The position numbers and the translations under genes are program-made. A stretch of 64,000 nt of DNA from Mayamaea pseudoterrestris (Eukaryota). Shown piece after piece: positions 1 through 64,000 of this stretch. Each line of letters starts with the position of its first letter. Positions within the stretch are counted from its first letter, which is position 1. Below the pieces are notes generated by a model that had not been told where the DNA came from, did not search any database, and saw only the letters and a list, made by a program, of their open reading frames with translations. The DNA is taken from contig BROI01000003.1 of assembly GCA_027923505.1 (NCBI GenBank), positions 930,001-994,000 of the forward strand, in the 5' to 3' direction.

Positions 1-235
1 CGAAAAGATGGTGAGACAAGGGCAGCCATCAGCATCGCTCTGTGCGGCTCGAACAGCGGCGATGAAGCGAGGCGACTTTTCCACATTGTACAAGTCATTA
101 AAATGAATTAAAGTTGTGTTCATCGTATGAGTATCTTGTGCTATCGCAGGTAACTAAATGCAGTATGCTTGTCAACTTACGCAATTTGCTGTGGCTGATG
201 TCGGCAAATTATTGACCGCATCAAACGGAGCTTTC

Positions 236-649
236 TGCCTTGTGACGTAATTGACATTGGCACTCGTTGCGTATTATTGCCTTGTGACGTCATTGACACT
301 GGCACTCGTTGCGTACTATCGCCTTGTGACGTAATTGACACTGGCACTCGTTTCTTACTATTGCCTTGTTACGTAGTTTTCACTGGCACTCGTTTCATGC
401 TATTGCCTTGTGACGCTGTTTTCACTGGCACTCGTTTCATAATAATGCCTGATGACGCAGTTTTCACTGGCACTTGTTTCATACTATTGCCTGATGACGC
501 AGTTTTCACTGGCATCCGTTTCATGCTATTGCCTTGTGACGCTGTTTTCACTGGCATTCGTTTCATACTATTGCCTGATGACGTTATTGACACTGGCACT
601 CGTTTCGTACTATTGCCTGGTGACGTTTTTGACACTGGCACTCGTTTCG
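236..649. repeat. 42-bp tandem repeat, ~10 units (consensus ~TGCCTTGTGACGYWRTTKWCACTGGCACTCGTTTCRTACTAT)
   Basis: Unit starts recur every 42 bp (236, 278, 320 ... 614); translates as 14-aa repeats on both strands. Confidence 0.97.
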
Positions 650-1162
650 ACGCTTGACAATGGATGGAGGCTGCGACGCATTCACAGTCAATTTGGTTGC
701 TTTGCACAACACGAGAGCTGTGCTTCTCGACGAGTGTACATTGGATCTCATGCATTGCATACAAAACATTTAAACGCTTCCGCCATGTCGGAGATGGCGA
801 TGCAGCGCGAATCTTTGCCGAATGCATGCAGTGCGAAGTGTTGACGGCCCATTTTGTGATCAGCAAGCCAAATCTCATCGTGGCAATCCGACGAATGTAG
901 AAAGATAGCGCTGCGCCATTGACGACAAAGTATCAACTAAACTCAATTCAAAATTGCATCGAAACGGTTCACTCACAGACGCTGCGAAAGTTGCTGCAGC
1001 AGGGGCTAGTATTGTTGCTGATACCATTCTGGAGAAGCTGTCTCTTGGAGAAGGGTCTACACATTTGTCGTCATTTAGGATGCCGCAAAACGAACGGTCG
1101 AGGCTTGTAAGGATAAATAGACTCCCGTATTTCATTGTCAAGAGCTATTAAATTATCACACC

Positions 1163-3085
1163 TCAGATCATTAACTTCTTCTTGACGGATCGGTGCACAG
1201 GCGGAACGGATATCTTTGACTTCTTCTCAACAGCCGCGTCGGCACTCTTGGTCGCACTTGGTTTGCGCTTTTTGCCATTTTGCTTAGTTTTTGGCTTTGC
1301 CGTGAGTTTAAACTTTGCATCTTTGCTTGTCGTCACGTCAGCCTCGTTCGTTATATCTGGCTTGGAATCAACAGGTTCGCCAGGCCGCTTGTCGCTTAGT
1401 TTTTGAATCTTGCAAACGTAAAAACCATCCATATTGTGAACGTGTGGGTAGAAACGGCGTGTTAGTGCCAAAGATGGATGAAAACGCTTCTGCTGGTAGC
1501 GCGTAAAACCTGGTGTGCCAAAGTCAAGTCCAGACTCAACGATGCGAATGTCGCGCTTTGATAGGGCGTAATTGACAACTTCTTCATTCTCAGCAACAGC
1601 CACGCTGCAAGTAGAGTATACCATGAAACCACCTGTCGTGCCCTTGCATTTTAAAGCGTCAATTGCAACTAAAATAAGCTCCTTTTGGAGGTGAGAGCAT
1701 TGGTTGATCTCCTCCATTGTTCGCTGCACCTTCACACTTGGGTCCCGGCTAATGACTCCCAAACCGGAACAAGGTGCGTCCAACAGAATACGATCAAATC
1801 GATTCTTGAACAAGACCCCAAGCTTTCTGCCGTCATGCTTGCAAGCAACGACATTCTTCACTCCAAGCCGATGCATGTTTGCCACAGTAGCCTTCTGGCG
1901 GTCCGCCTTCAAATCATTCGCAAATATCACGCCAGTGTTCCGCATCAGCTGAGCAATGTAGGAAGTCTTGCCACCAGGTGCCGCGGCCATGTCAAGCACG
2001 CGCTCCTTTGGTTCTGGTGCAAGTGCCAGGACGGGGCACATGGAAGCTGCGCTCTGCAGCATGTACATACCACCAAGGTACTCTGGTGTAGCGCCGATTG
2101 GAACCTGACTCTCGATAATCTTCAAACCAACCTTGGACCAGGCGGCAAGAGGATCCAAAGAAACTCCTCTCTTCATCAAGGCAGCCGCCAAATCCTTGCG
2201 GCGAGTCTTGAGCGTATTTGTCCGGATGACAAGTGGGCGAGGCTTATCCGAAGCGTCCACAAACTCCAAACACTCGGCAGGACTGAACATGGTCAAAAAG
2301 TACTCGACCAGTTCCGGAAAATAGCCATAAAGTTCTGCAATAAAGACTCCAAGCAAGTCGACGTATTCCTTGCGCGCGCGTCCGGGTTCACGACGAGCAG
2401 TAAACTCGGAAAGCACTTCCAAAATTGATTCAACGTGGCCACGTAACTCTGATGGCGGAACCACCCGATCAACATTCTTTTCGAGCTCGTCTGCCGTTGG
2501 CAAATGGTATATAGCCGTGTGATCACGAATGGTCCGGCGCATGTCTTCGTCAGCTTCTTCCTGTTCGGCTTCCAATTCGCCATCAATGCGCAAGGCATCC
2601 TTTTCAATGTCAAGTAGCTCGTCATCGTCGTCATCGCCATACTCATCTCCAGATTCTTGCGCCTTGTCATCATTTGCAGCATCCGAGGATTCATCTTCGT
2701 CGTCAGAGTCCATAAGCTTTGACTTTGTCTTGTTACTGGGCTTGAGCCAGGAGGCATTCTTGTCGGAAAAGAAGGCATCTGTTCCCTTCTCCTCCTCGTC
2801 ATTGTTGCTGTCGTCATCAGATGGAGATTCATCTTCCGAATCATTACTGTCTTGTTTTGCGATCAATTTCTTGCCGGCAGACGGCTTTGATGCTAGTACA
2901 GGCTTGCGATCCTTCACTTCGGTATCCGACGACGCGTCCGATGCCTCAGCGTCGGATGTTTCCTCGTCGTGTTGGACAGGAGGTGGAGGAGGCGCGACCT
3001 TTTTCTTCGTCTGAGCACGTCCGCCACTATTACCCTTCTTCGGGGCTGGCTGCTTTCGTCCCTTGCTGCTCGATCTGGCCGTCAT
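1163..3085 (-). CDS. NOP2: NOP2/NSUN1 large-subunit rRNA cytosine-C5 methyltransferase
   Basis: Acidic/basic N-terminus; motifs IGATPEYLGG, LDMAAAPGGKT, ILLDAPCSGLG, VYSTCS, RRFYPHVHNMDGF. Confidence 0.95.
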   Translation of the reverse strand: MTARSSSKGRKQPAPKKGNSGGRAQTKKKVAPPPPPVQHDEETSDAEASDASSDTEVKDRKPVLASKPSAGKKLIAKQDSNDSEDESPSDDDSNNDEEEKGTDAFFSDKNASWLKPSNKTKSKLMDSDDEDESSDAANDDKAQESGDEYGDDDDDELLDIEKDALRIDGELEAEQEEADEDMRRTIRDHTAIYHLPTADELEKNVDRVVPPSELRGHVESILEVLSEFTARREPGRARKEYVDLLGVFIAELYGYFPELVEYFLTMFSPAECLEFVDASDKPRPLVIRTNTLKTRRKDLAAALMKRGVSLDPLAAWSKVGLKIIESQVPIGATPEYLGGMYMLQSAASMCPVLALAPEPKERVLDMAAAPGGKTSYIAQLMRNTGVIFANDLKADRQKATVANMHRLGVKNVVACKHDGRKLGVLFKNRFDRILLDAPCSGLGVISRDPSVKVQRTMEEINQCSHLQKELILVAIDALKCKGTTGGFMVYSTCSVAVAENEEVVNYALSKRDIRIVESGLDFGTPGFTRYQQKRFHPSLALTRRFYPHVHNMDGFYVCKIQKLSDKRPGEPVDSKPDITNEADVTTSKDAKFKLTAKPKTKQNGKKRKPSATKSADAAVEKKSKISVPPVHRSVKKKLMI

Positions 3086-3240
3086 GGTTGCTTTTAAAGA
3101 ATATGCGATGCAAAGGTGAAAGGATTGGTTGGCGTTGGCGCGCGGAAACCGTCAAAACCGGTGTGACATTCGCAATAACCCATCACGGCGTTTTGATGGC
3201 GAGATTGATCGACAGCGAGAACCATCAACCATCGTCCATC

Positions 3241-4515
3241 ATGTCGGATGATCGAGAAGCAAAGAAGATAAATTGCGATGATTCTAGAAGTAATGATCTG
3301 TATTCATCCAGTTGTATCAGAATCGATGGATCGCAAGGCGAAGGAGGCGGACAAATCCTTCGCAACGCTATTGCGTACGCTTGCATCCTGCAAAAGGAGC
3401 TTTACATTTACAACATTCGAGCCGGGCGATCAAGACCTGGTCTACAAGCTCAGCATGTGACAGGTTTGCAGTTAGCTGTAAATATATGCGGAGGAAGCTT
3501 GAAAGGAGCGACTCGAGACTCGACGGAAATACATTACCAAACACTGGCATCGACGGATTATCGCGCTGCCGCCGCACCTCTTTTGAGTGCCTATCGAACA
3601 CTAACTGGCGATACAGGAACTGCTGGATCCATATGCTTGCTGCTGCAGGCTGCCTTGCCATGTGCGCTTCTCGGTAACTTTAATAATCAATCCGCAGCAA
3701 CCGAGACACTTTTGATACTCAAGGGAGGCACAAATGCCGACATGGCACCCCAATACGATTATTGGGAGCTTGTGTTTCTGCCTATGCTGACGCAACACTG
3801 CGGCATTGAAAGTAACCATATACATGCCAAGGTTGAGAGGCGCGGCTACTATCCAAAAGGCGGTGGCGAAGTCCATATTCGAATCAAATCTTGCACCGCA
3901 CCTCTAAAACCAATTCAGTTGATAAACCGCGGCAAAATACAAGAAGTTTCAATCCGAGCGTTTCATGCCGGAAAGCTTGGTAAACACTTTGCAGTGCAAA
4001 TGGCCGCAGCATGCAGGTCGTATGTGCAATCTCGCGCGCCGGATCCAAACATCTCTTGGAAGGAAGACATTGTGACAGAGTCATCAGCCATTGGAAATGG
4101 CTTGGGCATTCTGGTCATTGCCAAGACGAGTGCTGGATGCTTACTCGCCGGCTCTTCACTGTGCAAACCTAAACAGTCTGCGATTGAAGCTGGTGAAGCT
4201 GCTGCCAAGGAACTCTGGGATGCATTGTGCGCCGGTGGCTGCGTCGACGATTGGCTGCAAGACCAGCTAATTATTTTCATGGCAATGGCAAAAGGCGAGT
4301 CGAAAATTCTCACTGGCTCACTGACGTTGCACACTCGGACAGCGATTATGATTGCTGAAGCAATGACAACTGCCGTCTTTCGTGTCGAGAAAGTACCAAA
4401 GGAGGATATACATGTCGAAGCCAAGGAGAAGCTTGGTCGAACAAAGAAGCTTATGGTATATGGCGCGGCGGGCAGGATACCAAGACAACATTTGATACAC
4501 TGTAGTGGTTCTTAA
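3241..4515 (+). CDS. RTCA: RNA 3'-terminal phosphate cyclase (ATG at 3241 or 3196; upstream ORF part overlaps NOP2 and is probably not coding)
   Basis: IDGSQGEGGGQILR, RPGLQAQH, GGTNA, RRGYYPKGGGEV, DQLIIFMA, catalytic His in LTLHTRTAI. Confidence 0.92.
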   Translation: MSDDREAKKINCDDSRSNDLYSSSCIRIDGSQGEGGGQILRNAIAYACILQKELYIYNIRAGRSRPGLQAQHVTGLQLAVNICGGSLKGATRDSTEIHYQTLASTDYRAAAAPLLSAYRTLTGDTGTAGSICLLLQAALPCALLGNFNNQSAATETLLILKGGTNADMAPQYDYWELVFLPMLTQHCGIESNHIHAKVERRGYYPKGGGEVHIRIKSCTAPLKPIQLINRGKIQEVSIRAFHAGKLGKHFAVQMAAACRSYVQSRAPDPNISWKEDIVTESSAIGNGLGILVIAKTSAGCLLAGSSLCKPKQSAIEAGEAAAKELWDALCAGGCVDDWLQDQLIIFMAMAKGESKILTGSLTLHTRTAIMIAEAMTTAVFRVEKVPKEDIHVEAKEKLGRTKKLMVYGAAGRIPRQHLIHCSGS

Positions 4516-4731
4516 ACACCGGAAGAAGAGCTGGAACGTCTACGCGACTTTAAAATGAGTTTATAATGTGCTCGATGAGAGCGGACGGACGATTGCACCG
4601 TTCATAAGGCATGCAGCAGTGCCCAAATATTAATTGCTTAAACTGAGATCACATGTTTTAGCCAGACATATATATCGGGACACTTCCGTAATGATCAGAC
4701 ATAAAACTTAATGCATTCTCCCATATCAGCA

Positions 4732-5500
4732 TCAAAAATTATTCAAAAATGACACAGGTACCGCTTCTGCATGAATGACTGATAGATCTGCCAATTTGGT
4801 GACAATGCATGGCGTGCCTGTTAACAAGTGGGGCGAACGGAAGTGTCAGTAATGAATAAAGACGACTCACTCGTAATTCACCCAACGTACCATAGCAAGT
4901 CGCAACCACCATTTTATTTTGGCCCGAGTCGCCGGAGGAATCAATCGTAAAACTGTAATTCACTCCAAGAACTGCATTACAGCCAACTTCCAGCGCCTGC
5001 TTCAGTAACTCTGTTTGCGCGTCCTGCATCAGTTGCTGTCAGAATTTTCGCTGGTGTGAGTGGGTAATGTGCAAGAAGCAAGAACGCCTCGCAAGATTGA
5101 TCACTCCACACTAAACGGCACGCCAAATTCTTACCTGGCCATCTTTCGCCTTTTTATAAGTTAAGTAAGCGTGCGAGACTGATCCCCAAATGATAGGTTT
5201 CGCTTGAATAACATCCATGCCCGGAATCGTTGGAAGTGTGGATGCAATAACCTTGGCGACGTCGCCCTCGTAATCGTAATTAAAGGATGGGCCAGTCACA
5301 TTTGGTGGGATTGTAACGTTAAATTTTCTTCCATCGATGGATACGGTGACAATGTCGCCACTCTTTTTTCCCTTGGCAAGAGGCACTCTCAACTTTTTGG
5401 GTTTGGCGAGCGTTGGGGCTTGATAGTCATCGCGTATTGGCGGCGCGTAGCTTCCTCTGAGTGTGCCTCCAGACATTAATGTTGATGATCCAGTTCCCAT
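4732..5500 (-). CDS. YbjQ/UPF0145-like (putative heavy-metal-binding) protein, 3 exons, N-terminal MGTGSS
   Basis: Joining ORFs via intron ~5134-5036 and a second intron ~4890-4819 gives VIASTLPTIPGMDVIQ...WGSVS...AQTELLKQALEVGCNAVLGV...VATCYGTPCIV, matching the YbjQ pattern. Confidence 0.65.
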
Positions 5501-5764
5501 GGTCAAAATGACTAGTTTTGTCCAAGCAAAGAAGTCAATCTGCAAATGAAAGAGCAAGTCTGTTCCGCGACGGAACATCGCAGATGCGATCGACCTGGTC
5601 AAGCACGAAACAGCTTTGAAGCATGTATGAAAAGACTCATTTAATTGTCACTCGCACCGTTACTCGTCGTACGTCATTCCGGGCGAGCGAAACATCATCA
5701 CCATGATCACAAAAGCCACCACAGCACGAGCGGCGCTTGTTCATTAGTTCACTAAGGCCTAATC

Positions 5765-7543
5765 ATGATGTTCTCTACTGCTGCTCTACTGACCCTGCTA
5801 GCGTCGTCTTCCGCTTTTGTCCCAGCTTCCTTGCCGCGCTCGCAAAAGAGAGCCTTGGTTTCGACGGCGGCGGCATCGGACGTCACCTTTACATCAGAGG
5901 GAGCCAAGCGTCAGGTTGGCAACGATGCCTTCTTAAACAAGGATCTCATGGCGCGCGCCCAAAATGGTCCTGGCATTAAGAATGAGGAGTCTTTGAAGAT
6001 TGGTATCATCGGATGTGGTTTGGCAGGCATGGTTGCTGCTATGGACTTGGCCGACGCCGGCCATCAAGTCGAGATGTTCGAAACTCGTCCATTCGTTGGA
6101 GGAAAAGTTAGCTCATGGAAGGACAAGGATGGAAATCATATTGAAATGGGATTGCATGTATTCTTTGGATGCTACTACAATCTCTTTGGCATCATGAAGC
6201 GAACTGGAGGGTTCGATGACAAACTACGTATCAAGGAGCACGTTCATACCTTTGTCAATACTGGAGGAAAGACTGGGGCTTTGGACTTTCGATTTCCGAT
6301 TGGTGCCCCGGTGTCTGGACTGCAAGCATTTGCACGTACCGACCAACTAGACATTCCCGATAAGGTAGATAATGCTGTTCGACTCGCCATTTCGCCAATT
6401 GTTCGCGCGCTGGTCGACTTTGACGGTGGCATGGACATGGTCCGCGAGCTTGATGACATTACATTCACGGAGTGGTTCCAGCAATTTGGAGGAAAGAGAG
6501 GAAGTCTCGATCGCATGTGGGACGCCATTGCATATGCTTTGGGCTTCCTTGATTGCGATTCCATCAGTGCTCGCTGTATGTTGACAATTTTTATGCTTTT
6601 CGCCATCCGAACCGAAGCGAGTGTACTTCGAATGCTCGACGGAAGCCCACAGACGGGTCTTCACGATCCGATTATCAAGTACTTGACGGACCGGGGTGTC
6701 AAGATAAATCTGAGCACACCCGTCAGGGATCTCGTGCACGAAGTTGATGCGAACGGTCAGCCGATTCGTATCAAAGGTATCAGATACGGTGCGAAAGAAA
6801 TATACAAAGAGTACGATGCTGTAATTGCAGCCGTGGATGTACCAGGCATTAAGAAACTTCTACCTGATAATTTCCGAAAGCTTTCCTTCTTCGACAACAT
6901 CTACAACCTTGATACCGTCCCCATTGCAACTGTCCAAGCGCGATTTGATGGATGGGTGACTGAGCTGAATGATGAAACGAGGATGATGGACATTGCTGGC
7001 GACCAAAGTGACGGCCGAGGTGCTGGCATCGACAATCTGTTGTATAGCGTCGATACAGAGTTCTCATGCTTTGCCGACTTGGCACTGACAAGCCCAGGTG
7101 ACTACTATAAAGAAGGTGAAGGGAGTTTGATACAAGGTGTCTTCGACGAGCGGGCCTTCGGTCGCTCCAATGAACAGCTCGTCAAGGATTTCATCAGCCA
7201 AATGCACGACATTTTTCCATCGAGTCGGAAGCTCAATTGCACTTGGAGCTCTGTGGTGAAGCTTGGCCAAAGTCTTTATCGCGAAAAGCCAGGACAAGAC
7301 CGATTTCGTCCGACGCAAGCAACCCCTATTCCAAACTTTTTCTTGTCTGGCTCATACACTTATCAAGATTATCTGGATTCCATGGAAGGGGCCACTCGAT
7401 CTGGACTAATGGTGGCTGATGAAATAATTGCTCGCGCTGACGGTCCAGCAGGGTTGGCCTCCATGTCAAGGCAAAGCAGCAGCTCAGAGTCGAAAGCAGC
7501 CAAGAAGGTTCCCATGTTCTTTGCCGACCCTGTAGCAGCCTAA
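5765..7543 (+). CDS. ZDS: Zeta-carotene desaturase, plastid-targeted
   Basis: Signal peptide + SSA-FVP; GCGLAG FAD motif; GGKVSSWKDKDGNHIEMGLHVFFGCY; QDYLDSMEGAT. Confidence 0.93.
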   Translation: MMFSTAALLTLLASSSAFVPASLPRSQKRALVSTAAASDVTFTSEGAKRQVGNDAFLNKDLMARAQNGPGIKNEESLKIGIIGCGLAGMVAAMDLADAGHQVEMFETRPFVGGKVSSWKDKDGNHIEMGLHVFFGCYYNLFGIMKRTGGFDDKLRIKEHVHTFVNTGGKTGALDFRFPIGAPVSGLQAFARTDQLDIPDKVDNAVRLAISPIVRALVDFDGGMDMVRELDDITFTEWFQQFGGKRGSLDRMWDAIAYALGFLDCDSISARCMLTIFMLFAIRTEASVLRMLDGSPQTGLHDPIIKYLTDRGVKINLSTPVRDLVHEVDANGQPIRIKGIRYGAKEIYKEYDAVIAAVDVPGIKKLLPDNFRKLSFFDNIYNLDTVPIATVQARFDGWVTELNDETRMMDIAGDQSDGRGAGIDNLLYSVDTEFSCFADLALTSPGDYYKEGEGSLIQGVFDERAFGRSNEQLVKDFISQMHDIFPSSRKLNCTWSSVVKLGQSLYREKPGQDRFRPTQATPIPNFFLSGSYTYQDYLDSMEGATRSGLMVADEIIARADGPAGLASMSRQSSSSESKAAKKVPMFFADPVAA

Positions 7544-7789
7544 AACTAAGAGACCATTTAATTAAGTGTATTTTGCGAAAGGTTTGTCTACCTTCGAAAA
7601 GGCATAATGAGAATTACCGGTAGATATGAACAAGTGGCAAACCTATTAGTCGGCTTAAACTAACAGTATAACAAAATATCAGTATCGCACTGGTACCCGC
7701 GGTAGATCGTCGAAGATCCGCGCGGCCATGGAGCATGGAGCCACAACTTGCACTCCTCCTTTTAATAAGAAAGAACAGCAAGGCACATA

Positions 7790-9940
7790 ATGAATGATAC
7801 CGACAATCCTTTTCTTCAGCAGGAAGGTCTTCCTAAATTTAAGTCTGTCGAGCCGCAGTTTCTCAAACCGGCAGTCGATGGCTTGCTGAGCAAGATGCAG
7901 GACGATTTGGAACGCCTGGAAAAAACCTTGACAGAAACGAGCGAGGTCAAATATGATCAAGTCTTGCCTGAAGTCGAGCGGATTCAATTTGCGTTGAATT
8001 ACGCTTGGGGGATTGCTCGTCACTTGAATGGCGTCAAGAACAGTGACGAGCTCCGAGCTGTCTACGAGGAATGCCAACCAGAAATTGTCAAGGCTATGAG
8101 CAAGTTTAGCCAAAGCAAGCCATTGTACGATGCATTGGAAAAGATTGATAAGGCATGGGAGGGAAAGCCTGTGGAAAGCTTTGAGGATAGCCAAAGGCGC
8201 CGCGCGGTAGAAAACTCATTGCGAGGGATGAAGCTTGGTGGTGTGGGTCTCGAAGGCGAGGCAAAGGAAAGGTTCAACGAAATTAAGCAGCGACTTGCTC
8301 AGCTTTCAACAACGTTTAGCAACAATGTCTTGGACGAAACCAAGATCTTTAGTTTGACAGTTGACGATCCCACTGTCATGGAAGGCGTGCCTGAATCGGC
8401 CAAGGCTATGTGGGCAGCCGCGCACGCTTCGTCGGTCAATGCGGAGGATAACGAGGCACCTGCAGTAGCTGATCCAGAGAAGGGACCTTGGCGCATTACG
8501 CTTGACATGCCGTCATACCTTGCTGTCCAATCCCATTTGAAGGATCGCTCTATCCGTGAGCAAGTGTACATGGCGTATGTCACCCGGGCTTCGGAAAAGA
8601 ATGAAGACAAGAATAATGTTCCTTTGATTTACGAGATATTGAGTCTTCGTGCCGAGATGGCTAACCTTCTTGGCTACAAGAACTTTGCCGAGAAGAGTCT
8701 CGCATCCAAAATGGCGCCATCCGTGGAGGCCGTCCGCGACCTGACCAACCTGATCGCGTCCAAGGCGCTTCCAGCGGCGGAAAAGGAGATCGACGAACTG
8801 ACTTTATTGGCGAAGGACAAAGGCGGCGAGCAGTATGTTGAACTTGATAAGCTTGAGTCGTGGGATGTCACGTTTTGGAAGGAGCGCTTGAAGGAGTCCA
8901 AGTTTGAACTCACTGAAGAACAAACTCGTCCGTATTTCGCCCTTCCGGCTGTTTTGGATGGCATGTTTGCCTTGATCAAAAGGCTTTTTAATATTGACAT
9001 AAAGGCAGCCGATGGGGAAGCGGAAATCTGGCACTCCGATGTGCGCTTCTTCAAGCTGTATGATGCGGATTCGGGCAAGCAAGTGGCCGCATGCTTTTTG
9101 GACCCTTACTCGCGCCCTGAGAACAAGCGTGGTGGAGCTTGGATGGCCGAGTGCATTGGCAAAAGTGCTGCCACTGGTCGCGATATTCCCGTTGCTTATT
9201 TGACCTGCAACGGCTCGCCACCTGTTGGAGACAAACCCTCTCTCATGACGTTTCGTGAGGTCGAAACTCTATTTCATGAGACTGGACATGGTCTGCAGCA
9301 TATGCTCACCAAGGCTACCGTTGGTGATGTCGCAGGTATCAATGGCATTGAATGGGATGCTGTTGAGTTACCGTCTCAGTTTATGGAAAATTGGTGTTAC
9401 GATCGTCCAACGGTTTATGGGTTTGCCAAGCATTGGCAAAGCGGCGAACCTATGCCGGAGGAAATGTTTGAAAAGCTAAAAGAGCAAAAGACTTTTGCGG
9501 TTGGTATGATGGAATGTCGCCAGCTGCTATTTGGTCAACTTGACATGGAGCTCCATAACAACTACGATGCTGCCAAGGGCAAGTCTGGCGAAGGCGAAAG
9601 CGTCTTTGATGTCCATCGTCGCATGGCGTCGAGATACACTCCCTATTCGATGCCTTTGCAGAAAGATCGGTTTCTCTGTGCCTTCTCCCATATATTTGCT
9701 GGAGGATACGCGGCAGGGTATTACAGTTACAAGTGGGCAGAGGTCATGTCTGCAGATGCGTTTTCTGCGTTCGAGGATGTTGGCTTGGACAACGAGGACG
9801 AAGTTCAGATGGTGGGAATGAAGTTTCGCGACACCGTTCTCAGTTTTGGAGGAGGCAAAGATCCTGGTGCTGTGTTTGAAAGCTTCCGTGGTCGCGGGCC
9901 TACGCCCGACGCCCTTCTTCGTCACAATGGCTTGTTGTAA
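7790..9940 (+). CDS. Oligopeptidase A (peptidase M3A), copy without presequence
   Basis: HETGH zinc motif, KRGGAWM, WDAVELPSQFMENW, GGYAAGYYSYKWAEV; in-frame stop at 7766-7768 upstream of ATG. Confidence 0.95.
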   Translation: MNDTDNPFLQQEGLPKFKSVEPQFLKPAVDGLLSKMQDDLERLEKTLTETSEVKYDQVLPEVERIQFALNYAWGIARHLNGVKNSDELRAVYEECQPEIVKAMSKFSQSKPLYDALEKIDKAWEGKPVESFEDSQRRRAVENSLRGMKLGGVGLEGEAKERFNEIKQRLAQLSTTFSNNVLDETKIFSLTVDDPTVMEGVPESAKAMWAAAHASSVNAEDNEAPAVADPEKGPWRITLDMPSYLAVQSHLKDRSIREQVYMAYVTRASEKNEDKNNVPLIYEILSLRAEMANLLGYKNFAEKSLASKMAPSVEAVRDLTNLIASKALPAAEKEIDELTLLAKDKGGEQYVELDKLESWDVTFWKERLKESKFELTEEQTRPYFALPAVLDGMFALIKRLFNIDIKAADGEAEIWHSDVRFFKLYDADSGKQVAACFLDPYSRPENKRGGAWMAECIGKSAATGRDIPVAYLTCNGSPPVGDKPSLMTFREVETLFHETGHGLQHMLTKATVGDVAGINGIEWDAVELPSQFMENWCYDRPTVYGFAKHWQSGEPMPEEMFEKLKEQKTFAVGMMECRQLLFGQLDMELHNNYDAAKGKSGEGESVFDVHRRMASRYTPYSMPLQKDRFLCAFSHIFAGGYAAGYYSYKWAEVMSADAFSAFEDVGLDNEDEVQMVGMKFRDTVLSFGGGKDPGAVFESFRGRGPTPDALLRHNGLL

Positions 9941-10237
9941 ATGTCTTTGGAGTGAGCAAAATGGACGTGTGAAGGATTGCTTAAAACTTATTGTTTGCAA
10001 AGTTGGAATATGATTCGAACAAGCAGGGTGCATCATCGCTTTAACTTAAGCTAAATAAAAAAGGATGCCATTATAAGCTACCGGGAGCTTAAGTACGACG
10101 TAGTAACGCGTATCATACTACGGTACGTCGTAGCTCACATCGTCGCGCGTGAGAACCGCAACGACGCTTCCTTCGATCGATTTGGCGCGCCGATTCGAAA
10201 CGAGCATCACAAATAATCACTCACCCGATCGTTCACC

Positions 10238-10750
10238 ATGACAACTCGTCCGATTGCCATCCGTTTACACCGGGTCCTGGCTTTAACGAGGCCTACGACA
10301 ATGCCGCTGCGTGCGATGAAGCTGACTTATTCAAACATTTCCAGTAGACCGTTTAGCGACTTTGGAGACAGCAAGCCAGATGCTGCCACGGATCTTGCCA
10401 CTTCCACCAAGAATAAACCTATCAAGGACGAGCCTGAGGTAGATCGCAGCCAATTTACAGTCCGAATTGAAGTGAAGATGCCTGACATGGGCAATGGCGA
10501 TGGCAAAGTTCTAAAATGGTACAAAGAGGAGGGCGACTTGGTGAAGAAAGATGATGTTCTATGCGACATTGAAACTCCAGATTTTACGTTTGGTATGCAA
10601 ACTGACGATGACTGTTTAGCTATTATGGATGAGATTTTGATCCAAGCTCCATCTGATAAAATTAAGGAAGATGAAGTGATTTGTACTTTGCTGCATGAAA
10701 AACCAAAGAAGAAGAAAACGAAAGAAGGTGCGATTGCATCGTCGGATTGA
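10238..10750 (+). CDS. Stand-alone biotin/lipoyl-attachment-fold protein, probably mitochondrial
   Basis: Arg-rich presequence; VKMPDMG..GKVLKWYKEEGDLVKKDDVLCDIET resembles an E2 lipoyl domain. Confidence 0.75.
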   Translation: MTTRPIAIRLHRVLALTRPTTMPLRAMKLTYSNISSRPFSDFGDSKPDAATDLATSTKNKPIKDEPEVDRSQFTVRIEVKMPDMGNGDGKVLKWYKEEGDLVKKDDVLCDIETPDFTFGMQTDDDCLAIMDEILIQAPSDKIKEDEVICTLLHEKPKKKKTKEGAIASSD

Positions 10751-10816
10751 CTGCATGAAGAACTAAAAGAGGAAGTGAAACGAAGGAAGGTGCGAGTGAA
10801 TACGTAGTCGGATTGA
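10691..10816 (+). repeat. Imperfect tandem duplication (60 + 66 bp) of the last ~20 codons and stop of the lipoyl-like gene
   Basis: CTGCATGAA...GAAGGTGCGA...GTCGGATTGA occurs at 10691-10750 and again at 10751-10816. Confidence 0.85.
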
Positions 10817-10906
10817 CTGTAGCGAAAAAGCGAATGGCGAAGACTCAACCACAGATAATACCTGTATAGCTTATTTGTAGTGTTTTAGCCCGTTGTGGTC
10901 TATATC

Positions 10907-13004
<2,098 letters not shown>

Positions 13005-13210
13005 CTGATGTCCAAAGTGTCACACCAGTTTTCAAGGCTGAGTGACGCACTATTCATGACGCATTTCGTAGGATCGTGAAAAGACACGAGAAAAACAAAA
13101 ACCACCATGAATGACCATCCGCTGTCGAGTGCCAAGCGAACAAGAGCATCAGAGGCCTTACATCCTACCACCGTAATCGTAGATATACTCCATAGTTCAA
13201 CTTGGAAATC

Positions 13211-16136
13211 ATGTGGGGAATATCCTTCGATGACATGGCTAGAAAAGCCGCAGAGTTGCAGGAGCAAGCGACGCAGGCAGCAGGATCGCTCGCGCAAAGT
13301 GCTGTGAGTTGCTTGGAAAAGAGTTTAAGTACTTTGCTCGCTTGTGGGTTATCGTAGACTCACACCTTACTCGCGATGGTTTCACATTCAGACTCCAGTA
13401 TCTGTTAATTTCTCGAGTCCAAAAGCTTTCTTCAATCTCGATGGGATACAAGAGCAAGAGGAATCTGCTCATGCGGCGGCGGCAGCAGCAGCAGCAGCAA
13501 CGCAAACTGCTCCACCTGTTTTATCTGATCCGCCAATAAAGAATACATTGGAAGCACCTGAACCGCTGTCGACAGATTCAACTCCAGTGGAGAACACAGA
13601 GGCTGTCTCAAAGACGGAGTCTGGGCCTGGACGCGATCACACGGAAACCACTCCTCCTGTCAGGAACATGGATCGAGATGCGTCAGATGAGAATAAAGGA
13701 GTCATTTCCGCAGCTCCATCGGCTGATGGATGGGGAGAAGACGATTTAAAGGTTGAAGATATGTCAGACGACGACAACATAGATCAAAATGTCCAAGATG
13801 TCGAGATTGAAAGTGTGGGTGCGATTGCGACGAACGTTGATGTTCCAGTAAATGAGTCAAAAGCTGTACGCGAACCACCTACCGCGCCCGAGAATGAAGA
13901 ACCAACAATTTACGTTGAGAGCACTGACTTTGAAGCTGCAGTCGATGAAGCTGCACCGCAGCCCGTCGAGCCGAATGAGGAAGTGGGAAGTGCGTCTGAA
14001 GCGTCAACCCACGACGATCTTGCGCAGAAACTCGACGTAGCTGTGCAGGATCAAGCGGCAACGGATGATTCTGCGATTGATGATTCAGTCCAATCCTTGA
14101 ACAAATCGCAGAACGCTGTTCCTGATGCTATTCTTGAGAATTTTTCGCAGCAGCTTCAACGACTTGAAGAGAACTTCGCAGCGGAGCGAAAGGAACTCAT
14201 GCAGCAACATGCAATCCAGGTTGAGCAGCTAAAAGCCTCATTCACGCATGATGAATGCCAGGCCCATCGCGCAAGCATGGAGGAAGAGTATAAGCAGCAG
14301 ATGCAGACGCTCGATGAACGCTTGCACAATATTGCTCGTAAAAATGAAGGCTATCGATTGAAGATCGACATGTTGCAGCGTGAAGTAGATGGCACCAAAA
14401 AGCTATTGGAGGAGCGAGATGGCGACATGGGCAAGACGCAGAATGAGCATGGCAGCGTCGTGAAAGGGCTTCAGGAACAGTTGCTTGCCGAACAACGCAA
14501 GTCGACTCAGTTAGATTTGGATGTAAAGCGTCTTAACGAAAAGCTTGATACTGCAGCGAATGAATCAAAGTCACAACAATTGCAGCATGTAGATCTCAAG
14601 GAGCGCATGAAGGCACTGGCTGTAGAACTGAAGGAACGTCGACAAGAGTGCAGACAGCTGAAGATGCAGGTAGAAAATCAAAATGAAACGAATGAGCGTT
14701 TGCAACGTGAAGTTGATGGGCTGCGGCTACAAATTTCGAATCAGGGCTTGAATTCTACAGAAAAGGACGAAGAACTGAATCAGGTTAGAGCAAGTCTTGT
14801 TGACGCAAAAGCCGAAATTACGAAGGCGCACCAGGCGTTGCTGGAACAAGAGTCTCGTTTCGAAAAAATGCTTGCCGACTACAAGAAAAAGGCGCAGAAC
14901 TCGCTTGCCCTTACCAATTCTCGGGCAGCCGCGGCGGTTCAAGCAAAGGAGGAAGCTGAACTTGAGGCTAGATCGGCTCGAAGTACTGCTGACATGGCGA
15001 TGGATAAAGCTGTGCAAGCGGAACTCACTGCCAAGCGACAAGTGGCGGAAGCGCGCCACCAAGTGCAAGAGTTAGAATTAGAAAAATCTTCTGCTTTGAA
15101 AGAAAATGCCATTGTTATAGGACAACTCAAGGACCTTGAGACAGAAATTGAAAAGACCAAGCGGACTTTAAAAGAGTCTGAAGGTTTCCGGGAACGCATT
15201 GCCGACGAACACCAGAAAACTACGACAGAATTACGTCAATACAAAGCGCTGCTGGCAAATCTGCAGCTGGAGCTCAGCGAAACAAAGCAGAAGGAGACGG
15301 ATCTACGCCAAGGCCTTTCAACAGCTCGCGAGGAATTGCAACAACTTCGGAAGGCTCTCGGAGCAGCTCAAGCTGCAGGGATGCAACCTTCTGACGACGA
15401 GCAGCAGTCCATGCAGACTAAAACAAAAGCGTCTGCTACGAAAAACAATGAATTGGAGGCGTCCATGGATGAGGAGACAATGGCTAGCTTTCAGCGTGAG
15501 CTTTTTGAGGCCCGCGAAACAAACGAAGAGCTTAAGCAGGCTTTGGCCATTGTAATTGCTGAGAACGATAATTTAAAGCAGCGTAGAAATGGCATGAATT
15601 GCGCCGAAGACAAAACAAACAACTCGATGACGCCTCAGCACTCAATGTCGAATGATGCCGAGTGGACTCCCCTATTCTATGCTATTGAGAAACAGGCTGA
15701 ATTAAAGACGGCCCGCGATGAAATTGCTCGTTTAGCAAACTTTCTGTCAAAAGTGCAGTCCGAGAAAAGCGAAGCAGAGGAATCGGTGGCAGCAATAAGG
15801 CAGCGAATGGAAGAAGCGGAAACGCGCCTCAAACTTTTTAATAAATTTGGACGTCATCTAAACGATGAAGGAGCCACAACTACGAACGGAAACGGCGGGG
15901 TAGCACCCACTAATTCGAGCATTGTCAGTATCGAGTATCTAAAAAACATCATGCTTCGGTACCTTAACGCCAAGAGCGTGAAAGAGAAGAAGGCGTTGGT
16001 GCCAGCTATTGGAGCAGTTTTGGAATTTACATCAGACGAGCAACGTGCTGCGATTCAGAATGTTGAAGAAGGCGCAAGTCTTGGAGGTGTCGGTTCAAGC
16101 TTGTTCGAAACTATCAGCTTTAAACTAAGCAGTTGA
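13211..16136 (+). CDS. GRIP-domain coiled-coil golgin, 2 exons (intron 13304-13391)
   Basis: Exon 1 MWGISFDDMARKAAELQ...SA ends at GTGAGT; long coiled coil; C-terminal IEYLKNIMLRYL...LVPAIGAVLEFTSDE GRIP motif. Confidence 0.85.
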
Positions 16137-16191
16137 ATTTTATCTGCTACACCTTATTATCTTATTACTGCATAATACTTACGCTTGGCAG

Positions 16192-17535
16192 TTAGCACTC
16201 GCCATGCATTCTGCCCCAAAGCTTGTCAAAGAACACTTTGCGCCACCCCGGTTCGAGGCGAGGTGCCTTGCTCTTTTCTTCTTTCAGTGTTATAAGCTGA
16301 TGCTTAAGCTCGGGTGGGCACCTCTTGCATTTCAAGAGGTGTGCATGAATATTCTGGCTCGTAGAGTTAGTCGACAAACTTTTGGAGGTGACCGGAAAAT
16401 ATTTCCCGAGGCCGGCGTGTCCATTGCAGTGACGGCACTGGAAACCAGGAAAGCCGACGGGTCCCTTCGAACGCGCAACAAAGCGATCGGCTTCAGTAAA
16501 CCTACATCGCACAACTTGGCTCATGAGAAAGTAAACGTACGATGGTACGATGGATGCATCCTCGATCCTAACAATTGATTCACCATCGACGAGTGAACCG
16601 GTAGCCTGTTGTAAGTTTGAAGCAGGAGCGGCTGGCAGAAGTGAAGTGAGCGCTTTCGCGGCAGCAAACTCAGCTCGTTGGGCCCCCTGCGTGCCCGCAG
16701 TGCGGTACTTGCTGGCCAATCGGATACGCTCTTGCGTCTGAACACTTTCCCAGCGGCTTGATGAAAAGCAAGGTCCTACTCGCATTTCGTGGGGATGACT
16801 AAAAGCGTTCCTTGGCAAAGCCGTCTCACGATGTTGGCGGCAAGTCTGTTCGTGAACACATGCTTCTTCATAAGTGGCAAACGCCGCAACGTTGCAAAAG
16901 TCGCAGATCCATTGATTAGACGACTCCCTTGGCGGAAGCACACGTAGGGGCGCGAATCCCGGCGGGCGTACCGGCACTGCATGACGATGCATCCACTGAG
17001 GAGGGATTTGATGATGCAATGGCAATGTGATGGATCTCCTGACGAGGACGCCATGCGACGTGGGAGGCCTGTAGGGTTGGTCCCTCACCATCATCATTCT
17101 TGGAAACACCTGCAAACGACGAGACTGCTGCCGCTCATAATTCATTGTATCTGGTGCAAATGTCACACTCTTTCCACCGGATGACATGCGTCGTAGGATC
17201 GGAACTGGTCGCACTTCCGATGTGATGCTTGAAGGATGCTCCTCCCTGACGGCGGAACCCGCTTCATGCGAAGTCGAGTCTTCGTGGGCTGGATTATTTT
17301 CGGCATCTCTTGTTTCATAAAGCATGCTATCCTGACTCATTGATGCGAGTGAGGCCAGAGCGAAGGCCGAAGCAATCTCGCTTGCGCCGACTCCATCGTT
17401 TGGGAACGTATACTTTGGCTTCTTGTGCAGGTATGTTTCATGCTCTGGAAGCTCATAGTCACGTTGTCTTGTCAGCCTACTAAAGTCTTCTCTACTAATT
17501 GTCGAGTCCATACTCGTATCAGACAAATTTTGCAT
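16192..17535 (-). CDS. Diatom-type Cys/His zinc-finger-like protein, putative regulator (probable start MQNLS; ORF extends to 17973)
   Basis: WICDFCNVAAFATYEEACVHEQTC and C-terminal PGFQCRHC...GKYFP...HAHLLKCKRCP module. Confidence 0.7.
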   Translation of the reverse strand: MQNLSDTSMDSTISREDFSRLTRQRDYELPEHETYLHKKPKYTFPNDGVGASEIASAFALASLASMSQDSMLYETRDAENNPAHEDSTSHEAGSAVREEHPSSITSEVRPVPILRRMSSGGKSVTFAPDTMNYERQQSRRLQVFPRMMMVRDQPYRPPTSHGVLVRRSITLPLHHQIPPQWMHRHAVPVRPPGFAPLRVLPPRESSNQWICDFCNVAAFATYEEACVHEQTCRQHRETALPRNAFSHPHEMRVGPCFSSSRWESVQTQERIRLASKYRTAGTQGAQRAEFAAAKALTSLLPAAPASNLQQATGSLVDGESIVRIEDASIVPSYVYFLMSQVVRCRFTEADRFVARSKGPVGFPGFQCRHCNGHAGLGKYFPVTSKSLSTNSTSQNIHAHLLKCKRCPPELKHQLITLKEEKSKAPRLEPGWRKVFFDKLWGRMHGEC

Positions 17536-17914
17536 AGCTGCCGCAAAATGTGAGACAAAGTGAGTGGAAAAAAGGCCCGACTTGTTTGCACCCCTCCATT
17601 CGCTCTCAACCGCTCCGAACAATTCGAGCGCAACTGATGCGCCGCAAAAGCATTCGATCCGACGGTGCGCCAGCTTATCGCGCCGCTTTCCGGATTCGTC
17701 TCGTCCATACGTTGCTGAAAACTTTGGGATGCGTTGAATGTTAATTGATTGCCGACGCCAGGGTGCACCGACATTTTGTGAAGCGCGGTGCGCATCTCGG
17801 GTCGGCATGCTCGCCCGGCGCACCTGGGAGTACCACTGCGTCGTCGATTCAGAACCAATCGCTCGATCAATCGCATCGCGTCGTCTGGACTGGATCATTT
17901 TTCGTTTTTCGACC

Positions 17915-19907
17915 ATGAACAAGGGCAATGACACGGGTAGCATGGGCACTTCCGTAGAGCCATCAGACCGCAAGAGAACTGTAGAAGAGGGAAATGATTT
18001 GGAGAAGAATAATAGTTCGGCGATGAATGATCAAACAGACAGAGGCTCGGCAGCTCCAAAACCGAAGCGAATCAAGAGCAAGCATCAAGAACCTTCCGTT
18101 CGAGCCATTCGATCGGTCATTCAACAATGCTGCGCAAGAAACGATTTACGAAAAGCTATTGAAGCGTATGAAAAGACAATTGCTGATAAAACGAGGCTCG
18201 AGCCGCAGTCATTCTACAATTTACTCAGCCTGTGCGACGGCCTTTCCGATCGAGGAATTCATGTCGGGACCCCAAAATTGTCGACCGACAATGATCAAAA
18301 AGACTTGATATCAACGCAACATGTTGACGAGGAGTCTCGTTTGAGATACGCGAAGAGAATTAAGGAGCATATGGATCAGCTGAAGCTGCCGCTGACGGAG
18401 ACGGCTTGGTCGGCACTCGTCAAGCTCCATTCCAGAAACCACCAATTTGACCTGGCGGAACAGCATCTTACGGAAGCGGAATCGACTCAACAATGTCGCC
18501 CCAAGCTACGCATGTACTCAGCACTGCTAGTCGCTTATTGCGAGATTGGTAGGATGCAGGATGCATTAATTGTATGGTTGCGATTGTCCAAGATTAACTT
18601 GGCTGTTTCGGAACGTGAGTATTTGGCTTTGATTCAGTGCGCCACAAAGTATGGATTTGCTCGCGTCATGGAAAGAGTTTTGCAGGATTTATCGGAGGAT
18701 GTCTTAGTGCCAAGCAAAGAGACTTCCCGAGCGCTGGAGGAATGGTTTCAATCTGCATATGCTACCAACGCAACGGTGGCGAACGACTCGGTTGCCATTG
18801 ACTCGATTCTACAGCAAATCCAAGCACCGTCTGCTGATCAACTGCCTGCAACGTTTAAGTTTAAAATACAGTCAGCGACTGGGTGGGTTGTCTCTAGTGG
18901 ATGTCCAGTCGAGATGACTAGTGGAGAGCTCTTGGAAGGCTGTTTGAAAAACTGTAACTTAAAACCTGTGACCATCTCGGAGCAATGCTGGCTTGAGATG
19001 AAGGAGATGAATGAGACGATAGGTAAGATGAGTTATACTTAAATGACTGTCGCAGCAGGACAGAAAACTCACTGGGGTTTAATTTTAGTTTCGTCTGGGA
19101 AGATTGACGGCGACATGTCCGGGGTGCAAGGCGGTCGCAAAGGGCCAAAGCGCCAAGTTACGGACCGCGAACAGCGAAAGAAGTATTGGAGCTTATTTCA
19201 TTCATTTTTGGAGCGTCAGTGCTCAGTTGGCAAGTTTGATGTCATAATTGATGGAGCAAATGTCGGATACTACCAGCAAAATTACCAGTCCGCTCCAAGA
19301 CACGTTGATTACAGGCAGATTGATTGGCTTGTAAAACACTTCCAAAAAGAGAATAAAAAGGGTAAGCCAAACAACTCTTGTCTTCATGTGTAAAAACCTC
19401 TTCTTAAATGCATCGATATTCATTTCGGCAGTTCTCTTGGTAATTCATTCTCGCCATTTCGCACCGAATCTCATGCCTCGCCAATACATACCCCTCGAGC
19501 GATCTTGGCGAGACGACGGCATTCTATACTGTACGCCTCCTTGCATGAATGACGACTGGTTTTGGCTGCATGCAGCTTTGTATTGCGGACCAGGAACGCT
19601 CGTCGTGACGAATGATGAGATGCGAGACCATCATTTTCAAATGCTGGCACCGAGGTCCTTTCTCCGATGGAAGGATCGACACCAAGTTCATTTTAGCTTT
19701 GGTCAATGGCGACAAGATCATTCGCGAGAAGTTAATCTAATTTATCCTGACGTTTACAGTCGAAGGATTCAGTGCATTAAGGATGGTCTCGTCATTCCTT
19801 GGCCTAAACGCGGCGATGAACGTCGCTTTTTGGATGGCACTCATGTTGCTTGTGAGGATGATCCAACGGAAGAAACATACGTTTGCATACGACCCAGGAG
19901 TAAGTAA
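17915..19907 (+). CDS. PRORP: Protein-only RNase P (PPR + NYN metallonuclease), 3 exons (introns 19023-19088, 19362-19431)
   Basis: PPR-like helices; DVIIDGANVGYY, NDDWFWLHAA, VVTNDEMRDHHF; basic NLS-like PKPKRIKSK. Confidence 0.9.
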
Positions 19908-20069
19908 ATTGAAATAATATGTAAACATCTAGAAAGTGTTGTAAATGATTCGATTTCGTTCGTCGTGCGCCAGCCTATAAACAAGATGTCGCCATCCCGC
20001 AATTTCTCCTTCGTTCTCTTTTCTCGCCTCCTCGTATCGCCACGACAACATTTTCGCCCACCAAACTCC

Positions 20070-20826
20070 TTAAGACGATTCACACCACTTGTTCTCGTCG
20101 CGAACCTGCGCTTCCTCCTCGGGCGTAAAGTCGTTGGTAATGTTGAAGGTAGCACGAATCTCCTCCGGCGTCTTGCCCTTGATCATGCTCGCAACTGTAG
20201 CGCAGGTCAAGTCAAGGAGTGGCTTGATATCCATGTAATTGGCCGCCAAAATGAGCTCAAACAAAAGAACCTGCTCAAGGTCAACAAAGTCAGCGTACCA
20301 CTTTTGGACAACGTCCGCCATCGACTTGGACTTGAGCGGCTTCTCAATCTCATTCATGGGGTCCGAAAGGTGGTGCTCGCAAAACTCAATCACCTTTTGC
20401 AGTACCTGCGACTTGACGTTCGGAAGCGGAATCTCTGGAGTGACTGACTCGTCCTCGTCTTCATTATCTAATAAAGAATACGAGCATTTATTTGGTAAGT
20501 TACAGACCTTGCGAATGCATCGAGAGCCGTCGTGGAAGCGATGAGAATTTTTGTTCACAAGAAAATTTAGAATCGTACCAGTAATTGTCGACTTGACAAG
20601 CTCGGACATGACCGCAACCTTACGGGCGACTGTAAAAGACTCTCCGTCCTTGGAGACCTGCAATATAATTAAGATAGGCTGGATGAGCAGCTGCATGCAA
20701 GTTCCGCGGAGCGACAAATTGAACGAATGTAAATCCGCCTCCACTCCGGTCATTTTTTGCTGCTTCTTCAACCTCTATTCGTCGCAAATTACTTACAAGC
20801 GTGATCGGGGGTTCTTCGGCGTCCAT
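20070..20826 (-). CDS. SKP1: SKP1 (SCF ubiquitin-ligase adaptor), 3 exons (introns 20796-20658, 20578-20468)
   Basis: [56 protein letters not shown]. Confidence 0.95.
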
Positions 20827-21306
20827 GTTGGCTCGATCTTTTATAATTGCAATGCTTGAGTCGCCGCTTCACGTCGAGAGTCGATGAGATTGTGTGCGCT
20901 GCTCTTTCGCGATGCGGCGATTTCACGGACGGCGCCGGCCAGACCGAAACCCATTCTTCACAATCAGGTGGCTGTGCTTTGTGTGTACACATCGTGCCAT
21001 AGTGACGTTGAACTCACATTTTCGTCCGATGCGCACAAATTTGCGCGGCGGCCGCGCCAAGAAAATGGACCGCAACATTTTCTTTTCGAAGCCGTCGCTT
21101 CTTCTTTCGTTTGCAAAACGTTCATCGGTCTATCATCCATTGACAGGTTCATCGGCCGGTAGTGCAACTGTCTGTACTTTCCAAAGTGATACGAGCCAGC
21201 GATCTTCTACATCATTTTCCAGCAGCTCTTTCGCAGACAAACTTTTCGTCAATCCAACGCTTCCGAGCATTTATCACAACGGCAGTCGACGACCACAAGA
21301 AGCATC

Positions 21307-22470
21307 ATGCCTCCCAAGTCGGAAACAATGCCCGACGATGTTGAAATGCAGCCACTAGCTTTGAGTGACTCTTCGGAACGCTCACAAATTCTCAAAAATG
21401 CATCTGACAAGGAGGAGGAAGATGACGCCGTCAACTCGCAAGGCAAAAACAAGTGGAGTTTGAAGAATTCCGGCGGAGTCAAGGCGCTTTCGGCATGTGG
21501 ACTGTATAGCTTTTGCTCGGTGAGCATGATTTTGGTGAACAAGAGCCTGGCAAGTAGCTACAATCACTTGCTGGATCATGGAGACTTGAACATTTTGCTC
21601 GTGGTGGTTCAAGCCATTGTTGCAGTGATTTGCGTCGAAAGTTGTCGGCACTTGAAAATTATTGAGGCATACCCTCCCCTCACGTGGGAAACTATCAAGG
21701 GATGGGCTCCCGTTAATATCTTCTTTTGCTTGATGCTGTTTACGGGCATGGCAAGCTTGCAGACAAACTCGGTGCCCATGGTGACCGTATTCAAGGTGAG
21801 TCTTCTTCATTGCTTTGGCGCATGAGTTGTCTACTGTCAAACTCTTCCACCTTTCTAACTTTTCATTTAGAATGTGACAAACATTGTCACTTCGCTCGGA
21901 GACTATGTCTTTTTTGGAAGCAAGTCAGAACCACTCGTTGTGGTGGCCTTTGGTATTATGCTGGGCGGAGCTGTCTTGGCTGCCTGGAATGACATTTTCA
22001 TCACATGGCAAGGCTTGTTTTGGATGGCAGCCAATTGTGTTAGCACTTCTGGCTACGTTCTATACATGAAGCATGCGACGAACAATATCAAAATGACCAA
22101 GTTTGGTATGGTGTTTGTTAATAACGTCTTGTGCGTCGTGTTTCTGCTTCCATTTTCCTTTGCCATGGGAGAAATCAAGCTCTTTTTCGAAAGCAAGGCG
22201 CTTCATACTTTCGATTACGCGTTTAAAAATGCTTTCGCTGGCTTGGTTGGATTCTTTCTCAACTTTGCCTCGCTCAATTGCGTTCAAGCGACTGGGCCGA
22301 CGACGTATGCCATTGTTGGGTCGCTCAACAAGATTCCTGTGACGTTTCTCGGGTACATGCTTTTTGACAATAGAATCTCACCAGAAACTTGGTTCTTTAT
22401 ATCTGTGAGCATGACGGGAGGCTTTGTCTACTCGTATGCCAAGCTGCGGACGTCCATGACTAGAAAGTAA
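21307..22470 (+). CDS. Golgi GDP-mannose (GDP-sugar) transporter, VRG4/GONST family, intron 21796-21870
   Basis: Multi-TM; SMILVNK, VFK|NVTN after splicing, TTYAIVGSLNKIP (GXLNK motif). Confidence 0.88.
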
Positions 22471-22613
22471 TTCGTTTGTATGCAAGCCGAGACTGACACT
22501 ATAAATCTGAATAAAGATCTCAATTAATTGCTGCGAACAGCATTATCTGAATAGTTATTAGCGTACTTACTTTGATACGTGTATAGCTGTATGGTATATT
22601 TCACATGATATGT

Positions 22614-23236
22614 TTAGCGACCTCGCTTTAGACTCTTTTCAATCTCAGCGTATTCCTGATACAAGCGCTTGCGTCGCTTTTCCGGCAGAGGGTACTTAAA
22701 ACCATAAGACGTGTAGTGCCCAGCAAGTACATTGATACTTGTGTAAAGAGTGCTGAATGACGGCTTGCCGGCCACCTTGGGGAAGCGACGGTAATAGCTC
22801 ACAAAGTCCACCATTTCCTTCTTCATGTTCTTTCCAAACTCCTCCATTTTCTCAGATCCTTTGGCAAGTCCAGTCGCAACAACCATGTGGTTGCGTACTT
22901 TTGCTGCGTCTTCGTCGTACTTAAATGATAAGCCCCAGTCCACAGGGAAGGCATACGTTGTTGACTGCTCTGGAACGACGACCTCCGCCAACGCCGGAGA
23001 TGCCGAAACGAGTCCAGATGTCAAGACGGCAGCCCCAGCTGTCTTTAAAAAGTCACGGCGTGCCGATGCAGTGTCCTATCATAGCCGTTCGGAAGTAGAG
23101 GTAAGCTTATATTATTTCGCATAGTGGAAGCGATTCAAGTCTCTCATTTCTAACTTACGGTCTTGGGCACATTCAGAGGCGAGAAAGCCGAGGCGGAAAC
23201 GGCGAGGAGTGAGACGAGCGCTAATGATTTCATCAT
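22614..23236 (-). CDS. PSB27: Photosystem II assembly factor Psb27, intron 23158-23076
   Basis: Signal peptide ...ASA-FSP, twin-Arg RRDFL..ALA lumen signal; FVSYYRR..VAGKPSFSTLYTSINVLAGHY..PLPEKRRKRL. Confidence 0.88.
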
Positions 23237-23559
23237 GATGTAACTGTGCAAGGAACTGGTCGATAGTGGCAAATCTTTTCGTCTTCTTCGGTGAACTAAT
23301 AACAACGCAGGTGTCACGCGGCTGATCTGTCAAGGTGCTGGTGTGGTGGTGATCTTGGTCGGTCGGTGGAGGAGGCCATGGCGACCTGCTCACGCAGTGA
23401 GTCGCTCGATGACGTGTTTTGAAGCGCAAAGATCGCGCTGCGCGCCAAGGGCGTCGCATCGTTACCAAAAGTGGTCTATGACTTGTTCCATCAAAGCTAA
23501 AGATATGTACGAGCGGGATTTTATTTAAGATAAAAACTTGCTAGAGTTTGATCGTTAAA

Positions 23560-25839
23560 TTATGCCAAACCATTGTGGCGAAGGAGCGCTTCTGGGTTGG
23601 GATCGCGGCCGCGAAAGCTTTTAAATACTTCTCCCGGAGACTTGCCACCACCGAGGCTCAGCACTGTCTCCCTAAATTTACGGCCAATCTTTCGAACTTC
23701 CTCTTCATTGTCCAAGCCAACATCCTCAAAGGCAGAGAAGGCATCAGCAGACATAACTTCTGCCCATTTGTAGCTATAGTAACCAGCTGCGTAACCGCCG
23801 GCAAAAATATGCGAAAATGTAGCAAGGAAACGATCTTCCTCGAGTGGCATATTGTATGGCGAATACTTGGTAGCCATCTTTCGTTGGACGTCAAAGATTG
23901 AATCACCGTCACCAGACATGCCCTTTGCTGCGTCATAGTCATTGTGTAAGGCCAAATCAAGCTGACCAAATAGGAGCTGTCGACAAGCCATCATGCCTGC
24001 GCCATAGGTCTTTTGCTCCTTCAATTTGTTAAACATATCTTCGGGCATTGGTTCGCCAGATTCCCAGTGTTTGGCAAAACCATAGACAGTCGGTCGGTCG
24101 TAGCACCAGTTCTCCATGAATTGCGAAGGCAGTTCAACGGCATCCCACTCGACGCCGTTGATTCCAGCAACGTCTCCAACAGTTGCTGTCGTAAGCATGT
24201 GTTGTAGGCCGTGACCAAACTCGTGAAACAGTGTCTCTACCTCACGAAAAGTCATGAGGGACGGCTTGTCACCAACGGGAGGCGATCCATTGCACGTCAA
24301 GTATGCAACTGGGGTGTCGCGTCTTGTAGCCTCGCTCTTTCCAATGCACACGTCCATCCATGCACCGCCGCGCTTATCTTCGGGGCGAGAATACGGATCC
24401 AAAAAGAAGGCCGCAATTTGCTTGTTCGTGTCCTTGTCATATACTTTGAAGTACTGAACGTCTTTGTTCCAGACCTCAGTCTCACCATCAGCGGCTTTAA
24501 CATCAATGTTAAAAATTCGCTCGACAAGCGAGAACATGCCTTCCAAAACGGCAGGGAGCGCAAAGTATGAACGGGTCTCCTCCTCGGTGAGTTCAAATTT
24601 CGATTCCTTCAACCGTTCACTCCAGAATGTAAGGTCCCAAGGCATAAGTCTGGGACAACTGGCCTCACTGTATTCGTCTCCACCCTTTTCTCGAGCAAGT
24701 GCCGTAATCTCGGCAAACTCCTTCTCAGCCGCTGGCAAAGCCTTTTCACGAATCAAGTCGGAAAGCTCCGTGATACTCTCAACCGACGGAGCCATTTTCG
24801 AAGCCAGGCTCAATTCTGCGTAGCTTTTATAACCTAGTAGATTCGCCATTTCTGCTCGGAGCATCAGTATTTCGTATATTAATGGCACGTTGTTCTTGTC
24901 TTCATTCTTTTCCGATGCCCGCGAAATATTCGCCTTGTAGACTTGCTCACGAATGCCACGGTCTCGGACATGTGAAAGAACGGCGATGTATGACGGCATG
25001 TCGAGGGTAATTCGCCATGGTCCATTGTCGAGGTTCGCATCAGGAGTCGCTCCTCCCGGCGCCGCCACGGACGCCGCGTGAGCTGCCGCCCACAAACTCT
25101 TGGCGGAATCAGGCACACCTTCTAATTTTGACGCATCATCGACTGTCAGACTGAATGCCTTGGTTTCATCGAGAACATTGTTGCTAAACGTTGTTGAAAT
25201 TTGGGCAAGACGTTGCTTGATCTCATTGAATCGCTCCTTAGCCTCTCCCTCAAGTCCAACGCCCCCAAGCTTCATTCCACGCAAAGAGTTCTCCACAGCG
25301 CGTCTTTTCTGGCTCTCTTCAAATGATTCAGCCGATGCCTTATTCCAGCTCTTCTCAATGTTTTCCAGTGCATCGTACAAGGGCTTGCTTTGGCTAAACT
25401 GGCTCATGGCTTTGACAATCTTTGGCTGATTCGACTCGTACGCTTGTCGAAGCTCTTCACCATTCTTGACGCCATTCAAGTGCCCGGCCACGCCCCAGAC
25501 GTATCCCAATCCAAACTGGATGCGTTCAACCTCCGGAAGAACTTGATCATAGTCAATTGTCTCTTTTTTCTTCGAAAGCTTTTCTTCCAAGCTGGCAAAA
25601 TCTATCTCCATCTTTGAAAGCAACGCTTCCACAGCCGGAGTCAAATCCTCTGGTTTGATGCTCTGAAACTTTGGCAAATCCTCCATCTGCAGGAGCGGGT
25701 TTGTCGCCGTCGCCGTGGAGGAAAGTGTAGTCGAGGCGCGGCACGTTTGAGCACCGAAATGCCGAGCGGCCGTTCGCGTGATGAATGCTCGCGCCGTAAT
25801 GGAAAACATTGACATGGCGACGCAATTGGCAAACTTCAT
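23560..25839 (-). CDS. Oligopeptidase A (M3A), organelle-targeted paralogue
   Basis: HEFGH motif and the same M3A motifs as 7790..9940; ~45-aa Ser/Thr/Arg-rich presequence (ARA-FIT). Confidence 0.95.
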   Translation of the reverse strand: MKFANCVAMSMFSITARAFITRTAARHFGAQTCRASTTLSSTATATNPLLQMEDLPKFQSIKPEDLTPAVEALLSKMEIDFASLEEKLSKKKETIDYDQVLPEVERIQFGLGYVWGVAGHLNGVKNGEELRQAYESNQPKIVKAMSQFSQSKPLYDALENIEKSWNKASAESFEESQKRRAVENSLRGMKLGGVGLEGEAKERFNEIKQRLAQISTTFSNNVLDETKAFSLTVDDASKLEGVPDSAKSLWAAAHAASVAAPGGATPDANLDNGPWRITLDMPSYIAVLSHVRDRGIREQVYKANISRASEKNEDKNNVPLIYEILMLRAEMANLLGYKSYAELSLASKMAPSVESITELSDLIREKALPAAEKEFAEITALAREKGGDEYSEASCPRLMPWDLTFWSERLKESKFELTEEETRSYFALPAVLEGMFSLVERIFNIDVKAADGETEVWNKDVQYFKVYDKDTNKQIAAFFLDPYSRPEDKRGGAWMDVCIGKSEATRRDTPVAYLTCNGSPPVGDKPSLMTFREVETLFHEFGHGLQHMLTTATVGDVAGINGVEWDAVELPSQFMENWCYDRPTVYGFAKHWESGEPMPEDMFNKLKEQKTYGAGMMACRQLLFGQLDLALHNDYDAAKGMSGDGDSIFDVQRKMATKYSPYNMPLEEDRFLATFSHIFAGGYAAGYYSYKWAEVMSADAFSAFEDVGLDNEEEVRKIGRKFRETVLSLGGGKSPGEVFKSFRGRDPNPEALLRHNGLA

Positions 25840-26156
25840 AGTTCTTGTCAGTATTTACTTTAGTTGTCAACGCAAAAGCACCTTGGTCGTGTGCAATTTG
25901 TGTTGTGTGCCATGGTCGAGCAAACTATTCCACGCAACTCGCGCGACCGCGATCGATGAGTCAGTCTCACGCATGTCGCACCAGTTCTTGTCTGTGTCGT
26001 AACGGTTTGCACGCACAGGTGCATCCATCGATGATTCCAAAAACCTTCCGGAATGACCGACAACATCATCATGACAAACATCAGCGAATTACTGCTAACT
26101 TTGGACAGACTTATATGAAGAATCGGAAAACAATGGAAAAATGAATCTCGTTTACC

Positions 26157-27347
26157 ATGGTAACAGGAATGAAAGGAATGACGTCCAAACAATTTTTGGT
26201 CCGTGCCTTTGGCTTCTTTCTCGTCGCAATCTTGGTGCACATGCTGCTGATCAGGCATAAACTGCTGACACTCACTACTTGGGAAACTCATCGATTGGGC
26301 CCTTCCAAAGGGCAACTTGCATATGGAGCTGCGACTTATCACAATCTTACATTTGACACGAATACGACGGATCCCTTGCCTGTTCAATGGGAGCCGCCAA
26401 TGAATGCATCGAGCCTTTGCTTCGAATGGGCCCAAAACACGGATGATTGGTGGACACACCATCCAACGTTTCAAATACAGTCTGAAAATGATACCCACTT
26501 TTGCTTCGTACACCGGAAGGCAAATCAAGCACGTTTCTTTCAGACGCTCTACGAGATTCAGTTCCACTCTGACTGCTCCAAGGTGTTCACAAAGAAAATG
26601 TGGAGCGACGGCTGGGGCGCGGATCTGCGCAACTTGCTCGACGGCCTCGTACATGCTCGCATGGCAAAACGACCTTTTCAGGTGGACCAAACACCGTGGC
26701 ACTATGCGGCGAAGCAAGATGTTTCGCGGCCGGTTTGTCCGGCCATGGGCATTGGTTGCTACTTCTTGCCAATCTCCAGCTGTCCCCAAAATCCCAGCAT
26801 CGTATCGCAACGAGCAGACTACTTTCATGGCGTTCCTGCATACTTTACCAGCCGCTACTACTATGAATACTTGACAAGGCCCCAGCAATGGCTGCGCAAG
26901 CGCATTTACGACTACTCCAAGACATTGCCGCTCACCTTGCCCTGCATTACCATGCACGTTCGGCGGGGTGACAGCGTCTTGGGCGGACCAGGCACAAGTC
27001 ACCGGACATACCATTCCATTCATGAGTACGTTGCTCCGATACGCAACGATCCCAAGAACATTTTGCTTTTGACGGACGATGAAGATGCCATTGCAGAAGC
27101 TCAACGACTATATCCATCCTATCATTGGATGTACTTTCGGCGGCCACGTTATCATGGTAGTGAGGGTGGTTGGGAGCAGCACTTGCCCTCGGATGATCCT
27201 GCTTTTGAAGTGGTGGCACTTTTGTCCGAGTTTCGCTTGGCCAAACAGTGTGGCATGCTGGTTCACTCGGCCAGCAATTTTGGTCAGTTGCTGCACGCGG
27301 AAATGAAGAACGTCGATAGTCGCATACGACGAATCAATTTAGGGTAA
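26157..27347 (+). CDS. Type II membrane fucosyltransferase-like protein (GT23/alpha-1,6-FucT-like)
   Basis: N-terminal TM; MHVRRGD and LLLTDD motifs; SNFGQL near C-terminus. Confidence 0.65.
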   Translation: MVTGMKGMTSKQFLVRAFGFFLVAILVHMLLIRHKLLTLTTWETHRLGPSKGQLAYGAATYHNLTFDTNTTDPLPVQWEPPMNASSLCFEWAQNTDDWWTHHPTFQIQSENDTHFCFVHRKANQARFFQTLYEIQFHSDCSKVFTKKMWSDGWGADLRNLLDGLVHARMAKRPFQVDQTPWHYAAKQDVSRPVCPAMGIGCYFLPISSCPQNPSIVSQRADYFHGVPAYFTSRYYYEYLTRPQQWLRKRIYDYSKTLPLTLPCITMHVRRGDSVLGGPGTSHRTYHSIHEYVAPIRNDPKNILLLTDDEDAIAEAQRLYPSYHWMYFRRPRYHGSEGGWEQHLPSDDPAFEVVALLSEFRLAKQCGMLVHSASNFGQLLHAEMKNVDSRIRRINLG

Positions 27348-27470
27348 ACAGTAAATAGAAGATGTAGCTTACATGTACTGTTATAGTGAGTAACGTTCAC
27401 GGCATAAGAAAATTAAAAAAAACTGGTTGGAATACCAAGCACAGCTCGGCTCTGAGCCGACTCGAGGAGA

Positions 27471-28670
27471 TCAATTCTTGACACACGGATCGTTTCTCCA
27501 GGACATTATAAGCTCTTTCATATGCTCCGGCGATGAGACCGTCACATCAGGAAGCGGAAGAAAGTAATTTAATAGCCACGTCGATGCTGCCTGGCCTAAT
27601 TGCACTAGCTCCTTGCGAAGCTCGACAAACCTGACATCGCAAATGTCAATTTCATAATGCAGGTTGCTGGATGATCTGCGCCTTAACAGCCTATCCAACG
27701 GCTTGCTTAGTCCCAAAAATGTTCCTAGATCTCTTCGAAACTGATCGTTTCGTTCGACGTTGGAGTCAAATGGTTGAGAAACGTCGTAAAGAAAGACTTG
27801 ATTCTCCATTCGCGGCGGAACGTATGTTGGATCACGAAGTTCGAGAATATCCGGATCGTTCACACTGGCACTGCTAGCGACCCCGATGAGCGATAGCTGC
27901 ATAGCTGACATCGGCATATATGGTCGTACAAGCGCCGCTTCCAATGGGTCTGTAAGGTTGGTCTTGCCCAAGGCTGCCAAATGCGCATGATAAAGTAAAT
28001 GTGGGGGCATGCGGTCGCCAATCAGTGTCTCAGCGGAAGGCATTTTGTTTCTGCTATTCCTTCGATTAAAATTGTACAATGACTCAAAACAATGCACTGG
28101 ATGCCGCAGTCCAACAATGAGCTTTGTTTGTGGAAAGTATTTTCGAAGAAGTTCTCGTGGCTTTGGAGTGGAAAGGTCGTTGGGCGCTTTATAGCCAATG
28201 AATCGCTTGTTCTCAGCAAGCTGCTCGTACATTTCCGTGGCGAACTTGGCAACTTTTCCGAAAGTAAGACCATGCACCTCGTGCATTGGCATTGCTATCT
28301 CCTCGTGCTGACGGAGCCATCGCATCAAGGTTGTAGTCCCTGTCTTTGGATGTCCGACAATGCCGAAATCTGCGAGGAACTGTATGTCTGTGCCAGCATT
28401 TACAGACTGAAATTCTGAATCAACGATGTCCCTTAACAAAAGAGGCTTGCGTTTGGCTGAAGCATCAACGGCATGCGATCCGTTGATTTGCAACTGCTCG
28501 AGCTCATTCTTGTTTCTAATTGAAGCCGCGCCACTGGTAGCGCGTACTTCCAGCCCACTAGGTCGTCTCACACTCGCGAGTGAAAAATCATATGTTTCCA
28601 CGAATATAATGATCATGACCAATGCGAGAGGAATGTATCGAACAACTCGTCTTTCCACCATAGTCGCCAT
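27471..28670 (-). CDS. Type II membrane sulfotransferase-like protein
   Basis: N-terminal TM; 5'-PSB motif DFGIVGHPKTGTTTL; KLIVGLRHPV..FESLYNF 3'-PB-like motif. Confidence 0.7.
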   Translation of the reverse strand: MATMVERRVVRYIPLALVMIIIFVETYDFSLASVRRPSGLEVRATSGAASIRNKNELEQLQINGSHAVDASAKRKPLLLRDIVDSEFQSVNAGTDIQFLADFGIVGHPKTGTTTLMRWLRQHEEIAMPMHEVHGLTFGKVAKFATEMYEQLAENKRFIGYKAPNDLSTPKPRELLRKYFPQTKLIVGLRHPVHCFESLYNFNRRNSRNKMPSAETLIGDRMPPHLLYHAHLAALGKTNLTDPLEAALVRPYMPMSAMQLSLIGVASSASVNDPDILELRDPTYVPPRMENQVFLYDVSQPFDSNVERNDQFRRDLGTFLGLSKPLDRLLRRRSSSNLHYEIDICDVRFVELRKELVQLGQAASTWLLNYFLPLPDVTVSSPEHMKELIMSWRNDPCVKN

Positions 28671-28900
28671 ACTGTCTTGATTCTACGTTGTGGCGAAAAG
28701 TGCGCACTTTCCTGGCCAATTGGTCAGAGATACAGCAGGTCATCCACCGGCTCTTTTAATTATTTCGTTATAGTAGGTGCAACACTATTTTGTCTTGGTG
28801 CACATCATGGCTTTCAGTTGTGGTCTCGTGTGTCGTCCATGAAAAAATGAGCGGTTTCTCTTTTGCCATTGGGCGAGCGTGCATGTTCTGTCGCAGCGAC

Positions 28901-28932
28901 ACTCAAGCACTCAAGCACTCAAGCACTCAAGC
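28901..28932. repeat. Microsatellite (ACTCAAGC)x4
   Basis: Four exact 8-bp units. Confidence 0.9.
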
Positions 28933-29027
28933 ATTGCTGCGTGAAAGTGCTTTGCTACGATCCTAGCTATGCATGCACTGCTCACGTTTATATACATCAG
29001 TTTAACCGATAGGAAGCCTTTACGTTT

Positions 29028-30776
29028 TTAAGATTGTCCATCAGGAGAAGGTTGATCAATCGTTTCAGGCTTCCAATCTGAATCGCCGGAGCTGCCTACC
29101 ACGTCTTGTATGGCGGCATCAAAGTCGCTGCTTGTCACGACACACTCGCTGAGTAGCGAGCCATTAGCTTGTGCCGCAAAAGCTTCAACTGTCCGTTCCA
29201 ATGCATGCGACGCTGCTGCTCGACAGACGCCAGCCATTGCTGCACCGGAGAAACCGTCGCACTTGCGCGAAAGACTTTCAAGCAATTCGTCGTACGTCAA
29301 CGTTGCCTGATTGGCATGCACTTGTGCTGCAGACCCTTTCGGTGCATCTTTGACAAGCAAACGCCCCGTTTGATGCATGTGTTTCGTGTGGACCCTTAAA
29401 ATGCTTTGTCGCTGGAGATTTGTGCTTGGCGGTGGCACTTCAATTTGAACTTCGAACCGACCAGGTCGAAGCAGCGCCGGTTCAATCAAACTTCGTTTGT
29501 TAGTCAAGCCAATGACAAGTGTGGGTACCACCGGGGGGTCAAAACCGTCCATCTTTGCTAGCAGCTGATTGACGACACTATCGCGAGCTACTCCGGCGTC
29601 ACCTTGCTCACCGCTACCGCCTCGACCACCTCGGGCTCGTGCAATGGAATCAAACTCATCTAGTACAACAACATGAAGAGCCTGCTTGGCTAGCGCTTCG
29701 CCTTTATCCATTTGTCCTATTCTGTAGGTATCATATATATCGGGTGGCTCATCGAACACTTTCCGCAGATTCGCCTCGGAACTTCCAACAAACTTGTCCA
29801 TAATCTCTGGTCCGCTGACAACCGTAATGGGTCGAAGTGGCGACAGTAGTCTACCTAGTTGTCGAGCCATGAGAGTCTTGCCGCAACCCGGCTTGCCATA
29901 AAGAAGGAGGCCACGAACGGGATGAATGCCGAGCTCAATCAACAGTTGAGGTGGCGCAGCCAAAGGTATCCAAACTCGTCGTTTTATTTGCGCCAAAACA
30001 TCGTCCAAGCCTCCAATACCCATAGCTTGACCGTCAAAATTGGAGCCAGCTCCAGCCTGGGCGACGATTTTGGAAACCTTTTCGGCCGCCATGATTGCTG
30101 CAACGTTTTCAATATTTGGCTGGCGGAGATCGACAGTGTTCTGTTGCATTGATAGTTCAAAATCTTTACGGTCTTGAGCAAAGGATCCTAAGCGAGAGTC
30201 AATTCCATTTAAGAATAAATCGTGTTTATCGTTGGAAGTTTGTCGCTTTCCAAGGGCTGACCGAGGTTCGCGCGAAACATCCGAATCAATTGTCGGCTGC
30301 TCCTTGCGTATCCTTTCCTCCTCCCAGCGCTGTCGCTCCGTAGCTTCCTCTCGTCGTTTCTCGGCATCCGTTTGACCAAGTTGCTTGACATTTGCTGGAA
30401 TTCCGGCGCGACTGATCAACCGAAGGGCTGCCTTGACTTGATCGTCGTCGGAAGATGACGATTTGATTTGGTCGAAGAGAGCGTAGATTGATTCCTGAGT
30501 GACGCGACTCCCTGTCAGGATCCACTTGTCGCACAAGTCAGTCAGGTTTTGAGTGAGGCTTGAAATGTATCGCTTGTTTTTCGTTGCTAAAGACTGCTCT
30601 GTTTCCGATTCGGTTATAGTTGACTCATTGTCGGCATTTGCCGACGACGAAGCGAGGGCAACGCGTCGAAAATCGGTGACGGACGAAGGATGTGAATTGC
30701 TGAATGACTGAGTTAACGCGCTTGCAATCTGACAATATAGTGAAATGGCGAGATATATACACGTGATTCTCGTCAT
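29028..30776 (-). CDS. NSF/SEC18-like single-ring AAA+ ATPase with signal peptide
   Basis: GIGGLD, GLLLYGKPGCGKT, LDEFDSI, DSVVNQLLAKMDG, ALLRPGRFEV; hydrophobic N-terminus ending ASA-L. Confidence 0.8.
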   Translation of the reverse strand: MTRITCIYLAISLYCQIASALTQSFSNSHPSSVTDFRRVALASSSANADNESTITESETEQSLATKNKRYISSLTQNLTDLCDKWILTGSRVTQESIYALFDQIKSSSSDDDQVKAALRLISRAGIPANVKQLGQTDAEKRREEATERQRWEEERIRKEQPTIDSDVSREPRSALGKRQTSNDKHDLFLNGIDSRLGSFAQDRKDFELSMQQNTVDLRQPNIENVAAIMAAEKVSKIVAQAGAGSNFDGQAMGIGGLDDVLAQIKRRVWIPLAAPPQLLIELGIHPVRGLLLYGKPGCGKTLMARQLGRLLSPLRPITVVSGPEIMDKFVGSSEANLRKVFDEPPDIYDTYRIGQMDKGEALAKQALHVVVLDEFDSIARARGGRGGSGEQGDAGVARDSVVNQLLAKMDGFDPPVVPTLVIGLTNKRSLIEPALLRPGRFEVQIEVPPPSTNLQRQSILRVHTKHMHQTGRLLVKDAPKGSAAQVHANQATLTYDELLESLSRKCDGFSGAAMAGVCRAAASHALERTVEAFAAQANGSLLSECVVTSSDFDAAIQDVVGSSGDSDWKPETIDQPSPDGQS

Positions 30777-31016
30777 TGAGGTCTACCAATGTTGCTTGCA
30801 GACGCTGACCCACGAGAGTGTTCCTTGTGATGGTTGTGCGTTGTGCGGAGGATCGAGATCGTCAAAGCAAGTGTGAGTACCGCTAAGATACTGTTACAAC
30901 GGTGCGACTTCAACAAGCATTCTTCTTCGGCACGACGCGTCATTCGTCGCCATAGGAGAGGCTCACTTTTTCGACGACGAGATCCGTTCCATATCAACCA
31001 GACAACCTCCAATACC

Positions 31017-31799
31017 ATGAAAGCCATCTTTGTACTACTAGCAGTCATTTCATGGATGAATGCATCAGCATTTGCGCCTCTCCCTACGAGCGGGGCAACT
31101 CAAGCAAGACTAGCACCCTTGAACGTGGTGGATGCCGAGGCGGTGGGGGTCGCACGCACCGCCTTTTACATTTGGTTCTTTGGTGCATCTGGCGGCGCAG
31201 GGATTGCGCGTAACAGCTTTCCTCGCATGTGGACTGACTTTCGAGCAATTCAAACCATGGAGAATAGCCCAACAAAAGGGGGCGAGACGATTGGCATTTC
31301 GCCCATTTGCTTGTATCCGGTTGACCTGGCCGTCAAGGACGTGGAAGCCATTGTCAAGAAACCATTGACCGTTGAGCAAATAGTGAACAAGTATCCTGTC
31401 GAAGGTAACTTTCTCAGTGCAAAGGGTTACCTTACATACAAAGCCTTCAAGGCTGCCAATGCCAAGGAAAATCCACTGGTCGTCCGTGCCATTTTCGATT
31501 CGCTCAACACAAACACTGATGTTTGCAATCCGGAAACGGCGCAGGAGCTGCTTGACTCATACAAAAAAGATCCGAGGTCGCTAGCAAATGCATTACTCCA
31601 AGCCAAACTCAGAGGATATGCTGCCATCTTTGGAATATTGTTTCTCTTGGCGTTAGCAGACTGGCAAGCCATTCTGGTGCATGCCCGAGAAGGATGGTTC
31701 CCAGAATGGCCTGGACTGGAAGACTTTCCAAGCACGTTGTTTGATCCAAACTATGGTATTCCGGCGCTTCCTAAATACTTTGTTGCAGACGTTGAGTAA
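31017..31799 (+). CDS. Uncharacterised plastid-targeted membrane protein
   Basis: MKAIFVLLAVISWMNASA-FAP canonical bipartite motif; two hydrophobic segments. Confidence 0.75.
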   Translation: MKAIFVLLAVISWMNASAFAPLPTSGATQARLAPLNVVDAEAVGVARTAFYIWFFGASGGAGIARNSFPRMWTDFRAIQTMENSPTKGGETIGISPICLYPVDLAVKDVEAIVKKPLTVEQIVNKYPVEGNFLSAKGYLTYKAFKAANAKENPLVVRAIFDSLNTNTDVCNPETAQELLDSYKKDPRSLANALLQAKLRGYAAIFGILFLLALADWQAILVHAREGWFPEWPGLEDFPSTLFDPNYGIPALPKYFVADVE

Positions 31800-31902
31800 G
31801 CTAAAAGAACAGAAATTTAAATTGTGGCACTACTGTACCATGTTATTACGAGTCAGCAAATCGAGGGGCTCCGTCGTATATCTTGTATTACATCTTTATC
31901 GC

Positions 31903-33933
31903 CTAGTAACGCCTCTTCCTCTTTGCCGCGGTCGGAGGTTGAGGCTGCATTGATCGTTCTCTTCCCGTGCGCTTGCGCAAGCGATCGCTTCGAGTGGGAA
32001 CTAGAGGCTCACAAACTCCGTCGTGTAGTTTCCACAGCCATTGCTCGTAGAGATTCAGTCGCCACTCACTTTCTTGCTTAACAAGATCTGTATATTCTTT
32101 TCCGATGATTCGAAGACGAAGGCTCGCCTCATCGCGGAGCATGTTGCGAAAGGAATTAATATCTGGCCAAAAAATGGAGTCTGGACGGGGAGGATCATTC
32201 ATTCGCTGCGAAGTTTGTCGTTGCGAAGATCGGCCATCGTAAATTGGTTTGTCTGTCCTCCCCGTCCTCTCCTGCCGCCTTTGCGAACGACCAGTGGCTT
32301 GTCGTGCTTCCGGCTTTACAGTGCCACTGTCTACTCGAGGACGTCGGTGGGTGCTCTTATCGGTTACAGAATGTGGTTGGGGACGGCCAGCAAGGCCAGA
32401 CATGGCCTTAGCCGTTCCTTCTTTTCGTTTTGGGCGATCGACCTTCTCACTTGACCGACTTTTATTATTACTCTTAAACTCACTGGCTTGTTCACGAAAT
32501 AAAATCTTGACCGGGAGTGAGTCTTCCAACAGTCGCCAGCTCATTGGTATACCCTTGCGCGGTCTAGAGAGGCGCTCAATCAAAATCGAGTTGAGTGCTC
32601 CAGGATCAAGTGACTCTATGTCTCTTTCAGTGTAACCAAGCTTGGCGAGATCCAAAAACTTGACACTCCCCCAAGACTGTCCCGACGGGTCACTAAAAAA
32701 GACAACTCGATCATCCACTAAGCTGTCGGAGTCTGTGGAGTCGATAGGTGAATGTACGCCGTCTATAATGAGATCGCCAAATGTTTCTTGACCTCCATTC
32801 GATGCATAATCGTCAAGCTCTAGAATCGCCGCCGCAGCTTGTCTAGGCTCCAAAATCTCGGCGGCTGGTATTGTACTTCTCCAACCGGCTGGGACTCCAA
32901 ACTTTGGTTTTGCCCTCTTCTCGTCGATGATCATGTCTAATGCATCCAGCTTAAGCGTGCGAACGTCCTTCTCCGTATATCCAAGCGTTAGAAACGTAGT
33001 CAGTGGGACCGACACGGCACTACGACGAAATTGAGGTTGAAACATTACCACCCGTGTCTCTTCGTTGTTGTTGTCCGCAGTATAACCTTGTTTTAAAGCT
33101 TGCGGGTTTGCCGTGTCGTTCAAGTCTTTTTCCGTCGGTGGAAGGACTGATGTTGATGTCGTGCTCGATTCATTCGGCATGCCAGTCGAGTTTAAGATAG
33201 TTGCTGCTCCCCTTTCACTGTCAACAAAGACTTCATTAGTAAGCTCTATTATTGTTTCCGAGCCAAGCATGGTCGACTCTGCCTGGCTTACGCTCGCGAA
33301 TCCGGTAGAGTCGTCTCCAGTCTTGACATTGTTGGGGCCAATGATGTCAAACACTTCGGAAGAGTTTGTTTGTGTGGATGACATCGTAGCGAATGTCAGC
33401 TCGTCATCACCGAGCATGTCGCTGAGTTCATCTTTGAGAGTCTGTTCCTCGCTGATTGCTATTTGTTTAACATTCAGTTCATCGTCTGCGTCCAGTTGGC
33501 GCAATGCATCCTTCACGTTATCCGGTTCAGAGAAAGGTGGATCCACATCAGGAACTTGATCGATGGATGAAAGACTTTCCAAGCTGTTTGTTAATTGAAC
33601 TTCCACTTTTCTTTTGGACTCTCTGGAATCGTCGTCTACAGATGCAGATGCATCTTTTCCTAGGGTGTCAACGACAAATTGTCTGTACCAGTCTGGATCC
33701 TCGGCTGCAACTTTGCGATATAAAGTTTCAATGTCGGAAGTCTCCTCATATGGGGACGATGATAGAAAGATAGACCGTCGTGATTGAAATTGCTTGCCAC
33801 ACTCATGCCGTGATGAACACTGAATCCCTCGAAACGATTCGCCCAACTTTGTGCCAAGGAGCAGGACGCACACGAATGGCCATTTCCTTTGCAAAATTCT
33901 GTCAGATATAAACGATTCGTTAAAGCGACACAT
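31903..33933 (-). CDS. Uncharacterised protein with signal-like N-terminus and a duplicated ~40-aa LGY..W motif
   Basis: 676-aa ORF; hydrophobic segment ending GES-F; low-complexity linker; internal repeat. Confidence 0.7.
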   Translation of the reverse strand: MCRFNESFISDRILQRKWPFVCVLLLGTKLGESFRGIQCSSRHECGKQFQSRRSIFLSSSPYEETSDIETLYRKVAAEDPDWYRQFVVDTLGKDASASVDDDSRESKRKVEVQLTNSLESLSSIDQVPDVDPPFSEPDNVKDALRQLDADDELNVKQIAISEEQTLKDELSDMLGDDELTFATMSSTQTNSSEVFDIIGPNNVKTGDDSTGFASVSQAESTMLGSETIIELTNEVFVDSERGAATILNSTGMPNESSTTSTSVLPPTEKDLNDTANPQALKQGYTADNNNEETRVVMFQPQFRRSAVSVPLTTFLTLGYTEKDVRTLKLDALDMIIDEKRAKPKFGVPAGWRSTIPAAEILEPRQAAAAILELDDYASNGGQETFGDLIIDGVHSPIDSTDSDSLVDDRVVFFSDPSGQSWGSVKFLDLAKLGYTERDIESLDPGALNSILIERLSRPRKGIPMSWRLLEDSLPVKILFREQASEFKSNNKSRSSEKVDRPKRKEGTAKAMSGLAGRPQPHSVTDKSTHRRPRVDSGTVKPEARQATGRSQRRQERTGRTDKPIYDGRSSQRQTSQRMNDPPRPDSIFWPDINSFRNMLRDEASLRLRIIGKEYTDLVKQESEWRLNLYEQWLWKLHDGVCEPLVPTRSDRLRKRTGRERSMQPQPPTAAKRKRRY

Positions 33934-34069
33934 TAATGTTTTCGTTAGAGTGTTTCTTGACGTCCATCGGGGTGCTAGTGCTCGCAGTCAACGACTGAGA
34001 ATTGCTATCGATGCGGAGGAACAAAACCTTGTGCCAGTACCGGTAGGAGTAAATGCTGTACTCTTCGAG

Positions 34070-34196
34070 CTATAGTACCAAAAACTTTGATTTTCACAGT
34101 TTCTGGTAGTACTCTTTGAGTTATAGTGGCAAAAACATTGATTTACCTTGTACACTTCGTGCTATAGTGCCAAAAACTTTGATTTTTTTCAAAAGG
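34070..34196. repeat. Three degenerate copies of the ATAGTGCCAAAAACTTTGATTTT family
   Basis: Cores at ~34070, 34121, 34162; same core as the array at 38986. Confidence 0.85.
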
Positions 34197-34356
34197 TATT
34201 GGCGGTATTATCTGGTCCACAGTCGGAGTCGGACCGTTACTCGCGAGGCGCCTTCCAAAGGCTGCTCTACTGCACAATGGTAGTCTCGTCATCATCTTCA
34301 TTCATTCCCCCTTCCTCTATCAGCAAACGAAAACTCGTCATGCCGTTGTCTTTAAT

Positions 34357-35334
34357 ATGACAAGAATACGCAATGGTTGTCATTTTGGCCTTTTTGCTGT
34401 CTTTCTGTTCACTTATTTGACTGGATTTTGCCTTTGCATTCGCACACGGTTGACTTGGATCAACGGCATCGGGCATACACTACAACACATGAAGGAAGGT
34501 CAAGCTTCTATAAGTGCTCGATTTTGTGGCAAAAAGGTTGAATGGTGTCACAATCCAACGGCCATGTCTCATGACGAAGACTGGAGAGGGTACCTTGGCG
34601 ATTTAACTCAAGCAACGAGCCAAAAATTCGGCAAAATTACGATTGAAGTCGAAACGCTCACGCAACATCTGCGTCAAGCCATTCAGAAAGTTGGAAGACG
34701 AGGAGTCGTGGTTCACATTGCCCACTCGCAAGGTGCGCTCATCACAGCTCTTGCGTGTCGGCAGTTGACGCTGGAAGAAATGAGTCGAATGGAAGTTCTT
34801 TGCTTTGGAGGTGCCGCCTGTCTGCAACGAACCGTTGCCACACCCTTTCGACGATGTATGAACTATTATTCTATCAACGATCCTTTGCTGCTGTTGAATC
34901 CGGAAGCGCTGCAAGCACTCCGTAGTGGATTTGTCGAGCAGCAAGAGTTCTGCTTTCTATCGCCTCGACTCGGAGATCCGATTCTGGATCATGCTTTGCT
35001 CAACCCAACGTATGCCCAGGCGCTCGAATGGGAAGGAGCTCGGTTTGAGCGAATGTATGTGCCCATTGTTTATCGAGTTTGGAGGCGACTATGGCTGGCG
35101 ATTCTTCTGGTGCGTGCGACTGTGGAACCAAGAATCATCGCAGCGCTCCAATCGCTCATGCGGCCAGTGCTACGTTGGGTTGCAACTCAGGCATACGCAA
35201 TTCATAATCGTGTTGTAAAGCCAGTGATGGTTGTGCTGCTGCTGTTCATTGAATGGATAGCAAGACTGCTATTTGGTGAAAGAGAAAAGTTTGTACCGGC
35301 TCGCGAGTTTCTCAGCGAGGCGATGGCAAAGTAG
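34357..35334 (+). CDS. Alpha/beta-hydrolase-fold protein (DUF687-like) with C-terminal hydrophobic segments
   Basis: WINGI, nucleophile elbow HIAHSQGA, NYYSINDP, DH; family name recalled, not searched. Confidence 0.6.
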   Translation: MTRIRNGCHFGLFAVFLFTYLTGFCLCIRTRLTWINGIGHTLQHMKEGQASISARFCGKKVEWCHNPTAMSHDEDWRGYLGDLTQATSQKFGKITIEVETLTQHLRQAIQKVGRRGVVVHIAHSQGALITALACRQLTLEEMSRMEVLCFGGAACLQRTVATPFRRCMNYYSINDPLLLLNPEALQALRSGFVEQQEFCFLSPRLGDPILDHALLNPTYAQALEWEGARFERMYVPIVYRVWRRLWLAILLVRATVEPRIIAALQSLMRPVLRWVATQAYAIHNRVVKPVMVVLLLFIEWIARLLFGEREKFVPAREFLSEAMAK

Positions 35335-35792
35335 ACAGCCATTGTTGTTTGCCACCTGCGACGAAACGAGCAGTATAAAACTTGTTTGTAATACGTACAT
35401 ATTCGGACATGTTTGACGCGACAAATTGCAGCGGATGCCACTTTATCATGCACGAGGTCGCAGCTAGCCATGATGGACGGTGCGGAATGTCACAATGGTC
35501 TGCAAACCTTCTTCTTAAAAACGATACTGATATGTATGAGAGCATTAGACTGTCGCTTGTGACTTGGAAACCGTCACCATACCATCAATTACACTTTTTT
35601 AAACACACAGGTAGACTATTTTATCACCGCTGCGACAATATTCGACGACTGCATCCTCGCGTCCCTCCGCAAAATGGCATGAACGCTGCCACTTATTCTT
35701 TGCCTACATTCGTTACACGTTACACGATCTTTAGTTGCCTTATTCAAAGAGCCAACTTATCATCGATCAGATTGTGAGAAGCCTACCAAGCC

Positions 35793-36905
35793 ATGTCGAA
35801 CAATAACGAAATGCCTGATAAGGATCCGTTTCAGGTCCTTGGAGTTTCGTTTGAGGCGACGGATACGGAAATTAACAAGGCTTTTCGGAAACTCGCTCTT
35901 AAACTGCACCCCGACAAGCAACAAAATCTGTCAGAAACGCAAAAAACCAAAATGGCTCAGGAATTTCACGATGTGCAGCAGGCGAAAGCATTCCTGTCAG
36001 ATGCTGAGTATGCATCAGCCAGAGCCAAATACAAGGCAAAGCTGGCGTCCCTGCGCTTGCGACGAGCAGCCGATGAAGCGAGAAACAAAACAATGTCGAT
36101 GAATCGCAAACGAATGAGGGAAAATTTACAAAAGCAGGAGGCTCAGGCTAGTAAAAACATGGATGGTCGGCAAAGAACGATGCAGCGAAACAAGCAGGAC
36201 GACGATGTACTCAACGGCTTGCGCAAGGAAGGTAGCAATCTACGTGAGGAAATGGCAAATCGAATGGCAGCGGACCGTGCATTAAAGGAAGCACAATGGA
36301 AGGCAAAGCTGGAGGACCGACAAGTCCGTTTAAAGTGGAGCCGAAAGAAGATTGGCGTCAGTCCTTCTGACGACTCACTCGCCAAGCTACTGCAGCGATT
36401 TGGAATCGTTGAACGAGTTGAAATGCTAGGTACCAAAGGTAATTCAGCGCTTGTCACTTTTAAGGATGCGATAAGTGTTACGCCATGCGTCGAGTTCTAC
36501 AAGGAGTCTGAAGAATTGCGAGCCTCCTACATTGGCAAGCGAAAGGACAGGGAGGATTCTACAGAAGTTCAAGCTACTGCTGATGCGTATGCCTCGAACA
36601 AAGCTCGCATGCATGATGCAGAATCCATTTCGGACTGGAAATTACGTCGAGAAGCAGAGCGAGAGAAGTATTTGCGGCAAATGGAAGGCGAGGAAAATGG
36701 TACACAGCCTCTATCGCCGAAGGCAGTGCCGAACCGCAACTTTCCGCCTGCATTTCCGAGTGACTATGAGGGCCTCGAACCATTCCAAAAACTAGAAAAG
36801 GCCGAAGAGATCCTTCTTGTTGGATTAATTACCAAGGACAGAATTGAACGTTTGAAGGTTCGTCATGGAGAATCCGAGAACGCCGCTGGCGACATCATGA
36901 GTTGA
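35793..36905 (+). CDS. DNAJC17: J-domain + RRM protein (DNAJC17/Cwc23-like)
   Basis: DPFQVLGV..AFRKLALKLHPDK; coiled coil; RRM-like VRLKW..LLQRFGIV..ALVTF. Confidence 0.75.
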   Translation: MSNNNEMPDKDPFQVLGVSFEATDTEINKAFRKLALKLHPDKQQNLSETQKTKMAQEFHDVQQAKAFLSDAEYASARAKYKAKLASLRLRRAADEARNKTMSMNRKRMRENLQKQEAQASKNMDGRQRTMQRNKQDDDVLNGLRKEGSNLREEMANRMAADRALKEAQWKAKLEDRQVRLKWSRKKIGVSPSDDSLAKLLQRFGIVERVEMLGTKGNSALVTFKDAISVTPCVEFYKESEELRASYIGKRKDREDSTEVQATADAYASNKARMHDAESISDWKLRREAEREKYLRQMEGEENGTQPLSPKAVPNRNFPPAFPSDYEGLEPFQKLEKAEEILLVGLITKDRIERLKVRHGESENAAGDIMS

Positions 36906-38911
36906 TAGACTTGGGTCAGATCCGCAGGACTCACACCAGCGCATGCTCTGAACGCATCGTAGAGAAGGAACTGACCAGCAATGATGCACGTCGCCCAAAT
37001 AGATCGACTTCCTACTCCGCGAAAAAGACGGCCGAGTCCTTCGACACGAACCATGGTCATGCCGGTGCTCCACAAACTTTGCTTTGTGAACTCGGTGTCT
37101 TGCGCTTTTAAGGTCAAAACAGCGTCGGCAGGCTGCGACACAACGGCCGACAATGCTCCCGAAAAGGCGCCGGCACAGAGACTGACGATGAGCGATGTCC
37201 ACGTTTCGTCCTGCAGGCTTGGCCAGATGGAATACAAAAAGGCACAAGCTCGTTCAAACGCGATGAATTTGACGGATCCAAAGATGACTTGTCGGGTTAG
37301 CAGCGATGAGAAGCCAGAGTAAGCTCCTTGCCATCCCAAGCTCGGATTTTCGTTCGAGATGATTCGAAGGGTGCCGGCCAAACCAAGAGCTCGATATTTT
37401 TCTGGATTGGCAACGACCCTGATGCGTGCAGCTTCTATGGGAGTTAGCAACAGACTGGCAACGATCGACGCCAGTGCTCCGGCAAGTATAGCTATGCCAT
37501 CAGAGTTTGCTGCAACGACGTCCTCTGGTAATAGTTTCAAAGTAAGTAACCTTTTGAAAAACGTGTAACAGGGATATACGGACGCGCCATACCATAGATA
37601 CCCTAGAAGCGTCGCTTGAGCACCCAGAAACAGCCCTTCAGCACCTTCCTCGCGCAGAATTCGTCGTCCAGTGTTTAGAAAGCCCTTGTATTGCTCCGAA
37701 TCTATTTGCGTTCTGGTTTTGGTTACATCGATGGGAATTACAAAAGCATGTGTCAGTGCACACCCGACTGCCCCTGACAGTCCCAATCTCGCGTATGTGT
37801 ACACTGAATAATCTGCCTGATCGCGCGTGAGCGGATCCTTCGCGACAAGGCCAAACTCACCGCCGATGGCGGGATAAATGGTGAAATATGATGCGTCTGC
37901 TACTGGGATGCATTTATAACCCAATGGCAGCAGCCCAGTCACGTCCATCTGGAAAGTTGAAGCTATTTGCGGCGAATTTGACGTAATGGCATCGGTTTCT
38001 ATCGAAATGGATCGAAGCCTTGAGACAGGTTGATCTTTTGCTGGCAACAAGGCGAACAGCAAAGCAATTTGTCGTCTCGACTCCCTGTCATGTCCATATT
38101 GCTGAGTGAATCGGTCCCATAGTAGTTCATAGGCCTGTTGAGGAGATGCACGCTCGAGTAAATAGCTAGCAATGCTCAACTCGAGCGACTTGGCCATGCT
38201 GCCAAATTTGTGTCGCAGTTTACCACGACGTTCACTTTTCGAAAGCAAAGAATAAGATCTTTCCAGATTACTCCACCATGACTGTGCACTTGGATCGTAA
38301 TGAATGAGAAAGCGGGTAGCATACGTCACAAACTCTGGCAACACGTGTGGACATGTCGATGCAACATTAGTGGATTGTCGGCTTAAATCAGTCCATTTAC
38401 CATCTCCGAGCAGCAAATTTTCAAGCTCATCTCCAGCTGTTGCATGGGCAGCTCTGGACCCAAATACTGCCGCTCCGCTCATAAACATGGCATTGATAGC
38501 CACTCGGCGATGGATGATTTTCGTCATCGGCGCTTTCTCAATCATTGGCTCGTCAATGTCCTTCGTAGAGCCAAGAATATGTATGCAGGCACCCAAAGAT
38601 CGGCTTATTCTTCGGCTACGATATGCATTGAAAGAAGATGCAAATAGGAAATGCTGCTGCTGAAATGCAGCGATGATAAATGCAAAGATGTACAAACATT
38701 TCGTGGTTATCGCATTGAAACGATTGGCGAACGTCGTTTGAGAACGGAAAAATCGACTTTCTTCTTTCCTAAGCTTTCCTATTCCTCTTCCTTGCGTTCT
38801 TTGGCCTGTTTGTGCGTTGAAGGTATCTACTGGGGCTTCATAGCCACCATGGTTGACCATCATTGAGCCGTCGAAAGAATGAAGGCGCACAATCTGTCTT
38901 CGCTTCAACAT
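36863..38911 (-). CDS. Mitochondrial-carrier-family (phosphate-carrier-like) protein with ~370-aa N-terminal extension; start uncertain
   Basis: Three carrier signatures PIDVTKTR, PIEAARIR, PADAVLT; LTHAFVIP and RQVIFGSVKF are typical of Pi carriers. Confidence 0.8.
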   Translation of the reverse strand: MLKRRQIVRLHSFDGSMMVNHGGYEAPVDTFNAQTGQRTQGRGIGKLRKEESRFFRSQTTFANRFNAITTKCLYIFAFIIAAFQQQHFLFASSFNAYRSRRISRSLGACIHILGSTKDIDEPMIEKAPMTKIIHRRVAINAMFMSGAAVFGSRAAHATAGDELENLLLGDGKWTDLSRQSTNVASTCPHVLPEFVTYATRFLIHYDPSAQSWWSNLERSYSLLSKSERRGKLRHKFGSMAKSLELSIASYLLERASPQQAYELLWDRFTQQYGHDRESRRQIALLFALLPAKDQPVSRLRSISIETDAITSNSPQIASTFQMDVTGLLPLGYKCIPVADASYFTIYPAIGGEFGLVAKDPLTRDQADYSVYTYARLGLSGAVGCALTHAFVIPIDVTKTRTQIDSEQYKGFLNTGRRILREEGAEGLFLGAQATLLGYLWYGASVYPCYTFFKRLLTLKLLPEDVVAANSDGIAILAGALASIVASLLLTPIEAARIRVVANPEKYRALGLAGTLRIISNENPSLGWQGAYSGFSSLLTRQVIFGSVKFIAFERACAFLYSIWPSLQDETWTSLIVSLCAGAFSGALSAVVSQPADAVLTLKAQDTEFTKQSLWSTGMTMVRVEGLGRLFRGVGSRSIWATCIIAGQFLLYDAFRACAGVSPADLTQVYQLMMSPAAFSDSP

Positions 38912-38985
38912 CGCACTGCTCTCAATTCCTTGGCCTTCATGCCTCGGGTCCGATCGTGCCAAATTTTGTCTCAGTACTTCTTAAT

Positions 38986-39276
38986 CCATAGTGCCAAAAA
39001 CTTTGATTCTCAACGGTTATCACTACTACACTCTAGACCATAGTGCCAAAAACTTTTATTTTCAACGGTCGTCAAGACTACACTTTGGACCATAATGCCA
39101 AAAACTTTGATTTTCAACGGTCGTCAAGACTACACTTTCGGCCATAATGCCAAAAACTTGGATTTTCAACGGTTACCAATAGTACACTCTGAACCATATT
39201 GCCAAAAACTTTGATTTTCAACGGTCGTCAATGTTACTCTCCGGGTCATAGTGCCAAAAACTTTGATTTTCAACGG
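38986..39276. repeat. 52-bp tandem array, ~5.6 units: 31-bp conserved core CCATAGTGCCAAAAACTTTGATTTTCAACGG + 21-bp variable part
   Basis: Unit starts at 38986, 39038, 39090, 39142, 39194, 39246. Confidence 0.95.
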
Positions 39277-39380
39277 CAGTCGTAGCGGCAACTTAACAAT
39301 CTACGGTACTACCACTGCGACGCTCTCTGGTTTTCGATGGATTGGTCTTTGGTGGTCGACGCGTGAACTCACGACCAACC

Positions 39381-40691
39381 ATGGACGCAATTCCCTACAA
39401 TTCGACAATGAGACTGCCTTTACAACATCGTTTACTACCAGTCTGTCTTTTGGCAGAATTTCTAGCATGCGTCAGCAGCTTTACACTTTTAAACAATCAT
39501 CCGCAACAGCAAATTAGCAGGATGATCCTTCTCCACGCCGCAACATCCGACAGCGATCATGTTTCTGCCGCAGCTCGTGCTCGTCGCGAGGAGGAGAGCC
39601 GACGATTGGAACGACGCGAGGATGTCATCGTTGGTCAAACATCGGCCAAACCGGGAGCCAAAGACTTTGAAATTAATTCACGAGTAACCGAGCAAGCCTG
39701 GCTTTCCCAAGCGAGTCAAATTGAACGACAAGTCTACGAATACACTGAACGAGGCATGAATTCTTTAAAGATGCTTCAAATTGAAAATGCTGTTGAATAT
39801 TTTGATCGAGTCTTTCAATTACGGCCACAGACATATTTATGGCAGGCTGGAGTGGCCAAATTCTATATGAATGACTTGGAAGGGGCTGCCGACATTTTTA
39901 CGAGAACCGCGCAAACATATGAATCACTCTTCGGCGAGTCTGCAAGTGAGGAACGAATATGGAGGAATGCGTGTCTACTAAAAATGTATTCCAGTAAGAG
40001 CAGAGCGAGTCGAAAGGTGCTGGATGAGCAAGGCGGCGGAATAGAATCCTTGCTGTCGCCCATGCCGGAAGTGGTCGACGACGATGATTCAAGGACCATG
40101 ACGGAGCGACGAAAGGTGATGCGACTAGCACTGGATCTCTTCTCTTCGTCTGTCCGCAAAGACTTTGCTGGCGTGGTCTTGTCGCGGGCCAAACTACGAG
40201 CCATTGGTGGTCGCGCGAACCAGTCGGCGGGCCTTGACCGCAAAATGTGGAAGCTCACGGCGTGGTATTACCTTGGTTTACATTACGATGTACTTGGTGA
40301 GCGGGAAGAGAGCAAGAGATGCATGAAGACTGCCTTGAAATTGTGTCCGTCGATTGGTGGTAATGCCGATGATATCGTGCATTCACTACCATTGATTCAC
40401 ATGACTCGTCGGGATTTTTTTGATGACGACGACATGGAAACGGATGCGTCAATGCCCGTTGGCCGGCGAGGCAAGACGTCGCCTCTGCGAGTTTTGATGA
40501 AGAGTGCCGTTGCTGGAAGAACTGTCGACCCCATTGTAGCCGAATCCATAGAAGACAGTTTGTTAAAGATGCGGCATGCTGACCTCAAGGCAGCTCTCAA
40601 AGAAAGGGGACTCTTGTGTAACGGCATGAAGGAGGAACTTTTGAAACGAATGTTTCAAACACTTATCGAGGAGGTTGTACGCTTAGAGTAA
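39381..40691 (+). CDS. TPR-like + C-terminal SAP-domain protein, probably plastid-targeted (start 39381 or 39408)
   Basis: Signal-like ...CVSS-F; TPR-like YLWQAGVAKFY and AWYYLGLHY; SAP motif MRHADLKAALKERGLLCNGMKEELLKRM. Confidence 0.7.
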   Translation: MDAIPYNSTMRLPLQHRLLPVCLLAEFLACVSSFTLLNNHPQQQISRMILLHAATSDSDHVSAAARARREEESRRLERREDVIVGQTSAKPGAKDFEINSRVTEQAWLSQASQIERQVYEYTERGMNSLKMLQIENAVEYFDRVFQLRPQTYLWQAGVAKFYMNDLEGAADIFTRTAQTYESLFGESASEERIWRNACLLKMYSSKSRASRKVLDEQGGGIESLLSPMPEVVDDDDSRTMTERRKVMRLALDLFSSSVRKDFAGVVLSRAKLRAIGGRANQSAGLDRKMWKLTAWYYLGLHYDVLGEREESKRCMKTALKLCPSIGGNADDIVHSLPLIHMTRRDFFDDDDMETDASMPVGRRGKTSPLRVLMKSAVAGRTVDPIVAESIEDSLLKMRHADLKAALKERGLLCNGMKEELLKRMFQTLIEEVVRLE

Positions 40692-40885
40692 TGTAGTAAC
40701 TATTGTATGAAAAGCTGTACAAATTCCATTTGCAAGCTTACCATGTCGCTCCTACCCTACCAAGACATGACCGCGCCATGTACCGGTAGGGTAGACGTAG
40801 CATCGAGGTGCGTTTTAAAAACAGTACTGTAGCTTACAGGCAATATTTTTAATGATTCGTGCTACGCCGGTGTACTAATATTATC

Positions 40886-42012
40886 TTAGTCCTTCTTGAC
40901 TGGCTCACCGGTCCCTCCATTGACCTTGCTACGAAACTCCACTGGCATATTGTTTGGCAACCATCCCATGGCTTCCAAGTTAACCTTCATGCGCTGAAAG
41001 CACAAATCAAACGCAGTCTTAATGTCGTTAATGACAACTCCTTCGGGCATGTCCGCCATGAGTTTGGTGGTGTCCAACTCATTGTTTGAACGGTCAGCCT
41101 TGAGAATCTTGGCCTGCTCTTCAACGCTAAAGTTGCTGTATTCAAACTCCGGATCAATGTACTTCTTGAACAAGTCCAAAACCTCATTGTGCGAAATGAC
41201 GCCTGGATTGGTAAAGTTGTACACACCAGTGAGGCCCTTCTTAGCCATGGCGAGCGAAGCCGGCAACATTTCATGCAAAATGGTCATGCTGTTGGGAATG
41301 TTAACCACCTTTTCGTACTTGGCAATCTTGGCAACAAAGTTGCGATGAAAGAGGTCGTCTGAGACGGGCATGCGGACGCGAAGAATCAAGCAGGTAGGGT
41401 ACACTTTCAACAATGGCTCCATGTAACCCTTCGTCTGCGAGTAGAAGGAGCCAGCGAAGTTGGGAGTGTCTTCCTCTTTAAACCCAACACCCGATCCAAG
41501 AGGATGAGCATCGTCATACTTGAAAATGCAACCCGTCGCGTAGACGGTGCAGTGGATACCTTTAATGTCGCAAAGGTCTGCCACGTTGAGCGTTCCAATG
41601 ACATTGACGCGAATCGTCGTCTGTTTGTTGGATTCGCACCAGTCGATGTTTGGACGGCCTGTAATTCCCGCTGACATGAGGACATGCGACGGCTTTTCCT
41701 TGTCAAGCTCGGCTTCAACCTCGGCTCGATTCTCAATGCGAGACTCGGCGTTGACGACTTCAATGCCCTCCTTTTTGCAGAGTTCGTTCATCCTGCCATT
41801 TTTGCAACACGATAAGTCAGTCATAGTTAATATATCAAGAGATTTTCTAAGCAATATATCTTTCAATGGAGTCATTTAAAGGCAAGCCTGTGAATGCCAG
41901 CGCGCAGCTCATCGTCACCAATGAAACATTTCACTTACATTCCTCCGATCCATCCTGTCTTTCCTCCAAAGATGAGGACCTTGGTCATGGGCTTGGCTTC
42001 AAAGGACGTCAT
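40886..42012 (-). CDS. UER1: NRS/ER nucleotide-rhamnose synthase 3,5-epimerase/4-reductase, intron 41938-41793
   Basis: Exon 1 KVLIFGGKTGWIGG; GITGRPNIDWCE, YATGCIF, GSFYSQTKG, LRVRMPV, RSNNELD. Confidence 0.9.
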
Positions 42013-42376
42013 GATAATGTTGATCAAAGTGTAACTGCAGGTGTATACTATTAGCAACGATAAAGTTAATGCTTGGCCAGTGGCAACTCAGCTGTGTTGT
42101 TTGGCCTTCGTCAACGGATCCGAAATGCCGCTACGGTATTTACGTAGCATTGTACTGATCTCGTACCGGTACTTGGACGGAAAAGCTTGTCGGACCGGTT
42201 CTCATATCTTTGGAAAGTTATAGCGCTGCGCGATGATCCATCTATCACCCATCACCCATCATTCATCACCATTCACTGCCATCAAATATGATAATAATAG
42301 GTTGCCTTTTCTCTAATTGACGAGCTGCAGTTCCTTTTTGACAATTTGCATTTCTTCAGGAGCTGTGTCTCAAACG

Positions 42377-44041
42377 ATGGCTCCGGTCGGCATGCTCCAT
42401 CTCTGTTCAGCCATCAAAGCAACCAAGATCCTCCGTTTTGTCGGCATTCTATACTTTCTGATACTCTTCCAGTCATTTACAACAGTCACGTGCAACACTC
42501 GAAGGATTGTTTTGGGTGTTGATGGAGGTACAGAGTCCATACGAGCTTGTTTCTTCGATGCACTCTCCGGCCAAGTGGTTGGGAAGCCGTGCGCCGTTGC
42601 TTACGACACGACGCATCCACACGCGGGATGGGCTGAACAAAATCCACTGGATTGGTATCGAAACCTTGGAATCGCTGTCCGAGGTGCACTTCTCAGTGTT
42701 GCAGATTGTCAAGAAGACTTCCAGGTGGTGTCCATGGCGGTGGATACAACGTGCTGTTCCGTCGTTGCACTGGACGAGTCCTTGAACCCTCTTCGACCAT
42801 GTTTGCTCTGGATGGATCAGCGCGCGCATGCACAAGCGAAACAAATACTTGATCAATGTGGAGGAGACCCTGCACTAAAGGTAAACTGCAATGGTAAGGG
42901 ACCACTATCGGCCGAGTGGATGCTTCCGAAAGCTTTGTGGATTGCACAAAATGAACCTGACATATGGGAACGAGCCATTACTATATGCGAATACCAAGAT
43001 TACATCAACTTCAAACTTACTGGAGCCTTGTGCGCGAGTGCATGCAATGCGGGAACAAGGTGGCACTGGAATGGAGATGAGTGCACAGTGGAAGGCAAGG
43101 GTCGGCCAATGTCGCTGTATCAGCAACTGAATCTATCAGAACTGGCCGAGAAACTTCCGAGTCGATGCCTTCCCATGGGAGCAGTCGTTGGAGGACTCAC
43201 AAAAAATGCTAGCGAGCACTTGGGCTTGCCGATTGGGCTACCAGTCGTACAAGGTGGACCTGATGCATTTGTTGGCATGATAGGCTTGGGCTGCATCCAT
43301 GCAGGACAATTGTGCCTTATCACGGGCTCGTCGCACCTTCATTGCGTCGTCACATCGCATCCTACCACTGCCATCGGAACATGGGGAGCTTACAAAAGTT
43401 CGCCATTGCCGGGGATTAACTTTGCGGAAGGCGGTCAGTCGTCGACTGGCAGCCTGTTACGATGGGCGAGAAATATCTTTGGAAGTAACATGCTTTATAG
43501 CGACCTCGACGAGGAGGCCATGGTTATTGCTCCTGGAGCTGATGGACTTGTTGCTTTGGAAACGTTTCAGGGACAGCGCACGCCTACGACGGATCCACTC
43601 GCCAAGGGCGCTTTGCTTGGGTTGACTCTGTCGCACACTCGGGCTCACATATGGCGAGCGTTGATGGAAGCAGTTTGTTATGGTACTCGAGCTTGCATAG
43701 AAGCGCTTGGTGCGGCAGGGCATGACTGCGACGAGATCATTCTCGCCGGTGGCATTGCTCGCTCGCCATTGTGGCTGCAGATGCATGCGGATGTGACGAA
43801 CAAGCCAATCGTTGTTTGCGAAAATGACAATGCGCCTTTGTTGGGATGCGCCATTCTGGCAAGCGTAGGAGCTGGGGTGCACAAGTCTGTTGACGATGCA
43901 GTGCATGCCATGGTGCGAGTCGCCGAGAAAATTGAGCCAAATGTGGAGACTGCTCAAACATACCTGCGTCTGTACCGCGAAATCTATTCGAAAGTTCCAG
44001 ATGCTGTTCGTCCAGTGTCACATGCATGTTCAAATATGTAA
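42377..44041 (+). CDS. FGGY-family carbohydrate kinase (ribulokinase-like) with hydrophobic N-terminus
   Basis: LGVDGGTESIRA, DTTCCSVV, WMDQRA, GGPDAFVG, FQGQRTP, MEAVCYG, AGGIARS. Confidence 0.88.
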   Translation: MAPVGMLHLCSAIKATKILRFVGILYFLILFQSFTTVTCNTRRIVLGVDGGTESIRACFFDALSGQVVGKPCAVAYDTTHPHAGWAEQNPLDWYRNLGIAVRGALLSVADCQEDFQVVSMAVDTTCCSVVALDESLNPLRPCLLWMDQRAHAQAKQILDQCGGDPALKVNCNGKGPLSAEWMLPKALWIAQNEPDIWERAITICEYQDYINFKLTGALCASACNAGTRWHWNGDECTVEGKGRPMSLYQQLNLSELAEKLPSRCLPMGAVVGGLTKNASEHLGLPIGLPVVQGGPDAFVGMIGLGCIHAGQLCLITGSSHLHCVVTSHPTTAIGTWGAYKSSPLPGINFAEGGQSSTGSLLRWARNIFGSNMLYSDLDEEAMVIAPGADGLVALETFQGQRTPTTDPLAKGALLGLTLSHTRAHIWRALMEAVCYGTRACIEALGAAGHDCDEIILAGGIARSPLWLQMHADVTNKPIVVCENDNAPLLGCAILASVGAGVHKSVDDAVHAMVRVAEKIEPNVETAQTYLRLYREIYSKVPDAVRPVSHACSNM

Positions 44042-44256
44042 CACTAGAATAAAATCCATTATTGTGGTAGGATTTATCCGCATATGCTTCACGGCATTAA
44101 TTAGAATACTGCCGTGCGACGTAGGTCATGGTTTTGGCGCATGCAATGACCCGCCCTAATGATGACCGTTTAAGCTATCCTAAACACATTGCTTTACATA
44201 GGAGTATGCTCTCAAAGAGCCATCAATTACCACTCGATTTCGGAGCCAAAACAAAA

Positions 44257-46233
44257 TTGATGGAACAAGACTATTGGGGGGCCACACACTGTAGCACCAT
44301 GGAGCTGGTTACTGTGTGGACCTCTGCCCTCCGAAACAACTGATGCTACTTCTGAGCTTTGAATGATTGATATGCTCCAATCTCATTGCACATGTGTCCC
44401 CAAGCATAGCCAGATCATAATTCATGGAACAAGACTATTGGGGGTAGTCTTTGAAGGCCACACATGTAGCACCTTGGAGCTGGTCACTGTGTGGATCTTT
44501 GCCCTCCCAAACCACTGATGCTACACGTGAGCTGGGAATGATTGTTATGCACCAATCTGACCACATATGTGTCGCTAAACATAGCCAGAACAGAATTCAT
44601 GGAACAAGACTATCGGGGAAGTCATTGAAGGCCACACATGGAGCACCATGGAGCTAGTCACTATGTGGATCTTTGCCCTCCCAAACAACTGATGCTACAC
44701 GTGAGCTGGGAGTGATTGTTATGCACCAAACTCACCGCATACGTGTCCCCAAGCAAAGCCAGAACAGAATTTATGGAACAAGACTCTTGGGGGATGTCAT
44801 TGAAGGCCACACATGTGGCACCGTGTAGCTGGTTACGGTGTGGATCTTTGCCCTCCCAAACAACTGATGCTACACGTGAGCTGGGAATAATTGTTATGCA
44901 CCAATCTGACTGCATATGTGTCCCCAAGCATAGCCATAACAGAATATATGGAACAAGACTATTGGGAGTAGTCATTGAGGGCCACACATGTGGCACCGTG
45001 TAGCTGGTTAATGTGTGGATCTTTGCCCTCCAAAACAACTGATGCTACACGTGAGCTGGGAGTAATTGTTATGCACCAATCCCACCGCATACATGTCCCC
45101 AAGCATAGGCAGAACAGAATTCATGGAACAAGACTATCGAAGGTAGTCATTGAAGGCCACACATGGAGCACCATGGAGCTAGTCACTGTGTGGATCTTTG
45201 CCCTCCCAAACAACTGATGCTACACGTGAGCTGGGAATAATTGTTATGCCCCAATCTCACCGCATATGTGTCCCCAAGGATAGCCAGAACAGAATTCATG
45301 GAACGAGACTTTTGGGGGTAGTCATTGAGGGCCACACATGTGGCACCGTGTAGCTGGTTACTGTGTGGATCTTTGCCCTCCCGAACAACTGATGCTACAC
45401 GTGAGCTGGGAATGTTTTTTATGCACCAATCTCACCGCATATGTGTCCCCAAGCATAGCCAGAACAGAATTCCTGGAACAAGACTTTTGGGGGCATTGAA
45501 GGCCTTACACTGTAGCACCATGGAGCTGGTCACTGTGTGGATCTTTGCCCTCCCAAACCACTGATGCTACACGTGAGCTGGGAATGATTGTTATGCACCA
45601 ATCTCACCGCATACGTGTCCCCAAGCATAGCCAGAACAGAATTCATGGAACAAGACTATTGGGGGTAGTCATTGAAGGCCACACATGGAGCACCATGGAG
45701 CTAGTCACTGTGTGGATCTTTGCCCTCCCAAACAACTGATGCTACACATGAGCTGGGAGTGATTGTTATGCACCAATCTCACCGCATACGTGTCCCCAAG
45801 CATAGCCAGAACAGAATTCATGGAACAAGACTATTGGGGGTAGTCTTTGAAGGCCACACATGTAGCACCGTGTAGCTGGTTACTGTGTGGATCTTTGCCC
45901 TCCCAAACAACTGATGCTACACGTGAGCTGGGAATGATTGTTATGCACCAATCTCACCGCATATGTGTCCCCAAGGATAGCCAGAACAGAATTCATGGAA
46001 CGAGACTTTTGGGGGTAGTCATTGAAGGCCACACATGTAGCACCATGGAGCTAGTCACTGTGTGGATCTTTGCCCTCCCGAACAACTGATGCTACACGTG
46101 AGCTGGGAGTGATTGTTATGCACCACTCCCACCGCATACATCATGTCCCCAAGCATAGCCAGAACAGAATTCATGGAACAAGACTATTGAAGGTAGTCAT
46201 TGAGGGCCACACACTGTAGCGCCATGGAGCTGG
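44257..46233. repeat. ~175-bp satellite, 11 full units + 1 partial
   Basis: (A)TGGAAC(A/G)AGAC anchors at 44260, 44424, 44599, 44773, 44948, 45123, 45298, 45473, 45645, 45820, 45995, 46173. Confidence 0.98.
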
Positions 46234-46754
46234 TGTGGTACTGTAGGATATATCTGGAGATGCTTCACAACATTAATACTGCTGCTGCTACATTGATGAC
46301 ATCATAGTTTTGGTGCATTACTCACTACCTGTGTTCCATATACCGGTAGACTAAAATTGTTGGCACCATCCCATTAAATGGTTGCATGAAGGCCAGTGTC
46401 GTTCTTACTGTGTCTACTGTTTGATAGTGTTTGTGCGGTTGGAGCGTGCGAAAGTCTTTGCAGGCTTTACTGTATGAAACCACTGTTTCTACCACCTCCC
46501 CGCCCCACGAATGTGTTCAACAGTATATTTCGAGCATTCCGGCACTACACTAACTGAAGTACGAATATGATGTATGTATATCAAGGCACAACAACGTCGT
46601 AGCGGTACTTCGACGACAACAACATCACAACGCGACGAGAAAGCGCTTCACTCTTGAACCCGCCAATTATATTGGTCATAGCAATGATCAGCACACGCCT
46701 TGTGACTGGGCGTGAGACAATATAGGCTCTGCATGTTGAAGACGGAAGTGTGAT

Positions 46755-47888
46755 ATGTCGAGTGATCGTATGCAGGCTATACCAGTTTCACTAGGCAAGC
46801 CGAGCTTTCGCCGACGCATCGAAGACTACTATTCCATTGTAGCTCCAGATCAGCTTCAAAATGACTGGAATACGCGATTTCGACAGATATGGGACATCTA
46901 CGGAGGAAGTCACGAAAAAGAAGGAAAACTGAGAGCGAATTTGGACAAGAAATATGGCACGACGGTCCGTTTCCTGACCGTCGCATCAAAGGAGAAATGC
47001 AACAGGATCGGAAATTCTTCGCAAGACGATTTCCAGCACCGACAATTCACAGAAGAGAGCTTTCAGCTAGCCGATAATCAACGTGGCAGTGGTGTCTTGG
47101 ACTGCTTATCCGTCAACTTCGATCCAGCAGCGTTCCTTGGCGCTCCTCTGGATGACGTTTACGAGGCATGTCGCTGGCTTGAAACGTCTAATAAAAGAAT
47201 GGATCATGTTGAAATGATCCGTCCATACCTTCCAAAGTCAGATCCAATGTTCATTCCACGTCCATTGGGGCGAAGGCGGGTGCTGCCGCCGGCTGTCGCG
47301 GCCAAACCAAAGCCTATACATGCTTTTGTCAGCCTCGCAAACCCACTTAAGAATGGACCCTTTTCTATCCTTTACAATAGCATGCTAAACCAAGTTCGCA
47401 TAAGAGTGGTTGTAAGTTATGTTGATTGCATCCGTGGTACCCTCACTGGGTTTATCACTGGATTCGACAAGTTTTTGAATATGATTTTGCGTGATGTTGA
47501 AGAAGTTTATTCTCCTCGACGCGTGGGCGCTGGTGACAGAACCAAATTGGAACTGGAAATGGAGCGTCGGCTGAGCGGCGCTTTTAACTGCAATGTCGCA
47601 GGGCAATGGATGCTTCGACACCGTAGATTGGGGCAAATGATGGTGCGTGGCGAAACGGTCGTCTCTGTTTACCAAGCGGACCATGAAAAGTCGACGTGGC
47701 CGGTTACTTCTAAGTCTCCTGACTGTTCACTTTATAGACATTCTGCGAAGAAAAATATACCGCCAGAGGAGCGTATCGGCACGCCTGGGTCGCTATTGCA
47801 CGCATCACAAAAAGTGGCGTGTGAGCCCCCAAGGATGGACGATGCAAGACTTGTGGCACAGCTCCGCAACTCGTGCTCTATAAGGTAA
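46755..47888 (+). CDS. LSM11: LSM11-like Sm-fold protein
   Basis: Split Sm fold (IRGTLTGFITGFDKFLNMILRDVEEVY ... RRLGQMMVRGETVV) preceded by LDCLSVNFDPAAFLGAP and GPFSIL, resembling LSM11-specific N-terminal motifs. Confidence 0.7.
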   Translation: MSSDRMQAIPVSLGKPSFRRRIEDYYSIVAPDQLQNDWNTRFRQIWDIYGGSHEKEGKLRANLDKKYGTTVRFLTVASKEKCNRIGNSSQDDFQHRQFTEESFQLADNQRGSGVLDCLSVNFDPAAFLGAPLDDVYEACRWLETSNKRMDHVEMIRPYLPKSDPMFIPRPLGRRRVLPPAVAAKPKPIHAFVSLANPLKNGPFSILYNSMLNQVRIRVVVSYVDCIRGTLTGFITGFDKFLNMILRDVEEVYSPRRVGAGDRTKLELEMERRLSGAFNCNVAGQWMLRHRRLGQMMVRGETVVSVYQADHEKSTWPVTSKSPDCSLYRHSAKKNIPPEERIGTPGSLLHASQKVACEPPRMDDARLVAQLRNSCSIR

Positions 47889-48027
47889 CATACCAAATTG
47901 GCGTTAGTTGTAAGCGTGTAAATTGCTAATCCATGAGTTATCTTTTACTTCATTGGTAATTACATCAATTGCTTTAAACACCTTTCCAAAAGGAAGGGCG
48001 ATGAGGCGAAGGCCCGTCTTGAATGCA

Positions 48028-49551
48028 TCAATGATCCGATCGACACGATGCCACAAGTACCGCCAGAGCAGTAACAATTCCAACAACCAAGCAGCTTCGA
48101 AACCAAAGTCGTTGCGTGGATTTGATAGGTTTGGTCTTCCCGGGAAATCGATCGTGAAACTTGCCAGAAACACAAACATTCCTCCAGAAAAGCTCCACCT
48201 CTTCTGTTGCTCGTGTGACACCATCTTCAGATCGAAGCTTGTCTCCCAATTCAAAGGCTCGCTTGATCATCTCAAAATCGCAAGCGCACCTGACTATTGC
48301 ATCACCGAGCTCATCACTCGTCACTTTTTGAAACTGCTTGTCAAATCCAACACCAACCCCAGACTTCCTCAAGAAATAGCTGAAGTCCCATTGATCTGCA
48401 AAGACTGGCGTAATTATCGACGGTACACCGGCACGCAGAGCAGCAGTCGTTGTGCCTGCTCCGCCGTGATGAACAATTACCCGCACACGTGGAAACAGCC
48501 ACTCGTGCGGCGCCTGCTGGACAAATAATATATTCTTCTTGGCGTATTCCAAAACGACGGGCTCAACGTCGCTCCACTCGAGAAGTTCCATAGATAGGCC
48601 CGCAAAACCACCAAGAACAATGGCACGGTAGCCAGATCGGAAAGCTGCTCGGGCACAATACTTTACCATAAAGTCCGATGAGCGGCATATCATGCTTCCC
48701 CATCCAAGATAAACGGGCTTTTCACCACCATCCATAAACCCCTGTAGCCTTTTAAAATCTTGCTGGCCACCAAACCGGTCAATCTTTTCAAGTTGCAACT
48801 CTCGCTTGATAATGGTTGATCCCACGATACGAGTCAGAGGATGGGCCAGCTTTTCGGAGCCGCCACCAAGGATATTAGCTATCTCGAAAGAAGTGAGGAT
48901 TACTATTGGGAACTCGGGCTTCCGCATGTTCGCCATGAAGGAAGCTAATGGATACTTTTCGAGAATGTCAGCATTCAAGCACTTGTCGTACGCCCGATAA
49001 TTTTCAAAAATGGCGCTAATCAAGACGTTATGAAACAGATAGTAGCTCAAGCCAAACGGGAGTTTCGGTATGCCAAAAGGCGGTTGTTCTGGGTTGAAGA
49101 TTACAGCAATCGTTGACAGGAAAAGATATGGAACCTTGTGACGAATGGCGAGATACCAACCAAAATATTGGCTAAGAGGCATGGTCAAACAAAGGTCAGG
49201 TTGTCCCTCGTTTTCAATCTCCTTTACGAATGCATCGCAATAAGCAGGGACCACCTTCTGAGATTCCTTGTTCATTCCTTTGAAGAATGTCATGATGCTG
49301 CCTGTCATCATTGCCTCCATCATCTGTGGACTTGATTTCATGAGCGCATCGACATCCCGTTCGCCCATGGCGACCCCTTTGCATCCAAACGACTCCGCAA
49401 ACGAGACGAACGACCGCCCATTGCAGAAAAATGTTACTTTATAGCCTTTCTCGACTAGCCCATGGGCAACGGCAACGTATGGTTGAATATCGCCGCGGGA
49501 TCCGAGCGCAAAGACCCAGATTTTCTTGAGTTCCGTCGGGTTACTCGTCAT
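48028..49551 (-). CDS. Sterol 3-beta-glucosyltransferase-like (GT1/GT28-N) with C-terminal TM
   Basis: GSRGDIQPY, YLGWGSM, APHEWLFPR, VHHGGAGTT, PVFADQ. Confidence 0.85.
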   Translation of the reverse strand: MTSNPTELKKIWVFALGSRGDIQPYVAVAHGLVEKGYKVTFFCNGRSFVSFAESFGCKGVAMGERDVDALMKSSPQMMEAMMTGSIMTFFKGMNKESQKVVPAYCDAFVKEIENEGQPDLCLTMPLSQYFGWYLAIRHKVPYLFLSTIAVIFNPEQPPFGIPKLPFGLSYYLFHNVLISAIFENYRAYDKCLNADILEKYPLASFMANMRKPEFPIVILTSFEIANILGGGSEKLAHPLTRIVGSTIIKRELQLEKIDRFGGQQDFKRLQGFMDGGEKPVYLGWGSMICRSSDFMVKYCARAAFRSGYRAIVLGGFAGLSMELLEWSDVEPVVLEYAKKNILFVQQAPHEWLFPRVRVIVHHGGAGTTTAALRAGVPSIITPVFADQWDFSYFLRKSGVGVGFDKQFQKVTSDELGDAIVRCACDFEMIKRAFELGDKLRSEDGVTRATEEVELFWRNVCVSGKFHDRFPGKTKPIKSTQRLWFRSCLVVGIVTALAVLVASCRSDH

Positions 49552-49877
49552 GCTCAATGGCTGGCTGTATCGTGAGATTTTGAGATGTGAGCTGAATGAC
49601 CGTTTCTGTCGCAAGATATACCGCTATTAAACTTTAGAGCCTTCTAATCTGACCACTCCGTATGTGAGCTACACCCTCTTTTTTCGTTCAAGGGGATTGC
49701 ACATACGCCTTCGCTGCCGTGGAAGGATAGCTCGGCGAGGATGTTGTGATGTTTCCATTTCCAATCGATCCCGTCGGAAACAGTCGCACCGGTTCTTCTA
49801 AATGACGCAACAGATCACGCGTCGACGTGCATTTCCGACCATGGCGGCTGTCAGTATTGTTGGCACCACTTTCAGCC

Positions 49878-52800
49878 ATGTCTGGCGCGAGTACCAGTAC
49901 AGCGATTGAATGGGACGAAGCGACGGTGAATGCATCGGATCTATACTGGAGTGGCTTGGAGGCTTTCGTTGAGCGCACGAATGAGGGCAAATCGACCTTG
50001 ACGTATTCATCCACAATTTACTTGATAGCGACGTTCGCGCAAATACTCCAAGACAAGATAATCAAAAGGCTACAAAGTGAAAAAGCTAGCAATCAACTAG
50101 CTTGTGATGAAAGACTGTGTGTGCCGGTGGCTGTGGCCATTCCAGAAGGCTTCTATTTGCCACTCGCCATTGCAGCCGTTCATTCGCTGAATCGAGCCAT
50201 TGCATTTGATGACGAAGGCAGTAGCTTCCACGTTGTATTGGTACCTCTTGATCCATCCGATGCACCAAAACGAGTGCAAAGCATGGTGATTGATGCTAGA
50301 CCGCTTTTTATCTTGACGGCTGCGCCTTGTGATTACGACCGACTGCAAAATGCCATTGCGCAGTCGGACAATGAAACTGACATAAGTGAGGCTCCATCTC
50401 CTCTTTACCGAGCGAGAAACGTCATGCTTTTAAACATTGCAAGCATTTTGGCGGGTGTCAGCGTTCCAGAAAAACAGGCCGTGGCTGCTATAGACCAACT
50501 GTTGCGCAAGACGTCTGGATCGCTCATGGCCACGATTTGGGAATGTGGACGAATCTTGAACAATATATCGACGAACTCTACTCTGCTCGACGACGATGTC
50601 AATATTATATCACATCTTTGCTTCACATCTGGTACTACCGGCGCTCCCAAGGGTTGCATCAGCTCTCGCGACTCGCTGCGTAATTATTTGAACGCGAAGA
50701 ATCGCTATCATGAAGATGATCACACGTCACGAGTCTTGCTCGCAAGCAGCATCTCATTTGACCCATGCCTTTCAGATATACTCGCAACCTTTTCTAACCG
50801 AGCGACTTTGGTCATTGCTCGCCGAGAATCATTGGTGCAAAACCTCATTTCCATTTTGCAGACGATGCATGTCACCCATTGCCTATGCACACCAACCTTG
50901 TGGAGTACCACGCTGTTAGCCCACGATTTTACATCTGAACAGTTACACGAGAGGGTTTCAAACTTGCAATGTGTTGCGCTAGGAGGTGAAGCAATTTCTG
51001 CAAAGCTACTCCGCGCGTGGGTCAAACCGAAATTGAAGAGTGACTTTTGCTTGTGCGCAACCTATGGCGTGACAGAAGCTTGTGTCTACCAAACGTTTGG
51101 CGCAATTGACAATGATGACTGCAGCACAAGTGTTGGTGCCCCTTTTGACGGTATGGGCGTTCGTATCTGCGACGAGGCAAATCAAGATCAACTTGTCGAT
51201 GTTAAATCTTGGTTGCCGCCAGAAAATCCAGTTCACGGCGAAGTTGTGCTGTTCGGCAATCAACTTGACAGACATTCCTCATACTTGTGTCGGCACGACT
51301 TATCGGCAAAGAAGTTTGTTTGCGATGGCAATGTCTATTATTACCGGACGGGCGACAGAGGGTTTATACACCCCGAAACGAACAATCTGCACATTTTGGG
51401 AAGGATTGCAGGAGAAAGTGGCATGGTGAAAATCAATGGTATAAGGATCGAGCTGTCTGAGATTGAGACTGCTATCGTCGACCAGAAAGATGCTAACTGC
51501 GTCGCCATTGATTGTATGGCTGTCGCCGAGCAATTGCATGGCGAGACGACGAGCGCCTCAGCTGTTGTGTGCTACGTTGTGTTGAGCGCTGCCTGCTTGA
51601 CGCAACTGGGGTTGGACAGAGCGCTTCCAGACAGTGGTGATATCTGTTCTTCTGGTCCGCTTCTTACTTTACTACGTGAAAGATGCAAGAATGCAGTTAA
51701 GATTATGCCATCCTCCTTCATCATTCTACCGAGAATTCCACTGTCGCCAACTGGCAAGCGCGATAGGCTAGGGGCTTCAAAGAAGATAGAATGGATCTCG
51801 CTCAGCTCTCTGATTTTGAGTGAAAAGAATTTGGTTTTGTTAGAGAAGCATGGCAGGTTAGGACAGCTTCTCTCTGACCTCATTGTAGATTGCTTAAATC
51901 TCCAGCCCGTCCAAAAGTCAATGTTAACAATTCACGCAACATTTGGAATGGCTGGTGGTGATTCACTGGCGGCCACTCGGGTCACGCGAACGCTCTATGC
52001 GCTGCACCACAATGTTCCCAACTCGCGTTACATTGGCGGAGAGTTCGGTGTTCTCGATGGGCCTTTCGCGGCTAGGCATTTGATTGCTGCCAAGGACCTT
52101 GGAAGCTACGTGGACTGGCTGGAGAGTAATGATGTCTGCCTGGGCGATGCGAAACGCTTTGATGTATTACAGGGAGGTGCTTACGGAGACAAGGCTGGAG
52201 TCCTTGACAAAGATCAAGATGTTATTGCGCGCGACGAAGGCGAGGAGTTGTATGGAGCTTTGTTCGAGTCAGCAACTCAAGGGTATACCAATATTGGCCT
52301 AGCTCTGCTTGATGTTGGTGCTGACCCATCGCTGGGGGCGCATGGTGGAAGACTGGGTAAGGTCGGTTCTCGCTTAATGCGCAAACAGGTTTTTCGCTCC
52401 AGTCCAATGCACCTGGCATGTGTGCGGGGCGATTCTCTTTTGATCCTTGGTTTGATCGAGAAAGGAGCCGCAATTAACAGTCCTGATGCCTCTGGTCTCT
52501 TTCCCTTGCATCTGCTGGCTTCAGGCGAACCAGGGAACTACAGTAAGGTGGATGACTTGAGAAGAATCGACTGCGCGAAGGCTCTCTTGGATGCGGGCGC
52601 TCCTCTTTCAATGAAAGACGGCCAAAAGCAGACAGTCATTCACGTTGCAGCGCGATCAGGTCGACGTGAATTTCTTGATCATATTTTAAAGCAATGGACT
52701 GAGATATATCTGGAAGTGGACGAACGCAAGGCGGATAGTTTGGACTGGCGAGACTCTTTCAACCGGACAGCAGTCCACTGGGCCGTTTTAAATGGTCATG

Positions 52801-52979
52801 TAGAAACGCTGAGTATATTGCTACGAATGGGTTGCAAGCCCGACCCTGCGAAGCTGAAACATGCAAAATCATCTAGTTTGACCCTCGAGACGCCAGAGGA
52901 AATGTGCTGTCGTCTGTACGAAAAAGAAGCTGCTGTCGGCAAACAAATTTTCAGCTTACTAAAGAAATATAGTCTGTAA
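49878..52979 (+). CDS. NRPS-like protein: adenylation domain - thiolation (PCP) - ankyrin repeats
   Basis: FTSGTTGAPKG, SFDP, GGE, YGVTE, YRTGD, VKINGIRIELSEIE, PLSPTGK; GGDSLAA; ankyrin motifs SPMHLAC, FPLHLLA, TVIHVAA, TAVHWAV. Confidence 0.88.
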   Translation: MSGASTSTAIEWDEATVNASDLYWSGLEAFVERTNEGKSTLTYSSTIYLIATFAQILQDKIIKRLQSEKASNQLACDERLCVPVAVAIPEGFYLPLAIAAVHSLNRAIAFDDEGSSFHVVLVPLDPSDAPKRVQSMVIDARPLFILTAAPCDYDRLQNAIAQSDNETDISEAPSPLYRARNVMLLNIASILAGVSVPEKQAVAAIDQLLRKTSGSLMATIWECGRILNNISTNSTLLDDDVNIISHLCFTSGTTGAPKGCISSRDSLRNYLNAKNRYHEDDHTSRVLLASSISFDPCLSDILATFSNRATLVIARRESLVQNLISILQTMHVTHCLCTPTLWSTTLLAHDFTSEQLHERVSNLQCVALGGEAISAKLLRAWVKPKLKSDFCLCATYGVTEACVYQTFGAIDNDDCSTSVGAPFDGMGVRICDEANQDQLVDVKSWLPPENPVHGEVVLFGNQLDRHSSYLCRHDLSAKKFVCDGNVYYYRTGDRGFIHPETNNLHILGRIAGESGMVKINGIRIELSEIETAIVDQKDANCVAIDCMAVAEQLHGETTSASAVVCYVVLSAACLTQLGLDRALPDSGDICSSGPLLTLLRERCKNAVKIMPSSFIILPRIPLSPTGKRDRLGASKKIEWISLSSLILSEKNLVLLEKHGRLGQLLSDLIVDCLNLQPVQKSMLTIHATFGMAGGDSLAATRVTRTLYALHHNVPNSRYIGGEFGVLDGPFAARHLIAAKDLGSYVDWLESNDVCLGDAKRFDVLQGGAYGDKAGVLDKDQDVIARDEGEELYGALFESATQGYTNIGLALLDVGADPSLGAHGGRLGKVGSRLMRKQVFRSSPMHLACVRGDSLLILGLIEKGAAINSPDASGLFPLHLLASGEPGNYSKVDDLRRIDCAKALLDAGAPLSMKDGQKQTVIHVAARSGRREFLDHILKQWTEIYLEVDERKADSLDWRDSFNRTAVHWAVLNGHVETLSILLRMGCKPDPAKLKHAKSSSLTLETPEEMCCRLYEKEAAVGKQIFSLLKKYSL

Positions 52980-53263
52980 GCAACTAACGGTTTATAAACA
53001 AGGAATGAATACCTGGTTACCGGGAGCATTTCCAGTGAAAAGTCCTTTGCTATACGAGTATCGTACGGATACCCTGTGAAGAACCAGTGCGACACAAATG
53101 TGTTGACGAGCTTGAATCGTCGCATCCGTACAGTACCGGGAAATTTTACCATGGCAGAAACCCTCATATCAGGAATTGTTTTGGTGATGATAGCCGCAAC
53201 TGTTACTAATTCGATACTGTAAATAAGCTTTTGAACTACGCGACAAACAGCTATAAATTCATT

Positions 53264-55489
53264 ATGTATCCGACGGAGCAGCCAAGCGCCAAGTGCGACC
53301 TCATCTCTCGCCGGCTGCCAGTCAACGAATCATTGAAGGAATTTTTTGGGTTCGACTCCGCAGCCTCTCTCTTTCAAGCACTGAAACAACCTCTTCCTTC
53401 GGATTTGAAGCTGTTGTCAACCCTGTACATTTATCCGTCGGATGCACCGTCGCCTCCCATGAGTCGCTCGCTCGCAGTCATTGGCGTTGCGGATGTTTCG
53501 CTCAAAGTGGTTCGACAATTGATAGGCGAGGCTATCGACGAAGAGAATACACAGTTACCAGCGTGTTTAACAAAATCGACCGTGGCTGTTCGACGGGCTG
53601 ATGGTGCGCACAAAAATGACATGGAGGAACGACACTTGCAAAACTCGACTGTCTTTTCCAAATTCATGCGACGTCTTGCGAGCGAAGGAGTTGTTGCGAT
53701 TATTGCGCCCGACAAATTTGGTCGATTTGGTATATTGTCGCCGTCATCACGCCTGATGGCTGACGATGCTAGTACTTCTAGTCATGATTACTACGCCCGT
53801 GTATATCTTGGAAGAGTTGATACAGTCAAGGAGTACTTGACTCAAGGAGAAGAGCCTCAAACTCCGCCTTTCACCGCGCAGGACGACAGCGCTTCGTCGA
53901 GCGGACTGTGGGCGCCACCTGGAGCATCATCCTTAGCTGACGATTCTGCAAACGGGCTCTGGCAGCCGCCGACGACTGATGACGCTGGAAATGGACTTTG
54001 GCAGCCGCCTGGCGCATCCGGCGCAGCAATGAACTATGATTTTGGAGATGCTGCCGCTGCAACGTTTCCTTCAGATACAACAACAAGCGACGTCAGCAAC
54101 AAACGAAAACTTGAAGACTTTCATGGCGACTCGGGAGCCGCTGCTGCCGATGCGTTCTATTCGTCGTTGACCCGGACGCTAGAAACACGAGCAGATTCTC
54201 GCATCTACCACCTGCGAGCTTACAATGGATGGGTAAAGGCGACGCAGATTCAAGAATTGAATCCAAAGACAAAGAACAATCGTGATGGCCCTCTTCGCAT
54301 ATTGGATTTGGCTTGTGGCAAGGGTGGTGATTTGGGGAAGTGGACTTTGCATCAACGAGGCGTGCGCAACTACGTTGGAAGCGATGTAGCCCGAGGGTCA
54401 CTCAAGGATGCTGCCATTCGCGCCCGACGGATGCGAGGCAAGCTCAAACAATGTACCTTTACCTGTGCCGACCTTGGAGCTGACGTGCCTGGGCGATTAA
54501 AGGGACTAAATCACAAGTACATGCAAAAACTACTGACTTGGTCGCTCCAAAATGAATCGGCGGGTAAAAAGTCAGATCCTATCTTTCAAATGGTGCGAGG
54601 CGGAGGCATATCCTTAGACGATCACTTTGACGTGGTCTCGATCCAGTTTGCAATTCACTATATGATGTCGTCGAAGCAGCGGGCCCGACGTTTCTTTCAA
54701 ACAGTCAGTGAGCTTCTCGATGTAGGCGGCAATTTGATCGTGACCACGATTGATGCACGTCGAGTCGTATGGCATCTGATGAACATGGGAATCGACCTAC
54801 ATTTTGATGATGTTTCCAACCATGATGAAGGCGACGTTGTAATTAGCGTTGGGAACGGCGCATGCAAGCTGCGCTTTCAACGCCAGGTCGTCAGGCGCAT
54901 ATTCACGGCAGACACCAACGACCCAACAGGGGATGACATGTTTGGCTTAGAGTACTCATTTACGCTGGTGGAAGGCGATGATCATTCGCACGGTGTCGGC
55001 GATGCTGTAAACCTTCCTGAGTGGCTAACTCCAATACCTGTCCTTGTTGCGCTGGCCAGTGAAGCTGGCCTTGAGCTTGAGTCAGCTGAAAATTTTCACG
55101 AGTTCTTCCATGCACGAAGCAATCCGCTGGTAAACGTCGCTGCCCATAGCAGTATGTACAGTATGAAAGCCTTGAATAGGAACGGAACCATCGCCTCTGA
55201 TGAATGGGAGATAAGTGGCATGTATGTCGCTGTCAAATTTCGCAAAGTACGAGATTCGACGATGCAGGTGGAAGAAAGCGACGAAGACGAGACTGACGAC
55301 GAAGACGAGAGGGGAGCACCGGAAGCTCCGCGCGATATTGATCCCAAATTGAAAATAAAACTCATGCCAATAGCCTTGATGAAAGCGAAGAAAACGGTCG
55401 GCGCCGATGTCTGGCAATCCCTTGCCAGTGACGAGAAGAGCCGCCTGACTGAAATTGAGTTGGCGAAGCTTGCATCTGCATCGCCGTAG
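53264..55489 (+). CDS. RNMT: mRNA cap guanine-N7 methyltransferase with N-terminal extension
   Basis: SRIYHLRAYNGWVK, ILDLACGKGGDLGKW, FDVVSIQFAIHY, FGLEYSFTL, LPEWL. Confidence 0.9.
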   Translation: MYPTEQPSAKCDLISRRLPVNESLKEFFGFDSAASLFQALKQPLPSDLKLLSTLYIYPSDAPSPPMSRSLAVIGVADVSLKVVRQLIGEAIDEENTQLPACLTKSTVAVRRADGAHKNDMEERHLQNSTVFSKFMRRLASEGVVAIIAPDKFGRFGILSPSSRLMADDASTSSHDYYARVYLGRVDTVKEYLTQGEEPQTPPFTAQDDSASSSGLWAPPGASSLADDSANGLWQPPTTDDAGNGLWQPPGASGAAMNYDFGDAAAATFPSDTTTSDVSNKRKLEDFHGDSGAAAADAFYSSLTRTLETRADSRIYHLRAYNGWVKATQIQELNPKTKNNRDGPLRILDLACGKGGDLGKWTLHQRGVRNYVGSDVARGSLKDAAIRARRMRGKLKQCTFTCADLGADVPGRLKGLNHKYMQKLLTWSLQNESAGKKSDPIFQMVRGGGISLDDHFDVVSIQFAIHYMMSSKQRARRFFQTVSELLDVGGNLIVTTIDARRVVWHLMNMGIDLHFDDVSNHDEGDVVISVGNGACKLRFQRQVVRRIFTADTNDPTGDDMFGLEYSFTLVEGDDHSHGVGDAVNLPEWLTPIPVLVALASEAGLELESAENFHEFFHARSNPLVNVAAHSSMYSMKALNRNGTIASDEWEISGMYVAVKFRKVRDSTMQVEESDEDETDDEDERGAPEAPRDIDPKLKIKLMPIALMKAKKTVGADVWQSLASDEKSRLTEIELAKLASASP

Positions 55490-55674
55490 CCTGGCTTTTC
55501 AACTATAAAACTGGACTCTCCTGCCCAGACATTACGGCAGCCCTATCTTCACATTTCCTGTCTACCGATCAATTGCAGACACATGAATCGGCAATCGAGT
55601 GATTCGTGGTATTAGTAAATTTGATTGTATTATATAATCCATTCACTTATGTTTACGGTAGATCGTTAAATATG

Positions 55675-57531
55675 TTATTTCGCCATAACATCCAAAGAAT
55701 TTTTAGCTTCAGACATGGCCTCGACAAATGATATCGCAGCTTCATTTTGAAATTTCCACTTGTGATGCCAAGGACACCATCCTTCGGGCCAGCCGACATG
55801 ACCACCACGTTGCGTTAATAGCAAGACGAGGTATCCATCACCCATACGAACGAGCGAATCGGGACGCATGAATCCTTCATTGCTAACAATCGTTCTGAAC
55901 GTAGATATAGGATCGTCAAACGCTTGTAGTACGCATAATGGGATCGCCAACTCTGTGACCCGTGGTCGGACACTGAGAATTTCGAAAGACGACTCGCGAT
56001 GTTCCCAAGGAACATCACCAAGGGCTCCAGACTCCGAGTAATAGTGCATTAGGTCTTGATAACCGTTGTACGCAACCGCGGCGTATTGATCTGCTTCAAC
56101 AACATTCTTGGCGCGAAGTAGAGCAAGCATATCATCCCTAGACAACCGGTGCGCGAGTCGGTTTGCCCATTTTGCAGCCAGCTGCGAAAATCGAGTCAAG
56201 TCACCAACCATTGGAAGCCAAAGTCGCTTAGCCCGCTCATTGAAAGCCTCATGACGACAGTCCATAGCCCCTGATACAGAAAACCCAACATCCAGAGCGC
56301 ACGAGTTACCGTAAGAGACTGCATAGTTGTTCAGAACAATCGCTCCCATGGAATATCCCACGCCTCCCAAGATTTGACCGTCTTTAAGAACATGCGCTCG
56401 AAGATATGTCGCAGCCTCATGAACGTCTGTGAGCCTTGCTGCGTGAAATATGTTCCAACCTCGAATGGGTAAATCCATGAGACCCCTGGAAACCATGACA
56501 ACAACAGTTGAGCCGCGATGGGTGGCTCGATGAACAAAATCTTTGACATATTCCTCGTTAGAGCCGCCGTTTATACCGTGTAGTATAAGGTAAAGAGGCG
56601 GAGGCACCGCACTACAATGTGCATCACTGCAAGTCGCTCGCAGAGATTCATCCACGGAGAAGTAAATGTCCAGAGCCAAAACCTCGCCATCGGAAACATC
56701 TAAAAAGACCCTCGTTGACGGTAAACCGTCCACTGATTGCGAGTAGAGGAAAAAGGGTAAACCCGTTCGAGCATCACCAGTCAACATCCATGGCGTTGGA
56801 TTAGAATAAGTGTAATTGTCCGGCGGCCAAACATGCACCAAGCGATCAATCAGTGTGTTATTGGGATTGTAGTACAAGCCAGCCGAAACGCGAATGTCAA
56901 CATCGTCTGGGTTCCCAAAATAAAAGTGTCCTCGATGAAAGCAAAGGGAAACAGCAAGTGTCGCAACAAAGCCCAACATCCAGCGCGTCCTTTCCAGTTC
57001 GTATTGGAAACACAAGCGCAGCGACATGATCATTGCAGCAAGGAACATTGTGCATCCATACAATGGTCCGAATTCGAGAACATACATGGAATCCGTCATC
57101 AAAACAAGTGCAAACGAAGCCGTTGATATGATCGTAAATGACAAGTGCCCTCTGCTCGTCCGTGTCTTGTTATCTTCAGCAAGTAAAGCATTAACATTAT
57201 ATTTGAGGAGCAAGCAGACACCCAGTGGTGCGAGAAATCCAGCCAAGAGTCGAAACCACAAATCAGCAAACGACGCAAGGACCGGAAGGCGCATGTGCAA
57301 GTATGTGATCCATGCTTCCACTCGCGATTCATGTAAGTCTTCTAGTAGTGATCCCATGGGCGGCACATCGACGAGTGTAAAGTTAAAATCGTCAGCGCAG
57401 AATGGATGCATCCTTGGAAGATCCAAGGCTTGCAGAAAGGACTGCGCGGTATGACTCAGCGATTCCGTCGGCCGGTCCTTGATGTTGCGCTCCATGGCGG
57501 AGCAAAAGTCCTCGATGGAAAACAAGGGCAT
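55675..57531 (-). CDS. ABHD1/3-YheT-like alpha/beta hydrolase with N-terminal TM region (paralogue A)
   Basis: LHGINGGSNEEYV, GYSMG, AFDDP, GGHVGWP. Confidence 0.85.
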   Translation of the reverse strand: MPLFSIEDFCSAMERNIKDRPTESLSHTAQSFLQALDLPRMHPFCADDFNFTLVDVPPMGSLLEDLHESRVEAWITYLHMRLPVLASFADLWFRLLAGFLAPLGVCLLLKYNVNALLAEDNKTRTSRGHLSFTIISTASFALVLMTDSMYVLEFGPLYGCTMFLAAMIMSLRLCFQYELERTRWMLGFVATLAVSLCFHRGHFYFGNPDDVDIRVSAGLYYNPNNTLIDRLVHVWPPDNYTYSNPTPWMLTGDARTGLPFFLYSQSVDGLPSTRVFLDVSDGEVLALDIYFSVDESLRATCSDAHCSAVPPPLYLILHGINGGSNEEYVKDFVHRATHRGSTVVVMVSRGLMDLPIRGWNIFHAARLTDVHEAATYLRAHVLKDGQILGGVGYSMGAIVLNNYAVSYGNSCALDVGFSVSGAMDCRHEAFNERAKRLWLPMVGDLTRFSQLAAKWANRLAHRLSRDDMLALLRAKNVVEADQYAAVAYNGYQDLMHYYSESGALGDVPWEHRESSFEILSVRPRVTELAIPLCVLQAFDDPISTFRTIVSNEGFMRPDSLVRMGDGYLVLLLTQRGGHVGWPEGWCPWHHKWKFQNEAAISFVEAMSEAKNSLDVMAK

Positions 57532-58150
57532 CGTAGTGTAGTGCTGCTGGCCGCTTGAGATCTGAAGTCTGAAGAGCACGCAATCCCAAACAATCAAAGC
57601 AAGCAGTCAATTGAGGATATTATTCGACAAGCAAACTACCTTACGTTGTGCAAGCCTTCATCTTTTATATAATATATGGAGAGGGAAAATGGAGAACTCC
57701 TCGTTCGTCGAAGCGAACCAGAGATCCGCGAATCGCCGTTCGCTGCTTGCAACGCCGAGGTTCGCAGAGTCGTTCGAAAGAAGATCTCAATCTCCCATTT
57801 TTGCTGCTCAGTAGAGAATGGAATTACAAGGGCAATTAAGATTGTCCAGGAATAGCAAAGACGAGTTGATCAGATCATCATGGTCCCACGGAACGATCGC
57901 GTCAACTTTGGAGATGGTGAGTGAGCTTCTAAAACCGCTACGACATACTGGGCTGATTTTGATTGGCTTAGCGATACACACTAAGACACCATTGAAACCG
58001 CGAAAGCGCGCCATGACGACGCGAGGCTCTTTTTCGTGATGAATTCGACCATGGCCGGAAACATGCATGTACGCCTGTAAAGTCTCAACCCCCGCCCTTG
58101 GAGCATAAAGCATTTACGAAACCATCAACTTCTCGAATAGAAATTCAAGC

Positions 58151-60010
58151 ATGTCTGACTGGAGCATCGAGACTTGGTGTGCAAGTCAACAACCTTCCGA
58201 TATTGGCTCACTCGATGCATCGGCACAATCGTTCTTGGGTCAGCTAAATCTCGACGCCATTCATCCATTTTGTAAAGATACTTCATTTTACTATGTGGAA
58301 GGTGTTCCACCACAAGGTCCACTCTTGAGTCACGAGCATTTGGAGACAACGCTGGATGTCGCGCTGACAACCTTTTTTCGAGTCTGTCCTCCCTTGCTGG
58401 CCATGGTCGAGCTATGGCTGCGGCTCTTTGCGTTTGTCTGTGCGCCTCTTGGTTTGGCGCGCTTGTCATGGGAGATTTTGGGCGAAAAAACTTCGAAGCA
58501 GGATGGTCCAAGGCATATTCGCGTAGCTACGCTACTCGTTGCGTTGTTGACGCTTGCCTCATCGGTGGTGTTAACTACAGATGACCTTTATCGACTTGAA
58601 TTTGAAACTTATTATGGATTAAACATGCTCATCCTATCGGTTATTTTGGTCATAAGGCTGGCTGTCATGTATCGTCGACGACTATTGGTCATTGCTACGC
58701 TTGGATCTGTGGCATTGACAATGTACATGTTGTTCGATGCCACTCAAGGCACCTTCATGACGCTGCACCACGCTCTTCCGCAATTCAACGAAGGGTTATA
58801 CTATGACGAGTCCAATACATTTGCTCAGCGCGTCCAAGAAAACTGGCTAGAAGCGACTCGGAGCTACCTTCCGCCAAAAGCGACAGTGTGGATGCCGACT
58901 GGTGATTCGCGAACGGGTCTTCCATTCCTTTTGAACCATGTGGACAGTCCCTCCTGGACTCGCGTCTGGTTATCCATTTCGGACGATGACGAAGTCGTGG
59001 CAATCGATATTCACTTTCCAAACGGCCGGCACGACACTATTCAGCCTCTTTTTCTTGTCTTGCATGGACTGAATGGTGGCTCGCAGGAAGAGTACGTCAA
59101 GGACTTCACACATCGCCAAGCCATGGAGAATGCGACGGTTGCTGTCATGGTCGCTCGTGGACTCATGGACCTTCCGGTGCGAGGGATGAACCTCTTTCAT
59201 GGCGCGCGGTGGACGGATGTGCACGTTGCTGCGACAGCCCTACGAAAGGGCTTGGTTGAAAAACAATTGCTTGCCGGCGTCGGCTACTCCATGGGTGGAA
59301 TCATCTTGCCAAACTATGTGGCTAGGTCGGGAGCGGACTGCGCACTGGACGTGGCTGTATCCGTGTCGGGTGGCTTGGATATGCGATACGAAACAAACTT
59401 TTCGCGGGCGCAGCGCCTGTGGCAACCAATTCTCACGCAGGAGCTACGTGAGAAATTTGTCGTTGGCAAATGGGGCGAGCGTACAAAGGCGAGGCTGACT
59501 ACGCAACAAATGAAATACATGATGCGGGCTTACCATATCTCCGAGATCGACGAAACAGCGGTGGTTGCTTATAACGGATTTCGCAACCTCGACCATTACG
59601 TGAGTTCTTTTTGTTGCTTTACTTGTTCATTCGTCGTGGCATCTCACTTACTCTGGCATTGTTAGTATTCAGAGATGTCTGCATTTGGCGATATTCCCGC
59701 CAAAAGTCACAATGCATCCGTGGCGACTGTGGGGCGAATCGATGGCGTGTCAATTCCCCTGCTAGTGATACATGCACTGGATGATCCCTTAATAACTTGG
59801 CAGACGGTTGCATCCAATTATGGCCAACTCCACCCTAAAGCATTGACAGCACGAGCTCACGGCAACATATTTCTTCTGCTCACTAAACGTGGAGGGCACG
59901 TTGGCTGGCCCATGGGCTCGTTTCCTTGGGTTCACAACTGGAAATGGATGAATGATAACGCGGCATCGTTCGTCTACGCCGTTCAGCAAGCCAAAGAGGA
60001 GGTTGATTAA
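58151..60010 (+). CDS. ABHD1/3-YheT-like alpha/beta hydrolase (paralogue B), intron 59600-59665
   Basis: LHGLNGGSQEEYV, GYSMG, ALDDP, GGHVGWP; splicing restores LDHY|YSEM. Confidence 0.85.
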
Positions 60011-60102
60011 TAGCTACGTATGTATATTAAAATATTTATCTTATATACGAGCCGTCATACAAATGTTTCTTCAAGGGGCATGCACGTGCCTACCGGTACC
60101 GC

Positions 60103-61401
60103 TTACGGTATTGGCGAGCGGAGGTTCCATTCCAACCCGCGCTCGACAGTTTTGATTTTATCATAGCGCAGCGACAACATAATAATTGCTTTTCCAATTT
60201 CTTGAATTGACTGCACGTCAGGAAAGCCTGACATGGACTTAAAAATGGAAGCCAATCCATTTTCCATCCATAGCAACAACCAGCATGTGGATTTGCACCG
60301 AAAGGGACAAGCCGTAAGATGCCACAACGCACCCAAACTGGTGTAGACAACGTCACGCGCCAGCGATACGCCTTTCTTTTGTAGGGCAGTTTCAAGAACA
60401 AACACAATGCTTCGCAAAACCGTAAGAGTATCAGCTTCAAGTACGTTACGTAGGGCCGGGCCCGAAGGATGATAAAACTTGCCACCATTTTCTACATCAA
60501 CGCCGTTAAAGTCGTCAGGGACACAATCAAAAGTAAGCTTAATCCCCGCGACAATAGCCACCAAAGCAGCTTGTTGAACAAGCATAGAATCGCTCCATAT
60601 ACTAGGCTCGCACAGCAACGAGGAAATGCGAACAATCCCTGACTGCGTGAAAATTCCACTTCCGTAAAATAACAACTGCGTCCGCTCAAGTTTATTGACA
60701 ATCTCATCCACCGAAAGGCTCTTGTCGTGATATGCAAAAACCGAAATGTTTGTCAAGCAGTCGGCGACTTCAATCTCGTCAGTGGAGGTCAGGGCCTTAG
60801 TCAAGAGCGCAGTAATCGTAGGTCGACTCACAACAGGCGATGGACTTAAAAGCAAAGCCGACTTTAATGGACGGCAAAACTTCCGCGAATTGAAATTCAC
60901 ACGTCGGTTTGAAAGCTGAAGAGATTGCTGACAGTGATTATTCGGTTGCAAGGGTGTTACATTTAGTAGTGTCGAGCGAGGTGTCACAGCAGTTGTCTTC
61001 TGCTTTGTTGTTGAACGCTTCTGTCTAGCGCCGGTAACTCCAAAATCCAAAGTTTCGGGACTCTTCATCTGATCGCTCTTTCGAGAATCGTTTCCTCTCA
61101 AGGATCGATCACGACTCATGTCGGAAGTATGAGACATTGCTGCTGCATCCGAGCGCTTATCGCTTGTTTCAACTTCAAATTCGCCTTGGAAGCGGCGGCG
61201 AGCGTCGGTATGCTCTTTCAAGAAACTCTTCAACAACGGCGACATCATTAATGTATTTCCATCTAAGCTATCAGAAGGCGAGACGAAAATCTCAGGGTGT
61301 TTATTGTATCGAGGCAGATGGCAAGGCATCTTGGAATCAGCATCGTTTAGTATATTATTCAGATCCGACGCAGCCCGCTTGAATGGAGATGGACGAGACA
61401 T
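60103..61401 (-). CDS. Uncharacterised protein; disordered N-half, helical (ARM-like?) C-half
   Basis: 432-aa ATG-initiated ORF filling the gap between genes; no firm motif. Confidence 0.55.
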   Translation of the reverse strand: MSRPSPFKRAASDLNNILNDADSKMPCHLPRYNKHPEIFVSPSDSLDGNTLMMSPLLKSFLKEHTDARRRFQGEFEVETSDKRSDAAAMSHTSDMSRDRSLRGNDSRKSDQMKSPETLDFGVTGARQKRSTTKQKTTAVTPRSTLLNVTPLQPNNHCQQSLQLSNRRVNFNSRKFCRPLKSALLLSPSPVVSRPTITALLTKALTSTDEIEVADCLTNISVFAYHDKSLSVDEIVNKLERTQLLFYGSGIFTQSGIVRISSLLCEPSIWSDSMLVQQAALVAIVAGIKLTFDCVPDDFNGVDVENGGKFYHPSGPALRNVLEADTLTVLRSIVFVLETALQKKGVSLARDVVYTSLGALWHLTACPFRCKSTCWLLLWMENGLASIFKSMSGFPDVQSIQEIGKAIIMLSLRYDKIKTVERGLEWNLRSPIP

Positions 61402-61843
61402 TACTTAGACTCCAGAAACAGAAACAAATGACGTCGCAAATATATGGCCAGCTTATGATGCCCGAATAGTTGATGTTCGATAATTAGTACGTGCGCTGTT
61501 CCGGATGACGCTGCGGCAGCGCGGCAGCTGCGAGAGCAAAAAATAATGTAACCGATCTTGCGACAATCCGTTTCACAGTCGATGCAAATGCGACTGCGTT
61601 AGTTTTTGCCACTCTCGGTCACTCTTATAAAGTAATAAATTGATGCTCTAGCTCGAAGTGATCGTATAAATAATTGGAAGCGAAATCATGGTCGCAAGTC
61701 GCAATTGACGTCAAAGGTGTTTGCTGTGAAGGCGCAGCTCCGTTTTTCTCCAGTCCATGAACCGGTGCGACTTTTGCTACTTCATTGAACGCACGCGCTG
61801 CACCGGTCGAGAGCAACGAACAAAAGAGTCTTAACAAGTATAT

Positions 61844-63502
61844 CTAGTATATTGCTTCACGCGGTATATCAGCGACCAGTTGCCTGCGTCGTTCGTTGCG
61901 TCGCCGACGTTGCGCGTTCAGCACCAGAATCAAGCAAAGCCGCGTAAGTGGCAACGCAAAAAAGAGCACCGCGTAGAAGCGAAGAATTGGCAAAAGATAT
62001 CCCTTCAAGAAACCGCCGAGAAAATTCTCTTCTTTCAGTTCCAGCATTCCACCTGGATCAAAAGACGGTCCGAGCATCATGACGCCGACAAGGTTAAGGG
62101 CGCCAAGGGCGACGCACTGCGAAAATAGATTGAACGGAAGATGCGTCAAGCGAAACAGCGATTCGGAAAGGTAACAAGGAAGCTCCAATGTTGATTTCGT
62201 TCGTCTCAACGAATCTTGTCGGTATAGAATCGATCGCCAGTCACTTTCGTCTTGCTCAGCAATAAACTCATGCGATCGTAACGCAACTTCAGATTCTGCC
62301 AAGAGCTCTGGGAAAGTAAAGGTTGCATCCTGCAAAGACGTTTTAGAACTTGAAGGTTGGCCATTGAAATGAGCCACGATGAGCAGCCCTTGTTCCGTGA
62401 TCCGTGCCGCGTCGCCCACATGGGCTGGCGGATAGTCTGCGTACGGACACAATTCGAGCAAAGTCACGCCAGTATTGCTGGACAGATGCTTGACGATATA
62501 CGCGGCCCGCATATGCCATCGTTCCACTGGTGTCGGGCCCGGCTGGAACGGAGAAGGACCAAACAAGAATTCAACTGCCACTGAAAGAAGACCTCGATGT
62601 TCCGCCGAAACGTCGGATGTCGTCCTGACTATGGCTTCATCGGAATCGCTGCGTCGAACGAGGCTTACGCCCTCTACGCCATATGCGCTGTCATGTATAG
62701 CGACGGATCGCCCACCCCATCCTCGAAAAGCTCTTTGTCGCCGTCTTGAAAGCTGACTGACGCGCAACCAATAAAAAGCATTCATCGGATTGCCGCAACA
62801 AACCGACAGGCACAAGGATGTGTCGTAGGCCATCTCTCTGTAGAAACTGCCTTCTCCTCCATCATCGGGCCCGAATAGAGCAAAACACCACAACAGCTGT
62901 CGCATAGTATATAGGAGTGTTTGGATCTGACGCATTACGCGCTGGGCGCCATTGTTACTGTTTCCACTTCGACCAAGCGCAATCAATGCCGCAACTAGCC
63001 CAGCAATTGCAGCAATGCACAGAATCAAGAGCGAAAGAATCAAGCCAAATGCAGTCACTATCTGAACGACTCGAAGAGCCACATATCCAATTCGAACCAA
63101 AGCTTCGCGAATACTTTCTGCTCGCCGCGCCCTCATGGCGCGCTTTGCAAAATCATGTGGAAAGTAAAATACCATTACTGGTTGAGGACTCTTTGGCAAG
63201 GATTCAAACTCAAACCATGCCCCATGCTCTCCTCCTCCAACGGCTGTTAGTAAACCACAAAGTTCAGCGCAGGCGTCTTCAACTGATATGCCAAGATCTG
63301 CGGCCAAGCGAGCGGGCCGAATGATGAACGCGTTATCATTCGTCTTTTCCTTACAAGATTGAACGACTTCAATGACTCGTTTGTCGAGAGGACGAGGGAT
63401 ATTCAATTCATCATTTGAAGCAAGATCACTGTCTTTGTTTTCAGTAAAATCATCGTTTCGATCAATCGATAGTGACGCCACGCGACTGATGGCCATCGCC
63501 AT
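61844..63502 (-). CDS. Membrane protein resembling the plant At5g03900/cyanobacterial conserved family
   Basis: LAADLGISVEDA..L, VFYFP, TM block, EFLFG..ERW, ELCPYAD, HFNGQP, FTFPEL; recognised from memory. Confidence 0.55.
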   Translation of the reverse strand: MAMAISRVASLSIDRNDDFTENKDSDLASNDELNIPRPLDKRVIEVVQSCKEKTNDNAFIIRPARLAADLGISVEDACAELCGLLTAVGGGEHGAWFEFESLPKSPQPVMVFYFPHDFAKRAMRARRAESIREALVRIGYVALRVVQIVTAFGLILSLLILCIAAIAGLVAALIALGRSGNSNNGAQRVMRQIQTLLYTMRQLLWCFALFGPDDGGEGSFYREMAYDTSLCLSVCCGNPMNAFYWLRVSQLSRRRQRAFRGWGGRSVAIHDSAYGVEGVSLVRRSDSDEAIVRTTSDVSAEHRGLLSVAVEFLFGPSPFQPGPTPVERWHMRAAYIVKHLSSNTGVTLLELCPYADYPPAHVGDAARITEQGLLIVAHFNGQPSSSKTSLQDATFTFPELLAESEVALRSHEFIAEQDESDWRSILYRQDSLRRTKSTLELPCYLSESLFRLTHLPFNLFSQCVALGALNLVGVMMLGPSFDPGGMLELKEENFLGGFLKGYLLPILRFYAVLFFALPLTRLCLILVLNAQRRRRNERRRQLVADIPREAIY

Positions 63503-63729
63503 GGTGAGAATCTGGAAACGGAGATCGATGCGGCGCGTTCATCTATTTAGTACCGATACGACTGATATTCAATGAGAACACGTCATCAAGGCTTAAATAC
63601 TGATACTGAAAACGTGACTGTTACTCATAGCCCAAACTCAAGACCATGGGAGGCGACTGTGAATCTCAAGTGCCAATGAACTCGACGAAAGCGCGACTCT
63701 GCTGCACTGGTCGTCCATTAAGGTAAAGC

Positions 63730-64000
63730 ATGATCCCACACTTTGCAAAGCATTCTCACGCGAAGAAAGCGACGGCAGCTGTTGCATCATGCTTGGTCGC
63801 GAGTACGACATCGCGCGACACCGACGTTCGCGTGGAGGAACATGGAGCAGTCCGTCGATCGACCTCGACCACTACCACTACTTGTCGTTGTGACGAGGCG
63901 CCAACGAAGCATCAGACTTTCCATGACCGTTGTCCAAAGACGCAGACTTTACCGAAAGTACCATACCCAGCTTGGGAATATGACTGGGATGGTCGCTTGA
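63730..64000 (+). CDS. PGAM5: 5' part of a PGAM5-like mitochondrial phosphatase (runs off window)
   Basis: Open frame from ATG 63730: MIPHFAKHSHAKKATAAVASCLV...KVPYPAWEYDWDGRL; WEYDWD resembles the PGAM5 WDxNWD motif. Confidence 0.55.
   Translation, partial: MIPHFAKHSHAKKATAAVASCLVASTTSRDTDVRVEEHGAVRRSTSTTTTTCRCDEAPTKHQTFHDRCPKTQTLPKVPYPAWEYDWDGRL

Follow-up and report, generated by a model that had tools for sequence, protein, structure and literature searches.

The window, the whole stretch of 64,000 nucleotides from Mayamaea pseudoterrestris that was analysed, carries an intronless ORF encoding a protein of 1033 aa (P0001). In this protein an adenylation (A) domain is followed by a carrier (T) domain of divergent sequence, a disordered linker of about 30 residues and ankyrin (ANK) repeats (Table 1). 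The open frame spans 49827..52979 (+) and begins with GTG, the first ATG lying at 49878. As the N-termini of the homologues coincide with that of P0001 (AIEW...YW), we consider the start at 49878, which the first-pass annotation had also chosen, to be right. With 1033 codons and homologues at E=0 this A-T-ANK ORF is not a chance feature. Four sequencing runs, all from one study and of unrecorded library kind, cover the stretch. In three of them (X2-X4) the contigs begin at 49843-49849 and end at 52900-52997 without joints, and cover is absent at 49488-49771, a pattern that hints weakly at transcript ends near 49843-49849 and 52900-52997. The junction between carrier and ankyrin domains is bridged by single contigs, again without joints, at 51027-52900 in X4, 51848-52967 in X3 and 51155-52567 in X2.

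Table 1. Features of the A-T-ANK coding sequence, with positions in the window and the basis of each assignment.
Feature	Residues	Position	Strand	Basis
Whole coding sequence		49878..52979	+	1033 codons + stop, no intron needed
Adenylation domain	~8-640	49899..51797	+	Pfam, structure matches by sequence and fold
Motif A3 / P-loop ISHLCFTSGTTGAPKG	244-259	50607..50654	+	Sequence and alignment
Asp295 of SFDPC (motif A4)	295	50760..50762	+	Aligned to FD of ApnA A1 / LgrA; Asp in 43/43
Lys627 of PLSPTGKRDR (motif A10)	627	51756..51758	+	Alignment; Lys in 43/43
Divergent carrier (T/PCP) domain	652-755	51831..52142	+	Model helices, carrier profile, PF00550 in 12/43
Ser696 of GGDSL, predicted phosphopantetheine site	696	51963..51965	+	Invariant; first residue of helix 2
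Variable, partly disordered linker	756-786	52143..52235	+	pLDDT, conservation
Ankyrin domain	787-1033	52236..52976	+	Pfam Ank, model, Foldseek

The A domain consists of a large N-terminal part, interrupted by an insert at residues ~161-240 that is poorly conserved by segment conservation, and a small C-terminal subdomain at 541-640. Pfam AMP-binding matches residues 119-460 with 113.4 bits against a gathering score of 29.9, and is present in all 43 aligned family members. The best NCBIfam match, the amino-acid-adenylation family TIGR01733, reaches 172.5 bits and stays below its cut-off of 317.4; P0001 is therefore a divergent member of the NRPS-type A domains. The best PDB sequence matches found by HMMER are bacterial NRPS A domains (ApnA A1 and LgrA). 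In these alignments SISFD(295)P is matched with the FD of motif A4, and PLSPTGK(627)RDR with motif A10, where ApnA A1 has PLSPNGKIDR. Asp295 is on this basis predicted to correspond to the Asp that binds the amino group in NRPS A domains. We take the core motifs to be A3 (TSGTTGxPKG), A4 (FDx), A5 (YGxTE), A7 (YRTGD), A8 (GRxxxxxKxxGxRIEL) and the A10 Lys. All of them are present in P0001 with their columns invariant in the family, those of A3 being S245, H246, T250, S251, G252, G255, P257 and K258, and the catalytic motifs are intact. Foldseek of the full-length model, a prediction with pLDDT 82.6, retrieved NRPS A and A-PCP structures at E of about 1e-23, with a TM score of 0.75 by target length for 1amu.

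For the substrate pocket, ten putative specificity positions were placed by GrsA numbering. The eight pocket side chains at positions 236-331 are all free of charge. Across the ten positions the residues read D-P-S-L-A-G-T-V-Y-K and are the same in 41-43 of the 43 members, whose overall identity is only ~40%. Such a fixed pocket would fit one conserved substrate bearing an amino group.

In the carrier domain the full-length model places helices at residues 662-673, 696-711, 732-737 and 741-750. Ser696 lies in GGDSL (residues 693-697, window 51954-51968), is invariant in all 43 members and opens helix 2 in both AlphaFold models. Between helices 2 and 3 the family has a conserved insert of its own of ~20 residues (~712-731); the helix 2-3 face of carriers is the side contacted by partner domains in known NRPSs. 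The domain is divergent: Pfam PP-binding (PF00550) gave no match to P0001 at E<=1, was detected in 12 of the 43 members and absent in 31 (E<=0.01), and in three divergent forms stayed under its cut-off of 20.8 with ~17.7 bits. A phmmer search of residues 645-760 against PDB sequences returned 0 matches at E<=10. A family profile built from the carrier only matched 63 of 85 NRPS megasynthases (full E<1e-3) as against 0 of 85 reversed controls, and G[GA]xS occurred inside 342 of the 346 stretches matched, at module spacing. By these sequence matches the profile recognises genuine NRPS T domains. Because Pfam PP-binding fails in P0001 and in 31/43 members, phosphopantetheinylation of Ser696 is assumed here. 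The first-pass annotation had described a complete A domain with the Asp of SISFDP and the A10 Lys, followed by a PCP with its serine in GGDSL at ~51954-51968; the alignments bear this out, with both A-domain residues found in 43/43 members and the GGDSL coordinates exact, and the PCP proves to be a divergent one.

The linker is the least ordered part of the protein, with pLDDT below 50 at residues 762-784 of the full-length model. Beyond it the ankyrin domain comprises five helix-pair repeats, the third and fourth interrupted by inserts, and a conserved C-terminal helical hairpin (ETP..M..RLY..). Five Pfam Ank families exceed their own cut-offs (Ank_2 with 50.6 against 27.3 and Ank with 44.7 against 21.1). 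An AlphaFold model of residues 640-1033 (pLDDT 88.3) retrieved DARPin and ankyrin structures in Foldseek, among them 6ne2_B with a TM score of 0.86 and an rmsd of 3.1 A over 243 columns. In designed ankyrins the target is bound through repeat positions 2, 3, 5, 13 and 14. With the groove positions assigned on this numbering, the mean top-residue fraction is 0.72 at the groove positions as against 0.79 at the framework positions. The groove residues F839, R926 and D959 are invariant, S841, Q918, W961 and R963 are nearly so, and R926, D959, W961 and R963 are retained in the Tetraselmis striata homologue and in L045. A complex prediction of the A-T part (1-755) with the ankyrin domain (785-1029), run without controls, scored 0.00 and is evidence neither for nor against a contact between them.

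We looked for domains that could release or condense a carrier-bound product. No condensation, thioesterase or reductase family matched P0001 at E<=1 in Pfam, and no condensation, thioesterase, reductase or propeller fold was found in the two AlphaFold models with Foldseek, everything past residue 640 being helical or disordered in both. The first-pass annotation had stated that such domains are lacking and had counted about 4-5 ankyrin repeats, and both statements hold. A hidden catalytic release domain, which would have undone its reading, was sought in the structure models and was not found, the region past the carrier being a plain ankyrin stack. A search for longer proteins with residues 640-1033 gave 33 matches, all generic ankyrin, with no T-ANK fused forms among them. 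The full-text literature search returned no functional study of, and no paper on, the A-T-ANK architecture, whose earlier functional characterisation would have undone the first-pass reading. Databases already carry the fusion itself under automatic names ('Ligase/ankyrin repeat fused protein', with JGI names as well). What is new is the lack of any known function and not the architecture.

The three modules travel together in the family. AMP-binding and Ank occur together in 105 of the 120 homologues among the matches listed, which come from many contigs; an organism is named for 11 of these 120, and all 11 are diatoms. The fusion is intact in 43/43 aligned members and in divergent metagenome forms, and a collinear A-T-ANK homologue is found in the green alga Tetraselmis striata. 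Together with the single frame, this upholds the earlier proposal that A-T-ANK is one unit. Over the 43 members the mean top-residue fraction reaches 0.61 in the A core, 0.64 in the carrier and 0.58 in the ankyrin domain, as against 0.17 in the linker. Conservation is thus similar in all three modules, and it is highest in the carrier segment. A profile search of 1.84 billion representatives listed 150 rows, of which 65 are family-like proteins of 527-1291 aa and the other 85 are megasynthases of >5000 aa, ranked up by summed A-domain scores, which hide the nearest outgroup in this list. A profile of two GC-rich divergent forms matched mostly GC-rich actinobacterial NRPSs, with A-T-ANK only in P0268, P0273 and P0294.

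The genes around the ORF encode a mitochondrial carrier, a TPR/SAP protein, an epimerase, an FGGY kinase, an LSM protein, a GT28/UDPGT-like transferase and an mRNA cap methyltransferase. Among the 11 neighbouring ORFs in the window only the LSM-domain ORF recurs beside relatives; it does so at 4 of 80 loci, and these four probably represent just two near-identical contig pairs. Apart from the family itself, every ORF cluster was confined to at most 4 of the 50 family loci, a negative result that is weak because just 18 of the 50 loci have at least 2.5 kb on a given side. A reading of the locus as a gene cluster was rejected, the neighbours being of housekeeping type and not conserved beside relatives.

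By language-model features residues 1-760 lie nearest to clusters of bacterial stand-alone A-T didomains, at a score of 0.98, and the best 30 named clusters for the A-T part are all bacterial and all AMP-binding plus PP-binding, with or without AMP-binding_C. In these didomains, too, the A domain precedes a carrier that has the GGxS serine, and condensation and thioesterase domains are lacking. They differ in being 526-677 aa long and without ankyrin, whereas the diatom carrier is far more divergent and bears the 20-residue insert. They also lie usually in biosynthetic gene clusters, unlike the diatom gene with its unconserved housekeeping-type neighbours. Among eukaryotic enzymes, AASDH has a PQQ-like beta-propeller as the C-terminal domain after its A-T part. 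This propeller is absent here, the diatom C-terminus being an all-helical ankyrin stack, and PQQ-bearing clusters are not among the best 30 named clusters of the A-T part. The likeness lies in the plan: animal AASDH / ACSF4-U26 is likewise a eukaryotic single-module A-T protein with a terminal repeat scaffold and no release domain, and ACSF4-U26 is described as a beta-alanine-activating enzyme whose cellular role is not known (PMC10531068). P0001 scores 41.3 bits against a cut-off of 1030.1 for the Lys2 / alpha-aminoadipate reductase family TIGR03443, and has no reductase.

Within the diatoms the closest comparison is PtNRPS1 of Phaeodactylum tricornutum, an A-T-R1-R2 protein that is reported to make tryptophanol (PMC13194791). 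It resembles P0001 as a one-module NRPS-like protein that comprises A and T domains, and is described there as widely kept in diatoms, but its product is released via two reductase domains, and P0001 has none; the word 'ankyrin' does not occur in that paper (PMC13194791). For the ankyrin end, ACBD6 offers a precedent, as its ankyrin module is reported to bind N-myristoyltransferase 2 (NMT2) (PMC7046191). The likeness is in logic only, i.e. a holder of activated acyl groups fused to a transferase-binding ankyrin module, since the carrier part is not homologous and ACBD6, as presented there, lacks adenylation, holds acyl-CoA non-covalently and contains two ankyrin motifs (PMC7046191). In dinoflagellates, fusions of single-domain PKS/NRPS proteins with ankyrin, HEAT or PPR repeats have been described, and they resemble P0001 as trans-acting algal PKS/NRPS domains on repeat scaffolds (PMC6361889, PMC8283056). 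Those covered there are monofunctional, e.g. FabD-like acyltransferases, and not diatom A-T-ANK, and their function is given as not known (PMC6361889, PMC8283056).

With moderate confidence we read P0001 as a cytosolic loading module that would attach one amino acid as a thioester, the aminoacyl group then being taken off by an ankyrin-docked protein. The A domain would adenylate one particular amino acid, and the aminoacyl group would be moved as a thioester onto the phosphopantetheine arm at Ser696 of the protein's own carrier. Since P0001 lacks a release or condensation domain, the ankyrin domain on its flexible linker is proposed as a docking platform for the protein that would remove the aminoacyl group, be it a trans-acting enzyme or an acceptor. 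An amino acid as the substrate class, docking through the groove and off-loading in trans are what we infer. The location is probably cytosolic because there is no N-terminal hydrophobic signal and the A domain begins within ~10 residues of the Met. What points to docking of a partner, or to aminoacylation of a protein, is the conservation of the groove positions, and these could as well be explained by a contact within the protein or by a partner that localises it. Against the reading weigh the TIGR01733 score below the cut-off, the failure of Pfam PP-binding and, weakly, the neighbourhood comparison, which brought up no partner and no conserved gene. The first-pass annotation is partly supported: its architecture is borne out, and the passing of the activated amino acid to a trans-acting enzyme, or its ligation onto a target protein, is conjectural.

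The ankyrin domain might instead place or regulate the enzyme, as an anchor to membrane, cytoskeleton or organelle or through auto-inhibition by its own carrier, with release left to a carrier-recognising partner or a small-molecule nucleophile. We regard this as possible, if somewhat doubtful. Ankyrin repeats are generic protein-binding scaffolds, the conserved groove fits any fixed ligand and the conserved carrier insert could itself carry partner recognition; the pTM of 0.70 for the full-length model despite the disordered linker may also hint at fixed packing. Nothing speaks directly against it. That the fusion is kept both in diatoms and in a green alga argues that the ankyrin domain is tied to the chemistry, and is compatible with acceptor docking as well as with placing. 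A stronger form of partner docking would make P0001 a protein-modifying enzyme, in which the groove binds a target, e.g. via F839, R926, D959, W961 and R963, and the amino acid held on the carrier goes straight, or via one helper, to a side chain or terminus, i.e. non-ribosomal protein aminoacylation. The domain anatomy is the same as for the loading module, and the ankyrin domains of the zDHHC13/17 palmitoyltransferases, which recruit substrates for transfer from a thioester, offer a precedent. We hold this to be unlikely, as past the carrier there is a plain ankyrin stack with no catalytic residue or transfer fold evident, and the invariant Cys848 occupies repeat position 12, presumably the place of a normally buried Ala.

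Two further explanations bear on the identity of the protein. It could be the algal counterpart of AASDH/ACSF4-U26, activating beta-alanine or a similar compound with the propeller exchanged for ankyrin, as both are eukaryotic A-T proteins with a terminal repeat domain that looks non-catalytic, and the FDP/GGE context had been likened to AASDH in the first-pass annotation. ACSF4-U26 is described as beta-alanine-activating (PMC10531068). This we consider very unlikely in view of the missing propeller and all-helical C-terminus, the best 30 named clusters that are all bacterial and none with PQQ, and the bacterial NRPS A domains that form the best PDB and NCBIfam matches. An artefact or relic, in which two genes were taken for one, or in which the carrier has decayed and left an acyl/aminoacyl-AMP or CoA ligase that merely bears an ankyrin tail, could be suspected from the failure of Pfam PP-binding in P0001 and from the lack of an RNA run on record for the stretch. 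It is hardly credible against one uninterrupted frame, the same order of parts in 105 of the 120 listed homologues, the single contigs that bridge the carrier-ankyrin junction in three runs, the invariant GGDSL and a carrier segment that is the most conserved at 0.64.

NRPS-like genes are very few in diatoms, and A-T-ANK is a second type of module among them. PtNRPS1, the only diatom NRPS-like gene with a known product, was reported to make a growth-active signal (PMC13194791). A-T-ANK has an unchanged substrate pocket across centric and pennate diatoms and a collinear relative in a green alga, and its role is therefore probably in basic cell function, as opposed to the making of a strain-specific toxin. 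With a docking domain in place of a release domain, the partner of the groove would reveal how a carrier-bound amino acid leaves without condensation, thioesterase or reductase domains, and it could inform the equally unexplained animal AASDH. If protein aminoacylation were to hold true, it would represent a post-translational pathway for which no enzyme of such kind has been described, reaching from the diatoms to at least one green alga.

The product of the A-T-ANK gene (P0001, 1033 aa), in which an adenylation (A) and a carrier (T) domain precede ankyrin repeats, is by its predicted architecture an NRPS-like A-T loader with a conserved, putative ankyrin docking domain in place of a release domain. 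Its A domain is intact, of the amino-acid type and carries a frozen pocket. Pfam AMP-binding matched residues 119-460 with 113.4 bits (cut-off 29.9), and at E<=1 Pfam found nothing else on P0001 beyond five ankyrin families (residues ~896 to 989). The best NCBIfam model, TIGR01733 (amino acid adenylation domain), scored 172.5 bits, under its cut-off of 317.4, and the A domain is therefore divergent. HMMER aligned P0001 with ApnA A1 (E 1.9e-27) and LgrA over three motifs (FTSGTTGAPKG vs YTSGSTGKPKG, SISFDP vs SISFDV/SFSFDG and PLSPTGKRDR vs PLSPNGKIDR), bearing out the complete A domain with the SISFDP Asp and the A10 Lys claimed by the first-pass annotation. In Foldseek, the full-length AlphaFold model (43-sequence alignment, pLDDT 82.6, pTM 0.70) matched NRPS A and A-PCP crystal structures (E about 1e-23), with a TM-score of 0.75 by target length to 1amu. 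The GrsA specificity positions were placed through motifs, with numbering that we assume, on D295, P296, S299, L336, A367, G369, T395, V403, Y404 and K627, of which nine are identical in 43/43 aligned members and S299 in 41/43. The fixed pocket, in members whose overall identity is only about 40%, points to one conserved substrate with an amino group; none of the eight side chains between Asp and Lys is charged.

The predicted carrier domain is genuine yet divergent. GGDSL was found at the place claimed for it, and in both AlphaFold models a helix begins at Ser696, the helices lying at 662-673, 696-711, 732-737 and 741-750. Pfam PP-binding had no match on P0001 at E<=1, and phmmer with residues 645-760 found nothing among PDB sequences at E<=10; PP-binding was detected in 12/43 family members (E<=0.01) and in all three divergent relatives from metagenome loci L040, L042 and L045 (E about 4e-3). 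When an HMM was built from only the carrier columns, it recovered 63/85 NRPS megasynthases at full-sequence E<1e-3 and 0/85 reversed controls, with G[GA]xS present in 342/346 matched stretches, spaced about one module apart. A conserved insert of ~20 residues, HHNVPNSRYIGGEFGVLDGPF, lies between carrier helices 2 and 3 and is still recognisable in Tetraselmis.

Beyond the carrier follows a variable linker (mean conservation 0.17; residues 762-784 at pLDDT < 50). Residues 640-1033, modelled on their own (pLDDT 88.3), came out all-helical: five helix-pair repeats, of which the third and fourth carry inserts, are followed by a conserved C-terminal hairpin, and solely ankyrin and DARPin structures appeared among the Foldseek matches listed (6ne2_B: TM 0.86, rmsd 3.1 A, 243 columns). 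A hidden catalytic release domain is thus not found in this model, and the reported lack of condensation (C), thioesterase (TE) and reductase (R) domains is upheld, whereas a canonical NRPS module has C, TE or R. The ankyrin domain is as strongly conserved as the catalytic parts (mean top-residue fraction 0.58 vs 0.61 for the A core and 0.64 for the carrier). At positions 2, 3, 5, 13 and 14 of the repeats, which we take to be the target contacts of designed ankyrins, the mean fraction over repeats 2-5 was 0.72 vs 0.79 for the framework. In the groove F839, R926 and D959 are invariant and S841, Q918, W961 and R963 nearly so; R926, D959, W961 and R963 are retained in Tetraselmis and L045.

The predicted A-T-ANK proteins are a conserved family rather than a one-off fusion. 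A first search gave 262 homologues at E<=0.001; among the best 120 of these (32-60% identity), AMP-binding and Ank families occurred together in 105, the other 15 being mostly short or cut. All 11 rows with an organism name, again in the best 120, were diatoms: Nitzschia, Epithemia, Fistulifera, Stephanodiscus and Attheya once each, Skeletonema (two species), Thalassiosira and Cyclostephanos twice each. Among 150 matches listed from a representative library, 65 were A-T-ANK-like (527-1291 aa) and 85 were bacterial-size megasynthases, while a metagenome scan gave 156 relatives (80 kept), including three deeper forms whose domains follow the A-T-ANK order, in L040 (929 aa) and the GC-rich L042 (1071 aa) and L045 (969 aa). 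The profile of the latter two led to the Tetraselmis striata protein P0294 (EukProt label Tetstr1). Three blocks of it are collinear with P0001, namely the A core (34% identity, 183 aa), the C-terminal subdomain of A together with the carrier and its odd insert (29%, 273 aa), and the ankyrin domain with its tail (31%, 253 aa), the last retaining KQ..H.AARSG, DW.DRW.RTP.HWAV.NGH and S..TSL.ETP...R.YG. In a FastTree phylogeny (43 sequences, 1031 trimmed columns, rooted on Tetraselmis, branch order read without support values) the GC-rich forms and then L040 fell outside the diatom clade, within which Thalassiosirales grouped together. From this branching and the Tetraselmis and GC-rich forms, the fusion looks old and vertically kept in diatoms, and it also occurs beyond them. 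It is already registered in databases, as two Atlas clusters with 66 and 60 members, one of which carries the machine-given name 'Ligase/ankyrin repeat fused protein family protein'.

In the non-diatom relatives P0294, L042 and L045, two pocket positions out of ten differ from those of diatoms (FDVSLGD in Tetraselmis, (F/W)DP..GD in GC-rich forms, FDPCLSD in diatoms), so the substrate may differ between lineages. L040, which branches deepest among the forms on the diatom side, retains FDPC, YGLTEAC, GGDSL and the ankyrin domain, with a P-loop of TSGTTKSPRL vs TSGTTGxPKG; it may represent a lineage, or a paralogue, in which adenylation is altered or lost.

Features of the window and of related loci
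Feature	Locus	Coordinates	Strand	Remarks
A-T-ANK open frame	window	49827-52979	+	first ATG 49878; ends at stop
GGDSL motif	window	51954-51968	+	residues 693-697; invariant Ser696
GT28/EryCIII/UDPGT-like glycosyltransferase	window	48028-49614	-	divergent, 263 bp from A-T-ANK start
LSM-domain ORF, 377 aa	window	46755-47888	+	two genes upstream of A-T-ANK
mRNA cap N7-methyltransferase	window			neighbour
FGGY kinase	window			neighbour
Epimerase	window			neighbour
TPR/SAP protein	window			neighbour
Mitochondrial carrier	window			neighbour
Downstream ORF (432-640 aa)	window	55675-57597	-	
Downstream ORF (432-640 aa)	window	58151-59665	+	
Downstream ORF (432-640 aa)	window	60103-61401	-	
Downstream ORF (432-640 aa)	window	61844-63502	-	
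LSM homologue	L023	8453-9598		32-41% identity (all four)
LSM homologue	L024	1868-3013		
LSM homologue	L020	2573-3883		
LSM homologue	L021	2563-3873		
A-T-ANK, deeper form	L040	3880-6669	+	

The window is eukaryote-like (~48% GC, long intron-free ORFs on both strands). The start at 49878 proposed earlier is right, because P0001 shares the beginning M..AIEW....YW with its homologues. Four public runs of one study, of library kind not on record, cover the gene; X1 covers it throughout and is DNA-like, while X2-X4 have zero cover in the intergenic bin 49488-49771 and contigs starting at 49843-49849 and ending at 52900-52997. Single contigs span the carrier-ankyrin junction (X4 51027-52900, X3 51848-52967, X2 51155-52567), and no joints were seen in run contigs over the gene. 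As the library type is unrecorded, the transcript-like pattern of X2-X4 is a weak hint. X1 contigs are short by 1-2 bases at 11 places within 47500-56000, five inside the ORF (50663, 51228, 51978, 52438, 52712) and absent from every X2-X4 contig covering those places; these look like assembly or long-read error rather than true frameshifts.

The neighbouring genes are predicted to be of housekeeping type. The GT28/UDPGT-like gene was absent beside all 80 related loci, and its pairing with A-T-ANK is therefore probably local. Of the 11 neighbour ORFs, the LSM ORF alone recurs, at 4/80 loci, directly upstream and divergent; these are probably two pairs of near-identical contigs (L020/L021, L023/L024), and the recurrence seems to reflect leftover synteny more than any functional link. 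When the 221 flank ORFs of 50 family loci were clustered, no cluster besides the family itself occurred in >4 loci, a weak negative since 18/50 loci alone have at least 2.5 kb of flank on a given side. Neither the window neighbours nor these flanks gave any sign of a biosynthetic gene cluster. Pfam found no family at E<=0.001 on the four long downstream ORFs.

We propose that the enzyme, putatively cytosolic because its N-terminus carries no hydrophobic signal, would load one amino acid onto its own carrier arm, and that a second protein docked on the ankyrin groove, either a trans-acting enzyme or an acceptor, would take it off; we give this loader about an even chance of being correct. The closest likeness of the A-T part is to stand-alone A-T loading didomains of bacteria (score 0.98). 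Appreciably less probable is an ankyrin domain serving placement or regulation only, and direct protein aminoacylation is unlikely. Of the first-pass interpretation, the A-T-ANK layout without a cis release domain stood, and partner docking and aminoacylation are still things that we infer. A counterpart of the animal A-T protein AASDH, activating beta-alanine, is more doubtful again: the propeller in which we take AASDH to end is absent from P0001, and no PQQ-bearing set occurred among the 30 nearest named clusters of the A-T part. Least probable by far is an artefact or decayed carrier; the reading frame is uninterrupted across the whole gene.

Among known systems, P0001 scores 41 bits on the Lys2 model TIGR03443 (cut-off 1030) and has no reductase, and it differs from PtNRPS1, which is A-T-R1-R2 (PMC13194791). 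In dinoflagellates, ankyrin fused to single PKS or NRPS domains has been reported (PMC6361889, PMC8283056). Full-text searches in the main text of open papers for ankyrin/NRPS-like with adenylation/carrier/diatom returned no study of A-T-ANK. ACBD6 is a precedent for the proposed loader: its module that carries an acyl group is joined to an ankyrin part to which the transferase NMT2 binds (PMC7046191). The function of A-T-ANK is open to direct test.
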